From positions 2,929 through 66,928 of the forward strand of contig JAJNBB010000002.1 in NCBI GenBank assembly GCA_021155885.1: DNA of 64,000 bases, written 5' to 3'. The notes under the pieces are model-generated. The model was not told the DNA's origin and searched no databases. It worked only from the letters and a program-made list of their open reading frames with translations. Below are positions 1 to 64,000 of the stretch, piece by piece. Position 1 is the stretch's first letter. Each line of letters begins with the position of its first letter. The position numbers and the translations under genes were made by a program. Source of the DNA: Fibrobacteria bacterium. Lineage in GTDB: Bacteria; Fibrobacterota; Fibrobacteria; UBA11236.

Positions 1-19
1 GATGGCCATACGTGTTAGC

Positions 20-104
20 TTACAGCGGACAGCGAACAGCTGAACACAAAAAAAGCGACCCCGTGAGAAGTCGCCTTTTTTGTTTAGCTGTTCGCTGTCC
101 GCTA
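20..104. repeat. Copy 1 of a palindromic intergenic repeat family. Arms ACAGCGGACAGCGAACAGC / GCTGTTCGCTGTCCGCT flank an A-run / GC-stem / T-run hairpin.
   Basis: Inverted arms at 22-42 and 82-104, hairpin at 47-83. Related copies lie at 21290-21360 and 61768-61882. Confidence 0.7.
47..83. terminator. Bidirectional rho-independent terminator downstream of the prx gene (AAAAAAAGCGAC-loop-GTCGCCTTTTTTT).
   Basis: GC stem gcgac/gtcgc with an A-run upstream and a T-run downstream. It lies immediately 3' of the minus-strand peroxiredoxin stop at 102-104. Confidence 0.65.
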
Positions 105-743
105 CTTATTAGGCTGCGGCGTCATGCGGAGGTATGGCTTGATCACCTTGAATCCCTTGGGGAACCGGGTCTTCAATTCCTCGGGATCCTGGATGGCGGG
201 GGCGATCACGACGTCGTCGCCGTCCTTCCAGTTGACCGGGGTGGCGACCTTGTAGCCGTCGGTGAGCTGGAGCGAATCGATCACGCGCAGGATTTCGTGG
301 AAGTTGCGTCCCGTCGAGGCGGGATAGGTGATGATCGCGCGGATCTTTTTGTTCGGGTCGATGATGAACACCGAGCGCACGGTGAACTTGTCGTTCGACT
401 GCGGCTGGAACATCCCGTATAGCGTGGAGACCGACTTGTCCTCGTCGGCGACGATGGGGAAGTACACGTCGCAGTTCTGCGTCTCGTTGATGTCAGGGAT
501 CCACTTGGCGTGCGATTCCTCGCTGTCGACCGACAGGGCGATCACCTTCACGTTGCGCTTTTCCCACTCGGGACGCAGGCGCGCGGTCTCGCCCAGTTCG
601 GTGGTGCACACCGGGGTGAAGTCGGCGGGATGCGAGAAGAACACGGCCCAGTGCCCTTCGATGTACTTGTGGAAATGAAGCTTGCCCTGGCTGGAATGCT
701 GGTGAAAGTCGGGGGCGATATAACCGAGTTGCAGAACGGACAT
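102..743 (-). CDS. 1-Cys peroxiredoxin (AhpC/TSA family, Prx6-like).
   Basis: 213 aa with the FTPVCTTE peroxidatic cysteine motif and full-length similarity to 1-Cys Prx. Confidence 0.9.
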   Translation of the reverse strand: MSVLQLGYIAPDFHQHSSQGKLHFHKYIEGHWAVFFSHPADFTPVCTTELGETARLRPEWEKRNVKVIALSVDSEESHAKWIPDINETQNCDVYFPIVADEDKSVSTLYGMFQPQSNDKFTVRSVFIIDPNKKIRAIITYPASTGRNFHEILRVIDSLQLTDGYKVATPVNWKDGDDVVIAPAIQDPEELKTRFPKGFKVIKPYLRMTPQPNK

Positions 744-982
744 GGTATCTCCTGGTTAAAAGACCGTGGAAACAACTTACTAAGTGCGGACGCGCGCTTT
801 ACAACCCGTAACAGAAAGGGTGGCCTTTTTGCCCGGATTTTCGGGCCCCCGCCGGGTTTTTCCGCGGCCGGCTGGACGGGAAAAGGGGGCCTTGTATAAT
901 CCTCGCAGGCGCTTCCGGGCCATCGCCTCCGAGGGGGGACGCCGACGCGGAAGCACGCATCCACAGGAACAAGGAGAATGCC

Positions 983-1459
983 ATGAACGAACATACCGAA
1001 GGCTGGGGCGAAGTCGACCAGTCCATCACCATCGCCCGTCCCGCCCAGGAACTCTACGACATCTGGCGCGACCTCGGGTCGCTGCCCCACATCCTTTCGC
1101 ACGTGAAACTCGTGCGCGAGGACAGTCCCACCCAGTCGCACTGGATCGTGGAGGGGCCGCTCGGCACCGACATCGCCTGGGACAGCGTCATCACCCAGGA
1201 CATCCCCGGCAAGCGCATCAGCTGGCGCTCGGTGGAGGACGCCGACGTGGACAACGCCGGTACGGTGGAGTTCAACGCGGCGCCCGGGGCGATCTATACC
1301 GAGATGCGCGTGCGCATGTCCTATCGGCCCCCGGCGGGCGCCGTGGGCAAGGCCATCGCGGCCCTGTTCGGGAAGGACCCGAACGGACAGGTCGAGGATG
1401 ATTTGCAGAAGTTCAAGGAGAACGTGGAGGCCGGAACGTTCGGCCGGCACGCCGTCTAA
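983..1459 (+). CDS. SRPBCC-superfamily protein (polyketide cyclase/dehydrase, COQ10-like lipid-binding fold).
   Basis: 158 aa. The pattern WxxxxDxxxxPxxxxHV ... WxxxG resembles the cyclase/dehydrase START-like fold. Confidence 0.6.
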   Translation: MNEHTEGWGEVDQSITIARPAQELYDIWRDLGSLPHILSHVKLVREDSPTQSHWIVEGPLGTDIAWDSVITQDIPGKRISWRSVEDADVDNAGTVEFNAAPGAIYTEMRVRMSYRPPAGAVGKAIAALFGKDPNGQVEDDLQKFKENVEAGTFGRHAV

Positions 1460-1568
1460 TCGGGCTGCGAGCATCGCCAGGCAGCGTTGGCCCTCCTCGT
1501 CGTACTTTCGGTACGACTACGTCGGTCCGCCTTGCCTGCCTCGCTCTCGCTCCGATTAGAATTTGATC

Positions 1569-4355
1569 CTAGGCGCCTTCGGTCGCGTCATGCGAGGAGA
1601 GGAACCCGTGCAGCTCCTCCTCGTTCATCAGCACCTCGCGCGGCTTGCTGCCGCGCTCGCGGCCCACGACCCCGGCGCGCTCCAGCTGGTCGACCAGCCG
1701 GCCCGAGCGGGCGTAGCCGAGCCCCAGGCGCCGCTGCAGCAGCGACACCGAGGCCTGCTTGAGTTGCACCACGAGTTCGGCCGCCTCGGCGAACTTGCTG
1801 TCGCGTTCCTCGTCCACGGCCTCCGCGGCGGAATCCTCGTCGACGTTGAAGCTTTTCACCTGCGGGAAGTTCACGTTCTGGCCGGCGCATTCCCCCGCGA
1901 TGTCCTCGCACTGCGCGTCGTCGATGAAGCAGCCGTGCAGGCGCACGGGCTCGGGGAACTCGATGGGCCGGTACAGCATGTCGCCGCGGCCCAGCAGCTT
2001 TTCCGCCCCCTGGCGGTCGAGAATGGTGCGCGCGTCGATCTGGCTCGCCACCTGGAACGCGATGCGCGTCGGCAGGTTGGCCTTGATGGTTCCCGTGATC
2101 ACGTTGGTGGAGGGCCGCTGCGTGGCGAGGATGAGGTGGATGCCCACGGCGCGCGCCTTCTGCGCGATGCGCGCGATGTTGGTTTCGACCTCCTTGCCGG
2201 CCACCATCATCAGGTCGGCGAGCTCGTCGATCACGATCAGGATGTAGGGCATCTCCTCCGAGACCGGCAGGCCCGAGTCGGGATCGTCGTCGGTGTAGCG
2301 CGCCTCGAAGCCGTCCCCGAACTCCTCGTTCTGCGTGTAGCGCCCGTCGGCGTTCAGGGTGCCGGCGCGCGCCTTCTCGTTGAAGCCCTTGATGTTGCGC
2401 ACGCCGCTTTTCGCCAGCTTCTCGTAGCGCTCGTCCATCTTGACCGTGGCCCACTTGAGGGCCTGCACCGCCGCCTCGGCCTGGGTGATCACGGGCCGCA
2501 GCAGGTGCGGGATGGAATCGTAGGGCTTGAGCTCGACCACCTTGGGATCGATCAGGATCATGCGCAGTTCGGCCGGCGTCTTGCTGGCCAGCAGCGAGGC
2601 CATAATGCTGTTGATGCACACCGACTTTCCGGAGCCCGTCTGCCCCGCGATCAGAAGATGCGGCGCGCGCGTCAGGTCGGCGACGTACGGTTCGCCTGAG
2701 ATGGTCTTGCCCAGGCAGACCTTCAGCGTGTCCTTTTCCATCGCGAATTCCGGAGAACCGAGGATCTCCTTGATGTACACGATCTGCGCCTTGCGGTTCG
2801 GCACCTCGACGCCCACCAGGGACTTCCCCGGAATCGGCGCGAGGATGCGGATGCTCTTGGCCCTCAGGGCCAAGGCGAGATCGTCAGACAGGCTGCTGAT
2901 GCGGTTGACCTTTTCGCCGGGGGCCAACTCGACCTCGTAGCGCGTGATCACGGGGCCGGGGTGGATGCCGGTGACCTTGCCGCGCACCTTGAAGTTATTG
3001 AGCTGCGCTTCGAGCAGCGTTTTCTGCTCGAGCAATTCCTCCTCGGTGAATTCCAGGGCCTGCACGGGGGGCGTGGGGAAGATCCGGTCGAGATCGGGGC
3101 GTTTGTATTCGTCGTATTGCACGCGGGCCAAGGCAGGGGCGCCCTCCGGGTCTTCCCCGCCCTCGTCGTCCCAGGGGGTTCCGCGCTCTTTGGTGTTGGC
3201 CAAGGTCTTCGCCTTGGAGGGCCGGGAGGAAGCCTTGCCGGCTTTCTTCGGGGGCGGAGGCGGGATCTCGTCCTCATCGGCCTCATCGAGGGAGTCGACC
3301 CGCGCTTCCTCGTCGGCCTCCTCCTCTTCGGGATCGAGCAATTCCGAAAAGCTGGCCTCGGCGGCCTCGGCGGGCGGGGCCTTCGAAGACCCGGCGGAAC
3401 CTTTCGGATTCCGGCTGAGCATGCCCCCGATTTCCGTGCTGCGGGTTTTCTCTTCCCAGTCGTTCAGCTCGGTGACGCGCTTGCGTTCCAGCGCCAGGTC
3501 GCGCAGCTTGCGGATGGTCAGCGGGTCGAGGTTCTCGAGGTCTCCGCTTTCCAGCAGGGCCTCCAGCTTCGCCTTCTCTTCCTCGGGGCTGTCGTCCTCG
3601 GTGGGGATCAGGCTCTCGTTCGAAACCTTGCCTTCAGCGCGCGACCGGCGGGGCGCTTTCGCCAGCACCGGCATCGCGGGCGAGCCCTTCCAGGGGCCTT
3701 CCTGCGCTTCCGCCGCGCCGTTGCCCGCGCCGCTGCGCCAGCCTTCGGCGAGGGAACGGCCCATCGCCCCGGCCGCGTGCGCGCCGCGCTTCAGCCAGGC
3801 CGACACGCTGATCTGGAAGCCCCACACGGTGAGGAGGAAGATCAGGAGGCTGGTGACGAGATACGGGCCCACCCGGGATTCGGTCCCGAAAACGGGGGTG
3901 AAGATTTGCTGGGCCAAAAAGTTGCCGACCCACCCGCCCGAGCGGGGGTAATCGATCCAGGTGACCTGCGGGTTCAGGTTGCGGATGCTCAGAAGCAGGC
4001 CCACGAAGAAGCCCACGGCGGCGGTGATGCTCATCTGGCGCCACAGCGACACCTTGAACAGCAGTTGAACCCCCAGCAAGACGATGGCGGCGAGGTACAG
4101 GAGCACCGGAAGGCTGCCGAAGGCGTTGTTCAGGAAATTCGCCCACGCCGAACCCACATAGGGCCCGAGCAGGTTGTGCCCCTTTTGGACGCGCTCGGAT
4201 ACGAGCGCGGTAAACGTGACGATCATCCCGGAGAGAAGAATCAGCCCGGGGATTTCCGGGTGCGCGCCCGAAGACTCTTCTTCCTCTTCCGCCGCGCGGC
4301 CGCGGCCTTTGGCAGCCGAGGAGGGGCGGGCGGATTTCTTGTCCGCCTTCGCCAT
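1569..4355 (-). CDS. ftsK: DNA translocase FtsK/SpoIIIE.
   Basis: N-terminal multi-TM region, acidic/proline linker, Walker A GQTGSGKS motor domain, and a C-terminal gamma winged-helix (LLQRRLGLGYARSGRLVDQLE). The ORF extends to a TTG at 4409; the ATG at 4355 (MAKADKK) is the likelier start. Confidence 0.9.
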   Translation of the reverse strand: MAKADKKSARPSSAAKGRGRAAEEEEESSGAHPEIPGLILLSGMIVTFTALVSERVQKGHNLLGPYVGSAWANFLNNAFGSLPVLLYLAAIVLLGVQLLFKVSLWRQMSITAAVGFFVGLLLSIRNLNPQVTWIDYPRSGGWVGNFLAQQIFTPVFGTESRVGPYLVTSLLIFLLTVWGFQISVSAWLKRGAHAAGAMGRSLAEGWRSGAGNGAAEAQEGPWKGSPAMPVLAKAPRRSRAEGKVSNESLIPTEDDSPEEEKAKLEALLESGDLENLDPLTIRKLRDLALERKRVTELNDWEEKTRSTEIGGMLSRNPKGSAGSSKAPPAEAAEASFSELLDPEEEEADEEARVDSLDEADEDEIPPPPPKKAGKASSRPSKAKTLANTKERGTPWDDEGGEDPEGAPALARVQYDEYKRPDLDRIFPTPPVQALEFTEEELLEQKTLLEAQLNNFKVRGKVTGIHPGPVITRYEVELAPGEKVNRISSLSDDLALALRAKSIRILAPIPGKSLVGVEVPNRKAQIVYIKEILGSPEFAMEKDTLKVCLGKTISGEPYVADLTRAPHLLIAGQTGSGKSVCINSIMASLLASKTPAELRMILIDPKVVELKPYDSIPHLLRPVITQAEAAVQALKWATVKMDERYEKLAKSGVRNIKGFNEKARAGTLNADGRYTQNEEFGDGFEARYTDDDPDSGLPVSEEMPYILIVIDELADLMMVAGKEVETNIARIAQKARAVGIHLILATQRPSTNVITGTIKANLPTRIAFQVASQIDARTILDRQGAEKLLGRGDMLYRPIEFPEPVRLHGCFIDDAQCEDIAGECAGQNVNFPQVKSFNVDEDSAAEAVDEERDSKFAEAAELVVQLKQASVSLLQRRLGLGYARSGRLVDQLERAGVVGRERGSKPREVLMNEEELHGFLSSHDATEGA

Positions 4356-4405
4356 CGACAGCTTCCGGGAGGGCGCCTTGGCGCCCCGCTTCGGCTTTTC
4401 CGGCT

Positions 4406-5578
4406 TCAAGCGGTCACCGCCGCGGCGTCGGAGGGTTTGGGGCGCTTGTAAAAGGTGCGCGCCACCGCCTTCGCGGGCTTCAAGGCGCCGCGGATCGAGA
4501 CTTGCAGGTCCGTCCCGCGCTCGGCGGCCGCGGGTTCGACGAGGGCGAGGGCGATTCCCTTGCCCAGCGTGGGCGAGAGCGTTCCCGAGGTCACGACCCC
4601 GACCGGGCGGCCGTCCCGAAAGACCTCGCAGCCTTCGCGCGGGATCGCCAGGTCGGTCATTTCGATGCCCGTCATTTTCCGCGCGGGCCCGTTTTCACGG
4701 ACCTTGAGCAAGGCCGCGCGGCCCACGAAATCCGTCTTGTCCAGATCGGTGATCCACCCCAGGCCCGCCTCGAGCGGGTTGATGGAGGCGCTCAGCTCGT
4801 GCCCGTACAGCGAGTAGCCCGACTCGAGGCGCAATGTGTCGCGCGCGGCCAGGCCGATGGGCAGCACCCCGCGGGAAGCGCCGGCCTCCATCAGGGCCTT
4901 CCAGAGGAATTCCGCGTCGGCCGCCTCGGGAAAGAACTCGAAGCCGTCCTCGCCGGTGTAGCCCGTGCGGCCCACGAGAATGTCGAGGCCGGCCACCTTC
5001 AGGCGGGCGCATTTGTAGGTCTTCAGGGTGCCGTCATAACCGGGGGCGAGCGCGCGCAGGATGGCCTCGGATTCGGGACCTTGCAGCGAGAGGATGGAAA
5101 GCGATTCGCTGCGGTTTTCCAGTTCGCAGTCGAAACCGTCGCGGTGCTGGAGGAACCAGTCCCAGTCCTTCGGGATGTTCGCGGCGTTCACCACCACCAT
5201 GTAGGCGTCGGGCCCCAAGGCATAGACGAGGATGTCGTCGATCACGCCGCCATCGGGGTAGCATAGCGCGGAATAGTGCACGTCGCCGGGAGCCAGTTTG
5301 GCGACGTTGTTGGTCGTCAGGTTCTGCAGGTAGGCCAGGGCCCCGGGGCCGCGCACGAAGAAGTTGCCCATGTGCGACACGTCGAACAGGCCGGCGCGCG
5401 CGCGCACGGCGTCGTGCTCCTGCCGGATTCCGGAGTACTGGATGGGCATGGAAAAGCCCGCGAAGGGGGCCATTTTGGCACCCTGGGCGACGTGCCAGGC
5501 GTGCAGCGGGGTCTGTTTGATTTCGGAGGTGCTCACGGCCGGGAATATAGCATTGGCGGGCCCGCCGGGAACCTGCAC
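4406..5578 (-). CDS. gcvT: Glycine cleavage system aminomethyltransferase T.
   Basis: Full-length GcvT similarity (FDVSHMG, GYTGEDGFE). The start may instead be the internal GTG at about 5536 (MSTSEIKQTPL). The stop overlaps the ftsK TTG. Confidence 0.88.
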   Translation of the reverse strand: MQVPGGPANAIFPAVSTSEIKQTPLHAWHVAQGAKMAPFAGFSMPIQYSGIRQEHDAVRARAGLFDVSHMGNFFVRGPGALAYLQNLTTNNVAKLAPGDVHYSALCYPDGGVIDDILVYALGPDAYMVVVNAANIPKDWDWFLQHRDGFDCELENRSESLSILSLQGPESEAILRALAPGYDGTLKTYKCARLKVAGLDILVGRTGYTGEDGFEFFPEAADAEFLWKALMEAGASRGVLPIGLAARDTLRLESGYSLYGHELSASINPLEAGLGWITDLDKTDFVGRAALLKVRENGPARKMTGIEMTDLAIPREGCEVFRDGRPVGVVTSGTLSPTLGKGIALALVEPAAAERGTDLQVSIRGALKPAKAVARTFYKRPKPSDAAAVTA

Positions 5579-5593
5579 AAGGGCGGCGGCGCG

Positions 5594-7852
5594 TCAAGGT
5601 ACCGTGATGATCTTGCCCTTATCCCCCGCCGCCACGATCGCGCTGCCCGTCCAAGCCAGGGCGCGCAGATCCAGAACGGTGGACGTATAGATCTCAACCC
5701 CCGGGGCGTCGTTCCTGGATGTGAAAAACGCTCCCCCGCTTCCTGCGTAAACCAACCGGTCGCCCGCCTGGATCACGGCATACAAGTTGGCCGTGGTTCC
5801 CGAAGGAAAATTCGTCCAGGATATCCCGTCGGAGGACGTCAGGATTTTGCCTTGCGCCCCCACCGCGACCGCCCGGCTTCCCGTCCAAGTGACCGCATAA
5901 AGAGGAACCGTCGTGCCGGAACTGCCGGGCGTCCAGGTGAGGCCATCCAGGGAGGTTACGAGAATGCCTCCATCCCCCACCGCGACGAACCGGGATCCTG
6001 TCCACGCGACGCCGTTCAAACTCCCGCCTCCGGAGGCGCGGTAGGTCCAGGCTGAGCCCTCGGAAGAAGTCCAGATGGCACCGGCCAAGTCCACGGCCAC
6101 CAGAAGACTGCCGGAATAAGCAATGCCGCTCAAGGTCGAAGGGGTGGGGAAACCTCCCCAGGAAGCCCAGGCCGCACCATCGGGAGAGGTTCCCACTGCG
6201 CCCCCCGTGCCCACCGCCACGAATTGGCTCCCTGTCCAAAGGGCAGCCTTGAAATCCTTGGTCGTACCCGAAACCCGCGCCGTCCAGGCCGTTCCATCCG
6301 AGGAAGCACGTAGGGTCCCTGCTGAACCGAAGGCGAAGAGTTGGCCTTGCTTTAGGACCAAAGCGTTCAGGTTAGGTCCCTCGATGGTGATGAACCCGGA
6401 TACCGCCGAGGGCGGTCCCTTGCCGATAGCGTTCACGGCCACGATATGGAAGCTATGAACGGATCCTTCAGCAAACCCGGTGAGGACGCAGGATAATGCT
6501 CCGGTCGTCTGGCAATGCCTGCCCGAATCCTGATCCGAAGTCGCGACGTAACCCGTGATGGCGGAGCCTCCGTCCAACGCGGGAGGACTCCAGCTCACGG
6601 TCACCTGACCGGGCGAGGCGACGGCCTTTACCTGTTGGGGCGCGCCCGGAGGCGTCGGGGTCCCCGGAGTCACGGGCTCGGAGGCGAGGGAAGCCGGACC
6701 GGCGCCCACGGCGTTCACGGCTACCACTGTGAACGTATAGGAGACTCCCGTGCTGAGTCCAGAAATCGCGCAGTTGGGAACGCCCGTGCTTGTGCATTTC
6801 CGCGTGGTGTCCTGATTCGTCGTTACGACATAGTGGGTAACGGCGGTGCCCCCATTCGATTCGGGAGCCGTCCATTGAAGGCTTACCTGCCCCGGTCCCG
6901 AGACGCCCACCGGTTTGCCCGGAGCGCTGGGACGGCGCCAGGGGCTTATGGAAGAGCTGGGGGCGGACGGCGGGCTTTTCCCGGAGGCGGACACGGCGAC
7001 GACGCGAAACGTATAAGAGGTCCCTTCCGCTAAACCGGTCACGGCGCAGGAACGCGTTCCCGATGTCTGGCAATGCTTGCTCGTATCCTGGTCCGCCGTG
7101 ACGCTATAGGCGGTCACGGAACCGCCATTAGAAACGGGAGCCGACCACGATACCGTCACCTGCCCCAAACCCGCGACAACCGTTATACCGATGGGTGCGC
7201 TGGGAGGTCCCCCGGGCTTGACCGTGGCCGAGGCTTGCGAAGCCGGCCCGGTGATGGGATTGAGCGCGTACACCACGAAGCTGTAACTCGTTCCGTTGAC
7301 CAGGTCCCCGACCGTGCAGGAAAGCGCGCCGTAGGCCACGCATTGCTTCAAAGGATCCTGAACGGAGCGCGCGATGTAGGCGAAAATGAGGTTGCCCCCG
7401 TTCGAGGCGGGAGCGCTCCACGACACGGTGACCTGGCCGTCTCCCGCCACGGCGGAGACGTTGAGGGGAGCGCTGGGGGCATAGTACACCCCCGTGGGGA
7501 CGACCGGATTCGAAGGAATAGAAGCCGGACTCGTGCCGGCGTCGTTCGTCGCCGTGACGATAAAGGTGTACGAGGCGCCGATGCCGAGTCCCGTGAGAAC
7601 GCAGGACGTCGCCTTCGAGACCGTGCAAAACCGTCCCGGGTCCTCCACCGCCCAGGCGGTGTAGGCGAGGATGGCGCTGCCCCCGTCGGATTTGGGCGCG
7701 GCCCAGGACACGGTGGCTTCGGCGTCGCCCGCCACGGCGACCACGTCGCGCGGGGCGGAGGGCGCTTCCTGCCCGCCGCCCAGCAACTCGCAGGAGAACA
7801 GGCACGCGGCGGCGGCCGCGGCGAGGATTTTCAGAATCCCGTGAACCTTCAT
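5594..7852 (-). CDS. Surface lipoprotein with at least five fibronectin type III domains followed by a BNR/Asp-box (Ycf48-like) beta-propeller.
   Basis: Lipobox signal (AAACLFSC). Repeated roughly 90-aa units with SAP..V.AVAGDG.VTVSW.AP..DGGS.I..Y (Fn3). The C-terminus has repeated S-x-D-G-x-x-W-T Asp-boxes (SSDGTAWT, SSEGSAWT, SLDGLTWT, SSDGISWT). Confidence 0.75.
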   Translation of the reverse strand: MKVHGILKILAAAAAACLFSCELLGGGQEAPSAPRDVVAVAGDAEATVSWAAPKSDGGSAILAYTAWAVEDPGRFCTVSKATSCVLTGLGIGASYTFIVTATNDAGTSPASIPSNPVVPTGVYYAPSAPLNVSAVAGDGQVTVSWSAPASNGGNLIFAYIARSVQDPLKQCVAYGALSCTVGDLVNGTSYSFVVYALNPITGPASQASATVKPGGPPSAPIGITVVAGLGQVTVSWSAPVSNGGSVTAYSVTADQDTSKHCQTSGTRSCAVTGLAEGTSYTFRVVAVSASGKSPPSAPSSSISPWRRPSAPGKPVGVSGPGQVSLQWTAPESNGGTAVTHYVVTTNQDTTRKCTSTGVPNCAISGLSTGVSYTFTVVAVNAVGAGPASLASEPVTPGTPTPPGAPQQVKAVASPGQVTVSWSPPALDGGSAITGYVATSDQDSGRHCQTTGALSCVLTGFAEGSVHSFHIVAVNAIGKGPPSAVSGFITIEGPNLNALVLKQGQLFAFGSAGTLRASSDGTAWTARVSGTTKDFKAALWTGSQFVAVGTGGAVGTSPDGAAWASWGGFPTPSTLSGIAYSGSLLVAVDLAGAIWTSSEGSAWTYRASGGGSLNGVAWTGSRFVAVGDGGILVTSLDGLTWTPGSSGTTVPLYAVTWTGSRAVAVGAQGKILTSSDGISWTNFPSGTTANLYAVIQAGDRLVYAGSGGAFFTSRNDAPGVEIYTSTVLDLRALAWTGSAIVAAGDKGKIITVP

Positions 7853-7967
7853 ACAACCGAATGTACTCGCGTTTTACGGGCGAAAAGGATCGAATCCATC
7901 CCCGCCGCATAAAACCGCTCCCCGGGAAAAAAGAGCGCCTCCGGTTGAAATCTGCTACCTTTGCCCC

Positions 7968-8360
7968 ATGACTTCCCCCTCCCTTTCCGGCGCCGTATTG
8001 CTGGGCCACGGAAGCCGCGAACCGGGGGCCCAGGCCGAGATCCGGGCGCTTCAAGCGGAGCTGGCCTCGGCCTTGCCCGACTGGCGCTTCACCCACGCCT
8101 TTCTCAACCAGGAACCGACGCTCGGGGACGCCGTGAACGAACTCGTGACCGCCGGATGCTCCCGCGTCCGCGTCCTCCCCTTGCTGGTCTTCACGGGGAA
8201 GCACGTCCTCGAGGACGTGCCCCGCGAAATCGAGCGGCTCCAGGGCCTGTACCCCCACGTTCATTTCGAGCGCGCGCCGCATCTCCACAACCTGTCCGGA
8301 TTTTCAGCCCTCCTCACCGGGGCTTTGCAAGAGTCCGCTTCCCAAGGAATTTCCCGCTAA
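7968..8360 (+). CDS. cbiX: CbiX-like small sirohydrochlorin chelatase (CbiXS).
   Basis: 130 aa with LLGHGSR and PLLVFTGKHVLEDVP motifs typical of short CbiX. Its TAA stop shares its A with the ATG of the downstream gene (TAATG). Confidence 0.65.
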   Translation: MTSPSLSGAVLLGHGSREPGAQAEIRALQAELASALPDWRFTHAFLNQEPTLGDAVNELVTAGCSRVRVLPLLVFTGKHVLEDVPREIERLQGLYPHVHFERAPHLHNLSGFSALLTGALQESASQGISR

Positions 8361-10102
8361 TGGCCCACTACAAACTCAAGGCGGACAAACAAGGCGCCCC
8401 CGGCGGCAAGACCGACTTCCGCAAGGGATCGCCCGCCAAGCGGGAAGCCACGGAAAGAAAAGGATCGGCGGGGCGTGATTTCGAGGCCTCCCAAAAGCCG
8501 AGCGCGTCGAACCGGCCCCAGGGAAATCACGCGACGCGCAAGATCGCACGCTTCACGGAGCAAACGCGGCGCGGACGAGGCCCCCGCGTCGAGGCGGAGG
8601 AGCCCGCCCCGTTCCCGGTATCCAAGGGCCGCCGCGTGCGCGAATCCCCCGCCGCCCGGCAGTCGGTGCGCGAGCGCCCCGCCTACCGCGAGGCCGCTCC
8701 CGCCGGGTACGGAAAGAGCGCCAACGAGTTCGCCGCCCTGATGCGGGAAACCGCGCGCGGCATGGGCCTGTCGGACCGTCTCGATCCCGAGCCCGCCCCG
8801 CTCGCGCTGCTCGATTACAAAACCGAGCTCGACCTGAAGAACGCTTCGATCCGCGCGTGGTGGAAGCATCACGACATCCCCGACAAGCCCTCGCTGGTGA
8901 TCCCCTCGCCCCTGCCCCGCCACTACCGCACCACTTCCAAGCGCCGCCCCGTGCGCCAGGGCGACCGCTGGCGCTGGGACTTTTTCCTCGAGCGCCTCGG
9001 CGGCACGGCGAAGGCCGGCATCGACGTCCTCGAGCCCGCGTCCCACGAGGCCGTCTACAAGGCCGCCTTGGCCAAGCTGAACGAGGACGCCTACCGCGGC
9101 CTCGCGACCAGCCTCAACTTCCTGATCGTGCGCGGCGACGCGGAGCTCATGGTCATCTTCAACGTCTTCCGCCTCGGCCCCGAGGTCGTGCGCAAGGCGA
9201 AGATGCTGGGCGAGCACCTCGCGAAGACCCCCGGGGCCAAGGTGGTAGCGGCGCATATCTTCTTCGACAAGACCCGGTCCGACTACTATCTCGAGGCGCG
9301 CGTGTCGGAGGGAGCCTTCCGCCTCAAGCGCCTGTTCGGTCCCGAGTACCTTCCCATCAACGTGGAGGCGCGCCGCTTCCTTCTGCATCCCACCGGGTTC
9401 TTCCAGGTCAACGCTTCGATCCTGCCGCGCGTGATCGGCGAGGTGGGCAACGCGCTCAAGCCCGGCCCCGACGACCGCCTGCTGGACCTCTATTGCGGCT
9501 GCGGCCTGTTCACCTTGCCCATCGCCGCGGCCTGCGCCGAGGCCTTCGGCATCGAAGGTTCGCCCGTCTCGATCGAGGCCGCCAAAAAGGCTTCGACCTT
9601 CGAGACGCGGCACGCGCGCTTCGCGGCCAGCCGCATCGACGCGAAAACCCTGTCGCGCCTGCTTCCCCCTCCCGACGGGCGCCCCGAGATCCTGCTGCTC
9701 GATCCCCCGCGACAGGGCACGGCGCCCGGCGTCATCTCGCTGTTGGCCGAGCGCAAGCCCCGCCGCGTGGCCTATCTCTTCTGCGACATGAACACGCTTC
9801 CCGACGAAGTGAAGAAGTGGCGCAAGCAGGGCTATATGATCGCCAAGGCGATGCCGTTCGACATGTTCCCCGGCACCAACAACCTCGAGATGCTGGTCGT
9901 GCTGATCCCCGACAAGTACGGGATCCTGGGCCGCAAGAAGATCAAGGTCGACGCGGTGGACGAGCCCCCCAAGGGACCCGCGGCGGCGCACCGCGATCCG
10001 CCCGCGGCCGGGAAGACCGGCGGAAAAGTTCCGCGGGGCAAGAAGCAAGAGGGCGAGCGCAAGAGCCGCAAGGCGCCGGGACGCCCGCGCCGCCGGCACT
10101 GA
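8360..10102 (+). CDS. Class I SAM-dependent RNA (uracil-5)-methyltransferase of the TrmA/RlmD family, with long basic N- and C-terminal extensions.
   Basis: Motifs FFQVN, DLYCGCGLFTLP, LDPPRQG and LFCDMNT. The ATG at 8360 (MAHYKLK) is preferred over the out-of-frame upstream ORF at 7961. The first 190 aa or so and the last 60 aa or so are R/K/P-rich low complexity. No TRAM domain is recognisable. Confidence 0.75.
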   Translation: MAHYKLKADKQGAPGGKTDFRKGSPAKREATERKGSAGRDFEASQKPSASNRPQGNHATRKIARFTEQTRRGRGPRVEAEEPAPFPVSKGRRVRESPAARQSVRERPAYREAAPAGYGKSANEFAALMRETARGMGLSDRLDPEPAPLALLDYKTELDLKNASIRAWWKHHDIPDKPSLVIPSPLPRHYRTTSKRRPVRQGDRWRWDFFLERLGGTAKAGIDVLEPASHEAVYKAALAKLNEDAYRGLATSLNFLIVRGDAELMVIFNVFRLGPEVVRKAKMLGEHLAKTPGAKVVAAHIFFDKTRSDYYLEARVSEGAFRLKRLFGPEYLPINVEARRFLLHPTGFFQVNASILPRVIGEVGNALKPGPDDRLLDLYCGCGLFTLPIAAACAEAFGIEGSPVSIEAAKKASTFETRHARFAASRIDAKTLSRLLPPPDGRPEILLLDPPRQGTAPGVISLLAERKPRRVAYLFCDMNTLPDEVKKWRKQGYMIAKAMPFDMFPGTNNLEMLVVLIPDKYGILGRKKIKVDAVDEPPKGPAAAHRDPPAAGKTGGKVPRGKKQEGERKSRKAPGRPRRRH

Positions 10103-10132
10103 GGCCTCGCGGCCTTGGGAGTCTTGGAGTCT

Positions 10133-12259
10133 TTAGGGCGAGGAGGTAGCCAGGCTTCCGTTGGCGCCCACGACCACCCAGAGGCTGGAGTTCCCCGCGG
10201 CGCCGTACTGGTTGCCGTTCAGAACCGTCAGGGGGGCGCTGCCCCGGGAAGCGGTCGAGGATCCCAGCACCGTGCCCCCGCTGCCGACGATCAGCAATTG
10301 GTTTCCCATCCAGGCCACCCCGTATAACGCGGTGGTGGCGCCTGCGCCCGTGGTGCGCGCGGTCCAGGTGATCCCGTCCGCCGAGGCGTATTCATGCGGC
10401 GAGAAGTTCGCGCCCACGGCCACGAAGGCGGTTCCGGCCCACGCCACGGCATTGTAGGCGTTCGGCGTGGGCGAGAGGCGCGACGTCCAGGTGATTCCGT
10501 CGGCGGAGGTCACGATCGTCCCGGCCGCGCCCACGGCAACCCATTGTCCCTTCCCGGAACTCGACGGGGGCGACCACGCCACGCCGTTCAGGGCGTTGGC
10601 GGTGCCCGAGGTTCGCACGGTCCACGTCGCCGCGTCCGGCGAGGTGAGGATGGTCCCTGCCGCGCCCACGGCCACCCACTGCGAGTCGGCGCGGACCACG
10701 GCGGCCAGGGGATTCGTCGTGCCCGATTTCCGCGGCGTCCAGTTCATGCCGTTATCGGACGAGGTCAGGATCGTTCCGTCGGCGCCGACTACGGCCCAGA
10801 CGCCGCCGCCGTTCGCCACCCCGCCGAGGGCGGCGTCGCTTCCGGAGTTGCGCAGGGTCCAGGTCGTGCCGTTGGGCGAGGTCAGGACCGTGCCCGAATC
10901 TCCGACAGCGACGAAGACGCTTCCCGAGGTCGCCACCGCCTTCAAGGTGTTGGCCGTGCCTGAAGTCCGGACCGTCCAGGCCGGTGGAGAGGTCGGGGTG
11001 GCGGGGGCCGACGGCAGGGAAAGCGGGCCGGAGCCCGCGGCGTTGATCGCCCGCGCCACGAAGGTGTAGGCGGCGCCGTTGGTCAACCCGTAGATCGTGC
11101 AGGCGGGCCCCGTCGCCTCGCACGACTTCGCCGTGTCGGAAACGGCGTAGGCCTTGTAACCCGTGATCACCGACCCGCCGTTCGCGGCCGGGGCCGTCCA
11201 CGATACCAGGACTTCGGCGTGTCCGGGAACGGCGGTCACCCCGGTCGGGGCGCCGGGAACATCGATCACCGCGGCGGTGGGGGTCACCGGCGGGGAGGCC
11301 GCCGAGGCGGGGCCCGCGCCCCTGCCGTTGGTGGCCTTGACCGCGAAGGTATAGGCGACGCCGTTGGTCAGGCCCGGAATGACGCAGGTCCGGGTTCCCG
11401 TCGTCGCGCAGCTCTTCAGCGTGTCCGCCGTTGCGTAGGCCTTGTAGCGCGTGATCGGCAGGCCGCCGTCCAGGGCGGGGGGCGCCCACGATACCGTAAC
11501 TTGTCCGTTACCCACCTCCGCGAGCACCGAGTCGGGCGCGCCCGGAGGCCCCAGCCGGATCACGGGCGCGGAGGCCGCCGAAAGCGGCCCCTGGACGAGG
11601 CCGTTCCTTCCGAAAACCCGGAAGGTGTACGGGACGCCGTCGACCAGGCCGTCGACCAGGCAGGAACGCCGCTGGTCGGTTCCCGCGAGCGTCGTCGTGT
11701 CGCCGCAGCGCTTCGTGCTGTCCTCCACGGCGCGGACTTCATAGGTCGCGGCGATGGTGTCGCCGCCCGCGACCGCGTCCCAAAAAACCACGACCTCTCC
11801 GAGGACGAGGCCCGCCGTCACCTGCTCGGGCCGGCGCGGCGCGGCCGTGAGGACGATCTCCGCGCTTACCGTGAGGCACGTCGTCATGATCACGGGCCGG
11901 AAATCGTGGGTGCGCGCGGGCGCGCAGATTTCGGAGTATTCCCCGTCCGGGCTGCCCTGAGCATACACGGCGAAGGAAACGGCCACGCCGTGGGGAATCC
12001 CGGAAAGGACGCACGTCGTATCCGGATCGCTCACGGTGCAGTTCAGGCCGCCGTCCCGGAGCTCCCCGTTCTCGCGGATCAGAAAGGCCGTATACGAGAG
12101 GGCGCCGGCGGAGCGGTTCCAGGTCAAAGTCACCGCATGGTCGCCCGGCTCCACGGAGAGGGCCTCTATCTCGGCGGGAACGCCTGGCTGCTCGGCGACC
12201 AAACAGGAAGCCAATAGCCCCGCCAAAAGGGCCATTCCCATCGAAAAAACCTTTTTCAT
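10133..12259 (-). CDS. Second Fn3-repeat plus BNR beta-propeller surface lipoprotein, a paralog of 5594-7852.
   Basis: Start at MKKVFSMGMALLAGLLASC (lipobox). Multiple Fn3 units (VTVSW.PPALDGG, VLVSWTAPAANGGS) followed by Asp-box repeats (SPNGTTWT, SSDNGMNWT, SPDAATWT, SADGITWT, SADGITWT). Confidence 0.75.
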   Translation of the reverse strand: MKKVFSMGMALLAGLLASCLVAEQPGVPAEIEALSVEPGDHAVTLTWNRSAGALSYTAFLIRENGELRDGGLNCTVSDPDTTCVLSGIPHGVAVSFAVYAQGSPDGEYSEICAPARTHDFRPVIMTTCLTVSAEIVLTAAPRRPEQVTAGLVLGEVVVFWDAVAGGDTIAATYEVRAVEDSTKRCGDTTTLAGTDQRRSCLVDGLVDGVPYTFRVFGRNGLVQGPLSAASAPVIRLGPPGAPDSVLAEVGNGQVTVSWAPPALDGGLPITRYKAYATADTLKSCATTGTRTCVIPGLTNGVAYTFAVKATNGRGAGPASAASPPVTPTAAVIDVPGAPTGVTAVPGHAEVLVSWTAPAANGGSVITGYKAYAVSDTAKSCEATGPACTIYGLTNGAAYTFVARAINAAGSGPLSLPSAPATPTSPPAWTVRTSGTANTLKAVATSGSVFVAVGDSGTVLTSPNGTTWTLRNSGSDAALGGVANGGGVWAVVGADGTILTSSDNGMNWTPRKSGTTNPLAAVVRADSQWVAVGAAGTILTSPDAATWTVRTSGTANALNGVAWSPPSSSGKGQWVAVGAAGTIVTSADGITWTSRLSPTPNAYNAVAWAGTAFVAVGANFSPHEYASADGITWTARTTGAGATTALYGVAWMGNQLLIVGSGGTVLGSSTASRGSAPLTVLNGNQYGAAGNSSLWVVVGANGSLATSSP

Positions 12260-12603
12260 TGCTTCAAATATACGTTTGCCTCTCCGCTCGCCATGCCCGC
12301 GCGCGCTAGCAACCTCGCGATGCCCGCGACGTGGCAAGCCTGCGTCCGATGGCTAAACGGCCTCAAAATCGCGACTTCGCCGTCCGGTCGCGTTATCGGT
12401 TTTCCAACAACCTCTCTCTTCGCCGTCAGGGACGCGGCGCGCGACCGCCGGTCGTCGGCGCCGTTTTCCGATTTAAAGAGGATCACAAATTTTTACCAAA
12501 AACCTGTGCATTCCGGGCTCTTTTCGACGTTATCACCAAACCCCGCGGCCAATTCGAACGAGCCGAACTAGCTATATTTGCCTCTCCCACCCGCGAGAAC
12601 TTT

Positions 12604-14247
<1,644 letters not shown>

Positions 14248-14348
14248 TTCTTGATTTTCAAACATCGACGCGGGTCTCGGCGGTATATTCTGCGAAACGG
14301 GATATGCCGCCGCCTGGCGGCCTTCCCGACAGAAAGGTCCGCACTCCC

Positions 14349-15602
14349 ATGTCTCTCAAGCCAATGAAAATTTCCCTGAGCCTCGCCGCCCTCTTGTCGG
14401 CTTTGACGGCCGCGCAAGCCGCCCGCGTTCCCGCCACCTCGGAAGGAACGGGCACCGGCACCCGCTGGACCTTTACCAGCGGCCCCGCCACCTTGAAATC
14501 CGGGGCCAAGGCCGCCGGCCGCATCATGTCGCTCCAGTATGCCGGCCTCGAAATCCTGCACATGGATACGGCTACCGCCACGAATTACGGCTCCACCTTC
14601 TGGCCCAGCCCGCAGGCGGCCTGGGCGAGCAACTGGCCCCCCTCGGCCAACATCGACGGCAACGGGGCCTACACGGCCATGTATACCGACACCTCGCTGG
14701 TGCTCAACGGCCAGACCGACGCCACCAACAACGTGCGCATCAACAAGCAGTATTGGGCCAACTCGGCGGACACTTCCTTTGGCCAGCGGTTCACCCTGAT
14801 CAACACCGGCACGTCGGCGAAGGCCTGGGCTCCGTGGCAGGATACCCGCGTCGATACCGGCGGCATCTATTTGTTCCCGAAGGGAACCGGCGCCCCGACC
14901 GGCGATCTCGGGCAATTCGTCAAGGATTCCAACAACATCAGTTGGTACCGTCACGACGCCAATAACACGCTGGCCTCCGGCACGACCAAGTTCTACGCCG
15001 ACGGCTCCCTCGGCTGGTTCGCCCACGTCAAGGCGAATCGCGTCGTGCTCATCAAGAAATTCAGCGACACGCCCGCGGCGAAAAAAGCCCCCGGAGTCGA
15101 GAACGAAATCGAACTCTACTCGACCAACAGACCGCTTACCGGCACGGATTTCGTGGAGATGGAGGTCCAGGGTTCCTATGACACGATCCCGGCGGGCGAT
15201 TCCATCGTCTGGAACATGAAGTGGTACGTGCGCAAGCTTCCGGACAGCGTCACGGTCGCGGTGGGCAACCCTTCCATCGTGAATTTCGTCAACAAGGTCC
15301 TCGCGGGCCCGGTTTCCATCAACGGGAACGCGGCGCGCTCCGCTCGGGCGTCCTCCTTCCAGCTGGGATCCGCCGGCCGCCGGATATCCCTGGATCTCGC
15401 GAAGAACGCCGACGTCACCCTTTCCCTGTTGAATTCCTCGGGCCGTGAAATCAGCCGTCTCCACGCCGGGCGCCTCGCTCAGGGCCGCCATGAGTTCGCG
15501 CTGGGCGCGGCGATGCCGAAGGGCGTCTATTGGATCGTCCTCAAGGAAGCCTCGCGCCCGGGCATCCTCGGGATGCACAAGCTGGTCTGGCTGGAGAATT
15601 AG
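14349..15602 (+). CDS. Secreted hypothetical protein with a T9SS-like C-terminal sorting domain.
   Basis: Signal peptide MSLKPMKISLSLAALLSALTAAQA. The C-terminal roughly 80 aa (DVTLSLLNSSGREISRLHAG...GVYWIVLK...KLVWLEN) resemble a Por-secretion CTD beta-sandwich. The middle region is unrecognised. Confidence 0.55.
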   Translation: MSLKPMKISLSLAALLSALTAAQAARVPATSEGTGTGTRWTFTSGPATLKSGAKAAGRIMSLQYAGLEILHMDTATATNYGSTFWPSPQAAWASNWPPSANIDGNGAYTAMYTDTSLVLNGQTDATNNVRINKQYWANSADTSFGQRFTLINTGTSAKAWAPWQDTRVDTGGIYLFPKGTGAPTGDLGQFVKDSNNISWYRHDANNTLASGTTKFYADGSLGWFAHVKANRVVLIKKFSDTPAAKKAPGVENEIELYSTNRPLTGTDFVEMEVQGSYDTIPAGDSIVWNMKWYVRKLPDSVTVAVGNPSIVNFVNKVLAGPVSINGNAARSARASSFQLGSAGRRISLDLAKNADVTLSLLNSSGREISRLHAGRLAQGRHEFALGAAMPKGVYWIVLKEASRPGILGMHKLVWLEN

Positions 15603-15624
15603 GCGCGGGCTTTTCGCGTCCTTT

Positions 15625-15656
15625 GGAGGAGGCCTTCGCGGGCCTCCTTTTTTTTG
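15625..15656 (+). terminator. Rho-independent terminator (GGAGGCC-TTCGCG-GGCCTCC followed by T8).
   Basis: Perfect 7-bp GC stem followed by TTTTTTTT, 25 nt after the stop of the 14349-15602 gene. Confidence 0.85.
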
Positions 15657-15745
15657 TCGAAGTCCGCGAATTTCGGGACTCCGGGGGCCCCCGGCCTTGT
15701 ATTTTCCCCGGCAGTCGCGCCCCATGCACCTACTACTTTTCCAGC

Positions 15746-15988
15746 ATGCCCTTTACATACCGGCTGATCTCCTTTCTTTATGGATTGCTGGTCCATCCCC
15801 GCAGCCGTCAGCCGCGACGCGGCGTTTTCGCGCTTTTGTACTACGCCATCGGCGGCTTCGTGGCCTTCATCGTGGTCAGCATGGTGCTGCTTTGCCTGGA
15901 GGCCTACAATCTTCCCTTCGCGCGCGACTTCCTGTACGCCCGCATGGGCGCCCCGGTGCTGACCGCCCTGGAATCCCTGCTGTTTTGA
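15746..15988 (+). CDS. Small hypothetical membrane protein (two predicted TM helices).
   Basis: 81 aa: MPFTYRLISFLYGLLV...YYAIGGFVAFIVVSMVLLCL. It lies 30 nt upstream of a histidine kinase gene. Coding status is uncertain. Confidence 0.4.
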   Translation: MPFTYRLISFLYGLLVHPRSRQPRRGVFALLYYAIGGFVAFIVVSMVLLCLEAYNLPFARDFLYARMGAPVLTALESLLF

Positions 15989-16018
15989 CCGGCCGAGGGT
16001 GAACGTCGTGGTGAAAAC

Positions 16019-18001
16019 ATGGCCCTGAAGATCCCGCGCCGCCGCCTGCTGCTCTTCGCGGTCCCCATTCTGCTGCCGGGCCTCGTGCTCGCCTACCTCA
16101 GCTTCCGTTCGGTGAAGGACGAGCGTCTGCTGCTGGAAAAATCGCAGGAGGCGCGCTACGAGTCCTTCGCCGACGCCGTGGACCGCACGATCCGCAAGAC
16201 GCGCCAGGCCCACCTCGAGCGGCTGCGCAAGGATCTGTCGGAAGGGGGCGCGGCCGAGACGCCCGCCGCCGCCTGGTCGCTCGCCTCGCGCCTGCTCGAG
16301 AACCCGCTGACGCATTCGGTGGCCGTCTTTCACGGAGACACCGCGATGTTCCCCCGCATGCCGCGCAACGATTCCGGGCCCGCCGAAAGCCTCTCCCCGG
16401 CCGCGGAAGGGCTGCGCCGCGGACCGCGCAACGCCCTGGAAAGACAGGTGCGCGAGGAGTGGCGCGCCGGCTTGTACGGAAAGGCGCTCGCGAGCCTGCG
16501 CCTGCTTTTGCACGGCCCCGACAGCCTCGGCCCGGAAAACGTCGAGCTCCGGTTCGGCTTTCGCCTGATGGAACTGAAATGCCTCGCGCGCCTTGGCGAC
16601 GCTTCCGAGGCCGTCGCGGCCGCGCGCCGCATGGTGCGCGACCTCATGGAAACCTCGGAATTGGACTCCTATTATCGAACGGGCTTCTATCTCTCGGAGA
16701 CGGCCGACCTGATGACCTCGATGGAAAACCTTCCCCGCGACGCGCGCGAGGAATTTTTCACCTTGCACCAGCGCCTGCCCCGCTTTCTTTCGAACGCGGA
16801 CGTCGTCCGCCGCGAGTGGCCGGATTCGCCCGAGGAAATCCTCCGCAGCCAGGCCTATGGACCGGAGGACTCGCTGCGCGTGCAGTACTACCGGGGCATG
16901 CCCTACCTGCTGGTCGGATTCCCCTGGCTGGACCAGGGTGCGCAGGCGCTGATCCGGCTGGAAGACCGCGTGCTGGTGGAAGCGCTGCGCACCGAACTGC
17001 AGCAGGACCGCCGCTCGTTGTGGAAGGACATGGACTTCTCCGTTTCGAACCTCCGCGACGAAACCGTCCTGGCCTCCGAGGGATTGAACGCGGGCGAGCG
17101 CGAGCCGGCGCTCGAGCGTTCCTTCGAGGAGCAGTTCCCGGCCTGGAGGCTCGTGGTCTACAAGAAGCCGGCGGGCGACCTCATCGCGCAGGGACGCTGG
17201 CGCATCGGGCTCCAGTACACCTTGCTGGCCTTCTCCCTCCTCTCGCTGCTGATGGGGATCGTGGTTTTGTTCAAGGCGCTGGCCGACGAGCAGCGCCTGG
17301 TCAGCATGAAGAGCAATTTCATCTCCGCCGTTTCCCACGAGCTGAAAACGCCGCTCACCGCCATCCGCATGTTTTCGGAGATGCTGGCGAGCGGGCGCGC
17401 GGCCGAGGAAAAGCGCGGGCAATACGCGCAGCGCATCGGCGCCGAGGCCGAGCGCCTGCAGGGCATGATCGAGGGGATTCTCAACTACACGCGCCTCGAG
17501 GAAAACCCGGACGCGCTGCGTTTCGAGGAACTCGACCTCTCCGAGGCGGCGCGGGATTCGGCGGCCCTGATGTCGGGAGCCTTCGCCAAGGCGGGCATTC
17601 GCCTGACGACCCGCCTGGCCGAAAGCGCCCCGTTGCGGGCCGACTACAACGCGGTGCGCTCCGTGATCCAGAATCTCCTGGAGAACGCGCTAAAATATTC
17701 CCCCGCCGGGTCCGAGGTCGTGTTGGAAATCCGCGCGCTTTCCGCGGAGATTATTCTGCGCGTTGCCGACCGGGGCATCGGCATCGAGCCGGCGGACCTG
17801 AAGCGTATTTTTGAGAAATTCTACCGGGCCGGGGACGAAATGACGCGGCGCACGCGCGGCAGCGGCCTGGGGCTGGCGCTGGTGAAGCGCATCGTGGACG
17901 CGCACGGCGGCACGATCAAGGTCGCCAGCAAACCCGGCGAGGGAACGGAAATGACGATAATTTTCAGGAGGGAAACGGATGCACCGCATACTGATCGTTG
18001 A
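16019..18001 (+). CDS. Sensor histidine kinase (HisKA/HATPase_c, OmpR-partner type) with a large periplasmic/sensor N-terminal region.
   Basis: N-terminal TM helix, second TM helix at about aa 400, H-box SHELKTPLTAIRMFSEML, and N/G1/G2 boxes (LENALKYSP, DRGIGI, GSGLGLALVKRI). Confidence 0.88.
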   Translation: MALKIPRRRLLLFAVPILLPGLVLAYLSFRSVKDERLLLEKSQEARYESFADAVDRTIRKTRQAHLERLRKDLSEGGAAETPAAAWSLASRLLENPLTHSVAVFHGDTAMFPRMPRNDSGPAESLSPAAEGLRRGPRNALERQVREEWRAGLYGKALASLRLLLHGPDSLGPENVELRFGFRLMELKCLARLGDASEAVAAARRMVRDLMETSELDSYYRTGFYLSETADLMTSMENLPRDAREEFFTLHQRLPRFLSNADVVRREWPDSPEEILRSQAYGPEDSLRVQYYRGMPYLLVGFPWLDQGAQALIRLEDRVLVEALRTELQQDRRSLWKDMDFSVSNLRDETVLASEGLNAGEREPALERSFEEQFPAWRLVVYKKPAGDLIAQGRWRIGLQYTLLAFSLLSLLMGIVVLFKALADEQRLVSMKSNFISAVSHELKTPLTAIRMFSEMLASGRAAEEKRGQYAQRIGAEAERLQGMIEGILNYTRLEENPDALRFEELDLSEAARDSAALMSGAFAKAGIRLTTRLAESAPLRADYNAVRSVIQNLLENALKYSPAGSEVVLEIRALSAEIILRVADRGIGIEPADLKRIFEKFYRAGDEMTRRTRGSGLGLALVKRIVDAHGGTIKVASKPGEGTEMTIIFRRETDAPHTDR

Positions 18002-18692
18002 GGACGAGGAAGCCATCCGCTCGGGCCTGCTCGATTTGCTGGAGATCGAGGGCTATGAAACCGCGGCGGTGGCCGACGGCGAAGCCGCGCTGGAGAAGGC
18101 CGCCCAGTGGAAGCCACACCTTGTGCTGCTCGACCTGATGCTGCCCAAGTCGAGCGGCTTCGACGTGTGCCGCCACCTCCGCAAGCATCATCCGGATATT
18201 TTCGTGATCATGCTGACCGCCAAGAACGAGGAGATGTCCAAGATCGCGGGCCTCGAGATGGGCGCGGACGATTACATCACCAAGCCGTTCAGCGTGTCGG
18301 AGCTGCTGGCGCGCGTGAAAACGCGCCTGCGCCGCCGCACCGAGGCCTCCGCGACGGGAGAGCCCGACCTGCTGGAGTTCGGCGAGGTCAAGATCGATTT
18401 CCGCCGGTACGAGGCCCTGCGCAAGGACAAGCACCTCGATCTCTCCGCCAAGGAGTTCCAGATCCTGCGCTACCTGGCGGGCCGCGCCGGCGAAGTCGTG
18501 ACGCGCGAGGACCTTTTGCAGGCGATCTGGGGCTACACCCCCGACAACATGCCCACCACGCGCACCGTGGACAACCAGATCCTGAAGCTGCGCCAAAAAC
18601 TGGAACAGGACGCGGCCCATCCCGTCTGGATCAAGAGCGTGCGGGGCGTCGGGTACAAGTTCGATCCCGAGGGCTCGCCGTCGGCGGAATGA
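17979..18692 (+). CDS. OmpR-family response regulator.
   Basis: Receiver domain (ILIVEDEE...LVLLDLMLP...ADDYITKPF) plus a winged-helix trans_reg_C domain (LSAKEFQILRYL...RTVDNQILKLRQKL). It overlaps the kinase by 23 nt. Confidence 0.9.
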   Translation: MHRILIVEDEEAIRSGLLDLLEIEGYETAAVADGEAALEKAAQWKPHLVLLDLMLPKSSGFDVCRHLRKHHPDIFVIMLTAKNEEMSKIAGLEMGADDYITKPFSVSELLARVKTRLRRRTEASATGEPDLLEFGEVKIDFRRYEALRKDKHLDLSAKEFQILRYLAGRAGEVVTREDLLQAIWGYTPDNMPTTRTVDNQILKLRQKLEQDAAHPVWIKSVRGVGYKFDPEGSPSAE

Positions 18693-21280
18693 TGAGCAGG
18701 CAAGACGGCAGGAAAAAAGCATGGGCGGGCGCGGTCGGCGCCCTCGCCCTGCTATGCCTGTGCCTGGGCCCGGCGCCGGCCGCGGCGCGCGACGCGCGCT
18801 ATGCCGAGGAACAAAGGGCGCTGGAGAACGCGCGCTACCTGTTCGAGATCGAGGGCGACAACGCGGGCGCTTACGCCATCCTCGACAAGTTGAAGGATTC
18901 CCGCAACGAGGAGATTCGCGCACAAGGGCTGTACCTGCGCGGTTTCTTTCTGGAAGAACAGGGTAAAACGGCCGAGGCCATCCGGCTGTATACCGGGGCG
19001 CTCGGCAGCGACGGCCTTCCCCCGCCGCAGAAACAGCGCCTGATCGCGCGCCTGCTGGAACTGAACCCCGAGGCCATCAAACCCTTCCGCGAGGCCGGAA
19101 AAACCCGGGGGCTGCCGGCGCGCGTGTTCGAAAGCCCCTCGGCGGCGGGAACGGTGTACGTGCTGGCGCAGGCCGGCGACGGGGAACGGGCGACCCGGCT
19201 TTCGGTGCAGGACAATCAGGGGATGCTGCGATCGCTGAACGCCGCCCTCACGGCGGACGAAGAGGTTCTCGACGCCACTCCCGACCGGGTGTTGACCCGC
19301 AGCCTTTCCCGCCAGAGAATTTTCCTGCGCCGCGCGCCGCGCTTCGCCGCGGTGGTGGCCGAGGAAAAATTCCAGGCGCTGGACGGATTCCTGTTCTCCG
19401 GGGAGTCCGGTGAATTCCTGCTCATCGGCGAAAGGGGCGTGCGGCTCATGCGCGGCGCGCAAACGTTGTTCTCGCACCCGCTTCCGGGGCCGGGCTGCGT
19501 CTACCACCCCTCGGCGCCGCGCGCGCGTCAGGGCGTTCTCTTCTGTCCCGGCCAGGGCCTCTACCGCGCCGACTTCGCGCGCCGCTCGCTCACGCCCCTT
19601 CCCCTCGCCGGGGAGGCCCCCTCCGAGGTCGTGCTCTCCGGGGAATACCTCGCGCTTCGCTATGTGGACAAGGTGGAAATCCGGCGCGGTCCCGCCTTCA
19701 ACGCCTTTCTCTGGGGATTCCCCTCGGGCCTTCAGGACCCCCTGGTATTGGGCCGCGGGCACGCCTTTTTGGCCTCGGGCGGCGGACCCCTGCGCGCCTT
19801 CTCGCTGCGGACCGGCCGCCTCGACTGGCAGCGCGACATCGGCGCCTCCGCGCTGCGGGCCGAAGGCGGTGAACTCTTCGTGCTCACGCACGCCCGCACC
19901 TGCCTCGCGCTCGACGAAAGGGGGCGCCTGCTTTACACCTACGAAACCGGATGGACCGAGGAAGAACCCCTGCTGCTGCCCACCCGCGACTGGCTGGTCG
20001 TGCAGCAAGCCGGAGGCGGGCGCACGCGCCTCAATCGCGAACTGCTCCGCCTGACGGGCCCCCACCGGGAATACCTGTTCCACGAGGTGAACGCGAACCT
20101 CGCGCGGGGCGATGCGCGCGGCGCGCTCAAGGAACTCAATTCCCTGATCGCCCTGGAACCCGGCAACGGCGCGGCCTGGCGAGAAAAAGCGCGCCTGCTG
20201 CCCGGCCTCGGCGCCTCCCGCGCCGAACAGACGCACGCCTGGCTGCAGGCCGCGCGTTCCGCCGGCGCCGCGCCCTGGAGCGCCGATCCGGCGTTCCGCA
20301 GCCTTTCGGCGGGTCTCGGGGCCGCCTGGACCTGGAAACGGCAGCCGGGTCCGCGCTTCTTCCCCGCCCTCACGGGCGGCCGCCAATTCGCCTTCTACGT
20401 GGAAAACGACAATCAAACCCTGGTGGTTCTCGATTCCCGCTCGGGCGCGCTCAAGGGAAGCTACCGCTTTCCGGAACCCCTCGATCTCAAGGTGGCGGCA
20501 TGGACGGGAGACACGCTGGTGGTATCGAGCGCGACCCGCCTGTACCTGATGGCGCCGCTGCGCGGGACCACGGTGCTCGCGCAAATCCGGCTGCGCAATC
20601 CCGTGGGACAGGCGCTGATGCTGCCCGAAGGTCTGCTCCTCAGCGACTGGAACGGGAACCTGCAACTGCTGGATCTCGCCGCGCGGCGGCCGCGCTGGGA
20701 AGCCCGCCTGGGCCGCGGAGGGCTCTTGCTGGCGCGCGTGAAAAGCGCCGGCGAGGTGGACGTCGCCGAAATCGAGGGCGGGTACCATCGCGTCCGCCTG
20801 CAGGACGGACGGAGCCTCGGGAGCCTGCGCCTGCCGCCGGGAACGATCACGGAGATCCACGCCGGCGAGGACCTCGCCTACGTGGGCTACAACGAAGGGC
20901 TCATCGTCGGCATCGACCGCGCCCGCACCGCCATCGCCTGGCAACGCGACATGGGAGAGCAGATCTTCAGCCTTTCCGGGCGCGGCGACCAGGTGCTGAT
21001 CGTCGGAACGGCCTCGAAGCGCATCCTCAACCTCCGCGGCAAGACCGGGGCCCCGCAATCCCAGACGCAGGTTTCCACCTATCTGTTCAACCGTCCCGTC
21101 CTCACCGACGAGGGCTATTGGATCGGCACCACCGAGCCCGCCCTCGAAAAGCGGTCCTGGGCCCACGTCGTGCTGCTCAAGCTGCCCCTGACCGACATGC
21201 CCGGAACGCCCTCCTTGGTGGGCCCCGGCATCGCCGTCTCCACCCTCGACAACTTCATCCTGCTGTTTCAGGCAAAGTGA
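18689..21280 (+). CDS. Secreted TPR plus PQQ-like beta-propeller repeat protein.
   Basis: The start (ATGATG) overlaps the response-regulator stop. Signal peptide (WAGAVGALALLCLCLGPAPAAA), N-terminal TPR-like helices, then repeated W-x-R/A-D/R-xG propeller blades (WQRDIG, WEARLG, WQRDMG). Confidence 0.7.
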   Translation: MMSRQDGRKKAWAGAVGALALLCLCLGPAPAAARDARYAEEQRALENARYLFEIEGDNAGAYAILDKLKDSRNEEIRAQGLYLRGFFLEEQGKTAEAIRLYTGALGSDGLPPPQKQRLIARLLELNPEAIKPFREAGKTRGLPARVFESPSAAGTVYVLAQAGDGERATRLSVQDNQGMLRSLNAALTADEEVLDATPDRVLTRSLSRQRIFLRRAPRFAAVVAEEKFQALDGFLFSGESGEFLLIGERGVRLMRGAQTLFSHPLPGPGCVYHPSAPRARQGVLFCPGQGLYRADFARRSLTPLPLAGEAPSEVVLSGEYLALRYVDKVEIRRGPAFNAFLWGFPSGLQDPLVLGRGHAFLASGGGPLRAFSLRTGRLDWQRDIGASALRAEGGELFVLTHARTCLALDERGRLLYTYETGWTEEEPLLLPTRDWLVVQQAGGGRTRLNRELLRLTGPHREYLFHEVNANLARGDARGALKELNSLIALEPGNGAAWREKARLLPGLGASRAEQTHAWLQAARSAGAAPWSADPAFRSLSAGLGAAWTWKRQPGPRFFPALTGGRQFAFYVENDNQTLVVLDSRSGALKGSYRFPEPLDLKVAAWTGDTLVVSSATRLYLMAPLRGTTVLAQIRLRNPVGQALMLPEGLLLSDWNGNLQLLDLAARRPRWEARLGRGGLLLARVKSAGEVDVAEIEGGYHRVRLQDGRSLGSLRLPPGTITEIHAGEDLAYVGYNEGLIVGIDRARTAIAWQRDMGEQIFSLSGRGDQVLIVGTASKRILNLRGKTGAPQSQTQVSTYLFNRPVLTDEGYWIGTTEPALEKRSWAHVVLLKLPLTDMPGTPSLVGPGIAVSTLDNFILLFQAK

Positions 21281-21289
21281 GGTTATTGC

Positions 21290-21360
21290 TCGTAGCGAAC
21301 AGCGTACAGCCGGAAAACCCGGAATGCAGCGTTTGCTGTCAGCTGTACGCTGTCCGCTAG
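21290..21360. repeat. Copy 2 of the palindromic intergenic repeat family (GCGAACAGCGTACAGC ... AGCTGTACGCTGTCCGCT).
   Basis: Inverted arms at 21294-21310 and 21341-21358 around a CCGG-AAAAC-CCGG mini-hairpin. It sits between the TPR/PQQ gene stop and pssA. Confidence 0.7.
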
Positions 21361-21389
21361 TTTCTAGGTTTTCCGCCCCAGGAGGCCCC

Positions 21390-22190
21390 ATGGTCCAGAA
21401 AAAGTTTTTCGTTCCCAACCTCTTCACAGGCCTGAACTTCCTGATCGGGATCTACGCCATTTTGCTGATGGCCGAAGCCCTGATTCCCGACCGCGGCGGG
21501 CGCTCCGTGCTGGGTTTCGGCAAGCCCCCGCTCGTGCTCGCCGCCTGGATGATCACCTGGTGCGTCCTGCTCGACAAGCTGGACGGGTTCATGGCCAAGT
21601 TGCTGAACGCCTCTTCCGAATTCGGGGCGCAGTTCGACAGCCTCGCCGACCTCATCGCCTTCGGCGTCGCTCCCGCGCTTCTCGTCTACTACTACCTCCA
21701 GTACGTCGCCGCCGACTGGGCGGCCACGCACCGCCCCCTCATGATCGCCTCGCTTTCGGTTTACGTGATTTGCGCGGCGCTCCGCCTGGCCCGCTACAAC
21801 GCGGTCGACTCCGACGAGCTCAAGAATTACTTCCAGGGCCTTCCCTCCACCTTCGCGGGCGGCTTCGTGGCGCTCAGCGTGATCCTCCACCACAAGTATG
21901 AGCTGGCCGGGTCGTTCCCCTTCAGCCTTTCCATGCTTCCGCTCCTTCTCATCCTGACCGGATTGCTCATGGTCAGCCCCTTGTACCTGCCCAAGCTGGT
22001 GCGCCGCGACAACAAGGTCGCGAACACCATTCAGATCGTGAACGTCTTCATCGGCTACCTCTGCGGCTTCGGCATGGTGCTTCCGGAGTTCCTCCTCCTC
22101 CTGCTGCTCACCTACGCCGGATGGGGCTTCACGAAGGGCCTCGCGCACAAGGCCGAAATCGACCAGCGCCGGGCTTCCGTCGAAACCTGA
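21390..22190 (+). CDS. pssA: CDP-diacylglycerol--serine O-phosphatidyltransferase (CDP-alcohol phosphatidyltransferase family).
   Basis: DKLDGFMAKLLNASSEFGAQFDSLADLIAFGVAP matches the CDP-OH phosphatidyltransferase D-G...A-R...G...D...D motif. Multi-TM. SD AGGAGG is 5 nt upstream of the ATG. Confidence 0.8.
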   Translation: MVQKKFFVPNLFTGLNFLIGIYAILLMAEALIPDRGGRSVLGFGKPPLVLAAWMITWCVLLDKLDGFMAKLLNASSEFGAQFDSLADLIAFGVAPALLVYYYLQYVAADWAATHRPLMIASLSVYVICAALRLARYNAVDSDELKNYFQGLPSTFAGGFVALSVILHHKYELAGSFPFSLSMLPLLLILTGLLMVSPLYLPKLVRRDNKVANTIQIVNVFIGYLCGFGMVLPEFLLLLLLTYAGWGFTKGLAHKAEIDQRRASVET

Positions 22191-22218
22191 CGTCGGGTCG
22201 AACAACGCGCGTCGTTCC

Positions 22219-22238
22219 GGGCGCAAGGCATTGCGCCC
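22219..22238. terminator. Bidirectional hairpin GGGCGCAA-GGCA-TTGCGCCC between convergent genes.
   Basis: Perfect 8-bp palindrome between the pssA stop (22190) and the stop of the minus-strand lipoprotein (22239). No strong U-tract. Confidence 0.45.
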
Positions 22239-23552
22239 CTACTCCCCGCACGACCCGAATAGAGTGCCCGGCGTAGCCCCCGCCTCTCCCGTCGCGGAGC
22301 GCGGAGGCACCTGGCACCAGGCTTCCGCCGCGCGGCGCGCGGCCAGGTGCGAGGGCTTCAACGACGTCACCTTTCCCGTAGCGATGCGCGCCGACACCGC
22401 GTCCGAGGCGGACGTGGTATAGGTCAAGGTATCCAGCCTCAACGCGCCCGAACCGGCGGCGGGGCAATTGAACTCCAGCCTCGCCGACGTATTGGTCAAG
22501 GTCAGCGGGGAAAGAAGCATGCGCACGTCGGCGAAGGCCACCGCGCTGCGCCCCACCACCAGCCCCCGCGCCGGGGCCACCACCGTCCCCGCCGGCAGCA
22601 CCGTCACCATCCCCGTCGAGGTTCCGGCATCGCGCAGGATCTGGCAGCCGGAAACGTCCAAAGTGTCCGACATGCGGTTGAACAGTTCCAGCCATTCCCC
22701 GGTATCGCCTGAATCCTCGGCCGCCGGAATCGGGTAGAGCTCCGAGAACACGACCTCCCCGAAAGCGGCGGGCGCGCGCCGGCCCGCCGTGAAATGAAAG
22801 GTCAGGGAGGTGGTCTTCGGCTCCCCAACCGTCATCGCGATCTGCAACTGCGGAAACGTGGTGACCAGGGGCATGACGAGAGCCACGTTCTGTCCCTTGG
22901 GAACGTGGACCCCGGCCTTCGACGCCTTCGCCAGCGTGTCCCCCGCTACGCCCCACAAGGCCAGGGAGACCGCGTAATCCCGGTCGCCGGGAACGCGGTC
23001 CAGGCGGAAGTTGCGCAGCTCCCCGTTTACCGTGGGCGCGGCCGACAAGGTGTCGGATTCGTTCCATACCACCAGCCGTCCGCCCGCCACCGTTTTGGGA
23101 AAGTCCAGGGGGATGTGGATGCTGGCCGAGAGCCCCGAAAATTCGGGAAGACAATGCAGCACGAGGGAATTCTTGCGGTCGGTGTACAGCGTCGCCGTGG
23201 CCTCGCCCGCGTACAAAAGCTTCCGTTGGCCGTAGAGCCGCACCTCGAAGCGCCGGTTTTCTCCCGCCGTCAGGTCCGACAGGGCCACCGTCGCCGAAGC
23301 CCCCGCGAACCCGAACTCCGCCGCCGCCATGTCCGGCGCCGTCACCCGGATGTGGATGGAATCCGTGGCGGGCGCCGCCCCGGATTTGGCCGCGCCCGAC
23401 TTGGCCAGGGCCGCCGCATGGATCCGGATTTCCACGGAAACCCCGGCCGCCGGGGAGGGATCCGTCCCGCGGCCTCCGGAAAACAAGCATCCCGATCCCA
23501 TCACCACCACCATCGCCATCACGCCCGCGCTCAACAAAAATTTCGTTTTCAT
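22239..23552 (-). CDS. Lipoprotein with a C-terminal lamin-tail domain (LTD).
   Basis: Lipobox MAMVVVMGSGC. The C-terminal FSELYPIPAAEDSGDTGEWLELFNRMSDTLDVSGCQIL matches the LTD pattern (EWIELYN...LSGW). Confidence 0.6.
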   Translation of the reverse strand: MKTKFLLSAGVMAMVVVMGSGCLFSGGRGTDPSPAAGVSVEIRIHAAALAKSGAAKSGAAPATDSIHIRVTAPDMAAAEFGFAGASATVALSDLTAGENRRFEVRLYGQRKLLYAGEATATLYTDRKNSLVLHCLPEFSGLSASIHIPLDFPKTVAGGRLVVWNESDTLSAAPTVNGELRNFRLDRVPGDRDYAVSLALWGVAGDTLAKASKAGVHVPKGQNVALVMPLVTTFPQLQIAMTVGEPKTTSLTFHFTAGRRAPAAFGEVVFSELYPIPAAEDSGDTGEWLELFNRMSDTLDVSGCQILRDAGTSTGMVTVLPAGTVVAPARGLVVGRSAVAFADVRMLLSPLTLTNTSARLEFNCPAAGSGALRLDTLTYTTSASDAVSARIATGKVTSLKPSHLAARRAAEAWCQVPPRSATGEAGATPGTLFGSCGE

Positions 23553-23648
23553 CGTGTCCTCCCGGTTGAATTGACCGGGGCATAACCTAGCGGGAAAACG
23601 GTTCGCGCGTCGTGACCGCCGTCACCCGCGCCGAGCTACATTTAGGGC

Positions 23649-24434
23649 ATGCGCATCCGCTTTTTCGGCACCGGGACCTCGCACGGAGTCCCCGTCATTG
23701 GCTGCCGATGCCCTGTTTGTACCTCCCGTGATCCCCGGAACAAACGGAACCGTACGGGAGTTTGGCTGAGTGACGACGGTCACTCCATCGCCCTCGACGT
23801 TTCGGTGGATTTCCGTCAGGGCGCCCTGCGGCACGGCATGGACCGCCTGGACGCGGCCCTCATCACCCATGGGCACTCCGACCACATCGGCGGCCTGGAC
23901 GACCTCCGGATCTTCGCCCAGGTGAGCGGGAAGGCCACGGTGCTGTACGGCATGCCCCAAACCTTCGCGGAAATCCGCGAGCGCTTCGCCTATGCCTTCG
24001 CGCCTCCCCGGGAGTACGGCGGCGGGACGCCGCAATACGACCTTCGCCCCGCGGACGGCCCGTTTTCACTGCCCGCTTCCGGTCCAAGCGCGACGGGTAA
24101 CTGGAAGGTTACCCCGCTTCCCGTCCTGCACGGCCCCGAGCCCATCCTCGGATACCGGGTCGACGACTTCGCCTTCATCACCGACGTCACGGAGATCCCG
24201 GATTCCACGATCGCCCTGCTAAAGGGCGTGAAAATCCTGGCGCTCGACTGCCTGCGCGACAAGCCCCATTCGACCCACCTGCATTTCGACAAGGCGGTGG
24301 AGTACGCGCAGCGCATCGGGGCGGAGAAGACCTACTTCATCCACATGACGCACGAGCTGGAGCATGTGGCGACCGAAGCGCGCCTGCCACCCCAGATCCG
24401 GCTGGCCTACGACGGGCTTGAACTCGAGATTTAA
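23649..24434 (+). CDS. MBL-fold metallo-hydrolase (PhnP/cyclic-phosphodiesterase-like).
   Basis: HGHSDHIGG metal-binding motif, 261 aa. Confidence 0.75.
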   Translation: MRIRFFGTGTSHGVPVIGCRCPVCTSRDPRNKRNRTGVWLSDDGHSIALDVSVDFRQGALRHGMDRLDAALITHGHSDHIGGLDDLRIFAQVSGKATVLYGMPQTFAEIRERFAYAFAPPREYGGGTPQYDLRPADGPFSLPASGPSATGNWKVTPLPVLHGPEPILGYRVDDFAFITDVTEIPDSTIALLKGVKILALDCLRDKPHSTHLHFDKAVEYAQRIGAEKTYFIHMTHELEHVATEARLPPQIRLAYDGLELEI

Positions 24435-24449
24435 GGCGAGACCCGATCC

Positions 24450-25064
24450 GTGAGCCCCGTCCTTTCTGCAGGCCCGTTCTCGGCGTGGCTGCGCGCCGCG
24501 CGCGAGGCGCTGCGCACCGGCGCGGGCGCCGACGTGCCCTGCGGCGACTGCACGGCCTGCTGCGCCTCCTCCTACTTCATCCACGTCCGGCCCGGGGAAA
24601 CGGCGACCTTGGACGCCCTGGGAAAAGACGCGCTGATCGATGCGCCCGGACTGCCCGCCGGGCATAAACTCCTCGGCCATGGAAAGGACGGAACCTGCCC
24701 CAAGCTCGTGGAAAACCGCTGCACGGTCTACGCCCATCGCCCGCAAACCTGCCGCGCCTATGATTGCCGCGTGTTCGCCGCCGCCGGCATCCTGGAAAGC
24801 CCGGACAAGCCGCGCATCAACGCGCGCGTGGAACAATGGCGGTTCGACTACCCCACCCCGCGCGACCGCGAGGAACACGAGGCCGTCCGGTCGGCCGCCC
24901 GCTTCATTACAAACAATGCAGGCTTGTTTCCGGAGGGCCGCATCCCCGGCACGCCCAGCCAGCTCGCCGTCCTGGCGATGAAGGTCCACGGCGTTTTCCT
25001 GGAGCCCCCGCGCGTCCCGGCCGAAACCGCCCGCCGCATCGTGGAAGCGTCGCGGGCACCTTGA
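24450..25064 (+). CDS. YkgJ-family cysteine-cluster protein (CxxCxxCC putative Fe-S/Zn domain).
   Basis: CGDCTACCASSY... CPKL...C motif. Apparent GTG start. Confidence 0.65.
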   Translation: MSPVLSAGPFSAWLRAAREALRTGAGADVPCGDCTACCASSYFIHVRPGETATLDALGKDALIDAPGLPAGHKLLGHGKDGTCPKLVENRCTVYAHRPQTCRAYDCRVFAAAGILESPDKPRINARVEQWRFDYPTPRDREEHEAVRSAARFITNNAGLFPEGRIPGTPSQLAVLAMKVHGVFLEPPRVPAETARRIVEASRAP

Positions 25065-25096
25065 GAGGTTGGGCCGCCCCGATTACGTTGGCGGCC

Positions 25097-25660
25097 ATGA
25101 AAACCATTTACTACACCGCCGCCACTTTGGACGGTTTCCTGGCCGATCCGGACAATTCCCTCGAGTGGCTCTTTCAATTCCAGCCGCCCGGCGGCGAAGA
25201 CCACTATGAAGCCTTCGTGCAGCACGTGGGCGCCCTCGCGATGGGCTCCACGACCTACGACTGGCTGTTGAACCACGAAATCTTCCCCGAGGGCGGCGCG
25301 CCCAAGCCCTGGTTTTATGCCCAGCCTTCCTGGGTCTTTTCCTCGCGCTCCCTGCGGGTCGTCGCAGGCGCGGACATCCGGTTCGTTCAGGGCGATGTGC
25401 GTCCCGTGCACGCGGAAATGCTGAAGGCGGCCGCCGGCAAAAATTTATGGATCGTCGGGGGCGGCGAACTGGCGGGACAATTTTACGATCACGGCTTGCT
25501 GGATGAAATCGTGGTTTCGCTGGCGTCGGTGACGCTCGGCGCGGGCGCGCCGCTGCTGCCGCGCCGCATCGTCGACCCCCCGCTCAAGCTGCTTTCCGCG
25601 CGCCAGTGGGGGGACGGCTTCGCCGTCCTCAAGTACGCTGTGCCGAAGCCGGGGACTTAA
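25097..25660 (+). CDS. Dihydrofolate-reductase-family protein (RibD C-terminal domain-like).
   Basis: MKTIYYTAATLDGFLADPDNSLEWLF...LWIVGGGELAGQF is typical of the RibD_C/DHFR-like family. Confidence 0.75.
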   Translation: MKTIYYTAATLDGFLADPDNSLEWLFQFQPPGGEDHYEAFVQHVGALAMGSTTYDWLLNHEIFPEGGAPKPWFYAQPSWVFSSRSLRVVAGADIRFVQGDVRPVHAEMLKAAAGKNLWIVGGGELAGQFYDHGLLDEIVVSLASVTLGAGAPLLPRRIVDPPLKLLSARQWGDGFAVLKYAVPKPGT

Positions 25661-25700
25661 CTCCACGACTTTTGATATTCCCGGATGCGTGGGTCCCCGC

Positions 25701-26262
25701 CTACGCGGGGATGACCGTGCGCTTCCACTCCGCGAACGAAGGGTTGGTCTTGTCCCGCTCCGACAAAAGCACGTCGAGCCCCTGGATGGGCCAAGGCACG
25801 TTCAGATCCGGATCGTTCCAGGCGATGCCCGCCTCGGTGGCGGGATTGTAGACGTTCGAGCATTTGTACAAGACCTCGGCCGAGTCCGACAGCACGACGA
25901 AGCCGTGGGCGAAGCCGACGGGCACGTACAGCATGGGGGCTTCGTCGGGCGTCAATTCGACCCCGAAATGCCGGCCGAAGGTGGGGCTTTGGGGACGAAT
26001 GTCCACGGCCACGTCCCAGATGACGCCCGCCGCGCAGCGCACGAGCTTGACCTGGCCGGGAACGGTCTGAAAGTGCAGGCCGCGCAAGGTGCCTTTCGAG
26101 GACTTGCTGTGGTTGTCCTGCACGAACACGGTGTCGATGCCGGCCGCCGCGAAGGTGGCCTGGTTGTAGCTTTCGAGGAAAAAGCCGCGCGCGTCGCGAA
26201 AGACGCGCGGCTTGACGATCAGCAGCCCCTCGAGGGGCGTTTTTTCCACGGTCAGATTCATG
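25701..26262 (-). CDS. rfbC: dTDP-4-dehydrorhamnose 3,5-epimerase.
   Basis: 187 aa. RGFFLESYN, RGLHFQ and GFAHGF motifs of RmlC. Its ATG overlaps the upstream trmJ-like stop (ATGA). Confidence 0.88.
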
Positions 26263-27145
26263 CCTTCACCGTCTCCTGGATGCCGGATTCTTCTTCGGAT
26301 TTCCGTTTGTCCGCCGCGCGGCGCGAGGGTATCCCCGCGAGGGCCTGCAGCGCGCCGCGGATGAAATCGATCTCGCGCCGGGTGGGGCGCAGGCGCCGCC
26401 ACAGCACCCCGATCTTTTCGCGGCGGACCGATTCCTTGCCGTTTTTGCCCAGATAGCCGGTGCGGTCCAGCGCTTCGACGAAGTCCCCGAGCGCCGCTTC
26501 GGACTCCTCGAGCGTCGACGCGGGGCCGGCGTGCGGGTGGCTCCAGGGCCCGCCCTTGATCTCGTCGCGGGTCAGGTCGTGCAGCACCACCGTCACCGCG
26601 TGCGAAAGGTTCAGGCTCATGTCCTCCGCCGCGAGCGCAATGCGCACCAGATGGGTCATGCACAGGGTTTCCTCGTGCAGCAAGCCTTTCGACTCGCAGC
26701 CGAACACCAAAGCGGTGAGCGGACGGGGAACGGAAGGGTCGGCGGCCGGGCCCGCGAACACGGGCAATTGATGGGCGTGGGGATGATCCTCCGGCAGCGC
26801 GCCTTCCTTGCGCCGGCGCATGTCGCCGAAGTCGAAGAGGCGCTGCGACTTGTCGCGCACGCGGCGCGTGAAGCCGATCGACTGCGCGCAGTCCGCGGTG
26901 GCGGCGGCGACGTCGGGATGATAGGTCGCCCCCTGCAGCACGCTCTCGGCGCCGCAGGTGGTCCAGTAGGCCTTGCTGTCCGCCTCGACGGGGGGAATCC
27001 CGACCAGGCGCAGGTCGCTCAGGCCGTAGGCCTTCATCGAGCGCGCGACGGCGCCGATGTTCATCTGCGTTTCGGGATTCGACAGCACGACCACGAATTC
27101 CGAGGCGGGACGCTCCAAGGGCTGCGTGGGAAAGGGAACGCGCAT
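26258..27145 (-). CDS. SpoU/TrmH-family RNA 2'-O-methyltransferase (TrmJ-like).
   Basis: VVVLSNPETQMNIGAVARSMKAYG SPOUT N-terminal motif, with a C-terminal extension. Confidence 0.75.
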   Translation of the reverse strand: MRVPFPTQPLERPASEFVVVLSNPETQMNIGAVARSMKAYGLSDLRLVGIPPVEADSKAYWTTCGAESVLQGATYHPDVAAATADCAQSIGFTRRVRDKSQRLFDFGDMRRRKEGALPEDHPHAHQLPVFAGPAADPSVPRPLTALVFGCESKGLLHEETLCMTHLVRIALAAEDMSLNLSHAVTVVLHDLTRDEIKGGPWSHPHAGPASTLEESEAALGDFVEALDRTGYLGKNGKESVRREKIGVLWRRLRPTRREIDFIRGALQALAGIPSRRAADKRKSEEESGIQETVKA

Positions 27146-27166
27146 GCAGTCTGCCCCGGGGGGAGC

Positions 27167-28969
27167 CTAAGGCTCGATCCAGCGGCCGTGGGACTTGATC
27201 AGGTTGACCAGCGCCTCGGGAGCCTCGTCCTCGGGGATGTTCTTCTGCACGCATTCACGGCCCACGTACAGGCTCACCTTGTTCGGGGCGCCTCCCACGT
27301 AACCGAAATCCGCGTCCGCCATCTCGCCCGGGCCGTTCACGATGCAGCCCATCACGGCGATGGAAATGTTCTTGAGGTGGGCCGTCTTGCTCCGGATGCG
27401 TTGCGTGGTGCTTTGCAGGTCGAACAGCGTGCGCCCGCAGCCGGGGCAGGCCACGTATTCCGGCTTCGAGCGGCGCACCGCGGCGGCCTGCAGGATGTCG
27501 TAGGCAAGGTTCAGGCCCGCCTTCACGCCCGCCGCGCTTTCGACGTGGATCAGGTCGCCGATGCCGTCGGCCAGCACCGCGCCGAGGCGCGCCGCCGCGC
27601 CCATGTTGCCCGTGGGGCTGCCGTCGGTGTGGTCGCGCAGCACGATCAAATCCTGGCGCTCCTGCCGGTCGAGCCATGCGGCGAGGTGGCGGTAGGCCCC
27701 CGCCAGGTTCGGCAGGAAGGGGTCGCAGGACCACAGCACGTCGCCTTCGGGAATCTCCACGAGATCCAGTTCGGCCAGGTCGCTGATGCAGATCTCCACG
27801 GGCTTTCCGGCCGGCAGCTTCTCCTCGTGGAGCGCGCCCGCGAACACGGGCCAGGTCTCGCCGTTGATCCACTCCGCCTTGCGGTCGCCCTTCGGCAGCG
27901 CTTCGGACCCGGGATTATGCACGCCCACGGCCACGGGCTCGCGGCCCCCGGCGACCAACGCCCCCAGGTTCACCGGACGGGTGTCGCGGCGCTGGTAGCT
28001 GTAAAAGGAAACGCTCTCGGGAAGCTCCGGCACCGCGGGGTAATGCGCCGTGTCGCAAAGCTTCATCAAGGTCTTCGCCACCGGCACCTCGTGCACCGGG
28101 TCCTCGGTGAGCGACACGCGGATGGTGTCCCCGAGGCCGTCGAGCAACAACGCGCCGATGCCCACCGAGGACTTCAGGCGTCCGTCCTCCCCGTCGCCCG
28201 CCTCGGTCACGCCGACGTGGAACGGGTAGGGCTTATGCGCCCCCGCCGCGAGGCGGTGCGCCAGCAGGCGGTAGGCCTGGATGGCCACGCGCGGGTTGCT
28301 GCTTTTCATGCTGAACACGATCTGGTCGAAATCCTCGGCCTCGCACACGCGCAGGTATTCGAGCGCCGATTCCACCATGCCCTCGATGGTGTCGCCGAAC
28401 TTCCACATGATGCGGTCCGACAGCGAGCCGTGGTTCGTGCCGATGCGCAGGGCCACGCCCCGCGCCTTCGCCTCGCGCACCAGCGGCGCGAAGGCGTCGT
28501 ATACCTTCTGCGTCCCGGTCTCGAACGAGGCGTCATCGTATTCCTTCATCTCCCCCGCGGCCTTCGAGTCCACGAAGTTGCCCGGGTTGATGCGCACCTT
28601 CTCCACCCACTTCACCGCTTCGTACGCGGCGCGGGGCTGAAAGTGGATGTCCGCCGAGATCGGGGCGTCGCATCCCGCCGCCCGCACCTTGGCGACGATG
28701 TCGCGGAGGCACTCCGCGTCCTTTTGCGTCGGGGCCGTGATGCGGATCAATTCGCAGCCGGCTTTCCACAATTCCAGCGTCTGGAACGCGGTGGCGTCGA
28801 TGTCCTTGGTGTTCGTCGTCGTCATCGACTGAACCAAAATCGGGTGTCCCCCGCCGATGACGCGGTTGCCCACGCGCACCGGAATCGTCTCCCGGCGTTC
28901 GGGGGCGAACCGGCTCGTTATATAGGGCGGATTATCGGGGAGGATCGCCCCGGCGGTTTTCTGGCTCAT
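27167..28969 (-). CDS. ispG: 4-hydroxy-3-methylbut-2-enyl diphosphate synthase, long form with inserted A* domain.
   Basis: About 600 aa. N-terminal TIM-barrel motifs (VQSMT, RIGTNHGSL) and a C-terminal 4Fe-4S domain (ACPGCGRT...MGCIVNGPGE) are separated by a roughly 250-aa insertion, as in the plant/Bacteroidota-type GcpE. Start at MSQKTAGAIL. Confidence 0.9.
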   Translation of the reverse strand: MSQKTAGAILPDNPPYITSRFAPERRETIPVRVGNRVIGGGHPILVQSMTTTNTKDIDATAFQTLELWKAGCELIRITAPTQKDAECLRDIVAKVRAAGCDAPISADIHFQPRAAYEAVKWVEKVRINPGNFVDSKAAGEMKEYDDASFETGTQKVYDAFAPLVREAKARGVALRIGTNHGSLSDRIMWKFGDTIEGMVESALEYLRVCEAEDFDQIVFSMKSSNPRVAIQAYRLLAHRLAAGAHKPYPFHVGVTEAGDGEDGRLKSSVGIGALLLDGLGDTIRVSLTEDPVHEVPVAKTLMKLCDTAHYPAVPELPESVSFYSYQRRDTRPVNLGALVAGGREPVAVGVHNPGSEALPKGDRKAEWINGETWPVFAGALHEEKLPAGKPVEICISDLAELDLVEIPEGDVLWSCDPFLPNLAGAYRHLAAWLDRQERQDLIVLRDHTDGSPTGNMGAAARLGAVLADGIGDLIHVESAAGVKAGLNLAYDILQAAAVRRSKPEYVACPGCGRTLFDLQSTTQRIRSKTAHLKNISIAVMGCIVNGPGEMADADFGYVGGAPNKVSLYVGRECVQKNIPEDEAPEALVNLIKSHGRWIEP

Positions 28970-29065
28970 TGTGATTGAAAAATAGGAAATGAAGCGTTGG
29001 GGGTTGCGAGAATGGCCCCAAAAACCGCCCAGGATTCGCGAAAACACAAAAAAACAACGGTGGCG

Positions 29066-30229
29066 CTAGAGCGGCAGGCGCGGGACGCGCACCTCGGTTT
29101 CGGTTCCCCGGTCCGTTGATTTGATTTTAAAGCGCCCATTCACGGAGGCCGCCCGTTCACGCATGCCTAGGAGTCCAAGACCGGCTCGCCGCTTCCCCTT
29201 GGGCAGAGACCCGGAATCGGAGTCAAAGCCTTTTCCATCGTCGTGAATGACCAGCCGAACGCCATCCACGTGCGTCGACAGCCTTATGCTTACGTGACGC
29301 GCCTTGGCATGCTTCTCCACGTTTCTCAGGGTTTCCTGCAGGATCCGGTAGAGCGCCAGTTCGGTATCGGCGGACAGGCGCGCCGCGAGCTTTACGAACG
29401 CCTCTTTGACGGGAATTCCCGTCCGCTTGCAGAACTCCGCGCTGATGTCCTGAAGGCCCGCCGCCAGGCCCAAGGTATCCAAAACGCTGGGCCGGAGATT
29501 GCGGGAGATGCTCTCCACTTCGTCGACCGTAGCGCCGATCATGGCAGAGAGCTTCAGGGCCGCGGCCTTCGACTTTACATCGCGGGCCGTAAGGCCCTTG
29601 GCAAGCACCTTGCTGTAGATGAGGATACCGCAAAGCATTTGCGTGATCGTGTCGTGCAGTTCATGGGAAAGGCGCACGCGCTCCTCTTCCTGCACCTGCA
29701 ATACCCGATGCGTGAGCGCCCTTAACCGCTCCTCGGACTTGTGGGCGCCCGTCATGTCGGTCACCACCATGCTGAGCGTGGCATCCCCGGAGCCGGTCCG
29801 GGAATCGTGATTCGCGATCGGGCGGATCGAAATATTCACGGGTATCTCCGACCCGCCTCCGACCCGAAGTTTCGCCTGCATCTTGAAGCCCGCCCTGCGG
29901 GGCCGCTTGAGAAGGGACCCGAGCACCGCCCGATCCTCAACGGAAAGAAAACGATGGAAAGGTCCGCCCGTAACCTGCTCGAGAGGATCTTTCACCATCC
30001 GGGCAAAGCACTCGTTGGCGTAGAGAATGGTCTTGTTCGCCGTGAGCGTCAGCGCGCCTTCATTCATGGATTCGATAAGCATCCGGTAGGCGTGCCCTTC
30101 TCCCTCCAGGGTGAAAACCTTGGAACCGTCCTTGCCGGCGACCACCACCGTATCCACCTCGCCCATGCGGATGGCGCGCAGCGCTTCTTCCGCTTCCGCC
30201 AACCGGACGCGGAGCCCGGGTGTTTTCAA
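29066..30229 (-). CDS. PAS-sensor histidine kinase of the HisKA_3 (NarL/DegS partner) type; last gene of the kai operon.
   Basis: N-terminal coiled coil, PAS fold (ALTLTANKTILYANECFARMV), HisKA_3 H-box (RLSHELHDTITQML), and HATPase_c (HDDGKGF, GLGLLGMRERA). The start overlaps the kaiB2 stop (ATGA). Confidence 0.85.
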   Translation of the reverse strand: MKTPGLRVRLAEAEEALRAIRMGEVDTVVVAGKDGSKVFTLEGEGHAYRMLIESMNEGALTLTANKTILYANECFARMVKDPLEQVTGGPFHRFLSVEDRAVLGSLLKRPRRAGFKMQAKLRVGGGSEIPVNISIRPIANHDSRTGSGDATLSMVVTDMTGAHKSEERLRALTHRVLQVQEEERVRLSHELHDTITQMLCGILIYSKVLAKGLTARDVKSKAAALKLSAMIGATVDEVESISRNLRPSVLDTLGLAAGLQDISAEFCKRTGIPVKEAFVKLAARLSADTELALYRILQETLRNVEKHAKARHVSIRLSTHVDGVRLVIHDDGKGFDSDSGSLPKGKRRAGLGLLGMRERAASVNGRFKIKSTDRGTETEVRVPRLPL

Positions 30230-30579
30230 GCGGCCGCCTTAGGGGGCGGGATCAGGTCAAGCTCGGCGAACAGTCCGGAAATATTCAGCAGGTTGCCGAT
30301 GAACCGGCGCGCCGGCTTGGGCCGTTCCTTGACAAGGGTCGGCGTGGCAATGATCTGGTTCGCGCGCGCCAACTCGGGCTGCTGATAGATATCGACCACT
30401 TCCAGAACAAAATTGTCCGGAATCTCCGCCTCGCACAAGTGGCGGATCCTGAGCACCGCCTCGCGCGACCGGGTCGTGGCCCCGGCCACGAACAGGCGCA
30501 TGACATACTTTTTGCGAGGCCCCGCGCTCCCGGATTGCGGAGAAGTCCTTGCGACGGGAGGCGTGCGTTTGCGCTTCAT
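30226..30579 (-). CDS. kaiB: KaiB-family protein, copy 2, with a basic N-terminal extension.
   Basis: YVMRLFVAGATTRSREAVLRIRHLCE...FVLEVVDIYQQPELARANQIIATPTLVK matches the KaiB thioredoxin-like core. About 25 extra K/R-rich residues at the N-terminus. Confidence 0.85.
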   Translation of the reverse strand: MKRKRTPPVARTSPQSGSAGPRKKYVMRLFVAGATTRSREAVLRIRHLCEAEIPDNFVLEVVDIYQQPELARANQIIATPTLVKERPKPARRFIGNLLNISGLFAELDLIPPPKAAA

Positions 30580-30583
30580 GGGT

Positions 30584-30895
30584 TCACTCCGGTTTGCCCG
30601 CGAGGCGAAGATCCAGCCCGACCAGGGCCCTTTCCGTATCGGAAAGATTGCCGATGAGCACGCGCACGGGCTTCGGCAATAACCTTACCACCGTGGGAAT
30701 GGCGAGGATCTGGTCGCCTTTGGCCAGCTTGGGATGCTTCCTCAAATCGATCACCCGGATGTGGTAGCGCCCCTTTAGATGGGTTTCGCAAAATTCCTTA
30801 AGATTCGCGAGCGCGATTCCCGATCGGGGCGACTGATCGTTCACATACAGGCGCAATTGCCATTTTTCGACTTGGGCGGTTTTGGCAGGAGTCAT
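30584..30895 (-). CDS. kaiB: KaiB-family protein, copy 1 (canonical length).
   Basis: WQLRLYVNDQSPRSGIALANLKEFCE...YHIRVIDLRKHPKLAKGDQILAIPTVVR. 103 aa. The start overlaps the kaiC stop (ATGA). Confidence 0.88.
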   Translation of the reverse strand: MTPAKTAQVEKWQLRLYVNDQSPRSGIALANLKEFCETHLKGRYHIRVIDLRKHPKLAKGDQILAIPTVVRLLPKPVRVLIGNLSDTERALVGLDLRLAGKPE

Positions 30896-32673
30896 TTTAC
30901 CCTCGGCCTTCCAGGCCTTGCGCGCGCGGCGCGCGGCCCCGCGACCACCTTGGCGTCGGCCTGCCGCAGAATTCCCGAGGCCGCGCGTTCCGTGGTCAGC
31001 AAGCGCGTTTGCGTTCCAACCTGTTCGGCGATGCGCCGCAGCTCCAGGGCCTCCGTCTCATAGTCCTCCCGCAGCCCGCCGATTTGCCGCTCCAGGGCCG
31101 CCCGCTTACGCTCCACGGCGCGCTGAAGCTGCGCCGCTTCCTGCTGGCTCGCCAGGCCGGCGGCCCTCTCCAGGTCTTCCTGGGCCACGCGCGCGGAGCC
31201 CGTCAGCACGCCGCTGGGGCCTATATAAGCGTCCACCAGGTCGATACCCTGGTCCGAAATCAGGAACTCGCGGATCTGGTTCGAATGCGCCATGCCCCGC
31301 GCCTTCAGCACGTAAAGCACGCGGTTGCGTTCGCCGTTGCCTTCGTAGTCCTGAAGCAGGAGCCAAGAGTCCATCAACGAGGACATCGCCGCCTCGCTTT
31401 GTTGCAGGGCATGCCCGCCCTGGGTCAAACTGGTGAAGAGCGAGGTGACTTGCCCGGCCTTGAGGTAGTCAATCAGCCGGGTCACCATGCCTTTGCTTTC
31501 GGAGCCGGTTCCGGCATCCATCAAGCTCGTAATGGGGTCGATCACGACGACATGCGGCTTAAAGGCCGCGATCTCCTTGAACATGGTGGCCAGGTGCATT
31601 TCCAGGCCGTACAGGGACGGTCGCGCCGAATGGAAGCGCAACAGGCCCTTGGCGAGCAGGGGTTCCAGGCGCAGGCCGATGGATTGCATGTTGCGGACGA
31701 TCTGGTTCGGCGATTCCTCGAACGAGAAAAAGAGAACGCGCTCCCCGCGCAGGGCGGCGGCCTGGGCGAAATTGGCGGCCACGATGGTCTTGCCGGTGCC
31801 GGGCGTTCCGGTGAGCAAAATACTGCTGCCGCGAAAGAACCCGCGGCCGCCGAGCATGGCATCGAGCCGGGGAATGCCCGTGGCGATGCGCTCGTTGGAA
31901 ATCCTATGGTTCAATCCCAGCGAGGTGATGGGCAGCACGCTGATGCCGGTCTCGCCGATGAGAAACGGGAATTCGTTGGTGCCGTGCAGCGCCCCCCGGT
32001 ATTTCACCACGCGCAAGTGCCGGGTGGCGATCTGATCGCAGACGCGATGATCGAGAAGGATGACGCAATCGGACACGTACTCTTCCAGCCCGTGACGCGT
32101 CAATTGCTCGCGCCCGCGTTCTCCGGAACCGCGCTCCGCCGTGATCACGGCGGTCACGCCCTTGTCCTTCAGCCAGCGGAACAGCCGCCGCAGTTCGGCG
32201 CGCAGGATGGCCTCGTTGGGAATGCAGGCGAACAGGGCCTCCAGCGTATCCAGGACCACGCGCTTCGCGCCAATGGAATCGATGGCGTAGCCCAGCCTTA
32301 CGAACAGCCCCTCGAGATCGTAATCGCCGCTCTCCTGCAGTTCGCTGCGTTCCAGGTGGACGTAGTCGATGAGGATTTTTTTGCGGCGAACAAGGCCGTC
32401 CAGGTCAAAACCCAGTGACGACACGTTGGCCTTGAGCTCGCCTTCGGTTTCTTCGAAGGACATCAGTACGCCCGGCTCACCGAACATGGCCGCGCCGCGC
32501 ACCAGGAATTCGGCCGCCAAAAGCGTCTTTCCGCAGCCGGCGCTGCCGCATACCAAGGTGGGCCGCCCGCGCGGGAGGCCTCCGCCCGTGATTTCGTCGA
32601 GCCCTTGTATGCCCGTGGGGCACTTGGGCAATTGCCTCACCGGCGGAGCGCGTTTAACGACGCTTTTTTTCAT
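30892..32673 (-). CDS. kaiC: KaiC double-RecA ATPase/autokinase with a roughly 110-aa C-terminal coiled-coil extension.
   Basis: Two Walker A motifs (GSAGCGKT in CI, GTPGTGKT in CII) and conserved catalytic Glu pairs. The CII segment AAMSSLMDSW aligns with the S. elongatus HISTITDT phospho-site loop, giving Ser-Ser at the S431/T432 equivalents. The C-terminus is an Ala/Glu/Arg/Gln-rich heptad region. Confidence 0.92.
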   Translation of the reverse strand: MKKSVVKRAPPVRQLPKCPTGIQGLDEITGGGLPRGRPTLVCGSAGCGKTLLAAEFLVRGAAMFGEPGVLMSFEETEGELKANVSSLGFDLDGLVRRKKILIDYVHLERSELQESGDYDLEGLFVRLGYAIDSIGAKRVVLDTLEALFACIPNEAILRAELRRLFRWLKDKGVTAVITAERGSGERGREQLTRHGLEEYVSDCVILLDHRVCDQIATRHLRVVKYRGALHGTNEFPFLIGETGISVLPITSLGLNHRISNERIATGIPRLDAMLGGRGFFRGSSILLTGTPGTGKTIVAANFAQAAALRGERVLFFSFEESPNQIVRNMQSIGLRLEPLLAKGLLRFHSARPSLYGLEMHLATMFKEIAAFKPHVVVIDPITSLMDAGTGSESKGMVTRLIDYLKAGQVTSLFTSLTQGGHALQQSEAAMSSLMDSWLLLQDYEGNGERNRVLYVLKARGMAHSNQIREFLISDQGIDLVDAYIGPSGVLTGSARVAQEDLERAAGLASQQEAAQLQRAVERKRAALERQIGGLREDYETEALELRRIAEQVGTQTRLLTTERAASGILRQADAKVVAGPRAARARPGRPRVK

Positions 32674-32795
32674 TCGGGGTCCTTTGGAAACGCCACTTCC
32701 AAATACCCCGCCCGGTGAGAAGACGGTATGGGGTCAAACCCTACCCCAGGCGATAAACCGCGTCCGGCGCCCTTCACGCCGCGGGAAGCCGGTTC

Positions 32796-32822
32796 CTTGC
32801 AGGGCGCATCTGAGATGCGCCC
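32796..32822. terminator. Hairpin GGGCGCATC-TGA-GATGCGCCC downstream of the AraC-family gene, separating it from kaiC.
   Basis: Perfect 9-bp palindrome directly 3' of the minus-strand AraC stop. Coordinates approximate. Confidence 0.45.
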
Positions 32823-32825
32823 CAA

Positions 32826-33752
32826 CTATGCGGCCAACAATTGCTTTTTGAACTCCCGCGGCGAGACGCCCTGGATACGCTTGAACGCCTTGGAGAACAC
32901 GAACGGGTCGCCGTAGCCCACGCGCTCCGCGATCGCGTCGAGATTGTCGTCGGTGGCGCGGAGTAAGTCCATCGCGCGCTGGATGCGGAGGCGGGCCAGG
33001 TAATGCCCCGGCGTGTCCGACGCAAGCTTCTTGAAGCGCTGCGCGAACGCCGCGCGCGAAAGCCCCGCCCGTTCGGCCAGCTCCTCCAGGTTCCAGTCCC
33101 GCTCCGGGTGGGCGTGCATCGCCTCGATCGCCCGGTGCAGGTGCGGGTCCCGCAGCGCGCGGCTCCAGCGGCCTTCGCCGGCCCCTTCGCGGTTCACCCC
33201 TTCCCTCTCCAGCCAGTTCCGCAGGATGTAATGGAACATCACGTCAAGCAGGGCCTTCACCACCGCCTCCGAGCCTTCCCCGCCCTGAGCCAGCTCCGCG
33301 GACAACAGTTGCTGCGCGACGTTCAAAGGGCTGTGCGCGGGGATTTCGTTGGACCGGATCACGATCATCTCCGGGAGCTCGGCGAACAAGGGATGGATGG
33401 GCTCCGTCTGGAATTGATAGAGGCCGCAGGTGACCACCGCGAGCGGTGGGACGTCAGTATCCTCGGGCACCGGGAAGGGACCGGCGCGTAGCGCGGTCGG
33501 GGCCTCGGTGACCCTATCCGTGGATACTACGTGGTCGAAGCCGCGGCGGATCAGCACGACATCGCCGCGCTCCAGGCGCAGCGGCGCGTCGAAGCGCGGC
33601 GCGCGGATGTAGGCCTCGCCGTACGTGACGATGTGGAAGCCCATGCTTTGGTTGCACGGCAGTTTCATCGCCCAGGGAGAATGGAAGGCGTGACTGACCA
33701 ATAGGGATTTGCGCAGGCCCGCGGAATTCAGGATGTCGGTCAGCACGTCCAT
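32826..33752 (-). CDS. AraC-family transcriptional regulator (cupin-like N-domain plus HTH_AraC).
   Basis: C-terminal RAGLSRAAFAQRFKKLASDTPGHYLARLRIQRAMDLL...IAERVGYGDPFVFSKAFKRIQGVSPREF is a classic AraC HTH pair. Confidence 0.88.
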   Translation of the reverse strand: MDVLTDILNSAGLRKSLLVSHAFHSPWAMKLPCNQSMGFHIVTYGEAYIRAPRFDAPLRLERGDVVLIRRGFDHVVSTDRVTEAPTALRAGPFPVPEDTDVPPLAVVTCGLYQFQTEPIHPLFAELPEMIVIRSNEIPAHSPLNVAQQLLSAELAQGGEGSEAVVKALLDVMFHYILRNWLEREGVNREGAGEGRWSRALRDPHLHRAIEAMHAHPERDWNLEELAERAGLSRAAFAQRFKKLASDTPGHYLARLRIQRAMDLLRATDDNLDAIAERVGYGDPFVFSKAFKRIQGVSPREFKKQLLAA

Positions 33753-33882
33753 GGGTTAAAAATACGCTTTGTTTAAAAATCCCGCTATAAATATTTAAAG
33801 ACATGTTTAAAGGACATAAAACCATGTTTAATCCACATAATTCCTCATAAATTACCTCCATCACTTCAAACAGGAGGCCATC
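33753..33882. promoter_or_regulatory. AT-rich divergent promoter region between the AraC-family gene and the NmrA-like gene, with direct repeats CATGTTTAA.
   Basis: GC drops to about 30 % in an otherwise roughly 68 % GC window. CATGTTTAA occurs twice, 22 nt apart, plus a TTGTTTAAAAA variant. SD AGGAGG precedes the NmrA ATG. Confidence 0.55.
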
Positions 33883-34716
33883 ATGGCTCAGATTCTGATC
33901 GTCGGCGGTTCGGGTACGGTAGGTTCGGAAATCGTCAAAACGCTTAAGGCCGAAGGACATTCCGTCCGGGTCGCCACCAGCAAGCCCACCACGGAAGCGG
34001 GTAAAATGCATGTGAATCTCCTCACCGGCGACGGCCTCGACGCCGCGTTCGAAGGCGTGGAGCGCGCCTTCTTCCTCTCCCCCGGCGGCTACGCCGACCA
34101 GTACGCCATCTTGGCCCCGCTGATCGCCAAGGCCAAGGAAGCCAAGCTCAAGAAAGTCGTGCTGATGACAGCGCTGGGCGTCGAAGGCGCCGAAGGATCC
34201 CCCATGCGCCGCGCCGAGCTCGACCTCATCGCCTCGGGCATTCCCTACAACATCATTCGCCCAAGCTGGTTCAGCCAGAACTTCGTGAACTTCTGGGGTT
34301 ACGGCATCAAGACTGCGAACACGATCGCGCTCCCCGTGGGCGACGGCAAGGCCGCCTTCATCGACAGCCGTGACATCTCGGCCGTGGCCGCGAAGCTTCT
34401 GACGGACGACAGCCGCAATGGCCAGGAGTACACGCTCACCGGTCCCCAAGCCCTGACGCACACGGAAGTCGCGAAGATTATCGCCGATGCCACGGGCAAG
34501 CCGGTGACCTTCAAGGACATCTCGCCCGACGAACTCCGTCCCGTGTTGGTCGGAGCCGGCATCCCGGCGGACTATGTGGAATTGCTGCTGGTGTTGCTCA
34601 GCTACATCAAGGCGGGGTATACGGGCGCGGTCACGAACAGCGTCGAGGAAATCCTGGGCCGCAAGCCGCGGGACTTCCGGAGCTATGCCAAGGAAGCGGC
34701 GGACAGCTGGAAGTAG
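33883..34716 (+). CDS. NmrA-like / NAD(P)H-binding SDR-family oxidoreductase.
   Basis: N-terminal Rossmann ILIVGGSGTVGSEIV. 277 aa with NmrA-family layout. Confidence 0.8.
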   Translation: MAQILIVGGSGTVGSEIVKTLKAEGHSVRVATSKPTTEAGKMHVNLLTGDGLDAAFEGVERAFFLSPGGYADQYAILAPLIAKAKEAKLKKVVLMTALGVEGAEGSPMRRAELDLIASGIPYNIIRPSWFSQNFVNFWGYGIKTANTIALPVGDGKAAFIDSRDISAVAAKLLTDDSRNGQEYTLTGPQALTHTEVAKIIADATGKPVTFKDISPDELRPVLVGAGIPADYVELLLVLLSYIKAGYTGAVTNSVEEILGRKPRDFRSYAKEAADSWK

Positions 34717-34835
34717 TACCCGTCATCCCCGCCCCCGCCTGCGCGGGGGCAGGCTCCGGCGGGATCCAAGCAACGAAGGGTTAAAAACGAAAAACGCGGG
34801 GCGCCTTGAGCCTCGCGTTTTGCGTTCCCTGTCCC

Positions 34836-36704
34836 CTAAAACAATCCGTGCAAACTCTTCCCCGGCCCCGCGAGCGCCTCCACCCTCTGCGCCGTATCCG
34901 GATCCGAAACCAGCGGCGGCGCGTGGTGGGGCTTGAGGCGCGCGTCGATCACGAGCGGTCCGCGGCAGCCCCAATGCTTGTTCTCGGTGAAGGCCGCGAC
35001 GCCGTGAACGTCGCGCGCCGGGTCGGAGCGGGTGAAGGTGGTCCACAGGAAGTTGTCGAGCGTGGACGCGGCGAAGGCCGGGTCGTCTGCCATTATCCAT
35101 AACGGCAGTCCATCGGCCTCGGGGAGCAGGCCCGCGTCGCGCAGGTGGTGCGAGAACTTTTCGATCTCGAGCATCAGGTTTTTGGGCGAGGCGTTCTCGC
35201 CCTCGGCGGCTGGGCCCCCGAACACAAGCACGCCCGGCTGCGCGAGGTGCGGCGGCGACCAGTAGGGCGGCCACGCGTCGAGCAAGGTTTGCGGGATGCG
35301 GACGAGGAGGTTGCGGCGGGGCGCTCCGGCCACGGTGACGACCAGCTTCGAGCCCTCGTTGAGCGCGCCGCCGCTGTAGTCCAGCGTGTCCATGGTGGTG
35401 TGCGTGGTGAAGTGCAGGTCCGTCTCCCAGCGCACGCGCATCAGCACGTGGCGCAAAAAGGCGCGCACGTTGCGGATGTCGAGGCCGGGATCGTCGCCGT
35501 GCGCGGCGAGGAAGAGGTATTTCGCGAGCGACATCTGGCCGTAGCCCAGCATGGCGTGCGCGACGGTGTGGAGCTCGCGGGGCTTGCGGGCGGCGGGCGT
35601 CTCGTACGGCACATAGCGGTCATCGGCGATCGCGAGGAGCAGCGGGTGCACGCCCGCCGCCTCCACCGCGTGCACGGCGCGCAGGCCGGGGATCTCGGAG
35701 GACAGCGCGCCGTCGGCGATCTCGTGGATGAAGGAAGCGAGCTGCGCGTCCTCCTGCGGCGGACGGCCCACCACGGTGAACGGCCATACGGCATCGCGGC
35801 GATGATAGACCTTGTCGATCGTCAGCACGGGGAAGTCATGCGCGAGGCTGTAGTAACCCAGATGGTCGCCGAAGGGCCCTTCGGGCAAGGTGCGCGCGGG
35901 GTCGACCCAGCCCGTGATGCAAAAGTCGGCATCGGCGGAGAGGAGGAAACCGTCCCGGCGGGCGCAACGAAAGTGCCGGCCCGCGAGGATGCCCGCGAAC
36001 AGCACCTCGGGAATGCCCTCGGGCAGGGGCATGACCGCGGCGAGGGAATGCGCGGGCGGGCCCCCGACGAAGATCGTGACGCGCAACCGCTCTCCTTTAC
36101 GGACGGCCGCATGATGGTGGACGCCGATGCCGCGATGGATCTGGTAATGCATCCCCGCCTCGCGGTCCGGGACGTACTGACCGCCCGAAAGCTGAATGCG
36201 GTACATGCCGAGGTTGGACTTTCCGATGCCCGGAGTATCAGGATGCTCGGTGTACACCTGCGGCAAGGTGATGAAGGCGCCGCCGTCCCGCGGCCAGCAC
36301 TGGATTTGCGGCAGCGCCGACAGCGTGGTCTCCCCCGCCGCCACGGGCGGGTTCGAGCTCGGTAGGGCTAGGCCCGTGCGCGCCCCCCACAATGCCTTTA
36401 GGGCCCTCCCCGGATGACGCAACGCATCCGCGGGATCGACCTTGAGCCTTACCAGTTCCCGCGCGCGCCGCACCCCGTCGCCGAGCAGGAATTCCGCGCG
36501 TTCCCGCGTCCCGAACAGGTTGGAAACCGCCGGGAACGGGCTGCCTTGGACGCGGGTGAACAGGAGGGCGGGCCCGCCCGCATCGTAGACGCGGCGGTGG
36601 ATCTCCGCCATTTCGAGACGGGGATCGACTTCCTCGGTGACCCGTCGAAGGAGCCCCCGCTTTTCCAGGGCGCGGAGGCTTTCATTGAGGGATGTGAAAT
36701 CCAT
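34836..36704 (-). CDS. ubiD: UbiD-family (prFMN-dependent) decarboxylase.
   Basis: 622 aa with full-length UbiD similarity (VSNLFGT, GPFGDHLGYY). Confidence 0.85.
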   Translation of the reverse strand: MDFTSLNESLRALEKRGLLRRVTEEVDPRLEMAEIHRRVYDAGGPALLFTRVQGSPFPAVSNLFGTRERAEFLLGDGVRRARELVRLKVDPADALRHPGRALKALWGARTGLALPSSNPPVAAGETTLSALPQIQCWPRDGGAFITLPQVYTEHPDTPGIGKSNLGMYRIQLSGGQYVPDREAGMHYQIHRGIGVHHHAAVRKGERLRVTIFVGGPPAHSLAAVMPLPEGIPEVLFAGILAGRHFRCARRDGFLLSADADFCITGWVDPARTLPEGPFGDHLGYYSLAHDFPVLTIDKVYHRRDAVWPFTVVGRPPQEDAQLASFIHEIADGALSSEIPGLRAVHAVEAAGVHPLLLAIADDRYVPYETPAARKPRELHTVAHAMLGYGQMSLAKYLFLAAHGDDPGLDIRNVRAFLRHVLMRVRWETDLHFTTHTTMDTLDYSGGALNEGSKLVVTVAGAPRRNLLVRIPQTLLDAWPPYWSPPHLAQPGVLVFGGPAAEGENASPKNLMLEIEKFSHHLRDAGLLPEADGLPLWIMADDPAFAASTLDNFLWTTFTRSDPARDVHGVAAFTENKHWGCRGPLVIDARLKPHHAPPLVSDPDTAQRVEALAGPGKSLHGLF

Positions 36705-36761
36705 CGCAGTCTCCTTCGAAGGGGGATTTTCGAGCCGACTTTAATAGGGGTCGGGCGATTA

Positions 36762-37145
36762 CTAGGCGGTCAGGACCGCGTCCGCCTCGATCTCGACGAG
36801 CATCGCCGGGTCGATCAGCTTGCTGACCTCGACCATGGCCATCGCCGGACGGACCTCGCCGAAAACCTCGCCGTGGGCGCGGCCGACGGCCTCCCACTGC
36901 GAGATATCCGTCACGAAAATACGCGTGCGCACCACGTCCGCGGCCTTGGCCCCGGCCTTTTCGAGGCCCGCGAGGATGTTTTTCAGGGCCTGGCGCGTCT
37001 GCGCCCCGGCGTCGGCGGCGAACTTGCCGTCGGCGTCCGCCCCGGTGGTTCCCGCCACAAAGATGAAATTGCCCACTTTGACGGCCCGGGAATAGCCCAG
37101 AATGGGCTCCCATTTGGATCCGGTCGAGATGTTTTCGCGCTGCAA
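36762..37145 (-). CDS. ridA: RidA/YjgF-family reactive-intermediate deaminase.
   Basis: About 128 aa: KWEPILGYSRAVKVGNFIFVAGTTG...RIFVTDISQWEAV...AMAMVEVSKL. No in-frame ATG. The likely TTG start at 37145 is preceded by AGGAGG. Confidence 0.75.
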   Translation of the reverse strand: MQRENISTGSKWEPILGYSRAVKVGNFIFVAGTTGADADGKFAADAGAQTRQALKNILAGLEKAGAKAADVVRTRIFVTDISQWEAVGRAHGEVFGEVRPAMAMVEVSKLIDPAMLVEIEADAVLTA

Positions 37146-37285
37146 AAAGGCCTCCTGCGTTGATCCGGGGAAAATAGAACTTGTAAAAAGGCTTGTCTGG
37201 AACCTCGGGGGGTTTTTACCTTGTTCCGCTCCCCCCAGCGGTCCGCGCTTGATACCAGGACGGCCGCCCAACCTTCGGAGTTTTT

Positions 37286-38005
37286 ATGAAATCGTTGAAA
37301 TTGGCCCTCGCCCTCGGAACGGCCGGACTCCTTCTGGCCGGTTGCAATAAAGACGGCGGCACCGACCTCAAGACCCCGATGGAAAAGGCCAGCTATATCA
37401 TCGGCCAGAACATCGGCAACAGCTTCAAGCAGCAGGGCCTCGACGCCGGCGCGGTGGATCTGGACAAGCTCAAGGCGGGCATCACGGACGCCTTGAACGG
37501 CGTGAAGCCGACGATGGACGAGAAGGAAATCCAGGAAATCATGATGACGTTCCAGCAGAACCTCATGAAGCGCGCCGACTCCCTGCGCACCCTGAAGGCG
37601 ACCGAGAACTTCAAGGCCGGCCAGGAATACCTCGCGAAGAACGCGAAGGAATCCGGCGTGGTCGTGCTTCCCAGCGGCCTGCAGTACAAGGTCCTGACCA
37701 AGGGCACGGGCCCGGTCCCCGGAGCGAACAGCACCGTCACCGTCCACTATGTCGGCACCCTCACCGACGGCACCGAGTTCGATAGCTCCCGCAAGCGCGG
37801 CGAGCCCGCGACCTTCCCGGTCACCGGCGTGATCGCCGGCTGGACCGAGGCGCTGCAGCTCATGCCCGTGGGCTCGAAGTGGAAGCTCGTCATCCCGTCC
37901 TCGCTCGCCTACGGCGAACAGGGCAGCGGCCCGGTCATCGGCCCCAACGCCGTGCTGATCTTCGAGGTCGAGCTCCTGTCGACCGCGGACGCGCAGCCGG
38001 AGTAA
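37286..38005 (+). CDS. fkpA: FKBP-type peptidyl-prolyl cis-trans isomerase (FkpA-like lipoprotein).
   Basis: Lipobox LLLAGC, N-terminal helical dimerisation domain, and a C-terminal FKBP domain (VTVHYVGTLTDGTEFDSS...LIFEVELL). Confidence 0.9.
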   Translation: MKSLKLALALGTAGLLLAGCNKDGGTDLKTPMEKASYIIGQNIGNSFKQQGLDAGAVDLDKLKAGITDALNGVKPTMDEKEIQEIMMTFQQNLMKRADSLRTLKATENFKAGQEYLAKNAKESGVVVLPSGLQYKVLTKGTGPVPGANSTVTVHYVGTLTDGTEFDSSRKRGEPATFPVTGVIAGWTEALQLMPVGSKWKLVIPSSLAYGEQGSGPVIGPNAVLIFEVELLSTADAQPE

Positions 38006-38037
38006 GGAAAATGTCCGGGGGGCCCCGCCCTCCTTCA

Positions 38038-38070
38038 CAAAAAAAGCCCGCGGCAACGCGGGCTTTTTTC
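38038..38070 (+). terminator. Rho-independent terminator AAAAAAAGCCCGCG-GCAAC-CGCGGGCTTTTTT after fkpA.
   Basis: Perfect 7-bp GC stem, A-run before it and T6 after it. Confidence 0.85.
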
Positions 38071-38108
38071 GTGGGCCGATTTCGAGCGGGTCGGGCTCGG
38101 GCGGGAAA

Positions 38109-38568
38109 GGACTTAGGACTTAGGGCTTAGGTGGCATAGGTTTTGATATGAGTCCTTGACCTTTGGAGGCCAACCATGCGAAATTATCGTGCGCTCATGA
38201 TCTGGAAAAAATCTCACGAATTCTCTCTGGAAATTTATCGGCTGACACATGAATTTCCACGAAGGGAAATTTATGGCTTGACAAGTCAAATCAGACGCGC
38301 CAGCGCCTCTGTTCCGACCAATATTGCGGAGGGATGCGGACGAAACGGAAACCCTGAATTCATCCACTTTCTTCAAATTGCGCTGGGATCAGCCAATGAA
38401 GTCGATTACCAGATCCTGCTATCCAAAGATCTGGGATACCTACCGCAAGCCGACTATGAGCGACTCTGTGAAAGTTCTAGTGAACTTCGGCGGATGCTTG
38501 CCACCTTTATTCGGAACGCACGTACCCTACCGGCACATAGGCCGTACCTAAGCCCTAAGTCCTAAGCC
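38109..38568. mobile_element. Low-GC cassette bounded by perfect inverted repeats CTTAGGACTTAGGGCTTAGGT / ACCTAAGCCCTAAGTCCTAAG, carrying a four-helix-bundle (IVS-type) gene.
   Basis: Inverted repeats at 38112-38132 and 38546-38566. The interior is about 45-50 % GC versus about 68 % around it. No transposase is present. Confidence 0.4.
38176..38565 (+). CDS. Four-helix-bundle protein (23S rRNA intervening-sequence protein family, TIGR02436).
   Basis: 129 aa. WKKSHEFSLEIYRLT...LTSQIRRASASVPTNIAEG...FLQIALGSANEVDYQILLSKDLGYL is diagnostic for this family. Confidence 0.85.
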   Translation: MRNYRALMIWKKSHEFSLEIYRLTHEFPRREIYGLTSQIRRASASVPTNIAEGCGRNGNPEFIHFLQIALGSANEVDYQILLSKDLGYLPQADYERLCESSSELRRMLATFIRNARTLPAHRPYLSPKS

Positions 38569-39729
38569 CTTCATCAAACTCGGTGCCAGCACGGATGAGT
38601 ACTTCTTCCGGATCCACGCCTCGTCCGGCTTGTCCTTGCCCCCCTGCAGCAGGCGCAGGTCGGCGTCGAGGGCATAGAGGTAGGGGTACCACTCCAGCTT
38701 GAGAGGGGACTTCCAGTCCCAGATCAGGGGCTTGAGCGTCGCCCGATGGGCCTTGAGCTTGGCGGGCGTCAGATCCTTGGGGGCGAGACGCACGAAGGGC
38801 GATGCGATCAGCCCCGCGATCTTCTGAAACTCCGCGGGGACATCCCAGGCCTTCAAAGCCTTCTTCCACGCAGTCGCGGGCGATTCGCCGCGCAAAAAAC
38901 CGCCGAGCAGGTCCAGGTAGAACAGGTCGGTATGGTACAGACCCGTGGGATTGATCAGCATGCCCCGCGTCGTCTTTAGCAGGGCCTTGGACCGGCCCGC
39001 GAAGGGGCCGAGGAAGATCTTGCCGGGGCAATAGTCGTTGGCGTAGAGATTGTCCCAGATCACGGGGGCGGCGCCGGCGCGGCGGGTCACGGCTTTCATA
39101 TCGGCGGCGGAATAATCCGGCGATACGATGGCGCGGCCGGTCCACATCACTTCGATACCGGGAACGATGAATGGCTTCAGGTCGCGCAGGTAGGCGCTCT
39201 TTTCGATTCCCTCGGGCGCGAAAAAGTCGCTGTACACCGTGGGGCAAAACCACAGGCGGCGAATCCCCTGCTTTTGCAAGCGCGGCCACAGCTTTTGCAG
39301 CATCAACCCGTGCGCCTCGCCCAGGGAGCGAAAGAAGGGGCGGTCCGCCGCGGGAAGTTCCACGGGGATGTCGTCCATCAGCAGGGCGGCCTCTTCGCAG
39401 CCCAGCTCCGTGAGCGAACGCAACTTGCGGACCAGCGCCTCGAAGTCCCCGGGCTTGCGGTAGCGGTAGCTCAGGCCGGGCGCGAGCCCCGGCACGACGT
39501 GCACGCCCAGTTTTTTGGACGTGGCGACGAAGGCCTTGAAGTCTCCCCTCCAGGCGGCGGGGTAAGGCGCACGCCATTCCTTGCGGTGGTAGAGATCTTC
39601 CTTGGGGGCATAGAGATAATGCCCGGCGCCGATTTCCTGCAGCTTGCGGACGAGGCCCAGCCGCTCGGAAAACGTGAGCAGCCGGCCGTAGTAGCCTTCG
39701 ATATAGCCGGAGAGGAAGGGACGGGTCAT
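38548..39729 (-). CDS. GH84-family beta-N-acetylglucosaminidase (O-GlcNAcase/NagJ-like) catalytic domain protein.
   Basis: YIEGYYGRLLTF, LLMDDIP and VIWDNLYANDY motifs of the GH84 TIM barrel. Its stop codon lies inside the right inverted repeat of the cassette. Confidence 0.65.
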   Translation of the reverse strand: MTRPFLSGYIEGYYGRLLTFSERLGLVRKLQEIGAGHYLYAPKEDLYHRKEWRAPYPAAWRGDFKAFVATSKKLGVHVVPGLAPGLSYRYRKPGDFEALVRKLRSLTELGCEEAALLMDDIPVELPAADRPFFRSLGEAHGLMLQKLWPRLQKQGIRRLWFCPTVYSDFFAPEGIEKSAYLRDLKPFIVPGIEVMWTGRAIVSPDYSAADMKAVTRRAGAAPVIWDNLYANDYCPGKIFLGPFAGRSKALLKTTRGMLINPTGLYHTDLFYLDLLGGFLRGESPATAWKKALKAWDVPAEFQKIAGLIASPFVRLAPKDLTPAKLKAHRATLKPLIWDWKSPLKLEWYPYLYALDADLRLLQGGKDKPDEAWIRKKYSSVLAPSLMKGLGLRA

Positions 39730-40538
39730 TTGGTTTTTTTCGCGCGCGCCGTTTTTTCCAGCGAACGGAGGGCGAGGTGATACCCCCCCGCGACGTCAAG
39801 ATTGACGCCGGTGATATAGCGCGCGCCGTCGCCGACGAGGAATTCCACGGCATCGGTCACCTCGGCGACCGTGCCCAGACGCCGCATCGGCACGAAGTCG
39901 GCGGGGTTGTCGGGCAGTTCCACGCTGTTCGAGAGGATGCCCGGCGAAACCATGTTGACGCGAACGCCCGCGGCGCCGAGCGCCTGCGCCAGCGACTTGG
40001 TGAGCACCAGCAGGCCGGTCTTCGAGATCAGATAGGCGGTGTTATGGGTCGACCCTGAAAGACCCTCGACCCCCGCGTAGCCGATGTTGACGATGCTCCC
40101 GCCCTTGGGGATCAAGGTGACCAGCGCCTGGATGAGGCGGAAGGTGCCCGAGAGATTGGTTTGCAGGACGGCCTCGAAGTCGTCGGCGGAGAAATCCAGC
40201 AGGGGGCCGGTTCTGTACACGCCGACGTTGTTGACCAGAATATCCAACCGGCGCGCGCCGATCGTCTTCAGCCCGGCGCGGACGGAGAGCGCCAGGGATT
40301 CCACCTCGGCGGGGTCGCCCAGGTCGCCGCGCACGAGCGCGCCGCGGCCCCCGGCCTTCACGATCGCGCGGAGGACGGCCTCAGCCTCGCGCTTCGACCC
40401 GAGATAATGGACGAAGGTGAAGTAACCGGCGGCCGCCAGGCGCAGGGCGATCTCGCGGCCGAGCCGGCGCGCCGAACCGGTCACCAGGGCCGTCCGGGTC
40501 GGTGCAGAAGTTTTTTTCGAGGCGGAACTTTTAGCCAT
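39726..40538 (-). CDS. SDR-family oxidoreductase.
   Basis: TGSARRLGREIA (Gly-rich NAD(P) site) and YxxxK (YLISK). Start at MAKSSASKK with SD AGGAGAGGT. Confidence 0.85.
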   Translation of the reverse strand: MAKSSASKKTSAPTRTALVTGSARRLGREIALRLAAAGYFTFVHYLGSKREAEAVLRAIVKAGGRGALVRGDLGDPAEVESLALSVRAGLKTIGARRLDILVNNVGVYRTGPLLDFSADDFEAVLQTNLSGTFRLIQALVTLIPKGGSIVNIGYAGVEGLSGSTHNTAYLISKTGLLVLTKSLAQALGAAGVRVNMVSPGILSNSVELPDNPADFVPMRRLGTVAEVTDAVEFLVGDGARYITGVNLDVAGGYHLALRSLEKTARAKKTK

Positions 40539-40700
40539 GTTACCTCTCCTTCTATGCTGCCGTATTCGCGGCGGGCAAAGCCTCGAACACTTGGACGGAG
40601 CGCAGCGAGGCAGGCCCCTCGAGGGCCCCGAGCGAGCACCGCCCAAGTGTTCGAGGCGGCACGCGCGCCGCATGCAGGATAATATTCAGAAGATGGCTTC

Positions 40701-41057
40701 TCACGCGCACTCCTGCTCCACCGTGACGATCGCGCCCTGCGCGTTCAGCACGGCGCCGGGCTTGCGGATCACGAACTTGCAGCGGCGCAGCGCCGGATGC
40801 CGCTCCAGGATGCGCGCGCAGCAGCGTTGCGCCAAGGTCTCGATGATCTGGAAGCGCTCGGCGCGGATGTACTCGGTGAGGTCGGAGGCCACCTCCGTAT
40901 AATCCACCGTGTCGGCCAGGTGGTCCGAGGCGGCCACGCGCGTGAAGTCGAACTCCATGTCGACGTCGACGAACAGGTTCTGCTCGATCTTGCGCTCGTG
41001 CGGGTAGATCCCCACGATGCACGAAATCTTCAGTTCGCGGATGCTCAGGATGCCCAC
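40701..41057 (-). CDS. folB: Dihydroneopterin aldolase.
   Basis: About 118 aa: LKISCIVGIYPHERKIEQNLFVDVDMEF...IIETLAQRC. Apparent GTG start overlapping the upstream Nudix gene. Confidence 0.8.
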   Translation of the reverse strand: MGILSIRELKISCIVGIYPHERKIEQNLFVDVDMEFDFTRVAASDHLADTVDYTEVASDLTEYIRAERFQIIETLAQRCCARILERHPALRRCKFVIRKPGAVLNAQGAIVTVEQECA

Positions 41058-41959
41058 AGTTTTTCCCCTTTGATGATCAAATATTGCGTGATGAGCACGC
41101 GCGTGGGATCGTTGAGCGGGCGCTGCGCACCCTCTCCCCCGTTCTTCAGCGCCTCCTCGGCCGGACCCCAAAAATACTCCGCGCCCTCGTGGTTAAGCCG
41201 TACCGCGGGATGCCGTCCGGCCACGCGGCCCAGAAAATTGACCAGCACGAAGTGCCGCTTGCGGAAGAACTCCGGGTGCTCCACCGCCTCCTGGGTCAGC
41301 ACCAGGCGCGCCTCGAGCACCTCGAGCCCGGTTTCCTCGCGCGCCTCGCGGCGAAAGGCGGCCTTCAGCGTCTCGCCGTAGTCGACCTTGCCGCCGGGAA
41401 TACCCCACTTGCCCGACCACTTGCGCGTCCGCACCAGCAGCACGTCCCCGCCTTCGTCGAGCAGCAGGCCTCCCACCGTGACGATGGGGAACAAACGACG
41501 CTCGACGGTGTTGACCTTCCAGATGGCGTTGACCACCTCTTCCACCGAGGTGAAGACGTTCTCGCCGCCCGGCGGCTCTGCGTCGCCCGGGGCCGGGAAG
41601 GAGCCAGCCGCCGGGAAGGCAGGGGAGCTCGCCAGGTAGAAGCAGGGAACCGAGGCCGCGCGCGCGGCCGCCCGGGCCTTGGGCGACGCACCCACCAAGG
41701 CCGTCTCGTCCAGGGCGAGCCCGCGTTCCCCAATCGCGAGGGAGAGCGTTTCCGGAGAGGCCCCCGAAAACCGCTTGCCCTCGAAAAAAGACCGGATTTC
41801 CGCGGGAATCCGGAGAACCTCGACCGCGGAGACGTCTTCCCAGAGAAACAGCCGGTTACGGCGGCCCAGAGCCGGAAGTTCGGGCCCCCACTCCAGCTTG
41901 GTGGAGCCCCCGGGGGTGCCGCCGACGATGAAAAGAGAAGCCGTAAAAATCACGTTCAT
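41045..41959 (-). CDS. Nudix hydrolase with an uncharacterised roughly 150-aa N-terminal domain.
   Basis: Nudix box GIPGGKVDYGETLKAAFRREAREETGL in the C-terminal half. Confidence 0.75.
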   Translation of the reverse strand: MNVIFTASLFIVGGTPGGSTKLEWGPELPALGRRNRLFLWEDVSAVEVLRIPAEIRSFFEGKRFSGASPETLSLAIGERGLALDETALVGASPKARAAARAASVPCFYLASSPAFPAAGSFPAPGDAEPPGGENVFTSVEEVVNAIWKVNTVERRLFPIVTVGGLLLDEGGDVLLVRTRKWSGKWGIPGGKVDYGETLKAAFRREAREETGLEVLEARLVLTQEAVEHPEFFRKRHFVLVNFLGRVAGRHPAVRLNHEGAEYFWGPAEEALKNGGEGAQRPLNDPTRVLITQYLIIKGEKLWAS

Positions 41960-41996
41960 GATGGGGCTAATTATAGGTACTTAGTAGATTACGCCC

Positions 41997-43229
41997 GTGA
42001 ATTCCGCACCGCGCACCGGGCTCCAAACCGAAGGCAAATCCGCCCGTTCCCGGGTCCTGGGAACGGTCCTGGGGATTTTGGGGACGGGATTCGGAAGCGC
42101 CTTCGCCCTCGAGCAGACCTCCGGCGTCAACCTGACCGCCAGCGAAGGCTTCGGCGCGCGCCAGCAGGGCATGGCCGTGCAGCGCGCGGGCTTCGCGCAG
42201 GGCGCCGACGCGGTCGTCAACGCCCCCGCCTCAATGAACGACGTCAACGACTTCACGTTCTCCACCGGACACGCCGAACAGTTCGGGATGGCGCGTTTCG
42301 ACAACTTCGCCCTGCTCATCCCCTGGCACGCGCGGAGCACCTTGGGCCTCGCGGTCGCGCGGTACTCCGTCACCGGCATCGAGCAGTACGGCTCGGATTT
42401 CGATCCGGCCACCGAATCCGATCCCGACGGCCTCTTCGACGCCGCCGACTGGATGGTCTCCGGGGCCTTCGCCCGCCGCTTCGGGGCATTCGACGTCGGC
42501 GGCGCGGTGCATTTGCTGCGCCGGCAACTGGACCAAAGCGGGCTCGGCATGCGCGGCGACCTGATGGGCCAGTATACCTACGACCGCCGCTACCGCGCCG
42601 GCGCCTTTATCCGCGGGGCGCTGCCTTCCACCGCCGCGTGGGAGGAAGGCCTCACCGAGTATGAGGCGCCCGAAGCGTCGCTGTTCGTCTCGGGCCTCTG
42701 GCCCCTCCCCTACTTTTACGGGTCGCTGCAGGCCGGGCTCGAAACCCCCGGCATCTTTCAATACGGAGCCCGCTCCAGCTCGCGGCTCGAGGGCGAACGC
42801 GGCATCACCGATCCCGCGTCGGTGATCCGAACCTCGCGGGTCGGCGCGGAATTCAACTTCGACTTCGGCCTGAGTCTGCGCGCCGGGTTCGACGAGCTCG
42901 CCCCCTCCGCCTGGGGTTCTTCGGCGCGCCTGGGCATGGGCTACCACTGGCGGAACATCCTGGGCATCGACTACGCTTTCTCGGCCCACCCCTACCTCGA
43001 CCAAAGTCATCGCATCTCCCTGCGCTTCACCCCCTCGTTCCCCAAGTTCGAGGGCCGCAATTTCCGGCCGCGCGAGCCGCAACGCAATCGGGACCGCATT
43101 CCCCGGCCCGATTATCGCCCCACCTATCCCTCGCCCTATACCCCGGGCAAGCCCTTGCCCGATCCGGCCCCCGAGGAACTGGAAGAGGAAGAGCTGGAAG
43201 AAGGGGAGATTCAAGAGATCGTGGAGTAG
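41997..43229 (+). CDS. Hypothetical outer-membrane beta-barrel-like protein (possibly PorQ/PorV-type) with an acidic C-terminal tail.
   Basis: Signal-like N-terminus, alternating-hydrophobicity strands, aromatic-rich segments, and a C-terminal Pro/Arg-rich then EELEEEELEEGE tail. Family assignment is uncertain. Confidence 0.45.
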   Translation: MNSAPRTGLQTEGKSARSRVLGTVLGILGTGFGSAFALEQTSGVNLTASEGFGARQQGMAVQRAGFAQGADAVVNAPASMNDVNDFTFSTGHAEQFGMARFDNFALLIPWHARSTLGLAVARYSVTGIEQYGSDFDPATESDPDGLFDAADWMVSGAFARRFGAFDVGGAVHLLRRQLDQSGLGMRGDLMGQYTYDRRYRAGAFIRGALPSTAAWEEGLTEYEAPEASLFVSGLWPLPYFYGSLQAGLETPGIFQYGARSSSRLEGERGITDPASVIRTSRVGAEFNFDFGLSLRAGFDELAPSAWGSSARLGMGYHWRNILGIDYAFSAHPYLDQSHRISLRFTPSFPKFEGRNFRPREPQRNRDRIPRPDYRPTYPSPYTPGKPLPDPAPEELEEEELEEGEIQEIVE

Positions 43230-43354
43230 GCAGGGACAGTTGAGAGTTGACGGTTGACAGGGAAGGTAGTCCGTAGGCAAAACTACCGGCCTTGCGGGTC
43301 TATTGACCCGTCCTGTCAACTGTCCACTGTCAACCGTCAACTATCTTTCCTCCC

Positions 43355-44332
43355 GTGAAAATGTCGCATGCGGACTTTCGTCCGAAGAGAAGATCCGGCG
43401 TGGTGCCTTCGGGCAAGCCTCGCCGCAAAATCCCGCTGCTGCGGATTCTTCTTTTACTCCTCCTCGCCTTTTTCGTGTACCTGAAGTTCGACTCCCTGTG
43501 GACGGGAATCCGCGCCCTGAACCCGGTAGCGTTGTGGGACCGCGCCTTCGGCGGAGACCCCGTCGCGCCGGACGCGCGCGCGCATCCGGTCTGGTCGGCC
43601 GACTCCTCGCGATTCTCCCTCGAGTGCCCGGGCGGCCTGCGCGGCTGCTGCGACACCGCCCCCCGTTCCGGCGCGGGCGTGTGCCGCGAGGCGGCCGCCC
43701 TGCTGGCCAAGGCGCGCGCGCGGGGCCTTCTGCCGCCCGCGTCTTCCGCGACGCCCGAGTCGCCCCTGCGCCTCCACGCCCGCGCCGGGGTTTCACGCGC
43801 CGCCCAGGGCTTCTTCGAGCTCACGGCCTTGCAAGGACGCACCTCGGGAAAAACCGGCGGCGCCTTCGCCCTGCGCAAGAATTCCGCCGGGATCTGGTGC
43901 GACGCGCGCCACCTCTGCCTCTCCCGGTCCGCCCCGCGTTCCCCCCTGGCCCTGGGACGGCTTCTGCGCGGCCCCGACTCCTTGGGCGCGGCCCGCTGGG
44001 TCTCGGCTTCCTCCGCCGTGCATCCCGTGCTTTCAGGACGCATCGCCGCCATCGATTCGGTCCCCGGCGGTGCGCGCGTGCGCCTTTACCACGGGGGCGA
44101 ACTCTACACCTCCTATGAACCCCTGCGCTTCGTCCCCGCGGGCCTCCGGCCCGGGGCCATGGTGACACCGGGCAGCGTGCTGGGCGAGGCCCCCTGGCTG
44201 GCGGCGGGCTATACGGTGTATTTGCGCGTGCGCCGCGCGGGGCTCAACCTCGATCCGGCCGAGTTCTTCTCGATCCAGCCCGTGGCCGCGGCGGAAGAAG
44301 CCGACACCACCGCCATCCCGGATTCCCCTTGA
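43355..44332 (+). CDS. Membrane-anchored protein with a C-terminal degenerate M23/LytM-like domain, probably non-catalytic.
   Basis: N-terminal TM (LLRILLLLLLAFFVYL). The C-terminal GRIAAIDSVPGGARVRLYHGGELYTSYEPL...VTPGSVLGE resembles an M23 beta-fold but lacks the HxH metal ligands. Confidence 0.5.
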   Translation: MKMSHADFRPKRRSGVVPSGKPRRKIPLLRILLLLLLAFFVYLKFDSLWTGIRALNPVALWDRAFGGDPVAPDARAHPVWSADSSRFSLECPGGLRGCCDTAPRSGAGVCREAAALLAKARARGLLPPASSATPESPLRLHARAGVSRAAQGFFELTALQGRTSGKTGGAFALRKNSAGIWCDARHLCLSRSAPRSPLALGRLLRGPDSLGAARWVSASSAVHPVLSGRIAAIDSVPGGARVRLYHGGELYTSYEPLRFVPAGLRPGAMVTPGSVLGEAPWLAAGYTVYLRVRRAGLNLDPAEFFSIQPVAAAEEADTTAIPDSP

Positions 44333-44679
44333 TGACTCTGTCCGCGCTGGATTGGAAGTCGGTGTACGCCGCCATGCACCGCGCCGGAGACGCGGCCTTT
44401 CCTCCCGCCGCCTTGTATTATGTGCTGCAAACCGTCCGCAAACGCGCGGCGGCTCCGGAGGCCGAGGTTCCCTTGACGCCCCAGGATATTATCACCACCT
44501 TTCGGGCCGGCGCGCGCGCCGATTTCGGCTCGCTCTCCCGCGAAGTGCTCGAAGACTGGAACCTCCGCGCGCCCGCGGATCTCGGCGAGGCCGTCCTGCT
44601 TCTGGGGCGCTACCGGTGCCTGGCGCTGGAACCCTCGGACACGCGGGAAGCCTTCGCAGCGGATGAACGCCCATTTTAG
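44329..44679 (+). CDS. Hypothetical protein (116 aa), start overlapping the upstream stop (ATGA).
   Basis: ORF with translational coupling to the M23-like gene. No recognisable domain. Confidence 0.45.
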   Translation: MMTLSALDWKSVYAAMHRAGDAAFPPAALYYVLQTVRKRAAAPEAEVPLTPQDIITTFRAGARADFGSLSREVLEDWNLRAPADLGEAVLLLGRYRCLALEPSDTREAFAADERPF

Positions 44680-44692
44680 AGGAAGCCGTGAC

Positions 44693-45433
44693 ATGAAAAG
44701 AATTTTCGCGGCCCCCCTGCTTTGCGGAGGAATGCTTCTTTCGGGAATGCTCGTCTCCGGCTGCAACCAGACCGTCTACCCCGATCGGGAGCCCACCCTC
44801 CTCGAGAACGTGGCGGCGGATTCCCTCGTGTTCTGGCCCCCGTCGTTGAAATACGCGCGCCAGGGCGACACGGTTTCCTTCCTCGTCATCGGCCTTCAGC
44901 GCGGCTACGTGTGTTCGCAAATAGAGCTGCTGGGCTGGACCTGGAACGGCGGTGATTCCGCCAGCAACCGTTACCGCCTGAGCTCCGTGATCCGGCTTCC
45001 CGAAAACCCGACCTGCGCGGTGGACACCAAGGGGCTGGACTCCCTGTTCAAGCGCACCTTTTCCACCCCGCCGGGCCAAAAGTTGTATTTGCAAACTTCC
45101 GCGGGCGTCTCGGCCGACTCCCTGGTTTACGTCGCGGGCGACGGGTACACCCATGTCTTCCAGCACCTCGTGTCCGGACCCGACAGCGCGGTTTTCGGGG
45201 GCAGGTTCCTCTTCCACGACTCGGGGTTGACCCGCACGCGCCGCTTCGTGACCGCCGACTCGATGGCCTCGTGCGAAACGTTCCAGTCGGCCGCCTTCAA
45301 GCGCCAGGGGGACACGCTCACCGTGCGCGTGAAGCGCCTCGTCGCCGTTCCCGGCTCCGCCGCTTTCCCGCCCTGCGCGAGCCCGCACGCCGACACCGTG
45401 GAGGTCGTCTTCGACCGTTACCGGTACCCCTGA
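44693..45433 (+). CDS. Hypothetical lipoprotein.
   Basis: MKRIFAAPLLCGGMLLSGMLVSGC lipobox. Four further Cys. No recognised domain. Confidence 0.5.
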   Translation: MKRIFAAPLLCGGMLLSGMLVSGCNQTVYPDREPTLLENVAADSLVFWPPSLKYARQGDTVSFLVIGLQRGYVCSQIELLGWTWNGGDSASNRYRLSSVIRLPENPTCAVDTKGLDSLFKRTFSTPPGQKLYLQTSAGVSADSLVYVAGDGYTHVFQHLVSGPDSAVFGGRFLFHDSGLTRTRRFVTADSMASCETFQSAAFKRQGDTLTVRVKRLVAVPGSAAFPPCASPHADTVEVVFDRYRYP

Positions 45434-45437
45434 CCAA

Positions 45438-46646
45438 ATGCTGTATCAAGCGGACTGGCTGCTGAATCCGGGAAGCCCGCCCGTGCGCCAGGGCTGGCTG
45501 CGCGTCGAAGGCGGCCGCATCGTCGAAACCGGGTCCGGGAATTTGCCCGAGGGCCCGTCGAAGCGTTTCGCGGGCTGCGCCCTGCTGCCGGGGCTGGTCA
45601 ACGCGCATTGTCATCTGGAGCTGACCACGCTGGAAAACGCGCTGGAGCCCGGAAAAACCTTTCCCGACTGGGTGCGCGATTTGCAGGGCCTCACGGCGGA
45701 CTACAAGCTTCCCGATTACCGGGCCTCGGCGCGGGCCGGGATCGAGCGCCTGCTGCGCGGGGGCTGCACCACCGTGCTCGACGTGGGCAACAGCGGGGAG
45801 GCGCTCAAGGCGCTGGCCGGAGGCCCCCTGCGCGCTTTCGCCTGCGTCGAGGCCCTCGGACTGGACCCGGCCCACGCGGAATCCCGCTTCGGGAACGCGC
45901 TTTCCCTCGCGCGTGCTACGGAGGCAACGGATCGCTTCAGGCCCGGCATCGCGCCGCACGCTCCCTACTCGTGCTCCGTCGAACTTTTGCGTTCCGTGAT
46001 CGGGTATCAACAATCACGGGGCTTGCCGGTCACGATCCATGCCGCCGAAAGCCGCGAGGAGGCGGCGCTGTTCGCCTCGGCCTCGGGACCGATGCAGGCC
46101 TTCTGCAAGCGCATCTACCCCCGAGCGCCCGAACACCGCGGGACCACGCCGATCCGATGGCTCGAGTCCGAAGGCCTGTTGCCCGACGGCGCGCTCGTCA
46201 TCCACGGCAACACGCTGGAGGACCGGGACATGGAAATTCTCGCGCGCCGGGAGGCCACGGTAGTGCACTGCCCTTCGAGCCACGCCTTCTTCGGCCACCC
46301 GCGTTTTCCGTACGACGCGCTGCGCGCCCACGGGGTCCCCGTGTGCCTCGGGACCGACAGCCTCGCCTCGGCGGACTCCTTGTCGATGCTGGAGCAGATG
46401 CGGCTGTTCTCGAAGAATCATCCGGAGGTGGCGGCGGAGGAAATCCTGCGCATGGCCACCGAGGCCGGGGCGCGGGCGCTGGGCTTGGGCGATGTCGCAG
46501 GACGGCTCGCGGCGGGCCTTCAGGCGGATTTCATCCTCGCGCGACCGGACGGTTCCGGAAGGCACGCGATGGATGATCCCGCCGCCGCCGTGCTCGCTTC
46601 GGGCACGTTCATCGAGCAGGTCCTGATCGCGGGCGTCCTCGCCTGA
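45438..46646 (+). CDS. Amidohydrolase-family metallo-dependent hydrolase (nucleoside/aminofutalosine/MTA-SAH deaminase-like).
   Basis: LLPGLVNAHCHLELT metal-binding HxH, and a downstream HAAE...DSLAS motif. 402 aa. Confidence 0.75.
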   Translation: MLYQADWLLNPGSPPVRQGWLRVEGGRIVETGSGNLPEGPSKRFAGCALLPGLVNAHCHLELTTLENALEPGKTFPDWVRDLQGLTADYKLPDYRASARAGIERLLRGGCTTVLDVGNSGEALKALAGGPLRAFACVEALGLDPAHAESRFGNALSLARATEATDRFRPGIAPHAPYSCSVELLRSVIGYQQSRGLPVTIHAAESREEAALFASASGPMQAFCKRIYPRAPEHRGTTPIRWLESEGLLPDGALVIHGNTLEDRDMEILARREATVVHCPSSHAFFGHPRFPYDALRAHGVPVCLGTDSLASADSLSMLEQMRLFSKNHPEVAAEEILRMATEAGARALGLGDVAGRLAAGLQADFILARPDGSGRHAMDDPAAAVLASGTFIEQVLIAGVLA

Positions 46647-46650
46647 GCGT

Positions 46651-46860
46651 TCAGGTGCGGCAGGTGCGGATGCCGAAAATCCGGTAGATCGGGCAAAACC
46701 GCACCAGGCTGGTCAGCACCAGCACCGCGGCCGCGACCAGCAGGACGATCGCGACCGTGCCCGTGGACTGCGCCGCGAAGTACAGCAGGGCGGCCGCCAG
46801 CACCAGGCGCACGATGCGATCCACCGTGCCCATGTTTTTGAAACCGATTTGTGAACTCAT
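46651..46860 (-). CDS. DUF2892 (YgaP C-terminal-like) small membrane protein.
   Basis: 70 aa: GTVDRIVRLVLAAALLYFA...LVRFCPIYRIFGIRTC is typical of DUF2892, which often accompanies rhodaneses. Confidence 0.6.
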   Translation of the reverse strand: MSSQIGFKNMGTVDRIVRLVLAAALLYFAAQSTGTVAIVLLVAAAVLVLTSLVRFCPIYRIFGIRTCRT

Positions 46861-46916
46861 GTACAACCTCCGGATGAGTAAGATGCCTCTCAAATCCCGC
46901 CTTGGCAGGAAGATTT

Positions 46917-47234
46917 TCACGGATCGAGCATTCGCGACAGGCCGGCCCAGCCCCCGCCATTGACCACTTCGGCGAAGCCGTTTTCCTCCAGCGCCCTTTT
47001 GGCGGAGGCGCTGCGCATGCCGCTCGCGCAGCAGGTGATGACGGGTTTGTCCTTGCGCAGCTTGCCGAGATGGCGTTCGAGATGCGGCAGGGGCAGGTTC
47101 ATCGACCCGTTTATGTGCCCTCCTCGGTATTCGTCGGGAGAGCGCACGTCCACGATCTGGGCGCCGCGCCGGCGGAGTTCCGCGAAATCCACGGAAGGCC
47201 CGGAACCGGCGAGCTTCTTGAGAAAATCGAACAT
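46917..47234 (-). CDS. Single-domain rhodanese-like sulfurtransferase.
   Basis: Active-site loop CCASGMRS. 105 aa. Confidence 0.85.
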   Translation of the reverse strand: MFDFLKKLAGSGPSVDFAELRRRGAQIVDVRSPDEYRGGHINGSMNLPLPHLERHLGKLRKDKPVITCCASGMRSASAKRALEENGFAEVVNGGGWAGLSRMLDP

Positions 47235-47243
47235 GAATTCCTT

Positions 47244-47726
47244 TCAGGCGGCGCGGGAAACCGGGTCCGCCGGTGCGGCGGCAGAAACCGTCGCGTTGGT
47301 GAAGATCGTCCGGCCATTGTAGACGACCGACCACGTCACGGGCAAAATGCGCTTGAGCATGTGGCTGACGCCGCAGTATTGCTCCTGGGAGCGGGTGACG
47401 GCCTCCAGTGCCGCCTCCCGGTCGGCCTCGGAACCCGTGAAGTCGTACTCCACATGGACGGCCTCGTAGACGATGGGCGGACGCGCGGAAATTTCGCCGG
47501 TTACCTTCAGGCTGAAGGTGTCGGCCGGCTTCCCCGCCTTGCGCAGCAGCGCCGCGACGTCCATGCCGGTGCATCCCGCCAGCGCGGCGAGCATCAGGGG
47601 TTTGGGTATCGGCCCGCGATCGTCGCCGCCCGCGCGCTCGGGGGCGTCCATCACCACCGTGTGACCGCTGACCGCGGCATGAAACTCCATGCCGCCGATC
47701 CATTGCGCTTCGATTTCGTGTCGCAT
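47244..47726 (-). CDS. OsmC/Ohr-family peroxiredoxin-like protein.
   Basis: Two conserved Cys contexts (LAGCTGMD, QYCGVSHML). Start at MRHEIEAQW. Confidence 0.75.
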   Translation of the reverse strand: MRHEIEAQWIGGMEFHAAVSGHTVVMDAPERAGGDDRGPIPKPLMLAALAGCTGMDVAALLRKAGKPADTFSLKVTGEISARPPIVYEAVHVEYDFTGSEADREAALEAVTRSQEQYCGVSHMLKRILPVTWSVVYNGRTIFTNATVSAAAPADPVSRAA

Positions 47727-47780
47727 CGTACCTCCTGAAAAGAAGGTACCCACGCGCACGGAGCCGGTCTGTTACTTAGG

Positions 47781-48425
47781 TTACCGTTCTTCGGGAAGCA
47801 GGCCGGCCAGCAATTTCACCTGGTTGCGAAACAGCACGACCTTGCCGTCGCCTTCCAGTTTCTTCAGCAGTCGCGAGACCACCACGCGGGAGGTGGCCAG
47901 TTCCTCCGCGATTTTTTCATGCGATAGATTGACGAGTGTTCCGCCGGCGGCCCGGGCCTTTTCCTTGAGGTAGGCGACCAGTCTCTGGTCGAGGTTTTGA
48001 AAGGCGATCTGGTCGATCGTGCGCAGGAGCTCGTTGAAGCGTTCCCGGACCGTGCGCATCACGAAGGCCTTCCAGGCGGGAAAACGAACCAGCCAGTCCC
48101 CCATCGCCTCCACCGGCACCAGCAGCACCTCCGCGTCCTCTTCGGCCACGGCCTGGATCTCGCTCGCCTGGCGGTCCATGCAACAGGTAAAGGTCATCGC
48201 GCAGCTTTCCTCCGGCCCCAGATGGTACAGAAAAAGCGCGCGTCCCGCCTCGTCCACGCGCGATACCTTGAGAAGTCCCGACAGCACGATGGGCATGGCC
48301 GTCACCATGGTTCCCGGTTCCAGCAGCGACTCTCCCGCCGCGAGGTGCCGTGTTCGCGCCTTGGCGGCGATTTCGGCGGACAGATCGGGGCCGAGGACGT
48401 CCTGAAAATGCGCGGGAAGAATCAT
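47781..48425 (-). CDS. Crp/Fnr-family transcriptional regulator.
   Basis: cNMP-binding-like beta-roll plus a C-terminal HTH (SHEKIAEELATSRVVVSRLLKKLEGDG). Confidence 0.85.
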   Translation of the reverse strand: MILPAHFQDVLGPDLSAEIAAKARTRHLAAGESLLEPGTMVTAMPIVLSGLLKVSRVDEAGRALFLYHLGPEESCAMTFTCCMDRQASEIQAVAEEDAEVLLVPVEAMGDWLVRFPAWKAFVMRTVRERFNELLRTIDQIAFQNLDQRLVAYLKEKARAAGGTLVNLSHEKIAEELATSRVVVSRLLKKLEGDGKVVLFRNQVKLLAGLLPEER

Positions 48426-48463
48426 GGCCCAAATTTAGGCTTCGAAAGGCATGCGGGGAGCCG

Positions 48464-49363
48464 TTACCGGCCCGTGAAAGCACCCAGCTTGAAGACCTCC
48501 GGCGGCGCCGGATTATCCGAAATCCACCCGGGCGCACGGGATACTTCCAAGGTACAAGGCCCGTAGGTAAACACGCGGACCGGCTTGCGCTCCGACAGCT
48601 TCCGGAGATTTTCGAGAATTTCCTCAAGCATCCTTCCCGTGAACGGCGTGTAGAGGAAGAACACTGTGCCGTCGGAGAGATCGGCTTCGCGCGCGTCGGC
48701 GTTCAGGAAGGTAACACCGGTGATACCTAGATCCCCGGCGGATCGCTCGGAATACTGAACATAGGCCGGTTCGAATTCTACGCCCTTCGCCGGCACGCCG
48801 GACAAGAGATGCACCAGGATCGGTACCTGTCCCAGGCCGGAGCCGAGGTCGTAAAAGACATCATCCGCCGTGAAGCCCGCGCGGTCCACGAGTTCCAGGA
48901 TCACGCGGCCGGGAGTCTTCTGATAGAAAACCATTTCCGGTTCGGGGCGCTTCGTCTCTTCGGGAAGATCACTGGCGCAAAATATTCCATTCAGTAAAAT
49001 GTCGAAGGAATCGTATCCCTCCGCGGTTTCCGGATTTACGAGACCGTCGGTCCCCGCTATTTCCCACAGCCGCTCTTTCAATTCCCGTCCGCGCAGGCCC
49101 GCCATGCGAATTTCTTCGCGGAGATCCTGGAATAACTTTTCATCCCAGGATTCGAGTTCCTCGATGCGGGACAAGATTTCCGCGCGCAGGGCGGACCCCA
49201 TCGGGCTTCCCGGCAGGCTCATCAACCGGCCCAGGGCGTTCACCTCCAGATGGTCGAGCACCGCCAGGCGCCGGGTGAAGGACGCCCGCAAATTCGGGTG
49301 TTTCCGGAGTTGCGAATCCTCCAGAAGCGCCCGTATTTCCTTAAAGGCGACGAATGACTCCAT
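48464..49363 (-). CDS. Class I SAM-dependent methyltransferase.
   Basis: Motif I VFYDLGSGLGQVPI. 299 aa. Confidence 0.65.
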   Translation of the reverse strand: MESFVAFKEIRALLEDSQLRKHPNLRASFTRRLAVLDHLEVNALGRLMSLPGSPMGSALRAEILSRIEELESWDEKLFQDLREEIRMAGLRGRELKERLWEIAGTDGLVNPETAEGYDSFDILLNGIFCASDLPEETKRPEPEMVFYQKTPGRVILELVDRAGFTADDVFYDLGSGLGQVPILVHLLSGVPAKGVEFEPAYVQYSERSAGDLGITGVTFLNADAREADLSDGTVFFLYTPFTGRMLEEILENLRKLSERKPVRVFTYGPCTLEVSRAPGWISDNPAPPEVFKLGAFTGR

Positions 49364-49419
49364 GAAAACAAGGTAGCTCCGCCCACCGACGGAGCGGATT
49401 GGCCATTTTCGGGAGCGGC

Positions 49420-50556
49420 TTAATGGATCTGTATGCGCGTTACCGAATTGCCTTTGTAATTCACCACGAAGGCGGCAACGCCCGGGATGAGGGTGATCTG
49501 GCCCGGCGAGGCCCCCACGGTCGCCAGCCAGCTGAACGATGTCGAATCGATCACGGCCACGGAACCCGATTTTTCGTTCACCGCGTAGACCCTGCTGATC
49601 GCCGCGTCCCCCGCCATACCGCGCGTGTATTGGCCCTGGGTATTGATGACCGCCGCCTGCGAGTTATCCGCGCCGTTCAGGACCGTCACCGTGCCATCCC
49701 CGAAATTGCTTACGTAGACCAGGTTCGCATCCGGGTTGACCAAGATGGAAACCGTCATCTGCCCGCCCATCGCGGCATTCAACTCATTGTAGTCGTTGCG
49801 GGTATCGAAAATGCGAATAGGCCACCAATTCGTGCCGCTCGGGTTCCGGTAGCTAGGGCTGCGGGTGGAGGAAACCGTGTACAGGTATCCGGTGCGGGGG
49901 TTGATCGCGATCGCTGAGGGAGGCGCGTCCAGGTAAATGGTGTCGAGGAAGGCGAGCGTCGAGCCGTCGATCACCAGAATTCCCAGCTGGCTGTTCCGGT
50001 TTTTTTCATCCCTCACCCCCACGTACAAGCGATTGGCCGACGTATCCACCGCCAGGCAGGTCGGGCGGAAAGGAACGGGAATTGTGCCGGCCACTTGGGC
50101 GTCGGACCCGATGACGGTGATGCTGAAGTTTTTGTCCATCACCGAGGAGTGGCCCGAATTCGCGACATACACGTTTCCGGCTTTCGTATTTCCAATCACC
50201 GCGAAGGGACCATTGCCGGTGGGAAGCGTCGCAGTCACGGAATCCGTCGAGGTCTCGAGGACGCTGATCGAGTTGCCGTAGTTATTGATGGCGTAAACCC
50301 TTTCTCCCCAGGCAAGGATATTAGAGGGTTGCTTACCCACGGAAACGGTCTTCAGGACGTTTCCGAAGGCGTCCAGCACCGTAACGTTGTTGCTCCCGGA
50401 GTTGGCGACATACACTTTTGGCGTGGAATTATGAGTGCCCACCGTCAGGGCCGAGGGGCTTGTGCCGACGTTCACGGTCTTGATGTCGGCGGCGGCGGTG
50501 GCAATGCCGGACAGCAAATTCAGGCCGGCAAGAATGGAAAACAAAGGTTTCAACAT
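49420..50556 (-). CDS. Secreted YVTN-family beta-propeller repeat protein.
   Basis: Signal peptide, then repeated roughly 40-aa units (VYVANSGSNNVTVLD, VYVANSGHSSV, VYVSNFGDGTVTVLN). Confidence 0.8.
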   Translation of the reverse strand: MLKPLFSILAGLNLLSGIATAAADIKTVNVGTSPSALTVGTHNSTPKVYVANSGSNNVTVLDAFGNVLKTVSVGKQPSNILAWGERVYAINNYGNSISVLETSTDSVTATLPTGNGPFAVIGNTKAGNVYVANSGHSSVMDKNFSITVIGSDAQVAGTIPVPFRPTCLAVDTSANRLYVGVRDEKNRNSQLGILVIDGSTLAFLDTIYLDAPPSAIAINPRTGYLYTVSSTRSPSYRNPSGTNWWPIRIFDTRNDYNELNAAMGGQMTVSILVNPDANLVYVSNFGDGTVTVLNGADNSQAAVINTQGQYTRGMAGDAAISRVYAVNEKSGSVAVIDSTSFSWLATVGASPGQITLIPGVAAFVVNYKGNSVTRIQIH

Positions 50557-50717
50557 AGCAGCTCCAAGGCATGAAGGGTTTGAAAAGGGGACCTTGTGGC
50601 GCTTTGTAACAAAACGTCACGGGCGCGAATGTAATAAAGGCTTTAATAAATCCGCAAGCGTGAACCGATCCCGGAGACGGTCTTAAACTTTAATCCGGAA
50701 AAACAAAAAAGAAGGCG

Positions 50718-51266
50718 TTAAAACCGGAATCGCAACGCCACGTTCGAGCGCTCCGGCGTCCAGTTCAGGTCCAGGCCCACCGAGGCGGGAAGGGTCGCGT
50801 TGTATTTCTTCACGGCCTCGACCATCCGCCGATCCGAAAGCACGCCGAACCCGGCGCCCAGGGCCATCAAGCCCAAGCCGCCGAAAAGCGAGGTCGCGAT
50901 CACGGGACCGCTCGGATCCTCCTGCAACGCGCCCACGCAGAGAAGCACCACCCCGCTCACCGTGCTGACCTGTCCCGCGCGCCCCCAACGCGTGGAGGCG
51001 GTCAGGTCGGTCCGGGCTTCCGGAACGGTGCTCAGATGGGCGCGCAGGCTGTTCCAGTGAACCCGCTGCTTTGTATCCGCCTCGGTGCGCAAGGTGGTAC
51101 CCGCGCGGGACACGCTGTCCGCGCGCGGCTGCAGATAGGTAGCGAAGGTTCCCTCGCGGATCTCGACGGGAACCCCGGGCCGCATGGGCCTTACCGGAGG
51201 CTTGGGTTGAAAAAAGGCGTGGGCTGGAACCGAAGACAGCGCCAGGAGAACCAGGAATCGACGCAT
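50718..51266 (-). CDS. Hypothetical secreted/membrane protein.
   Basis: Signal peptide MRRFLVLLALSSVPAHA and one internal TM-like segment. A hairpin plus T-run lies at its 3' end on the minus strand. Confidence 0.5.
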   Translation of the reverse strand: MRRFLVLLALSSVPAHAFFQPKPPVRPMRPGVPVEIREGTFATYLQPRADSVSRAGTTLRTEADTKQRVHWNSLRAHLSTVPEARTDLTASTRWGRAGQVSTVSGVVLLCVGALQEDPSGPVIATSLFGGLGLMALGAGFGVLSDRRMVEAVKKYNATLPASVGLDLNWTPERSNVALRFRF

Positions 51267-51333
51267 GAAAGCAACCTCCTGTATCCATTCAGGGAACTGA
51301 ACGGCAAAATATTCGCGGGTCGATTCCCGCCCG

Positions 51334-52278
51334 CTATTCCGCCAGCTTCTTGTCGATATAGGCCACCAGCGACTTCACGGCCTCCATCGAGGCGTCGAAA
51401 GCCTTTTTCTCCCCGGCGTCGAGTTCGACCTCGATCACCTTCTCAAGGCCGTTGCCGCCCAGGATCACGGGCACGCCCGCATACACGCCCTTGTAGCCGA
51501 ACTCGCCGTTCAGCATCGCGGCCGCGGTAATGACGCGCTTCTTGTCCTTGAGGTAGGCTTCGGCCATGTGGATGGCGGAGAGGGCCGGGCTGTAGAAGGC
51601 CGAACCGGTCTTGAGCAGGGCCACCACCTCGCCGCCCGCGTTGGCGGTGCGCTTCGAGATCGCGTCCAGCTTGTCCTGCGAGAGGAAGTGGGTGACGGGG
51701 ATGCCGCCGACGGAGCAATAGCGGATCAGCGGCACCATGGTGTCGCCGTGGCCGCCCATCACCAGCGCCTGGACGTCCTCGGCGGAGACGCCGATGGCCT
51801 CGGCGACCAGGGCCGCGAAGCGTCCCGAGTCGAGCACGCCGGCCATGCCGACGACCCGGTGGGTCGGGAAACCCGTGACCTTCTGCATGGCGTACACCAT
51901 GGCGTCGAGCGGGTTGGTGACGACGAGCACGAAGGCGTTCGGCGCGTTCTTCTTGATGGCCTCGCCCACGGTCTTGATGATGCCGAAGTTCACGTCGAGC
52001 AGGTCGTCGCGGCTCATGCCCGGCTTGCGGGGCAGGCCGGCGGTGACGATCACCACGTCGGAATCCTTGAGGTCGGCGTAGTCGTTCGAGCCGCTCAGGG
52101 CGGAGGAGGTCGGGATGATGGGCCCGCCGTGCAGCAGGTCGAGGGCCTTGCCCTGGGGCACTCCCTCGGAGACGTCGATCAGCACGACGTCGCCGAGCTG
52201 CTTTTGCGCGGCCAGCAAGGCCATGGTGCCGCCGATTTGTCCGGCGCCGACGAGGGAGATTTTGGTTCTGCGTGCCAT
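51334..52278 (-). CDS. mdh: Malate dehydrogenase (LDH-like family).
   Basis: [12 protein letters not shown] Rossmann motif and VVTNPLD. 314 aa. Confidence 0.92.
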
Positions 52279-52303
52279 AATGAATCCTTTCTAATCCTGT
52301 GGT

Positions 52304-52363
52304 GGGGCGGATCGCGATCCGCCCCTACATCTTCGTCTGGGACGGACAGCCGTCCGCCCCTAC
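52304..52363. repeat. Tandem REP-like hairpins GGGGCGGATCGCGATCCGCCCCTACA and GGGACGGACAGCCGTCCGCCCCTACA between mdh and sucD.
   Basis: Two perfect GC-rich palindromes, each followed by CCCCTACA. The second is repeated at 54628-54645. Confidence 0.6.
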
Positions 52364-52392
52364 AAAATCTTCCCCCGTCGGGCGCCTTGGCC

Positions 52393-53271
<879 letters not shown>

Positions 53272-53275
53272 GATG

Positions 53276-54445
53276 TTAACCCTTGGCCTTCGCGACGGCC
53301 TGGGCCGCCTTGCGCGCGGCGTCTTCGAGATCGTCGGCGGAGATGAGGTTGAGTCCGGAGGCGGCGATGACCGCCTTGCCCTCTTCGACGTTGGTGCCTT
53401 CGAGGCGGACCACCAGCGGCACCTTGAGGCCGAGGTTGTTGACCGCGTTGACGATGCCGCGCGCGATGCGGTCGCAGGGCATGATGCCGCCGAAGATGTT
53501 GACCAGCAAGGTCTTCACGTTCTTGTCGGCGGTGATGATCTCGAACGCCTTGGTCACCGCCTCCTCGCTGGCGGAGCCGCCGACGTCGAGGAAGTTGGCC
53601 GGCTGCTCGCCGTAGTGGGCGATGATGTCCATCGTCGCCATCGCCAGGCCCGCGCCGTTCACCATGCAGCCGATGTTGCCGTCGAGCTTGATGTAGCTGA
53701 GGCCGTATTTGGCCGCCTCGATCTCTCCCGGGTCCTTCTCCGCGTCCGGATCGCCGCCCGTGTCCTTCTGGCGGTAGAGCGCGTTCTCGTCCAGGATCAC
53801 CTTGCAGTCGAGCAGGATCAGGTTGCCGCCCTGGTCGACCGCCAGCGGGTTGATCTCGAGCATCGCGCAGTCGGTGGTCACGTACAGGTTGTAAAGCTTG
53901 CGCGCGATGTCGGCGAACTGCGTCGTCTGCGCGTCGCTCAGCCCCAGGAACTTCGCGGCCTGCTCGATCAGGGCGGCATCCGGGCCCTGGCCCCAGGCCG
54001 GCCACAGCTTCAGGATTTTCTCGGGGGTCTTCTCGGCGATCTCCTCGATGTCCATGCCGCCCTCGGGGCTCAGGATGAACACGATGTTCGCCTTCGCGCG
54101 GTCGAGCGTGACGGCGAAGTACAACTCGCGCGCCACCTGGCTCTGCTCCTCGAACAGCACGGCCTCGATCTTCACGCCCTCGGGACCCGTCTGGTGCGTC
54201 ACCAAAGTCATCCCGATCAGCTTTTGCGCGGCTTCGGCCGCCTCGGCGGCGTTCGAGAAGAGCTTGATGCCGCCCGCCTTGCCGCGGCCGCCCGTGAACG
54301 CCTGCGCCTTGGCCACGCCCTTTTCGCCTCCGAGCGCCTGTAATGCTTGTGCCGTTTCCGCGGGGGTGAAAATCACCGCGCTGCGCGGCACGGGAAGACC
54401 CGCCTTGCGCAGCAGGGCCTTGCCTTGGTATTCATGCAGCTTCAT
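53276..54445 (-). CDS. sucC: Succinate--CoA ligase (ADP-forming) subunit beta.
   Basis: [13 protein letters not shown]-terminus, ATP-grasp domain. 389 aa. Confidence 0.95.
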
Positions 54446-54610
54446 GCTTGGATTGCCTCTTTATTGCCGGATTTTATGAAGGAGAGCGGTAAAAATGCTT
54501 AATAAAGACGGGGGGATCAAGCATTTTGGGACGATTCAGGCGGGGGGCGCTTGCGCGGGGAATATCCGAACCGGACGACGGCGCAAGCGCGGTTGCCCGG
54601 ATTGTCGTAC

Positions 54611-54647
54611 GGGTGGACGCGTCGGTCAAGGGCGGACAGCCGTCCGC
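54611..54647. repeat. REP-like hairpin pair (GGACGCGTC ... GGCGGACAGCCGTCCGCC) between the sucC promoter region and the rrf2 3' end.
   Basis: An 18-bp palindrome identical to the one at 52343-52360. Confidence 0.55.
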
Positions 54648-54660
54648 CCCTCCCGCGCGA

Positions 54661-55155
54661 TTATTTCAAAACCGGGCAGCCGAACTGGGGGATCCGGAAA
54701 TCCTCGGGCCGGGGATGGAACGGCGAGACCTTGGCCCGGACCATGAGCCGGAGGTTGGTGTTTCGCAAGCTGGAGACCAGGGAGTCCTGGGCGGTGTGCA
54801 ACACCGCCATGATGGAACAACCGGTGGCGTCCCGGCAGTTCTCCGGGTGCGTCAGGCACTCCATGAGATTGATCGGCCCCTCGACGGATTCGACGACGTC
54901 GAGGATGGTGACGGCCTCCGGAAGGCGCCCCAGGCTCACCCCGCCCTTGGGGCCGGGAACCGCCTTGACGATGCCGTCGCGCGACAGGCTGGCCATGATC
55001 CCGCCGAGAAAGGCCAGGGACATGCCCGATTCCTCCGCCAGCACCTGAACCGACACCGGCCGGCACGGCAGCCCGGATGCTTCCGCCTCATAGAAGCGGC
55101 GGGTCAGGTTCTGAAGCGCCCGAAGGGCGTAGTCGGTTTTGCGGGTGAATTTCAT
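54661..55155 (-). CDS. Rrf2-family transcriptional regulator (IscR/NsrR-like, three-Cys cluster site).
   Basis: N-terminal MKFTRKTDYALRAL wHTH and CLTHPENCRDATGC cysteine ligands. Confidence 0.88.
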   Translation of the reverse strand: MKFTRKTDYALRALQNLTRRFYEAEASGLPCRPVSVQVLAEESGMSLAFLGGIMASLSRDGIVKAVPGPKGGVSLGRLPEAVTILDVVESVEGPINLMECLTHPENCRDATGCSIMAVLHTAQDSLVSSLRNTNLRLMVRAKVSPFHPRPEDFRIPQFGCPVLK

Positions 55156-55235
55156 GATGCTTGCAGAAAGGATTCCGGGAAAGGACCCCTTAAATATACC
55201 CACCCGACGGCCCGAAACGCACCCGGCGCGTCCGT

Positions 55236-57005
55236 TCAGGAATCGTAGAAAGACTCGATTTTACGGTGGTATTTGGCTTCCACTGCGTGCCGCCGCAGCT
55301 TGAGGGTCGGGGTCATCTCGCCGCTCTCGATGGCCGGCGGGGTGTCGATGACGTGGAACTTCCGCACCTGCTCCCAGGAGTTCAACCCGCGGTTGACGTG
55401 TTCCACGATCTCCGCGAAGCGCCGCTGCACCGCCTCGGACTGGAGAAAGGAGCCCGTCTCGCGGCTGTCTCCGTCCAGATCCTGCTTGAGGGCCAGGAGA
55501 CTGTCGAAGTCGGGATAAATCAGCGCCGAAACGAACGGACGCCCCTCGGCGATGATGACCGCGGACTCGATCAGCCTGTGGGTCGCCAGCGCCTGTTCGA
55601 TGGGAAGGGGGGCGACGTATTTTCCGTTGGCCGACTTGAACAATTCCTTCTTGCGCCCCGTGACCGAGAGATATCCCTCTTCGTCCAGGCTTCCGAGATC
55701 TCCGGTATGCAACCAACCGTCCTTGTCCAGCACCGCGGCGGTCTCCTCCGGCAGGCCGTAATATCCCTTCATGATGTTCGGGCCGCGCGCCAGGACTTCG
55801 CCGTCGGGGGCGATGCGCAGTTCGACGCCCGGAAAGGCCGGGCCCACGGTTCCGAGCTTGCGATGGCCGGGATAGTTGACCGCCAAAACGGGCGAACTTT
55901 CGGAAAGCCCGTATCCCTCGTAGACGGGAACTCCGAGGTTCACAAGAAACTTCGCCAGCACGGCGTCGAGCGGGGCGCTTCCGGAAATGACCAGCCGGAG
56001 GCGCCCGCCCATTTGGGCGCGGATGCGCCGGTATACCAAAGCCTCGAAGACCTTGTCTTTCCAGGTCAGGGATGCATCAAGGGGCTTTTCCTGGGCCCGC
56101 CGTAACGCCGCCTTGCCGATCCGGCCCCGAATGCCGGAGGTTCCGTCGACGAGCCCCAGAATGCGTTCGTAAACCTTCTGAAAAAAGCGCGGTACGGCGG
56201 TCAGGATGGTGGGATGGATTTCGCGCAGGTTGGCCCCCGCCAGGCGCGAGCTTTCGGCGAAGGCCACGGAAATGCCCGAGGCCAGGTAGTAGTAGGTCAC
56301 CATCCGCTCGAACACGTGCGCCAGGGGAAGAAAGGAAAGGGCGCTGTCCTTCGCGGGATCCAGGGGAAAGCAGAGCGACGCGTTCCGCACCTGGCTCACG
56401 ATATTGCCGTGCGTCAGCTCGACGCCCTTGGGCATGCCCGTGCTTCCCGAGGTGTAGATCAGCGTCGCCGTGTTCTCCGGCTTCAGCAGGGCCGCGCGGC
56501 GATCCCATTCGAGCGCCAGGGGCTCGGAGCCTTGCGACCCGGCGTTTTCGGCCCAGAGCCGGCGCGCTACGATTTGCACCTGCCGCGACGACAGCAACAC
56601 GATTTTCAGCGGGGAGCCCAGGGAGTCCACGATGGGCCGGATCATGTCCTGCACTTCCTCGGAGCCCACGAAGAGAAATTTCATCCCGGAATCGGAAATC
56701 TGGTGGCGCAAGACTTCGGGGGCGGCGTTGGGAAAGAGGGGGACGGTCACCGCGCCTGCGCCGAGCGCCGCCAGGTCCGCCATCAGCCAGAACGGCGAAG
56801 GTTCGGCGACGATACCGACGCGGTCGCCGGGTTGCAAGCCCATTTCGATCAGGTTTTCTCCCGCGTGACGAACGCTGTTCAGCAGTTCCGAGGAGGAAAT
56901 CCGGCACCACCTTCCTCCGCTTTTATAGCAAAGGGCGGCCGGGTTGCTGTAAGCCTGTCCGGCATATTGCACGATGCCGGGAAGGGTGGAAAAAGGGAAA
57001 GTCAT
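55236..57005 (-). CDS. fadD: Long-chain fatty-acid--CoA ligase (AMP-dependent synthetase).
   Basis: AMP-binding motif LIYTSGSTGMPKGV. 589 aa. Confidence 0.9.
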   Translation of the reverse strand: MTFPFSTLPGIVQYAGQAYSNPAALCYKSGGRWCRISSSELLNSVRHAGENLIEMGLQPGDRVGIVAEPSPFWLMADLAALGAGAVTVPLFPNAAPEVLRHQISDSGMKFLFVGSEEVQDMIRPIVDSLGSPLKIVLLSSRQVQIVARRLWAENAGSQGSEPLALEWDRRAALLKPENTATLIYTSGSTGMPKGVELTHGNIVSQVRNASLCFPLDPAKDSALSFLPLAHVFERMVTYYYLASGISVAFAESSRLAGANLREIHPTILTAVPRFFQKVYERILGLVDGTSGIRGRIGKAALRRAQEKPLDASLTWKDKVFEALVYRRIRAQMGGRLRLVISGSAPLDAVLAKFLVNLGVPVYEGYGLSESSPVLAVNYPGHRKLGTVGPAFPGVELRIAPDGEVLARGPNIMKGYYGLPEETAAVLDKDGWLHTGDLGSLDEEGYLSVTGRKKELFKSANGKYVAPLPIEQALATHRLIESAVIIAEGRPFVSALIYPDFDSLLALKQDLDGDSRETGSFLQSEAVQRRFAEIVEHVNRGLNSWEQVRKFHVIDTPPAIESGEMTPTLKLRRHAVEAKYHRKIESFYDS

Positions 57006-57148
57006 GGTAAGGCCGGTAAAATAGGTTCTGAGCGCAAAATACTGTCACCGAATCTTCTCGTCCCGGCCTTTTTTCCACAAGGAGGCGGGTGCCCGTTCCC
57101 GGGTTGTGCAGCTTCGGGAACGCCGGGCGGATGCTTATCTTCCGGTCC

Positions 57149-58603
57149 ATGGAAATTCTTTTTTCGGTCGTCGGGGCATTGGCGGGATTCATTCTGGGTT
57201 GGTGGCTGGCCTCCTCGCGAGCCGGCCAGAGCCCCCCTGCGGGCGGGCTCGGGGTCGAGGGCGAACTCCGCAGCCAGATCGCTCAAAAAAACGGACTGCT
57301 GGACGCCGCCGCCGAACGCGAAAAACTGCTGATCGGGGATCGTTCGGCGGCACTCGCCGCGAAGGACGCCCTCGCGGCTCAGTTCGAAACCTTCCAAGGT
57401 AAACATCAGTCCCTGGAAGCGCGTCATGAGGCGCTGGGCCGGGAACAGCTCCAGGTGGCAGCCGACCTCGCCAAGGCCCGCGCCGATCTAAACGCGGCCA
57501 ACCACCTCCTGGCCGACCAGCGCAGCGCCCATGAAAAGGCCCTCGCCGACCTGAGGGAGGCATTCAAGGCGCTCAGCGCGGATGCGCTCAAGCAAAGCGC
57601 CCCGGAATTCATGCGCCTCGCCGCCGACCAGTTCGCGAAGCTCCAGGAATCGGCCAAGGGCGATTTGAACCAGCGTCAGGAGGCCATCGCGGGCCTTCTC
57701 AAACCCCTCGAGGCCCAGCTCAAGACCTATCAGGACCGCCTTCAGCAAAGCGAGAGCGCCCAGTCCACGACCTTGGGCGAGGTTAAAAAGCAACTAGAAT
57801 CGCTGACCTTGAACAGTCTTTCCCTGGCCCAGGAAACCGAACGTTTCCGCAGCGTCCTGAAATCCAACCAATCGCGCGGACGCTGGGGGGAAGAAACCTT
57901 GCGGCGCGTCGTGGAAGCCGCCGGAATGAGCCCTTATTGCGATTTCGTGGAACAGGCCACGGGAGAAGACGGCCGTCCGGACATGATCGTGCGACTGCCC
58001 GGAGAGCGGGTGATCGTGGTGGACTCGAAGGTTCCGGATCTGGAATTCATGGCCACGCTCGAAAGCGCCGATCCCGAAACGCGCAAGGTGTCGCTCCGCG
58101 CGCACTCGGACAAGCTCAAGGAGACCATCAAAGGCCTCGCCGACCGCGATTATCCCTCCAAGCAGGCCAACTCGCTGGACTACGTCGTGTTGTTTCTACC
58201 GGCCGAGTCCCTGTTTAGCACGGCGCTTGAGGGAGACGGCGATTTGATCGTGTGGGCCGCCAAGCGCAAGATCATGCTGGCCACTCCGGCCTCGTTGATC
58301 GGGTTGCTCAGAGGGATCAGCGTGAGCTGGGACCAGCACAAGCAAACCGAAAACGGCAAAGCCATCGGGGAAGCGGCGCGCGAGCTGTATAGCCGCGTGG
58401 CCAAATTCACCGAGCACTTCGAGTCCATCCGCGACGGCCTGGAGAAGGCGAACAAAGCCTACAATGCCGCCGCGGGGAGCTATGAGCGCATGGTGCGCCC
58501 CAGCGGCCAACGGCTGCTCGAACAGGGACTGCCCCGGGACGGCAAGGACCTCGCGGAAATATCCCTGCTGGACACTCCCCTCCGCAAGATCGAAGGTTCC
58601 TAG
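57149..58603 (+). CDS. rmuC: DNA recombination protein RmuC.
   Basis: N-terminal TM, long coiled coil, and a C-terminal RmuC nuclease-like domain (VVDSKVPDLEF...DYVVLFLPAES). The ORF start in the track is a GTG at 57089; the ATGs at 57131 and 57149 are likelier. Confidence 0.88.
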   Translation: MEILFSVVGALAGFILGWWLASSRAGQSPPAGGLGVEGELRSQIAQKNGLLDAAAEREKLLIGDRSAALAAKDALAAQFETFQGKHQSLEARHEALGREQLQVAADLAKARADLNAANHLLADQRSAHEKALADLREAFKALSADALKQSAPEFMRLAADQFAKLQESAKGDLNQRQEAIAGLLKPLEAQLKTYQDRLQQSESAQSTTLGEVKKQLESLTLNSLSLAQETERFRSVLKSNQSRGRWGEETLRRVVEAAGMSPYCDFVEQATGEDGRPDMIVRLPGERVIVVDSKVPDLEFMATLESADPETRKVSLRAHSDKLKETIKGLADRDYPSKQANSLDYVVLFLPAESLFSTALEGDGDLIVWAAKRKIMLATPASLIGLLRGISVSWDQHKQTENGKAIGEAARELYSRVAKFTEHFESIRDGLEKANKAYNAAAGSYERMVRPSGQRLLEQGLPRDGKDLAEISLLDTPLRKIEGS

Positions 58604-60909
58604 AAGGTTTTCCGCATGCGCGGATCTTCCTTTTTCGCGGGTTCATGGTCGCCGCGGTCCCCGTGGCGGCCGACGGGCCTCTCGGAGCCCCTGTGCTGTC
58701 CCGGCGTGCAAAAGTCCGGCTCACGCCCGGCGATGGCGTAATCCGGGGCCGGGGGGGGACAGAAGCCCTGGGCCCTCAGGCCCGAAAGCGGACAGAGCGA
58801 CACGCTGACCACGCCCTCGGGGCGCGGGAAGTCCTGATACGGGCGGTTGCGCATGGCGAAGTGCATGACGTCGATCCATAGCGGCACCGCATCCGCCGAG
58901 CCGGTATGGCCCGGGCCCATGGAACTATGGTCGTCGATGCCCACCCAGATTCCCAGGGTGTAAGCTTTGGTGAACCCCACGAACCAGGCGTCGGAGAAGT
59001 CGTTGGTGGTTCCGGTTTTGCCGCCGGAGGGATGGCGGAACCCGCTGGCCCACACCGCCGCCGCCGTGCCCCGGATATTCACGTCGCGCAGCATGGAGGT
59101 CACGATCCAGGCGGCCTCCGGGCCGAGGGCCTCGCTGCGCTGCGCCTCATGGCGGTACAGCGTGCGCCCGGCCTTGTCGCGCACGCGTTCCACGAAATAG
59201 GGGACCGCGCGCGTGCCGCCGTTGGGGAACACGGTGTAGGCCGAGACCAGTTCCAGCATCGTGACGTCGGCCGAGCCCAGGGCCAACGAAGGCACGGCGG
59301 GGACGTTGCGCGCGAAACCGAAGCGCCGCGCGGTCTCCACCACGTTGTGAAGGCCGTATTTCAGCCCCACTTCGACCGCGGGCAGGTTCTTCGACTTATA
59401 AAACGCACGCCGCATGGTCATGCGCCCCTCGAATTCGGGCTCGAAGTTGCTGGGGCGCCAGACCCGCGTTGAATCCCAGGCCTCGGGAATCGCGATGGGC
59501 TGGTCGTGTAGGATGTCGCCGGGGCTCGCCCCCCGCTCGACGGCGGCGGCGTACACGAAGGGCTTGAAGGAGGAGCCCGGCGAGCGCACGGCCTGGAGCG
59601 CGCGGTTGTATTTAGAGGCCTCGAAATCCTCCCCGCCCACGAGCGCGCGCACGGCCCCCGTGGAATTCTCGATGAGCATCAGGGCCGCCTGGGGGTGGCG
59701 GTAGCGGTAGCGCAGGGGAAAGCGCTTGGAACCCGTCTCGTCGTCGGGCTTCAGGTAATCCTTCTCGAACCTCGCGTAATGCCGGTCCCAGTTCTCGAGC
59801 AGCTGGGGCAGGGGCACCTTGAGGTACTTCGGCATGTCGTAGGCCTTGGCCGTGCGGACCTGCATCCGGCGGCGGATCTCCCCCAGCCGGAATCGCAGCA
59901 GGCTGTCGGCCTGGTGCTGGACGGCCGAGTCCATCGTAACCTCGACGCTACCCCCCTGGTTGTACACGAAGTCGTCGCCCCAGCGCTTGGTCAGGAACTG
60001 GCGGGTGTGCTCGATGAAATAGGGCCCGAGGTCGGAGGGCGCGCGGTAGGTCTTGGCGCCGAGCGGGGAAGCCGCGGCGGCCTTCCATTCAGCGCGCGTC
60101 AGGAAGCCGGCGCGGCGCATGGCGCCCAGCACGACGTTCCGCCGGGCGCGCGCCACCTCGGGATTGTTGTCGGGACGGTAGTACTCGGGACGCTGCAGCA
60201 GCCCTGCCAGCAGGGCGTACTGCCCCGCGTCGAGCGAGTCGAGCGGCTTGCTGAAATACCTCTCCGCGGCCGAAGCGAAGCCGTAGGCCCCCGACCCCAG
60301 GTATACGTGGTTGAAATAAAACTCCAGGATTTCCTGCTTGGTGTAGCTGCGCTCGATCTGCACCGCCAGCAGGATCTCGCGCACCTTGCGGCCGATGCTG
60401 CGTTCGGGGGTGAGGATCAGGTTCTTCGCCAGCTGCTGCGTCAAGGTCGAGGCCCCGCGCGCCCGGCTGCCGAACACCGCGGGCAAAAGGGCCGAGGGAT
60501 AGGCGGTGAGGTCCACGCCCCAGTGTTCGCGGAAGGAGCGGTCCTCGATCGCGATCACGGCCTGCTTCAGGCGCTCGGGCATGTCCTCCTCGGCCATCCA
60601 GATGCGCCGCTGGATGTAAAACTCGTGCACCATGCTGCCGCCCTTTCCCGAAACCCGGGTGATCAGGCCCGATTCCAGGCGCTCCAGGCGCTCCAGCGAC
60701 GGCAGGGAAAAGGCGAAATAACCGAACACCCCCAGGAGCGCGACGAGCACGATGCCCGTGAGCAGGGCGAAAAATTTCACCCAGGACCAGACATGGGCGC
60801 GGTACCCGGCCTTGCGCAATTCCCGGACGAGGGCGGCGATCCAGGCCGCGAAGGCGCGAAAAATGGCTTTCAGGATTCTCCCGACCGTCTTGGCGATTTT
60901 TTTCAGCAT
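58600..60909 (-). CDS. mrcA: Penicillin-binding protein 1A (bifunctional transglycosylase/transpeptidase).
   Basis: GT51 motifs (EDRSFREHWGVD) and a TP domain (SPGSSFKP, SKN). It overlaps the convergent rmuC by 4 nt. Confidence 0.92.
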   Translation of the reverse strand: MLKKIAKTVGRILKAIFRAFAAWIAALVRELRKAGYRAHVWSWVKFFALLTGIVLVALLGVFGYFAFSLPSLERLERLESGLITRVSGKGGSMVHEFYIQRRIWMAEEDMPERLKQAVIAIEDRSFREHWGVDLTAYPSALLPAVFGSRARGASTLTQQLAKNLILTPERSIGRKVREILLAVQIERSYTKQEILEFYFNHVYLGSGAYGFASAAERYFSKPLDSLDAGQYALLAGLLQRPEYYRPDNNPEVARARRNVVLGAMRRAGFLTRAEWKAAAASPLGAKTYRAPSDLGPYFIEHTRQFLTKRWGDDFVYNQGGSVEVTMDSAVQHQADSLLRFRLGEIRRRMQVRTAKAYDMPKYLKVPLPQLLENWDRHYARFEKDYLKPDDETGSKRFPLRYRYRHPQAALMLIENSTGAVRALVGGEDFEASKYNRALQAVRSPGSSFKPFVYAAAVERGASPGDILHDQPIAIPEAWDSTRVWRPSNFEPEFEGRMTMRRAFYKSKNLPAVEVGLKYGLHNVVETARRFGFARNVPAVPSLALGSADVTMLELVSAYTVFPNGGTRAVPYFVERVRDKAGRTLYRHEAQRSEALGPEAAWIVTSMLRDVNIRGTAAAVWASGFRHPSGGKTGTTNDFSDAWFVGFTKAYTLGIWVGIDDHSSMGPGHTGSADAVPLWIDVMHFAMRNRPYQDFPRPEGVVSVSLCPLSGLRAQGFCPPPAPDYAIAGREPDFCTPGQHRGSERPVGRHGDRGDHEPAKKEDPRMRKTF

Positions 60910-60964
60910 GAAGATGATAAGGTAGGGAATTGGGGAAGGTTTTTGTTATACTTTCCGTCCCGTC

Positions 60965-61038
60965 GCAGGTGTGGCCAAACTGGATAAGGCATCTGACTAC
61001 GAATCAGAAGACTCCAGGTTCGAATCCTGGCACTTGCA
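60965..61038 (+). tRNA. tRNA-Arg (anticodon ACG).
   Basis: Cloverleaf with acceptor GCAGGTG/CACTTGC (one G-U pair), T-arm CCAGG-TTCGAAT-CCTGG, anticodon stem TCTGA/TCAGA with loop CTACGAA, and discriminator A. CCA is not encoded. Confidence 0.85.
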
Positions 61039-61314
61039 CGGGACTTCTCTTTATACTTCCAGCGCGCCCCCCTCCCCGCGGGGCTTTCGCGCCCCGCCCC
61101 ACGGCACGGCCGGGACTCCCGGGGCAACCGCCCCAATTTCCTCTCGCGTTTGACGGATTCCTTACCGGGCTCGACCGGACGTTCGTTTCATCCGCCCGCC
61201 CCGGTAACCGTTTACAACAGGCGGGTTGCAAGCGTGGATCGCCCGTCGGTTTCTTGTAGACTGATTCCAGGCCCGCCACGCGGGCGAACCATCACCTGAA
61301 CCCGGAGTCGTCTC

Positions 61315-61767
61315 ATGGATCCAATCGCACTTTTGAAGGCCGATCACAGGAAGGTCGAGGAACTGTTCAAGAAGCTGGAGGATACCACGGAGCGCGCCGT
61401 GAAGACGCGCACCGAGCTGTTCGAAAAGCTGAGGATGGAATTGACCGTCCATGCCCTCGCCGAGGAAGCGGTGCTGTATCCCGAAAACAAGGAGATCCCG
61501 TCAACGCGCGAACTCGGCTTCGAGGCCGTGGAAGAGCACCACGTCGTGAAAATCCTGCTGGACGAGCTTTCCGAGCTTTCCCCCGATACCGAGGAATGGA
61601 CGGCCAAGCTTTCGGTGCTGAAGGAAAACGTCCAGCATCACGTCAAGGAAGAAGAGGGGGAGATCTTCCCCAAGACGAAGAAGGCCCTGTCGGCGGAGGA
61701 GCTCGACGAAATGGGCGCCCGCCTTTTCGAGGAAAAGGAAAAGCTGCTGGGGCATATGCCGGCATAG
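61315..61767 (+). CDS. Hemerythrin HHE cation-binding domain protein.
   Basis: Paired H...E / HH...E motifs (HRKVEELF, EEHHVVK, QHHVKEEE). 150 aa. Confidence 0.8.
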   Translation: MDPIALLKADHRKVEELFKKLEDTTERAVKTRTELFEKLRMELTVHALAEEAVLYPENKEIPSTRELGFEAVEEHHVVKILLDELSELSPDTEEWTAKLSVLKENVQHHVKEEEGEIFPKTKKALSAEELDEMGARLFEEKEKLLGHMPA

Positions 61768-61882
61768 CTACCAGCGTACAGCGGACAGCGTACAGCCGGA
61801 AAACGGGGGATATTCCGACCTTCCCCCTCTTTTCCAGCTGTACGCTGCCCGCTGTCGCTGTACGCTGTCCGCTGTTCGCTTC
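61768..61882. repeat. Copy 3 of the palindromic intergenic repeat family (CCAGCGTACAGCGGACAGCGTACAGC ... AGCTGTACGCTGCCCGCTGTCGCTGTACGCTGTCCGCTGTTCGCT) enclosing a terminator-like hairpin.
   Basis: Arms at 61771-61796 and 61836-61880. Internal GGGGGA..TCCCCC stem followed by TCTTTT. It starts immediately after the hemerythrin stop. Confidence 0.7.
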
Positions 61883-61908
61883 CGCCCTTCCCTACTATAT
61901 TAAAGCCT

Positions 61909-62235
61909 ATGAACATCGACGGCATGGCCTCTGTCCTTTTGGAAAAGCTCAAGGGAATCGCCCAGACCGAAACGGTGGTGGGCCAGCCCATCTACGCCGA
62001 CGGGACGACCTTGATCCCGGTCTCGAAGGTATCCGTGGGCTTCGGCCTCGGCGGCATGGAAAGCAAATCCGAAATGGCGGGGGCGGGCGGCGGCCTGACC
62101 GTGGAGCCCATCGCCTTCGTGGTCGTGCAGGGCGACAACGTGAAGATCATCAACCTCACGCAGAACAAGGACCTGATCGGCAAGGCCATCGACCTGGTTC
62201 CCGATGTGCTGGCATTGCTAAAGAAAAAGGACTGA
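61909..62235 (+). CDS. YtfJ/GerW-family protein.
   Basis: 108 aa: VVGQPIYADGTTLIPVSKVSVGFGLGG...EPIAFVVVQGDNVKII matches the GerW/YtfJ fold family. Confidence 0.65.
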   Translation: MNIDGMASVLLEKLKGIAQTETVVGQPIYADGTTLIPVSKVSVGFGLGGMESKSEMAGAGGGLTVEPIAFVVVQGDNVKIINLTQNKDLIGKAIDLVPDVLALLKKKD

Positions 62236-62274
62236 AGCCCGCCCGTCGCGGCGCGAACGATTTATCATTCGCCC

Positions 62275-62895
62275 ATGCGACGGATTTTATTCGTGCTTTT
62301 CCTAGCGGTCCTGGCGCCGCGCGCCCAGGATCCCATAACCAAACTCGTGTTCCGCGGAGGGCTGAACTTCTCCGGAGCCGAATACGACCCGGATCTTCCT
62401 TCCGGGGTTTCCAAGTCGCCCCGCACGGGTTTCCATGCCGGGGCCCTTCTGGATATCGGGGCCAATCGCCGCCTGCACCTGCTGTCCGGAGCCGAATTCG
62501 ACACGCGGGGTTACGACCTCAAGAACGGATTCGAGAGGACCGCGTTCAGGGCTTCCTATCTCGCGGTGCCCTTCCTGTTTTCCATCCGCCCGGCGCCGAT
62601 TTTTTTTCTCAATGCGGGCGGGGAGGCGGCCTTCCCCCTGGCGGCGAAAGTCCGGTTCGAGGACGGCACGTCGCGGAACCTCGACAACGACCTGGTGAAT
62701 CCCCATTGGGGACTTCGCTTCGAAGGGGGCTTTTTGATCCCGCAGAAGTCCCTCGCTATCGACCTCCTGCTGGGAGCCGGGTACACGCGGGGGATGTCGC
62801 AGGTTTTCAAAAGCTCGGGCGCGTTCGACCAGGAAGTCCGTCACCACGTGTTCCGGGTCTTCGTGGGATTTTTCCTGGGCGGCCTTCCGCTCTAG
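62275..62895 (+). CDS. Outer-membrane beta-barrel protein (OmpW/OmpA-like beta-barrel domain).
   Basis: Signal peptide, alternating strands, C-terminal aromatic (FFLGGLPL). Paralogous to the next gene. Confidence 0.65.
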   Translation: MRRILFVLFLAVLAPRAQDPITKLVFRGGLNFSGAEYDPDLPSGVSKSPRTGFHAGALLDIGANRRLHLLSGAEFDTRGYDLKNGFERTAFRASYLAVPFLFSIRPAPIFFLNAGGEAAFPLAAKVRFEDGTSRNLDNDLVNPHWGLRFEGGFLIPQKSLAIDLLLGAGYTRGMSQVFKSSGAFDQEVRHHVFRVFVGFFLGGLPL

Positions 62896-63030
62896 CGATT
62901 GCGCCGGGGCGCAACCCTGCCTATCTCCCGCTTATCAAATTGTTGCGAGCACCCGTTTTTCAGGAGATACGGGGAAGCCCCCATGGTCCAGCCGCGGAAT
63001 CCGTGTAGACTGATCCTCAGGAGGTCACCC

Positions 63031-63645
63031 ATGAAAAACGCAATCTTTATCGCCGCCCTGGTGGTCGCGCTCATCGCCGTGTTCGTCTCCCCCGCCCATT
63101 CCGACGGCATCATCCTGCGCGGCGGCATGAACTTCGCCAACGCCAACACCGATCTCGTCGACGACGAGGACCGGGAATTCCGCACCGGCTTCAACGCCGC
63201 GCTGCTGGGGGAAATCGGCAGCGGCGGGGTGCGCCTGCTCGCGGGCGCGGGCTATGAAAACCGCGGCCTCGACATTTCCATCGGCGAGGATGACGGCCAG
63301 GTGCGCCTGGACTACGTGACCGTTCCGGTCATGCTTTCCCTGGGAACGACCTCGACCGGCACGGGGATGCCGCGCGTCTTCGTGAACCTGGGCGTCGAGC
63401 CGGCGTTCCTGGTTTCGGAGGAAGAAGAACTGGGCGCCTTCACCTTCGATTTCGAGGAGGCCGAAAAATTCGACTTCGGCCTGCGCGGCGAGGCGGGCCT
63501 GGAAATTCCCCTGAGCGTCTCCTCGGGCCTCGTGCTCGGGGGCGGCTACAGCCAGAGCCTCACCGACGCCTCCAAAAGCGACGATACCGAATGGAAGCAC
63601 TACGGCTTCCATCTCTTCGGGGGCGTGAAGATCGGTATGTTTTAG
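63031..63645 (+). CDS. Outer-membrane beta-barrel protein, tandem paralog of 62275-62895.
   Basis: Signal peptide MKNAIFIAALVVALIAVFVSPAHS, shared RGG(L/M)NF...RTGF(H/N)A motif, C-terminal GVKIGMF. SD AGGAGG 6 nt upstream. Confidence 0.7.
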   Translation: MKNAIFIAALVVALIAVFVSPAHSDGIILRGGMNFANANTDLVDDEDREFRTGFNAALLGEIGSGGVRLLAGAGYENRGLDISIGEDDGQVRLDYVTVPVMLSLGTTSTGTGMPRVFVNLGVEPAFLVSEEEELGAFTFDFEEAEKFDFGLRGEAGLEIPLSVSSGLVLGGGYSQSLTDASKSDDTEWKHYGFHLFGGVKIGMF

Positions 63646-63647
63646 CC

Positions 63648-64000
63648 ATGCCCGAAGAAACGTCCGCTCCCCTGCCCCGCCTTGCCGAGTACCCGATCGA
63701 TCATGAATTCATCGAACGCTGGTCTCCGCGCGCGCTGACGGGCCAGGACATCCCGCAGGAAGACCTGATGGCCCTCTTCGAAGCGGCGCGCTGGGCGCCC
63801 TCGAACGGCAACAGCCAGCCCTGGCGTTTCCTGTACGCCCGCCGCACGCAGCCGGCCTGGCCGCTGTTCCGCGACCTGCTGGATGAAGGCAACCATCGCT
63901 GGGCGGACAAGGCCTCGGCCCTCATCGTCGTCGTTTCGGCGCAGAAAAACGAAAAAACCGGCAAGCCCCTGGAAACGGCCAGCTATGATACCGGAGCCGC
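63648..64000 (+). CDS. Nitroreductase-family protein (5' partial, runs off the window end).
   Basis: Hand translation from the ATG at 63648 gives MPEETSAPLPRLAEYPIDHEFIERWSPRALTGQDIPQEDLMALFEAARWAPSNGNSQPWRFLY..., typical of the nitroreductase fold. It is absent from the ORF track because no stop falls within the window. Confidence 0.7.
   Translation, partial: MPEETSAPLPRLAEYPIDHEFIERWSPRALTGQDIPQEDLMALFEAARWAPSNGNSQPWRFLYARRTQPAWPLFRDLLDEGNHRWADKASALIVVVSAQKNEKTGKPLETASYDTGA

Follow-up and report, generated by a model that had tools for sequence, protein, structure and literature searches.

Within the window, by which we mean the whole 64,000-nucleotide (64-kb) stretch of Fibrobacteria DNA that was analyzed, the 465-bp unit at positions 38107–38571 (+ strand) is probably one copy of a widespread cassette, in which a four-helix-bundle gene lies between inverted degenerate heptamer arrays and which was inserted as a unit, in the manner of an rRNA intervening sequence (IVS). 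The unit is composed of a left heptamer array, a 5' spacer, the four-helix-bundle open reading frame (ORF), and a right array. The gene (38176–38565, + strand; 129 amino acids) falls into TIGR02436/PF05635 (S23p/Avd-like), and the locus is an ordinary member of this four-helix-bundle family.

The cassette is bounded by an exact 21-nt inverted repeat, CTTAGGACTTAGGGCTTAGGT, located at 38112–38132 (+ strand) and 38546–38566 (− strand), as had been reported in the sequence-only reading. No further copy of this repeat occurs in the 64-kb window with up to three mismatches allowed, and none of 100 shuffles gave a match. As the cassette sequence is also identical across three independent metagenome assemblies, both chance and assembly artifact were ruled out as sources of the repeat. 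The arms can be extended to 26 nt at 96% complementarity with one mismatch (38107–38132 and 38546–38571). Overlooked in the earlier reading was the composition of the arms, each of which consists of three tandem heptamers of the form CTTAGGN. The left arm (38107–38132, + strand) is AAGGA followed by (CTTAGGA)(CTTAGGG)(CTTAGGT), and the right arm (38546–38571, − strand) is its reverse complement apart from the one mismatch. The window has no CTTAGG arrays beyond the cassette. As read from the sequence, all three frames of the left arm contain a stop on either strand, TAG on the + strand and TAA on the − strand. The right arm encodes the stop codon of the four-helix-bundle gene on the + strand and, on the − strand, the final six codons of a host gene, GH84, together with its stop.

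The spacer includes the motif TGGCATAGGTTTTGAT (38132–38147, + strand), which has the form GGCAY-N5-TTGAT and is kept in two other cassettes, L004 and L005. Its columns are invariant in the alignment with these two, and the window contains two matches to it versus 0.15 expected. The motif is putatively sigma-54-like. A GGAGG ribosome-binding site (38165–38169, + strand) can be read 6 nt 5' of the ATG. The TTGACC at 38156–38161 had been taken for an outward −35 box, an interpretation that is not upheld, as this sequence belongs to the unit itself, 15 nt 5' of the ATG, where a scan found no sigma-70-like promoter. An Rfam scan returned no matches in the cassette and only weak terminator-like ones at the fkpA hairpin. 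In the predicted RNA fold of the cassette, the MFE and centroid structures share the terminal stem (z −4.65).

The cassette is situated between fkpA and the GH84 (NAGidase) gene (38548–39729, − strand), which is convergent to the four-helix-bundle gene. A host bidirectional terminator hairpin 3' of fkpA (38036–38073) is kept in all relatives and constitutes original intergenic content; the cassette begins 33 nt downstream of it. On the left, homology to relatives L127 and L129 ends near 38106, and on the right, homology to GH84 orthologs picks up again at about 38572. The right repeat does overlap the GH84 stop codon, as noted earlier, with the last six codons and stop (KGLGLRA-stop) being array-encoded. 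The GH84 C-terminus is ...KKYSAV.APKLLS-stop in relatives, and this end is replaced here by the array-encoded GLGLRA-stop. A comparison with relatives had been proposed as a check for an empty site, and the fkpA-GH84 junction is indeed empty in two of them (L131 and L132), which supports a discrete insertion. The junction holds a spacer in L129 and a different small ORF in L127, for which no family assignment was found. Because the junction in relatives is either empty or has a different small ORF, the cassette, arms included, is an insertion. Alignment with these relatives shows that the whole unit was inserted, in this Fibrobacteria lineage, between the terminator of fkpA and the final GH84 codon. 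The flanks (...GGGCGGGA on the left and CATCAAAC on the right) share no direct repeat, so that a target-site duplication is absent. Genes for a recombinase, transposase, or reverse transcriptase are not found next to the cassette, and 37200–39200 contains no match to rRNA. The proposal of an IVS-like insertion outside rRNA is supported by this arrangement, in which a terminal stem surrounds the four-helix-bundle ORF between fkpA and GH84.

Assignment of the 129-amino acid ORF to the four-helix-bundle family was confirmed by matches to PF05635 (E 1.4e-40; 138.2 bits versus a cutoff of 33.8) and TIGR02436 (E 5e-41; 139.3 bits versus a cutoff of 24). An AF2 model of the protein (pLDDT 89) has helices at residues 8–24, 32–54, 59–85, and 91–116. 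Residues 1–116 make up the bundle and are followed by a disordered tail (residues 117–129), whose final residues and stop (YLSPKS-stop) come from the right arm. In Foldseek comparisons, the model matched XCC0516 (PDB 2GSC; TM 0.85/0.93, rmsd 1.6) and BT_0352 (PDB 2RLD; TM 0.74/0.88), with superpositions on 2GSC ranging over TM 0.85–0.95, and phmmer related the cassette protein to 2GSC with E 7e-22. Homologs of the protein include XCC0516 and the S23p protein of rRNA IVSs, with the DGR protein Avd as a more remote one. Both 2GSC and 2RLD contain five chains, and by analogy the cassette protein would be a homopentameric toroid. It is under purifying selection (dN/dS 0.03–0.23). The family is very large, with thousands of relatives recovered from a single search, and we know of no function for it, despite structures having been solved since 2006. 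No other four-helix-bundle gene occurs in the 64-kb window. The motif R-x3-S-x3-N-x2-E-G, which has been described for the family (PMC3936711), is present in the cassette protein as R41, S45, N49, E52, and G53, which are invariant or nearly so in the alignment.

The L004 and L005 cassettes, whose hosts are also Fibrobacteria, are located at another convergent-gene junction, MqnC/CoaE, which does not occur within the 64-kb window. Their arms are (GGACTTA)n, that is, of the same heptamer type as in the window, and the host ORFs MqnC and CoaE are closed by array stops. Two close relatives, L215 and L217, have nothing inserted at the MqnC-CoaE site, and L214 has other cargo there. Homology between the window cassette and those of L004 and L005 extends from arm to arm and no further, and in two additional comparisons (L138 with L148 and L192 with L196) the homologous unit consists of the arms plus the gene. 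The suggestion that the element was recently mobilized is not supported: the nearest cassette relative elsewhere is just 61% identical in protein, and related cassettes are mostly inherited vertically. The window contains one copy of the cassette. Mobility of the cassette is rare, since closely related copies are mostly syntenic.

Heptamer arrays are a general companion of the family. A period-7 array lies within about 300 nt of the gene at 68 of 78 testable family loci (87%), with arrays on both sides at 49 of the 78 and on one side at 19. Within ±250 nt of 80 family genes there are 107 period-7 arrays (2.44 per kb) versus a density of 0.127 per kb elsewhere in the same contigs, making family flanks about 19 times denser; repeat periods other than 7 are near zero in these flanks. 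Inverted arm matches across family loci score far above a permuted-pair control. Arrays usually have 3–5 units, with a median end 29 nt before the start codon, and 69% of loci have an array that overlaps the stop codon. In the sequences surveyed, these counts show inverted period-7 arrays to be the norm for genes of the four-helix-bundle family. An rRNA context for family members was rejected, with rRNA at none of the 40 surveyed loci and a motif check negative as well.

The arrays bear three-frame stop codons, mainly for ribosomes on their way out of the cassette. In the exit direction, stops in all three frames occur in 49 of 59 right arrays (about 16 expected) and, antisense, in 40 of 51 left arrays (about 14 expected). 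Three-frame stops on one strand or both are present in 102 of 110 arrays versus 50 expected, and CTTAGG-type arrays have them in both directions. Owing to these stops, the unit can sit flush against host gene ends, closing incoming host ORFs. RNA-level selection on arm pairing found no support in a wobble-bias test, in which the 446 arm mismatches across the family comprised 69 of the sense-strand G:U type, 94 of the antisense type, and 283 that were non-wobble. Because there is no G:U-compatible excess on the sense strand, selection seems to target the periodic 5-nt core rather than perfect RNA pairing. Co-evolution of heptamer type with protein lineage was also rejected for CTTAGG (identity 0.36 within the type versus 0.41 to others); overall, the association between heptamer type and protein lineage is weak (0.61 versus 0.50) and inflated by orthologs.

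The interior of the cassette is, as stated earlier, lower in GC (0.45–0.52 inside, with 0.48 for the whole unit, versus 0.65 in the window), and GC3 of the four-helix-bundle gene is 0.47 versus 0.84–0.91 in adjoining genes. An argument for recent transfer cannot be made from the low GC. Family genes are of lower GC than their own flanks at 52 of 57 loci, and the vertically inherited L004/L005 pair is equally low.

In the explanation we favor, that of a cassette inserted as a unit, the arms would pair into a stem of 21–26 bp around the ORF in any spanning transcript. A stem around an ORF is the layout of the 23S IVS, which is cut by RNase III, so that the cassette could be excised or insulated as RNA. 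As a special case, the rRNA IVS would derive from insertion of such a cassette into an rRNA helix, and cargo-free heptamer hairpins, two of which occur in the window and many in other phyla, may belong to the same element class. If GGCAY-N5-TTGAT serves as the gene's own promoter, transcription would begin past the left arm, leaving the transcript without the 5' arm. The stem would then form only in read-through transcripts, with the fkpA terminator located upstream.

The two cargo-free hairpins of the window are each located right after the stop of an ORF. The first of these (43235–43345), which follows the ORF at 41997–43229, is composed of (GACAGTT)n, a 50-nt loop, and (AACTGTC)n. It has a predicted folding energy of −58 kcal/mol (z −6.5) and is missing from the orthologous spacer of a relative (L219). 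Its unit is the same as that of the array beside L006, the closest homolog. The other hairpin (61770–61880), which follows the ORF at 61315–61767, is composed of (ACAGCGN)n, a loop, and (NCGCTGT)n, with a predicted folding energy of −66 kcal/mol (z −9.2). Counting that of the cassette, the three hairpins of the window have three different heptamer cores. In the sequence-only reading, common REP-like repeats having nothing to do with the gene were named as a counterargument to a cassette. This is half correct, with regard to architecture, as cargo-free hairpins also occur in the window and in many phyla, but not with regard to the repeats being unrelated to the gene.

The cassette explanation is compatible with a role for the protein, and it is possible, though we put this forward tentatively, that the heptamer arrays are binding sites of the encoded protein. 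The ring of TRAP binds spaced (G/U)AG triplets, and the periodic 5-nt cores, as RNA or DNA, might be bound in a similar way by a protein that, by homology, would be a positively charged pentameric toroid. Such binding could autoregulate the protein's own gene or act in trans on cargo-free arrays, as in RAYT/REP. Conservation of the periodic core rather than of arm complementarity is in keeping with this idea, as are the regular size of the arrays and their regular position relative to start and stop codons, and the purifying selection on the protein. Further points in its favor are the fold match to bAvd in the DGR ribonucleoprotein (8UB7, TM about 0.7–0.8), the presence of cargo-free arrays and hairpins in the same genomes, the location of XCC0516 next to one of 186 GGGAATC arrays in its genome, and the unit shared between the empty hairpin at 43235–43345 and the array beside L006. 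However, CTTAGG cassettes in other phyla encode proteins just 24–42% identical to the window protein, and similar proteins occur with different heptamers. Because heptamer type and protein similarity do not track, a specificity of one protein for one site is disfavored. The three cores in the window also contrast with the single four-helix-bundle gene visible in its 64 kb.

We consider it doubtful, but worth stating, that four-helix-bundle proteins are dedicated partners of heptanucleotide arrays, with cargo-free arrays being non-autonomous derivatives or RNA/DNA targets. Each gene would then lie inside a hairpin of its own repeat type, forming a REPIN/RAYT-like or TRAP-like system, and the idea would cover the GGGAATC arrays of Xanthomonas, the cyanobacterial STRR, the TAACTGA of Beggiatoa, and the two empty hairpins of the window. 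If true, it would explain why heptamers are in excess in bacteria and where ORF-bearing rRNA intervening sequences came from.

The arms could instead be the terminal inverted repeats (TIRs) of a MITE-like non-autonomous transposon, acted upon by a transposase encoded elsewhere, with the gene as a passenger. The arms are inverted and have equal polarity inward (identical order in 21 of 22 CTTAGG pairs), presence and absence vary among close relatives at two sites, and short cargo-free derivatives exist. We nevertheless regard this as unlikely. The arms have no target-site duplication, no transposase is nearby, and the number of units varies, with arms often complementary in the core alone, which is unlike transposase-defined termini. 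Arrays accompany the gene at 87% of family loci, more than a passenger would lead one to expect, and the sole gene-sized cargo in CTTAGG hairpins is the four-helix-bundle family (3 of 3).

It is improbable that a REP-like host hairpin, serving as a terminator or mRNA stabilizer, was there beforehand and that the gene was inserted later into its loop. The positions of the cargo-free hairpins right after stops at 43235–43345 and 61770–61880, and their occurrence in many phyla, would fit such an origin, as would the placement of rRNA IVSs, which to our knowledge are always located at helix tips. But no heptamer array is found in four relatives at fkpA-GH84 or in two at MqnC-CoaE, and homology between unrelated loci spans the arms and gene jointly. 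Lastly, a DGR remnant, in which Avd was left behind after loss of the reverse transcriptase and of the template and variable repeats, is suggested by fold similarity to bAvd and by a match, though a weak one, to the Avd model NF033474 (E 1e-4), but is highly improbable, as this match (22.5 bits) is far under the cutoff of 80, the flanking genes, fkpA and GH84, do not include a reverse transcriptase, and the free-standing XCC0516/BT_0352 type is much closer.

The locus and survey together link the S23p family, the origin of ORF-bearing rRNA IVSs (a question since 1993), and the bacterial heptamer excess. They also offer an annotation rule, namely to look for genes of about 120 amino acids that have inverted period-7 arrays on either side. 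Culturable hosts with solved structures are at hand in Xanthomonas (XCC0516) and Bacteroides (BT_0352). The general link between gene and heptamer appears to be undescribed so far: no statement that heptamer arrays flank the four-helix-bundle family was found in the full-text literature searched, which covers few of the subscription journals, so that an earlier description may exist.

Among known systems, RAYTs are HUH Y1 transposases and REPs are palindromes of 20–40 nt. As in REP/REPIN and RAYT systems, one gene lies between inverted short repeats, and hairpin-forming pairs of heptamers also occur without the gene, those in the window being of heptamers other than CTTAGG. Unlike in those systems, the only ORF of the cassette is a PF05635 protein with no known nuclease fold, and the repeats are tandem heptamers. 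Avd is a nucleic-acid partner in the DGR ribonucleoprotein. The cassette protein shares its four-helix-bundle fold (TM about 0.7–0.87 to 4DWL/8UB7) and, by homology, would be pentameric like it, but the two are about 12% identical, and the cassette has neither a reverse transcriptase nor template or variable repeats nearby.

IVSs in 23S rRNA that carry an S23p ORF occur in Leptospira, Coxiella burnetii, Xanthomonas, and Brucella and are located in helix 25 or 45. They have the protein family in common with the window cassette, as well as terminal inverted repeats that enclose the ORF with a stem of >20 bp. In Coxiella, the terminal stem is 28 bp and is cut by RNase III, and 3–4 tandem GACAGAT heptamers, their number varying by strain, precede the S23p ORF in the region of the 5' arm (PMC4990558). 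Experimental evidence of excision from precursor RNA by RNase III is confined to rRNA IVSs (PMC4990558). The Coxiella IVS is 428–444 nt in size (PMC4990558) versus 465 nt for the window cassette. The latter differs in its heptamer and in being located between protein-coding genes, outside rRNA, and its heptamers give stop codons to the adjoining ORFs, which has no rRNA counterpart.

Heptanucleotide repeats of other bacteria are likewise intergenic and degenerate, with a period of 7, a variable number of units, and frequent convergent pairs capable of forming stem-loops (PMC4692102, PMC4679880). The GGGAATC arrays of Xanthomonas include 70 convergent pairs, and the cyanobacterial STRR and TAACTGA of Beggiatoaceae are also heptamers (PMC4692102, PMC4679880). 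In those studies, the arrays were read as G-quadruplex or regulatory elements and were not tied to a gene family, whereas the window arrays enclose a specific gene, with stop codons oriented outward. The array of GGGAATC heptamers adjoining XCC0516 is tabulated there without comment (PMC4692102, supplement). Copies of four-helix-bundle genes have also been noted between cas genes (PMC3936711). The closest counterparts of the window gene are the free-standing TIGR02436 genes XCC0516 (PDB 2GSC) and BT_0352 (PDB 2RLD), with which it shares a clear membership in sequence and fold, and like them it is a small solitary gene wedged among unrelated genes.

The four-helix-bundle gene (38176–38565, 129 aa) lies between exact 21-nt inverted repeats, CTTAGGACTTAGGGCTTAGGT at 38112–38132 (+) and 38546–38566 (−), as the sequence-only reading had described. 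This repeat occurs exactly twice in the 64-kb window; no further match was found there with up to three mismatches allowed, and none in 100 dinucleotide-preserving shuffles. The arms lengthen to 26 nt with one mismatch (38107–38132 and 38546–38571) and are composed of three tandem heptamers, CTTAGGA CTTAGGG CTTAGGT, a make-up that had been missed. The protein scores far over the cutoffs of PF05635 (E 1.4e-40) and TIGR02436 (E 5e-41) and matches XCC0516 (PDB 2GSC; E 7e-22), and its AlphaFold model (pLDDT 89) has four helices that superpose on 2GSC, on 2RLD, and, at a greater distance, on bAvd. The low GC of the interior was likewise confirmed (0.45–0.52 versus 0.65 for the window), and the GC3 of the gene is 0.47 versus 0.84–0.91 in adjoining genes. 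The cassette is identical in sequence across three independent metagenome assemblies. The window's other marked low-GC spot (33740–33880) is an AT-rich intergenic stretch, a promoter region separating two divergent genes that face outward, and is unrelated to the cassette.

The convergent GH84 gene (38548–39729, −) ends inside the right arm, so that the right repeat does overlap its stop codon. Its protein is 100% identical to an NCBI entry for Fibrobacteria, which places the window in a MAG of that group. Orthologous fkpA-GH84 junctions were found through GH84 homologues, and empty sites exist: in L131 and L132 (GH84 identity 81% and 71%), the junctions of 66 and 104 nt contain only the fkpA stop, a bidirectional terminator, and the GH84 stop, with neither cassette nor heptamers. 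Alignments place the left cassette junction directly past ...GGGCGGG(A), near 38106, and the right one at the native GH84 stop position. The GH84 C-terminus is ...YSAVIAPKLLS* in relatives and ...YSSVLAPSLMK followed by GLGLRA* in the window, these last six codons and the stop being encoded by the array. Read from these alignments, the cassette is an insertion, arms included. Other relatives have a 283-nt noncoding spacer at the junction (L129/L130, 82%) or, in the closest relative (L127/L128, 86%), a different 128-aa ORF at the same spot (L127 4164–4550, −), for which we found no Pfam family match and no surrounding heptamer arms. Small insertions have a hotspot at this junction. The sequence CGTTCGCCGG is common to the L129/L130 spacer and the L127/L128 insert.

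A second insertion site is provided by the two closest informative homologues, P0003 (61% identity) and P0005 (72% over 80% of length). Their genes, also in Fibrobacteria, sit between a futalosine-pathway radical-SAM gene (MqnC) and CoaE, with (GGACTTA)n and (TAAGTCC)n as arms. The homology of the window cassette with these cassettes (loci L004 and L005) runs from arm to arm and ends there. An array supplies the MqnC stop (...KYGEKDLGLR*), and the right array that of CoaE. In L215 and L217 (MqnC identity 87% and 85%), the junction is empty, its stop codons abutting or overlapping, and has no heptamer arrays; in L214 (88%), it holds an unrelated hydrophobic 125-aa ORF (3164–3541, −) without arrays. 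The L217 junction sequence, GGGGTAGGGCTTAGTC, amounts to a single heptamer-like unit made by the two stop codons. Presence and absence at the two sites therefore show that the cassette entered at least two convergent-gene junctions in the Fibrobacteria phylum, both times flush against the gene ends. In the L005 ORF (1444–1854), codon 10 is an in-frame TAG where L004 reads TGG, with the rest intact and the arms kept, which makes this ORF either a pseudogene of very recent origin or a sequence variant.

Inverted heptamer arrays are a hallmark of the whole four-helix-bundle family. Eighty further family loci were taken from metagenomes, their proteins being 44–58% identical to that of the window. 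In these, the strongest inverted match between the upstream and downstream sides of each locus scored far above the permuted-pair control, and the arms are visibly degenerate heptamers. In the commonest arrangement, (TCAGCNN)n stands 5' of the gene and (NNGCTGA)n stands 3' of it; TCAGT, TTAGC, TGAGC, and TAAGT also serve as cores, and in a minority of loci (L159, L165, and L172) the period is 8, e.g., (GTCAGTNN)n. Within ±250 nt of the genes there are 107 segments of period-7 self-similarity (2.44 per kb), versus 16 in the remainder of these contigs (0.127 per kb). Period 8 is rare, and periods 5, 6, 9, and 10 are practically missing. Arrays flank the gene on both sides in 49 of the 78 loci with enough flank, on one side in 19, and on neither in 10. 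They usually have 3–5 units and reach to a median distance of 29 nt upstream of the start codon, and the ORF stop is contained in or abuts an array in 69% of loci. No rRNA was found in the 40 family loci tested. What is conserved in the arrays is a periodic 5-nt core, and the perfect 21-nt arms of the window lie at the well-matched end of the family distribution. Very long GCTCAAN/GCTCANN arrays (100–185 nt, up to ~26 units) flank family genes in L169 (988–1156 and 1665–1849) and L171 (1869–2034), which indicates strong expansion by slippage. Seven loci (L150, L178, L188, L204, L206, L207, and L208) have a nested layout, in which a full short heptamer hairpin (left-type then right-type array) directly precedes the gene and an extra right-type array follows it, making alternative pairings possible.

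The arrays are oriented as outward stops. Three-frame stops occur on the sense strand in 49 of 59 right arrays (16 expected from column-permuted arrays) and on the antisense strand in 40 of 51 left arrays (13.7 expected), whereas counts in the entering direction are near expectation; at least one strand carries a three-frame stop in 102 of 110 arrays (50 expected). CTTAGGN is peculiar in reading TAG inward and TAA outward, and therefore host ORFs running in are closed as well. A survey of (CTTAGGN)3 yielded 119 genomic loci and 22 inverted pairs, 21 of which have the order CTTAGG...CCTAAG, which reads alike on either strand. Seventeen pairs are short, gene-free hairpins with 19–75-nt loops, a further one has a 152-nt gap itself full of degenerate heptamers, and the gene-sized loops (3/3) all contain a four-helix-bundle gene. 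The gene-free hairpins probably share kinship with the cassettes. Such hairpins, built from CTTAGGN and the related CTTGGGN, CTCAGGT, and ATTAGGG, are at L038, L044, L048, L053, L055, L073, L076, L080, L083, L092, L104, L112, and L117. Their hosts include Luteitalea and other Acidobacteriota, Tepidisphaerales, Caulobacteraceae, and Brevundimonas, and several of their loops open with AAAA and close with TTTT.

Folding of the RNA (38095–38585) paired the arms in both the MFE and centroid structures (−168 kcal/mol, z −4.65). Of the 446 inter-arm mismatches, G:U compatibility holds for 69 on the sense strand and for 94 on the antisense strand, which leaves 283 compatible on neither; the variable positions show no trace of selection for RNA pairing. 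The "outward TTGACC −35 box" reported earlier was overstated: it lies inside the unit (38156–38161), 15 nt before the ATG, and scanning found no sigma-70-like promoter. A different motif, GGCAY-N5-TTGAT (38132–38147, +), is conserved in the spacers of the three Fibrobacteria cassettes (window, L004, and L005) and resembles a sigma-54 promoter with GA replacing GC at −12. If functional, it would start the gene's own transcript past the left arm. TGGCAY-N5-TTGMW has two matches in the window (0.15 expected), this one and 38573–38588 (−), which lies in the GH84 coding sequence immediately beyond the right arm and points into the cassette; the second is possibly a coincidence.

As a type of element, heptamer hairpins recur in this genome. 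Scanning the whole window revealed two more, both cargo-free and directly past a stop codon. One (43235–43345; −58 kcal/mol, z −6.5) follows ORF 41997–43229 and consists of (GACAGTT)n, a 50-nt loop, and (AACTGTC)n. It is absent from the orthologous spacer of the relative L219 (6794–6859), and its unit matches the array adjoining the closest protein homologue, L006. The other (61770–61880; −66 kcal/mol, z −9.2), (ACAGCGN)n and (NCGCTGT)n with a small hairpin nested in the loop, follows ORF 61315–61767 and precedes the next codirectional gene. The possibility raised earlier, that the repeats are common REP sequences unrelated to the gene, thus holds as regards recurrence, but the CTTAGG repeat is unique in the window and the gene-array link is far from accidental.

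The dN/dS of family genes is 0.03–0.23 in more than 25 pairs, and therefore the protein is kept by selection. In 52 of 57 loci, the family gene has a lower GC than the sequence flanking it (mean −7 points, p 3e-10), with extreme deficits in the window (−17), L004 (−18), and L005 (−16). Since the orthologous insertions of L004 and L005 already differ by ~30%, low GC is a persistent trait and no evidence of recent arrival. Close cassette relatives are mostly syntenic (e.g., the TCAGT group aligns over 3.3 kb at 82–86%), whereas L138/L148, L192/L196, and window/L004 have only arms plus gene in common. Transfer of the unit thus involves arms and gene together, but is rare.

The best-supported interpretation is an IVS-type cassette, a gene with two heptamer arrays, inserted at a convergent-gene junction. 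Its arrays act as outward three-frame stops (in both directions here), may serve as insulators, and could form, and be processed as, a stem like those that are cut by RNase III in rRNA IVSs. In the main rival account, which could also be an extension of this one, the pentameric protein would bind the periodic cores, regulating itself or acting on dispersed arrays in a REPIN/RAYT-like manner. This is attractive, but is weakened by the poor match of heptamer type to protein lineage: CTTAGG cassettes in Planctomycetaceae (L030), Dehalococcoidia (L070), and Brevundimonas (L085) MAGs and in L102 encode proteins just 24–42% identical to that of the window, and heptamer type is not tied to lineage. 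Less likely are a MITE with a trans-acting transposase (no target-site duplication was found at the cassette ends) and insertion into a pre-existing hairpin. A DGR remnant is also less likely.

The window copy is an ordinary, well-preserved family member, and as an IVS-like element outside rRNA its novelty is modest. The general rule that four-helix-bundle genes lie inside inverted heptamer arrays appears undescribed; we found no published statement of it in an incomplete coverage of the literature, which is absence of evidence only. The rule brings within experimental reach what this large orphan family does and where ORF-bearing IVSs came from. Data from two known systems fit the family-wide picture. 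The genome encoding XCC0516, the crystallized family member, has 186 GGGAATC arrays, including 70 convergent pairs (PMC4692102), and repeat #15 (Xcc 622956–622983) overlaps the start region of XCC0516 (PMC4692102 supplementary file 2), although those authors drew no link between the arrays and its gene family. In the Coxiella 23S IVS, RNase III cuts a terminal stem of 28 bp, and 3–4 tandem GACAGAT heptamers, differing in number between strains, lie directly before the S23p ORF (PMC4990558).
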